Assembly: GCF_000143415.4 (NCBI RefSeq)
Contig: NW_003314582.1
Location: 1 to 11,094, forward strand
Reading direction: 5' to 3'
DNA from: Selaginella moellendorffii
Lineage: Eukaryota; Plantae; Lycopodiophyta
Length of the DNA stretch: 11,094 nt
Shown here one piece after another: positions 1-11,094 of the stretch. Position numbers and translations under genes: made by a program. A model generated the notes under the pieces. That model searched no databases. It had not been told where the DNA came from and saw only the letters and a program-made list of their open reading frames with translations. Each line of letters begins with the position of its first letter. Position 1 is the first letter of the stretch.

Positions 1-309
1 ATAGAAGAAATTTCCACCTTGGAACACACCTTAGAAAGTGTTTTTGTTGATATGATTTTTCTAAATAAATTTCTCTTGCCTTTGTATTATCATCCTTGTT
101 CATTGGTCACTCTGGACCCCTTGCAAAGTTTCGCTATTGCGTGCCAAAAGGACAAAAATAGAACCTTGGAATAGTGTCGTCAACAGAATGTATTTCGTTT
201 TATTCTAATAATTCAATCCTGGATCATGTAGAAATGCCACCAAGAACCATAAACATTAAACTAACCATTTCTTGTTGAGAGAGCTAGCTTTGTTGATATT
301 TGTGACTTT

Positions 310-650
310 GGTACTTCATTAAATACTTCAGCTGGCAATGCATGCTTCTTTCTGTGGAATGGTGCACTTGGTGCAGCTCATCCCAAAGAACACCACCTTG
401 ATACAGGTTGATCATCTGTTAGCTGTAGTAGCTCCCTTTCCTGATATAAAATATTCTGGCTGCTTGTGAGTTTCGAAATGCCCTCAGGGAGACGCTTGAT
501 GCCGCAAGTCTTCTGGGCTGGCTGGCTCCACTTTTATCGTATGGACATGGACGAAGGTGGCATCAGTATGACGTTCACAGAAGAGATTTCCAAAGGCAGC
601 TACATCACCATTTCGCTTTTAGAGACACATAGCCAATGCTTAGTGGTCAA
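310..650 (-). pseudogene. possible decayed leucine-rich-repeat (NLR-type) fragment
   Basis: One minus frame reads ...VM*LPLEISSVNVILMPPSSMSIR*KWSQPAQKTCGIKRLPEGISKLTSSQ. CGIKRLPEGISKLTS (~462-507) resembles the plant NLR LRR consensus. There are in-frame stops, and the match is by eye only. Confidence 0.2.
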
Positions 651-1094
651 AATAAGTGACTAACCTTGAAACTATATCCCTTGGTTTTCCCTGACCCGAG
701 CCCGGAGAAAGGATGAAAGGATCAGGCTACGCAACCGCAATTAGAAAATCGTAGCCCCGAGATTGTTTTGTTTCGTGTTTCCTTCTGCACATTCTGCGCC
801 GCCTAATTTCTATGTGATTTTCCAAAAAAAATTATTATCTTTCTGGCCCTAGGAATTCCATTTTGATATCACTTCTGGTTTCGCCAAGATTCGAACAGGA
901 AATGAAAGGAACTTTATGCAATAACCAGCAAAACCATTGCCCCGTTTGGCAAAGTCAAGCATATGATAATAACAGTTATTTCAAGTCATGAGGACCCACG
1001 AAGGGCATCAGACCATCCTATCTACTGTTTGGTGGGACGTGTATCAAGGATGGCAAATAGCTCATCGCAAAGGTTTATGGTGGCAGTGAGGTAC

Positions 1095-2019
1095 TCACAA
1101 AGTCGCTGGCGTTGCCGTTGCTAGCGATATGTATAACGTCTCGCTGTATTGGCTAGGGTTGGGAATTCTCTCGGCCGCTTTAGCCGATGCTAAGTAAAAG
1201 CTTGAAAAAAAAGAGCGAGCTCCAACATTGGTGTTAACAGAATTGGAGGTGCTGCTGCTCAACGCGCTGGGGGCGGACCTCTGTTTCTTCTTACTTGGTA
1301 TCTTCTTTTGAACAAGGGATCTTGAGTTGTCTGGTTTTTTGGATTTTGTGGAGTGGCTTCTTTTTCTGTATAGGACCTCGTGAACTTGCACAAACGTGCG
1401 AAAGATCAAGGATCCTTGCTGCTGGTCTGGATCGGTAGCTCGAAAGAGTGGATCCACCGCGACCTTGTTTCCCCATATGGTGAGCACTAGCGAGAAGAGC
1501 TGAAGGTGGCAGAACCTTCTTTCTGCTGGCATTCAGCTGCGATTCAAGGAATTCTCCAACTCCCACTGTATCCAGATGGCCAGGATTAGCCGCGAGCAAA
1601 CCCGAAGTTGGAAGAATTATGAAATATATTGTAAGAATGCTGCGCTTGTTCCAGAGCTTGAAGAGCTAATCTCCCTCGCTAGAATCTCTTGCATGATGCT
1701 CGAGACGTTGCTGCCACTCTCGCCATTGCCGCCGCCCACACCGCTCCTCTGCTTGAGCTTCGCAGCCAGCAGACTCGCACTCACCACCTCCCTCGAGCCT
1801 GCTGCGCTGCTGCTGCCCTGACAGCAGCCCCGGCCGCAGTGGCTCAAATCCCCTCGGAACTATACTGGAGATGTAGCACTGGACAGCCGCTCTTCCTCAG
1901 CTTCTCCGCGTGAGTTCCATTGCTGGATGCCACGAAAAAGTGATCCCCTGAAGGAGATGAAGCCGTTGCCATCTTGGCATTAAACATGGCCACCTCTTCC
2001 AGCCCTTCGGTGTCTCCAG
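1095..2019 (-). pseudogene. GC-rich, coding-like, frameshifted relic; possible EF-hand (calcineurin-B/CBL/NCS- or NOX5-like) fragment with a low-complexity basic tail
   Basis: Several overlapping minus ORFs in different frames. Frame-hopping gives EEVAMFNAK / DGNGFISFR (1973-1947) / FFVASSNGTHAEKLR / REVVSASLLAAKLKQ / SSIMQEILARE / YIS*FFQLR / LLAANPGHLDTV, in the order expected for a CBL/NCS-type EF-hand domain. Confidence 0.3.
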
Positions 2020-2958
2020 TTAGCAAGGGTGCCGGTCGGAAATAAATTCTTCCGACAACATGTTTGTGGTTGGCTGGATTGCGCGTTGCATATGGTGCCT
2101 TTCCATTGAATGCGGTGTGCCCAGTCAAAGTCCGAAGAATGATGAGGTTGTCGTAGTCCTGAACCTTTCATCCGGGAAGGTTGGTCTGCAAATTCAATAT
2201 ATGCTTCATCCAGAACGACGAGAAGTGGTAGAGCAAGAACGGCCATGAGATCCTCATCGGTTATTAAACTGAAAAAACAGGAGCAAAAACATATGCTTGA
2301 CATACAAGATTTTCTTACTTACCTTGAAGTTACCTCCCATCTGGATTGTTTGGCGATGTCAAAAGATCATCTTTGGAGAGTGCTCCTTCAGCACGATACC
2401 AGGAATTAGTAAAGAACAGACCAAAGAAAATTGAATCACAAACAAGACCTTTGATGACGCTTACAGCGGCATCAAACGCATACATTGTCAAAGTGGGAGG
2501 ACAATCCACAATCTTGTCACCACCTTCCAATGTACAACTAAAGAGATGAAGAACCATCTCGTGAAGAGCAAAAGAAGAAAAAAGAAAAAACACGCTAGGA
2601 GTTGGTCACTTACCACATGATCAAATCGATGAGCTCGTCGGCACCGCAGCCAGCAAGAATGTAATCCATAGACGGTCCCGAGGCTTCTGAAAGAGCTGCT
2701 CGAAGCCGCCTGCTCTCTGGATCTAAATGTTTGGAAAGTCCATTCCTCCCAAGGATCAAACAAACAAGGAATCTACATACTTCTGGTGGAGGCCCGTAGA
2801 GGTTCTCGTTGGCATCCAGCTTCACGATCTCTTTTGGAGACCTTCCAAGCTTGGCCATTCACAGGAGAGGAGAATTCGGGACACAAGAGGAAAAATCTTA
2901 CCTCCAACGGCTCGATCGTCTTGGAAGGCGCCAAACCCAGCAAGTGCTTCCAGATGAA
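2020..2958 (-). pseudogene. HISN6: rearranged partial duplicate of the HISN6 gene (part of exon 1 to start of exon 7, introns retained)
   Basis: 2127-2958 is colinear and highly similar to ~8535-9488, with about 10 small deletions. 2020-2111 corresponds to 8426-8535 in inverted orientation. It lacks the transit peptide, most of exon 7 and exons 8-9. A 2-bp deletion shifts the frame in exon 6. Confidence 0.93.
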
Positions 2959-3070
2959 GGCTGGATCCAATAATGTATTAAAAAATTCCAATAATTTGCA
3001 GTTTAATATTTAGAAATAGAAACCAAATATTGACAATTTCTTTCAGAATATTCCAAACACACAAAGCAAA

Positions 3071-4382
3071 TTACTCGGTTTTTTGGGGATGAACAATTGA
3101 CGAAGGATACAAGATCTCTTTCGCGCCGGGAACGTCCATGATCAGCTTGGCAGCAGGAACTTGAGTGCCAGGAGCCGGAGACACGAAGAGCAATCGATAC
3201 GTCCACTCGATGAGCTCAGGAGCAAAGATTCTGTAGAGCAGCGTCACTCCATACCAGGAAGGCACACGGACGTAGCGAGCGCCACGGACTGTCCCCGAGA
3301 AGATTGCCTTGGCACACTCTTCGGCATAAGTGACTGGAACAGGTCCCACGGTGACCTGCGAGGAAAGGAAGTTGTAGATGTGGAACTAAGTCAGAACTCC
3401 AGTTTGGTTCACTTACGTCTCTCAGGTCAGGCATTGTTACGTGCTCCCCTTCGGCAGAGATAAACTTGCCTCGAGTGATCTCGCTCTCGACCCATCCAGG
3501 GGTTGCTATTGTGATACCAACGCTGTTTCCAACCTCGACACGCAGCGTGTCAAACAGATTCAGCAGCGCAGCTTCGGCGGCCTGGAGTTGTTTGTTAAGC
3601 CTCTTTAAGTAATATATAAGTTGGAACGCAAAGCTTACATTGTAGATGGCCAAGCGTGGCATTGGTAACCAAGCTGATACCGAAGAATTCACCACAACTT
3701 TACCTCCCGAGCGTTTGAGGTGAGGGAGAGCGTAGTAAGTAGGATAAACTGACCCCCAAAATGTGACATCCTAAACCAACAACATTAAGCGACTTAAAAG
3801 CGAAATCCATACTTTACCATTATCGACTGAAAGCTGGACACATCAACAGCCTCCTCGAACAGATAGCTGTGCATGATCCCAGCGTTGTTTACTAGATGAT
3901 CCACTACAGAAAGAAAATTCAGAGCAAAATAGGAAGTTCCCGATACTACAAACTTACAGCGTCCAAACTGATGAACTGTCTCTTCAACAAACCGCTTGCA
4001 TTCTTCCTCGTGCCCGAGATCAGCAGTCACGATTCGAACATCCATAGCACCGATCCTCTGACATTTACCAGCCACATCTCTAAGCAAGCCCTCTTGATTT
4101 CCGACCAGTATCAGCTTAGCTCCATGGGAGGCATACTCATAGCTTAGTTTCTGCACAACTCCAGTAGTGAATTAAAACCATAGAAAAGAAGCAGCTTACC
4201 TCCCCAATTCCCGATGTTGCTCCCGTGACAACCACAACCTTACCTCGGACATTCTCTCTGAAAACGAAGCTTAGAAACCAGTGGCAAGCATTCATAAAAG
4301 TCAGAGGAGGCCATGCGAGCGCTAGGAAGAAGAGTCCCATCGGTGGAACCACCAGGTTAAGAAAAAACTGCACCAAATCCAT
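3071..4382 (-). CDS. HSD: steroleosin / 11-beta-hydroxysteroid dehydrogenase-like short-chain dehydrogenase (HSD family), 347 aa, 6 exons
   Basis: Exons 4382-4200, 4150-3958, 3903-3818, 3770-3639, 3581-3417, 3355-3071, all GT-AG, total 1044 nt. N-terminal hydrophobic anchor with proline knob (NLVVPPMGLFFLALAWPPLTF). SDR motifs TGATSGIG, LDHLVNNAG, FWGSVYPT, NSSVSAWLPMPR and GITIATPGWVESEIT. Confidence 0.93.
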
Positions 4383-4457
4383 CCCTACCTACGGATGAAA
4401 CTACAAAACAGATCGATAGCTTCGACCCCCTCCCGCGTGATCTGACAATCCCTGGTA

Positions 4458-4485
4458 GATATATAATCCTCTCCGCATGCATGCA
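4458..4485 (-). promoter_or_regulatory. RY element (CATGCATGCA) plus TATA-like box upstream of the steroleosin gene
   Basis: CATGCATGCA at 4476-4485. TTATATAT on the minus strand at ~4466-4459, about 80 nt upstream of ATG 4382. Confidence 0.55.
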
Positions 4486-4584
4486 CAATCTAGCATTTGG
4501 ACACCTGTTGAGAATTTCTATCTGCGTCAGGTAGAGAATCAAAAGCGTACCAAAGAGTTTGTCGCTCACAGAAATTGGGTGTTT

Positions 4585-6227
4585 CTAACGATAGTTCGGC
4601 TCCACACCGGCAAAAATCCGATCCAAGTGCCGCTTTAGAGGCTCCTCAGCAAAGATAAATCTCGTGGCATTCTTTGCCAGCTCGAATAAATCGTGTTCCG
4701 ATAGATCTGGAGAATTGTTAGTGAAACATTATTGACATACATCTGACGAGCAGTTACCGAAGCTGGTTGCTGCAATGGCGTACTCAGAGGAGAGGTTGGT
4801 GGAAAATACCCCTCGATCGTCAGTGCAGATGACCAAAGGGTAGTGAGTTTTGTAAAGCCATGCTGATAGATAAAGATCACATGAGAAAATTTAAATGGGG
4901 TGGACATAACAAACCGAAATGGTGGTCACAGATGGATTTCACGCACCCGGTACGAAGGTTTGAAGTGAAACAGACTTCTACCTGCAAAATATAAAAACTT
5001 TAAATGCTCAACAAAAAAATAAAGATGAAGGAGACCGGAATTCGCAGATTGTGCAGCCGTTCCCATTGAGATTCTTGAAGAACACATGCATGTCCTAGTC
5101 TGTCAGGATGAAAGGCCAGCATTTCTTCTACCTCATCTGGATTGTGCACCTGCAGAGTTGATACCGATGAGAATTATAACATAGACATTAGAACAACGTA
5201 CCTCTCCGCAATGCAACGTAACTGGGAGGCCGCACTGCCTAGCATATGTCAATGCAGGCAAGAACGTCTTCCTACAAGGTAATAACAAGTGAGCTAAGAC
5301 TTGAGAAACTAAATCTATACCAGTTTCCGGTGACAGGATTCCCAGAAAGATCTATGCCGACAACCCCGTGGCTTTTCATTTCCAGCGCAAGCTTCACCTA
5401 CAGCTAAGACGTGAATAAAATGAAAGGAAAGAAAAAGGAGACAGCTTACTTAGTTAACAGCTTACAGTTTCAATGGCCTGGTCCGTGGTCTCTCGACGAT
5501 CGATGCTTAATAGAAGCCGTACTTGAATTCCATGAGCATGAAGCTGATGGTTCTCACAAAGAACCAGATTGGCTTTGGTGATTCCCGCAAGAACGGCTTC
5601 GACGTAGGAGCGTTTTGTCATCCCTGTCAACACATTGCTCTGCAAGCTTGACTGAATTAAAAGCTAAAGTTGAAAAGAAGTTATCACAGAGCGTCACAAA
5701 CCTTTGGTGTCGTACGCAGCTCCAGGTAAACAACGTTCTCGGCAGCAAAATCCTCTATCACCTGCGTTTCATGGCTTGAGTTTCTCTTTCCGCTTAAACA
5801 ACGAAAGAAAAAAGAAAGAGGAAAAGATCTTACGGACCTCTTTCGTGATTCGCGTGATAAATGAATGGTCCGTGGTAAGAACGTGAATAACGTCGAAAAG
5901 CTTGAAGCATTCTTGTAGTGATCGGTCTTCTGCAACAGGCACCAAAGAAATGAGCCCAAACAAAAGAGACAAGAGTCTGGAAACCTTTGAGTATGATTTC
6001 CCGGACATTTGGATAAGAAGAGATGGTTCCACGCTGGTCATGCTCTTGAGCCAGCTCCCTACACACCGGAGTTACACATTTCGTCCCAAAAAAAAAGAGA
6101 AATCTCACAGTAGTGTGGAATCCCTGATGCTGCCATTGAGATGCGCGTGGAGCTCAATCTTGGGCAGCCTCTTGCAATACCTCACAAGAATCTCGCGAGC
6201 TCGATGCTGCGCTTGATTGCTAGACAT
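4585..6227 (-). CDS. MAPDA: adenosine deaminase-like protein / N6-methyl-AMP deaminase (ADAL/MAPDA), 357 aa, 11 exons
   Basis: Exons 6227-6109, 6058-5985, 5929-5838, 5761-5702, 5639-5466, 5397-5321, 5271-5202, 5149-5036, 4981-4915, 4862-4758, 4706-4585, all GT-AG, total 1074 nt. Motifs LPKIELHAHLNGS, YLELRTTPK, LLSIDRRE, GIDLSGNP, LHCGE, RLGHAC and CTDDRGVF; Zn ligands and catalytic Glu are intact. Confidence 0.95.
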
Positions 6228-6390
6228 TGCTTCTTCGCGTTTGCTAGGGCAAATGTCTACTAGTATTATATTATTTATAATCTATATACCAATCACGAGA
6301 GTATATTCATATCAAAAGCTTCTCTCTTGATTGCCATTATAATCTCTTTAGATCTAACCACTCACACTTATGAGTAAGAACTCTAGATCT

Positions 6391-6543
6391 GTGAGCTTGC
6401 ACTCCAAATTCGTACTAGCATGAACTCTTATCCATCCTAGGGATCCCTTGCTGCTAGAACCCTCAATCTTGCTTGTTTTGCAAGAAAACTCTACAAATTC
6501 AAAAGAAAAAAATGAAATAAGTGAGCTATTGCACTCTAAATTC
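6391..6543. repeat. degenerate direct repeat, ~130-bp period
   Basis: gtgagcttgcactccaaattc (6391-6411) vs gtgagctattgcactctaaattc (6521-6543). Each is preceded upstream by aagaa(aa)ctcta. Confidence 0.4.
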
Positions 6544-7199
6544 TTATGAGGAGAAGCTCTAATGGTCCTAGAGCCTCTCCACACACAGGACTCTATCTCT
6601 CAAGAATCCTTGCAAGAAGGCTAGGCTCACTTGAAAATGCCAGGTTCACCACCCTCAAAGCTCAACCACTCATGCTCAAGACTATGATGAGAGAATAATA
6701 TAGGGATCTAGAATATTCTACTGTGATAAAGAAGGAAATAGATTATTAATTCGATATGCCTTTTTTTTCTACTTTAAGGAGAGGAAGGGTGTAAAGAATA
6801 TACTTAAGTATATTCTAGACATTCTCTATGAACCAATGCTTAACTTTTATATTAATACAAAAAAAAAAATGTAAGTGTAAACAAAAGCATAACAACCACC
6901 ACAGTACTTTAGATTTGTGGGATTCCATGTTGCTGGTGATGAGGAAAGGATCCAGTGATCATTCCACTCCTCCACCCTAGCTTTATGCCAATCCTAACTT
7001 TGTTGCCAGCAACACGTGATCCTAGAGCTTGCATTCCCTAACAATCATTCCACTTTGCCAACATGCCTCAGTTGCCCTCCATGCAAGCTCAGTTGTTGAA
7101 ACGTCTTAGCCCGGTGCAATAAGGGATGTAGAAGGCCTTAGATCTTCTATATGGTACTTTGTAGGTTGGCTCCATGCTTGAAACTGAAATGTTTTTTGT

Positions 7200-7480
7200 C
7201 TCAATTCATGATTTCCAGAATTATATGTATTCGAGGGGATTGTTGAGGCCCTGGCTATGGAGAAAGTTTTGGGTCTCAACATGATACAACACAGTACAAT
7301 ACAAATGCATAATTGTCCAAGAAATTTGTCATCAAGGGAGGCTTCACCAAAATCCAACATGCAAATTGCATGGCCAGCAGGAAGAGTCCAACAAACAAGC
7401 TGTGTTTGATTCCCTGGAGTTACCTTATTGGATTCTAGCTGGGGTGCCTTATGTCAGTGGTCAACTTATCCAGTCATTGT
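7200..7480 (+). pseudogene. possible decayed PPR C-terminal (E-domain-like) relic
   Basis: A plus frame from 7360 reads CKLHGQQEESNKQAVFDSLELPYWILAGVPYVS, loosely like the E motif (ACxLHG...E...A...LEL...PYV). Many stops around it. Confidence 0.18.
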
Positions 7481-7936
7481 AATGCTAGAAGCATAAGACT
7501 TTTCTTATGGCTGGATTTCTAGCCACAATTTGAATCAAGAATTGTTTGTCAATTACAAATTGTTTGTCACATTGTAGATTAGGGAGTTAGCAAGAAATTC
7601 AGTTTTTTGCTCTATCATTTTCTTTACCAGAAGCTTGTATAACACGATTAACAAATTCAGCAATAATATACAAATCAAAACAAGATAATGGACACAAAAT
7701 ATAAATTACATAAAAACATTAGTATACTTTTTAAAAATCCATTTTAGTAATTTTTATTTATATTATAAATTAATCATTACTGCTAAAAAATTATTCTTCA
7801 AAAGACCGAGCAAAATCGACACTCTTTTGCTCCTTGGCTAGCCAATGTAATTAGAAGTGTATAAATTTAACAAAAATCAAGAGAACATTAACCTCTTACA
7901 CTCCATGATATGAGTGTTTTGGAGGTCACAAAAATA

Positions 7937-9566
7937 TTAAGCAAATGCTTTCAGAGCATTCATGAGAACGTCCGTGTGCTCTGGCTTTCCAACCGAGATT
8001 CGGATGTAGTTCCTGAGCTCCGCGTTATCATAATGGCGAACCATCACTCCCATTTTTGCTAATCCATCCTGCACTTACAATACTGAGCCAAATGCTTTCT
8101 TTTTCATTTTGGAAATACTGTCTACCTTGAGCTCCTTGGCGCTGCGGTTGCCAGAGACGGAACAAAGAATAAAATTGGAGCAGCTTGGATATGGTGACAA
8201 GTATTGCACTGTCTGGAGGAGCTCAAACAGCCTGTCTCTCTCCTGTATCAGAGATCTCTTCACCTCCTGGAGTAAACAAGCTTGAGAATCGTAAAAACAG
8301 ATAAAACTAGAGCATGGAGATCATACCTCGAGGTAAGAGGAATTTTTTAGAGCAGCACAGGCAGCTACTTCTGCCGCGGCGGACACGTTATACGGTTGTT
8401 TTGCTCTCCATAAGTAATGGATGAGATTCAATGGAAAGGCACCATATCCAACGCGCAATCCAGCCAGTCCTGAAAAACCAGAAACATTTTGTCGGGAGAT
8501 TTTATTTCCGGGTTACTTACCGGCACGCTTGCTAAAAGTCCGAAGAATGATGAGGTTGTCGTAGTCCTGAACCCATTTCATCCGGGAAGGTTGGTCTGCA
8601 AATTCAATATATGCTTCATCTAGAACAACGAGAAGTGGTAGAGCAAGAACGGCCATGAGATCCTCATCGGTTATTAAACTGAAAAAAAAAAGAGCCAAAA
8701 CATGTACTTGACATACAAGATTTTCTTACTTACCTCCCATCTGGATTGTTTGGCGATGTCAAAAAGATCAGCTTTGGAGAGTGCTTCTTCACTGCCTGCA
8801 CGATACCAGGAACATCGATGCGGAAGTCATGAAACCTCGGAACTATAGAAGCTTTAGCAAAGAACAGACTAAAGAAACTTGAATCGCAAACAAGACCTTT
8901 GATGACGCTTGCTCCGTTGACAGCGGCATCAAACGCATACATTGTGAAAGTGGGAGGACAATCCACAATCTTGTCACCAACTTCCAATGTACAACTAAAG
9001 AGATGAAGAACCATCTCGTGAAGAGCAAAAGGAAAAGAAAAAAAAAAAAAACGCAAGGAGTCGGTCACTTACCGCATGATCAAATCGATGAGCTCGTCGG
9101 CACCGCAGCCAGCAAGAATGTAATCCATAGACAGTCCCGAGTCTTCTGAAAGAGCTGCTCGAAGCCGCCTGCTCTCTGGATCTGGATAAATGTTTGGAAA
9201 GTCCATTCCTCCCAAGGATTCCATCACCTGTGTCAAACAAACAAGGACTAGAAAAAGAAGAAGAGGGAAAAAATTCCAAAGCTCTCAAACCTACATACTT
9301 CTGGTGGAGGCCCGTAGAGGTTCTCGTTGGCATCCAGCTTCACGATCTCTTTTGGAGACCTTCCAAGCTTGGCAGACAGCACCTACATTCACAGGAGAGG
9401 AGAATTCGGGACACAAGAGGAAGAATCATACCTCGAACGGCTCGATCGGCTTGTAAGGCGCCAAATCCAGCAAGTGCTTCCGGATGAAACCGCATCCCGC
9501 CGCTGGTGTGGCCGGCGCCATCGACAATGGGATGCTTGGCCCGCTGCAAGCGATTCTCGCCAGCAT
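7937..9566 (-). CDS. HISN6: histidinol-phosphate aminotransferase (HisC, PLP-dependent class II aminotransferase), 384 aa, 9 exons
   Basis: Exons 9566-9432, 9382-9299, 9227-9073, 8994-8897, 8842-8734, 8678-8521, 8469-8327, 8266-8126, 8068-7937, all GT-AG, total 1155 nt. Motifs [48 protein letters not shown] (PLP Lys), KQPYNV and IRISVG. An in-frame TAA 9 nt upstream fixes the start. Confidence 0.97.
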
Positions 9567-9574
9567 TCTTCCTT

Positions 9575-9583
9575 AAACCCTAA
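9575..9583 (+). promoter_or_regulatory. telo-box (AAACCCTAA) just upstream of the HISN6 start codon
   Basis: Exact AAACCCTAA at 9575-9583, within 10 nt of ATG 9566, antisense orientation relative to the gene. Confidence 0.45.
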
Positions 9584-9711
9584 ATCACTCGCTTTCCATT
9601 TTATGTGGTCGTCCCAATATAAACATGCTCATAATTTATAAATCTGAGCAGCCATGGATTGATTTGTGTTGCCATAGGTTTGGTGCGCTAGCCACAATCG
9701 CATATGTTTTC

Positions 9712-9960
9712 ATGCTACTTTTTTCTTGTTATTTTTATTGCGCTAGTATTTCAGTATTGGTTCAGCCACAACAACAGCAATGGCATTTAACAAAACTCCA
9801 ATTTTATGGAGGTGACAAGCTTAGCTCGGTAGCTTTTGATTGTTGTGAAGATAATTTTTAAGTGACTGAGGTTCACTCCACACTGTAAATCTAGTTTGTT
9901 TGTGGACAATGCCATTGTGAAGGTGTTGGAGTTCTTGGAATGTGGTTTTCCAGGAATAAA
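9712..9960 (+). pseudogene. possible decayed expansin/DPBB-family relic
   Basis: One frame reads hydrophobic leader MLLFSCYFYCASISVLV, then WHLTKLQFYGGD (FYGGD 9802-9816), then STL, then CGQC (9901-9912), interrupted by stops. It resembles the expansin pattern W..AHATFYGG.D...LSTAL...CGAC. Confidence 0.25.
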
Positions 9961-10217
9961 ATATGTAATATAATTTAAGCTTAGAAAACTAAAGGATGAT
10001 AAAAGCTAATATAAACCTAGCTAAAAGCCATTAACACTTATTCAGTCATTTTAGGCAAATGAAGATTGAGACAAGAATTTCTTTCGAGAATTTATTACTT
10101 TATTGACCTAAGAATGATGGAGAGATTCAATCCCAACTTTTGTTCTTCTCTTCATTCTACTTCTGCTTTGAATCTTCATGATCCATCCGCTTCCTGCAAA
10201 TATTGATATTGATGTTT

Positions 10218-10241
10218 GTGTTGTTGTTGTTATTGTTGTTG
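10218..10241 (+). repeat. imperfect (TTG)n microsatellite
   Basis: gtgttgttgttgttattgttgttg seen directly. Confidence 0.6.
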
Positions 10242-10624
10242 CTCCTTCTGTGTGGACCAGAGGACCTCCACCTTCATACATCCTCATGATCATCCATCTC
10301 AGGAGGATGCATTAGAGAATTGGACGCTAGCTCTACTGAAATACCATTATCCAAGACAAAAGCTCCCTTCCAACCAAAGATAGAGAGTGGCGAAGGCAAA
10401 CACTACAAGCAACACCAAAACAGCCTTCATTTGTTGTATAGAGCTTAACCGACTGTACTCTATATACTATAAGCTCCAGTAGTACAGCTATTAAGATTGA
10501 AAAAAAAATCATTGATTTTCTTTGATTGAATGAGGACAACGTGATTTAGCCCTCATACGTCCAGGAAATGTCCACAGCTACGCCTTTTGTCTTTGTAATT
10601 GGCGTGATCGCTTTGCAATCTGGC

Positions 10625-10631
10625 TATAAAA
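10625..10631 (+). promoter_or_regulatory. TATA box of the EG45-like gene
   Basis: CTATAAAA, TATA starting 76 nt upstream of ATG 10701. Confidence 0.55.
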
Positions 10632-10700
10632 ACAGCGCTCAACATATCTACCATAGTTTAACGTAGAAATCTTATATTTTCGTTTTTTTCTTTTCTTACA

Positions 10701-11094
10701 ATGGCAAGGCAATCAAAGGTATGGATTCCCGTACTTCTGGCATTGCATCTCGCAGTTCCCAGCTTACAAATCCATAGCACGGCCACATTCTATCACGCCT
10801 ATTATCGTGAGTTTTAGCCTTGATAGAGAACTCAACTCTAATCGCACAATATTTGATGTTTGTAATGTGAAAGCTTCTTCGTGCCGTGGATTTGCTCCTC
10901 TTCCCTCGGATTTCCTCTTCGTGGCGGCAGCTCCCAGCATCTTCCAGGCCAAAAGGGCGTGTGGGAAGCACTTCACTATACGTTGCGTAGGGAGCTCTTG
11001 CAAAGGCCACAAAAGCATCCGAGTGGTGGTGGTGGATTTGTGTCCCGGCTGCCCTGGAGCCTTTGATCTATCCAAGGAAGCATTTGAAAAGCTC
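10701..11094 (+). CDS. secreted EG45-like domain protein / plant natriuretic peptide-like (DPBB fold), 3'-truncated by the window edge
   Basis: Exon 1 10701-10806 (MARQSKVWIPVLLALHLAVPSLQIHSTATFYHAYY; signal peptide plus ATFY). Intron 10807-10873 (GTGAGT...AAG). Exon 2 from 10874: PSSCRGFAPLPSDFLFVAAAPSIFQAKRACGKHFTIRCVGSSCKGHKSIRVVVVDLCPGCPGAFDLSKEAFEKL. This matches the PNP/EG45 pattern PSAC...AA...ACG...RC...C...VVDxCP.C...DLSxEAF. Confidence 0.9.

Follow-up and report, generated by a model that had tools for sequence, protein, structure and literature searches.

Mammalian 11beta-HSD1, which has the full catalytic tetrad and binds NADP(H), is a protein of the ER lumen, whereas its plant counterparts, the steroleosins, are found on lipid droplets. 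In classical SDRs that prefer NADP, the 2'-phosphate of the cofactor is bound by basic residues located after strand beta-2, and an acidic residue at the end of this strand is the usual mark of a preference for NAD. Steroleosins are one of the three major plant lipid-droplet proteins, and their native substrates and true role are unknown (PMC13247531, a 2026 review). The family has been defined by a conserved NADPH-binding subdomain together with an N-S-Y-K active site, and the Arabidopsis member AtHSD1 prefers NADP+ (PMC6914826); the work on sesame Sop2 and Arabidopsis AtHSD1 (Lin 2002; d'Andrea 2007) is taken here as relayed in that source. Six exons with intron phases 0,1,0,0,0 have been reported for the HSD genes in a 2023 survey of the family, which does not discuss the active-site residues (PMC10311447); likewise, the paper on a sesamin-binding steroleosin contains nothing on cofactor or catalysis.

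In SDRs, the tetrad Lys binds the nicotinamide ribose, lowers the pKa of the catalytic Tyr and is a member of the proton relay, as restated in PMC13418739. This same study described PhBS-beta, a subunit of the petunia benzaldehyde synthase that keeps the Asn, Ser and Tyr of the tetrad, has Leu in place of Lys and Asn in place of an Arg of the NADP pocket, and is inactive. PhBS-beta is conserved and is needed for assembly and substrate binding of the alpha2beta2 enzyme, and a K182L substitution in the active subunit abolished activity (PMC13418739). A second comparable case, BbsC of BbsCD, is cited there. SDRs that lack catalytic residues are a known phenomenon, and the key substitution of the protein described below is already in print: Umate 2012 (PMC5054715) recorded, in one sentence and without interpretation, a K to E change in "SmSlo1", and did not mention the Arg pair. 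Our literature search retrieved no paper that names the locus tags given below and none that links a steroleosin with the term pseudoenzyme.

Gene model and protein architecture

The gene lies on the minus strand at 3071-4382 of an 11,094-bp scaffold of Selaginella moellendorffii, referred to here as the window. It has six exons of 183, 193, 86, 132, 165 and 285 nt (exons 1 to 6; 1,044 nt) that encode 347 residues and one terminal stop, and five coding introns of 47-61 nt with canonical GT..AG borders and phases 0,1,0,0,0. The predicted product is identical, residue by residue, to the public SELMODRAFT_138761 (P0139, 347 aa), annotated as 11-beta-HSD 1B and named '11-beta-hydroxysteroid dehydrogenase 1B isoform X3' by NCBI. 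Two further members of the 90% cluster of P0139 are SELMODRAFT_87233 (P0323), the allele of the other reference haplotype, whose scaffold measures 3.67 Mb, and isoform X1, of 365 aa (P0322, which exceeds P0139 by 18 aa). The features are as follows; contigs X1, X15, X16 and X6 are described in a later section.

4490..4550, minus strand: 5'-UTR intron of 61 nt, with an alternative 46-nt form at about 4503-4548; CT..AC joints in the X1 and X15 contigs
4200..4382, minus strand: coding exon 1, codons 1-61, with the start codon, the N-terminal hydrophobic anchor and the Gly-rich loop; junction 4150/4200 spliced in the X1, X15 and X16 contigs
4263..4379, minus strand: anchor segment, residues 2-40; the proline pairs P13-P14 and P25-P26 form the proline knob
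4203..4226, minus strand: Gly-rich dinucleotide-binding motif T53-G-A-T-S-G-I-G60, kept, its sole change being Ser56 to Thr
3958..4150, minus strand: coding exon 2, ending in phase 1; Pfam adh_short positions 17-77; junctions seen in contigs
4091..4102, minus strand: codons G78-N79-Q80-E81, in place of the A-R-R-E of relatives, at the site of the NADP 2'-phosphate clamp that follows beta-2
3904..3957, minus strand: intron 2, 54 nt, in frame and without a stop; kept in one transcript contig as well as in NCBI isoform X1
3818..3903, minus strand: coding exon 3, LDHLVNNAG motif
3639..3770, minus strand: coding exon 4, with DVTFWG, Ser184 and Tyr197-Asn198; Pfam adh_short positions 107-149
3762..3764, minus strand: codon of Thr157, in the column of the tetrad Asn; ACA here, ACG (still Thr) in the X6 allele
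3681..3683, minus strand: codon of Ser184, the catalytic Ser, kept (Ser in 183 of 192 sequences)
3642..3644, minus strand: codon of Tyr197, the catalytic Tyr, kept (alignment of 192 sequences)
3582..3638, minus strand: intron 4, 57 nt, between Y-N and A-A-E, in frame and without a stop; spliced out in 3 of 3 transcript contigs
3417..3581, minus strand: coding exon 5, beginning with AAE and containing the PGW motif
3573..3575, minus strand: codon GAA, Glu201, in the column of the catalytic Lys (Lys in 178 of 192 sequences, Glu only here)
3071..3355, minus strand: coding exon 6 and stop codon, the family-specific C-terminal part; 130 relatives found in the exhaustive search

From the position of the 5'-UTR intron, it follows that transcription should start upstream of 4551. 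When the exons were scanned one by one with Pfam, exons 2-4 gave colinear matches to adh_short (PF00106), all of them sub-threshold, and exons 1, 5 and 6 taken singly gave no match; a precomputed PF00106 match is carried by P0139.

The N-terminal part of the protein has the properties of a steroleosin anchor. The Kyte-Doolittle mean of residues 5-41 is 1.34 versus 0.11 for the remaining protein, and P13, P14, P25 and P26 fall in Pro columns that are conserved in 133-179 of the approximately 181-186 relatives. AlphaFold2, run with an alignment of 100 sequences, predicted a complete Rossmann core (mean pLDDT 96.1, pTM 0.92) preceded by a single long helix formed by residues 2-40 (pLDDT 93-95), and the best PDB matches of this model obtained with Foldseek were in every case to the 11beta-HSD1 of human or mouse (probability 1.00, TM scores by target of 0.75-0.85, 26-29% identity). 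Accordingly, two of the characters by which a steroleosin is recognised are present, i.e., the N-terminal hydrophobic anchor with a proline knob, and a classical SDR (adh_short) domain of the 11beta-HSD1 type, the latter by Pfam, PDB sequence and fold matches. The initial annotation of this DNA had described the reading frame, the splice sites and the proline knob as intact, and this description holds: there is a single, terminal stop, the junctions were found in contigs, and the four Pro columns are conserved. By analogy with the family, the protein is assumed to be located on lipid droplets.

Active-site and cofactor residues in the family

Relatives were obtained from an exhaustive search with exon 6, which returned many fragments and whose closest protein was 57% identical, and from a word search (alignment of the six exon pieces with P0007, P0010 and P0024). 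The family alignment comprises 192 full-length members of 300-420 aa from both searches, that is, this protein and 191 relatives. In this alignment YNAAE lies under YNASK, GNQE under A-R-R-E, and DVTFWG under D-x-N-FWG. The three departures had been reported in the initial annotation, and the readings themselves were correct: the catalytic YxxxK is Y197-N-A-A-E201 with GAA at 3575-3573; the basic motif after beta-2 (4102-4091) is G78-N79-Q80-E81; and the codon at 3764-3762 is ACA, i.e., Thr157. Ser184 (3683-3681) and Tyr197 (3644-3642) are kept, as also stated there. The column of the catalytic Lys contains K in 178 sequences, N in five, S in three and E in one, the Selaginella protein; the two Arg columns contain R in 179 and 183 sequences, and N and Q, respectively, in the Selaginella protein alone. 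None of the 191 full-length relatives shares E201, N79 or Q80 (0/191 for each).

The situation of Thr157 is different. The Asn column contains N in 151 sequences, T in 21 (the Selaginella protein included) and D in 10, and it changes state 14 times on a tree of 59 sequences. The carriers of Thr are the nearest relatives of this protein: among the vascular plants, three Diphasiastrum paralogues, Cryptomeria, Taxus and several ferns, and, beyond these, Sphagnum, Ceratodon and the alga Mesotaenium. The Lys is kept in every one of them, and Arg-Arg in every one except Taxus (Thr-Arg). Since Thr is the usual residue in nearest relatives that retain the other two sites, it is not peculiar to this gene; it is a labile trait of the subclade and lies outside any lineage-specific dismantling of the site. 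The earlier proposal that three changes had dismantled the active site therefore stands for K201E and for RR79-80NQ, which are specific to this gene, and fails for the Asn to Thr change as a loss of function; the other motifs are intact.

An unbiased screen of all columns conserved at 90% or more among the 191 relatives gave the same picture. Of 85 such columns, the Selaginella protein deviates at 10 (median 2); seven of these deviations are conservative (I52V, S56T, A64S, A78G, V106L, I179V and V272F), and the only radical ones are R79N, R80Q and K201E, which indicates that only the catalytic Lys and the 2'-phosphate clamp are damaged. The motifs TGxxxGIG (TGATSGIG, residues 53-60), NNAG, D105, S184, Y197 and PG are untouched. 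A search for a compensating Lys or Arg revealed no unique basic residue near the site, the sole unique gain being K62, just past the Gly-rich loop, and a swap in the positions of Lys and Asn, of the type of the complex SDRs, was looked for in this protein and not found. As deduced from the codons, the changes at positions 79, 80 and 201 need at least four nucleotide substitutions, so that K201E and RR79-80NQ are not the product of one recent slip. In terms of its residues, the site is breached in two places, and is not dismantled as a whole. The protein has N79-Q80 at the place of the basic Arg-Arg after beta-2, and the N-S-Y-K signature, S-(12x)-Y-(3x)-K, is present as S184 and Y197 with E201 and T157; it shows instead the combination expected of a non-catalytic SDR, i.e., the tetrad Lys and the cofactor-pocket Arg are lost and the fold is intact. 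Given that it is the only S. moellendorffii steroleosin with Glu seen here, we infer that SmSlo1 corresponds to the SELMODRAFT_138761 locus.

A maximum-likelihood tree of 59 family members placed the Selaginella protein with HSD1-type sequences of ferns, gymnosperms and angiosperms, at a node that, like the deep nodes, is weakly resolved; Diphasiastrum lies just beyond the midpoint root from it. Its terminal branch is 0.46, and its mean distance to three algal sequences is 1.39, compared with a median of 1.62; four of the 56 distances are shorter. The evolution of the whole protein is not accelerated, and is among the slowest in the family tree. The same genome encodes a canonical paralogue (P0024/P0174; P0024 is SELMODRAFT_234271) with YNASK, Arg-Arg and Asn, and the only HSD1-type orthologue found here in Selaginella is the protein with Glu201; orthologues from other Selaginella species were sought among the full-length and fragment hits, and none was found, the closest sequence beyond the own species being 59% identical.

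From SDR chemistry, a mechanism for the loss of activity can be proposed. The protein consists of a predicted 11beta-HSD1-like classical SDR fold borne on an N-terminal hydrophobic proline-knob helix, with purifying selection acting on the fold, the anchor and most motifs. As the Lys normally holds the nicotinamide ribose and makes the Tyr more acidic, the carboxylate of Glu201 at its place should block the canonical proton relay; the replacement of Arg-Arg by Asn-Gln would remove the clamp for the 2'-phosphate of NADP(H). Taken together, K201E and RR79-80NQ take away three positive charges and add a negative one around a site that has to accommodate a polyanionic cofactor. The protein has most likely lost NADP(H)-dependent hydroxysteroid oxidoreduction, and probably NADP binding as well. 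To regard it as a pseudoenzyme is a reasonable inference, and the best supported one, from what is known of SDR chemistry. With moderate confidence, we favour the view that this is a constrained HSD1-type steroleosin that no longer carries out this reaction and is kept for a job independent of catalysis. Such a job may be that of a lipid-droplet coat or ligand binder, or that of an inactive partner subunit. In the first case, the protein could cover the droplet or bind a ligand such as a sterol; in the second, it could assist the canonical paralogue of the same genome, by analogy with PhBS-beta in petunia.

A less likely alternative, but one to be taken seriously, is that the protein is still an enzyme, in which the loss of the Arg pair has shifted the cofactor from NADP(H) to NAD(H), and Tyr197, Ser184 and Glu201 support a modified redox or a non-redox reaction, as happens in SDR-derived enzymes devoid of tetrad residues. 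SDRs lacking tetrad residues have indeed been pointed out as candidates for neofunctionalisation (PMC13418739), and the retention of the Gly-rich loop, NNAG, D105, Ser184, Tyr197 and PG under strong constraint is what an altered enzyme would show. One fern clade has lost the Arg pair (Leu-Asp, Pro-His) and kept the Lys, hence changes at the cofactor site do arise in active-looking members and shifts of cofactor may occur in the family; moreover, the best PDB sequence match of the Selaginella protein is an NAD-dependent enzyme that has V-N-D at the place aligned with the clamp. However, an acidic residue has not been gained at the end of beta-2, given that E81 is already the family consensus, and the reversal of charge beside Tyr should raise, and not lower, its pKa; the absence of a compensating Lys or Arg also speaks against it. 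We are aware of no active classical SDR that carries Glu in place of this Lys.

The remaining sequence of the site speaks against the favoured view. No other motif for the cofactor or for catalysis is damaged, and the evolution of the protein is slow, when drift would be expected had cofactor binding been dispensable for a long time. This suggests either that the losses are fairly recent, or that the protein still binds a dinucleotide, which might be NAD(H).

Transcripts, alleles and constraint

Logan contigs of four runs were aligned to positions 2900-4600, and the RNA evidence consists of these assembled contigs. Intron-less contigs of 1.0-1.1 kb were obtained from three small runs, each of a different study (X1, X15 and X16); these contigs skip exactly 3356-3416, 3582-3638, 3771-3817 and 4151-4199. 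Intron 2 (3904-3957) is skipped in X15 and X16, and the contig of the X1 run is unbroken over 3817-4150, matching NCBI isoform X1. Because they lack introns, the X1, X15 and X16 contigs must derive from RNA; being assemblies, they are uninformative on the level of expression. The fourth run, X6, is of the DNA type and gave an unspliced contig of 1,587 nt with 23 differences from the window, for which it is considered a further allele. At 3573-3575, no letter other than GAA was seen in the four runs. The contigs labelled organism B and organism C match the window at more than 99% identity and have allele variants in common with X6; for this reason, both were assigned to this species and not taken as lineages of their own.

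The differences between X6 and the window are distributed unevenly. The exons contain nine, of which eight are synonymous (ACA to ACG at Thr157 among them) and one is non-synonymous (T317P), while the introns contain 11 substitutions and two indels in 268 nt; the divergence is 4.1% in introns versus 0.86% in exons, a difference of about 5-fold. These nine exonic differences correspond to a dS of ~0.032 (253 sites), a dN of ~0.0013 (788 sites) and a dN/dS of ~0.04, and by our own arithmetic the binomial probability of one or fewer non-synonymous changes among nine under neutrality is ~1e-4. The second reference allele (P0323) has M15T and I239V as its only differences and retains both YNAAE and GNQE; consequently, Glu201 is present in the two reference haplotypes and, as GAA, in the third allele represented by X6. 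The gene is live, i.e., it is transcribed, correctly spliced and under purifying selection.

These results bear on whether the gene could be at the onset of decay, with recent inactivating changes and a drift towards a pseudogene. The 10 deviations in 85 conserved columns versus a median of 2 would agree with this, as would the fact that the hits include no orthologue from another Selaginella that could show the state to be old. Nevertheless, the reading frame is intact and every splice site is used, eight of the nine exonic allele differences are synonymous, the divergence of the introns is about 5-fold that of the exons, and the path length of the protein in the tree is among the shortest in the family. 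Seven of the 10 deviations are conservative exchanges (I/V, S/T, A/S/G), and the three radical codons require several nucleotide changes (four or more). Decay is therefore very unlikely, and its rejection in the initial annotation is well supported by the spliced transcripts from three studies, the 8:1 ratio of allele differences, a dN/dS far from 1, the slow evolution and the confidently predicted fold. An error of assembly or sequencing, or a mis-spliced model hiding a true transcript with Lys, is conceivable in principle since intron 4 is in frame and directly between Y-N and A-A-E, so that another splice could alter the motif, but it has practically no probability given that the 3638/3582 junction is exact in three transcript contigs from three studies and that GAA or Glu is found in four runs and two reference haplotypes; a sequencing error had likewise been discounted at the outset, and the other haplotype, where a Lys codon might have appeared, also encodes YNAAE and GNQE.

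Two other ways of reading the region of intron 4 were considered and rejected. Retention of the intron would give Y-N-V-S-F, with no Lys at Y+4, and an alternative acceptor inside the intron would place a Lys at Y+5 instead of Y+4, and is used by no contig.

Loss of the catalytic Lys and known systems

The loss of the Lys is not restricted to Selaginella. On the tree of 59 sequences, it was lost independently at least five times, i.e., at least four times besides Selaginella, and it recurs in a clade of Poales and in ferns. This recurrence makes a role independent of the Lys plausible. From the loss of both Lys and clamp in the slow-evolving Selaginella protein, and from the further Lys losses, a broader reading can be drawn, in which what selection chiefly maintains in steroleosins on lipid droplets would be a function without need of catalysis, either because they form a structural or ligand-sensing coat, or because Lys-less members act as regulatory partners of active paralogues; we consider this generalization unlikely at present. 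If true, it would explain why the native substrates of plant HSDs were never found. The Selaginella protein, expressed, constrained and devoid of the catalytic Lys and the NADP clamp, may be regarded as a natural separation-of-function allele: if it is still targeted to lipid droplets and required on them, a catalysis-independent role of steroleosins would follow. The losses in Poales and ferns make this question general, beyond the spikemoss.

In comparison with the plant steroleosins or HSD1 proteins, such as sesame Sop2 and AtHSD1 (At5g50600), the Selaginella protein shares the hydrophobic anchor with proline pairs, the 11beta-HSD1-like SDR domain, the six exons with phases 0,1,0,0,0 and the family-specific C-terminal part, with 45-59% identity; it differs from them in having Glu for the catalytic Lys and Asn-Gln for the Arg-Arg clamp. 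Mammalian 11beta-HSD1 (PDB 2bel, 1xu7, 1y5m) gave the best structural match and is also an SDR anchored to the membrane by its N-terminus; however, the C-terminal extension of the Selaginella protein is longer. PhBS-beta is a close parallel, as a plant SDR without the tetrad Lys and without the NADP-pocket Arg that is yet conserved; it differs in belonging to another SDR family, in being a soluble protein of peroxisomes and in having a known partner. Finally, the steroleosins of Poales that lack the Lys (rice 'Slo6' of Umate 2012, and those of Zea, Paspalum, Rhynchospora and Typha) form a supported clade in which the Lys is replaced and the protein is otherwise canonical. These proteins keep Arg-Arg and the tetrad Asn, and the Lys is replaced by a neutral Asn and not by an acidic Glu; according to the tree, their loss of the Lys is an event independent of that in Selaginella.

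Transcript structure and the neighbouring repeat

The features of the minus-strand steroleosin gene (3071-4382) considered here are as follows.

3904-3957, minus strand: intron 2, 54 nt, a multiple of three and stop-free
3582-3638, minus strand: intron 4, 57 nt, a multiple of three and stop-free, between the codons for Y-N and A-A-E
4490-4550, or alternatively about 4503-4548, minus strand: 5'-UTR intron in two forms of 61 or 46 nt, from the transcript contigs of the small runs X1 and X15

Intron 4 was spliced out in every transcript contig; intron 2 was kept in one contig and in the NCBI isoform X1, and its retention adds 18 residues immediately ahead of the NNAG strand. Two 5'-UTR variants, which differ by three substitutions and a 2-nt insertion, were found side by side in the same runs, and their coexistence is consistent with two expressed alleles.

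The window also carries direct repeats at 2166-2958 and 8576-9488 (93-99% identity, spacing of 6.4-6.5 kb), both of which include a piece of an aminotransferase class I/II-like gene. In the copy adjoining the steroleosin gene, the match ends at 2958/2959, and 112 bp separate this point from the stop codon of that gene. The transcript contigs placed on 2900-2958 show five mismatches there and continue into the letters of 9489-9518; therefore, the expressed aminotransferase-like copy is 8576-9518+. The 2166-2958 segment looks like a truncated duplicate.

Second steroleosin-like gene and the fern clamp

S. moellendorffii has a second steroleosin-like gene (P0024 / P0174), located on a 1.26-Mb scaffold, in which YNASK, the Arg-Arg clamp for the NADP 2'-phosphate and the tetrad Asn are all present. 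Its branch is very long (0.95), and 15 of its residues depart from the consensus in the 85 conserved columns, a higher count than that of the Lys-less gene of the same species.

In a fern clade formed by P0268 (Ceratopteris), P0269 and P0270 (Adiantum), the clamp is replaced by Leu-Asp or Pro-His, with Lys and Asn retained. Cofactor preference may have shifted here, inside the steroleosin family.

Losses of the catalytic Lys

In the maximum-likelihood tree of 59 family members, the catalytic Lys was lost independently at least five times in steroleosins. This column is occupied by Met or Gln in the fern-like transcripts P0255 and P0260, and by Ser in two further relatives, P0028 and P0143. Throughout one supported Poales clade of this tree the motif reads Y-N-A-[AS]-N, with Arg-Arg and Asn kept.

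P0193, P0285, P0291, P0299, P0305: Lys-less Poales relatives (Typha, Rhynchospora, a JGI protein, Zea, Paspalum)

The K to N change reported for the rice 'Slo6' (Umate 2012, PMC5054715) is the same state as that of the Poales clade.
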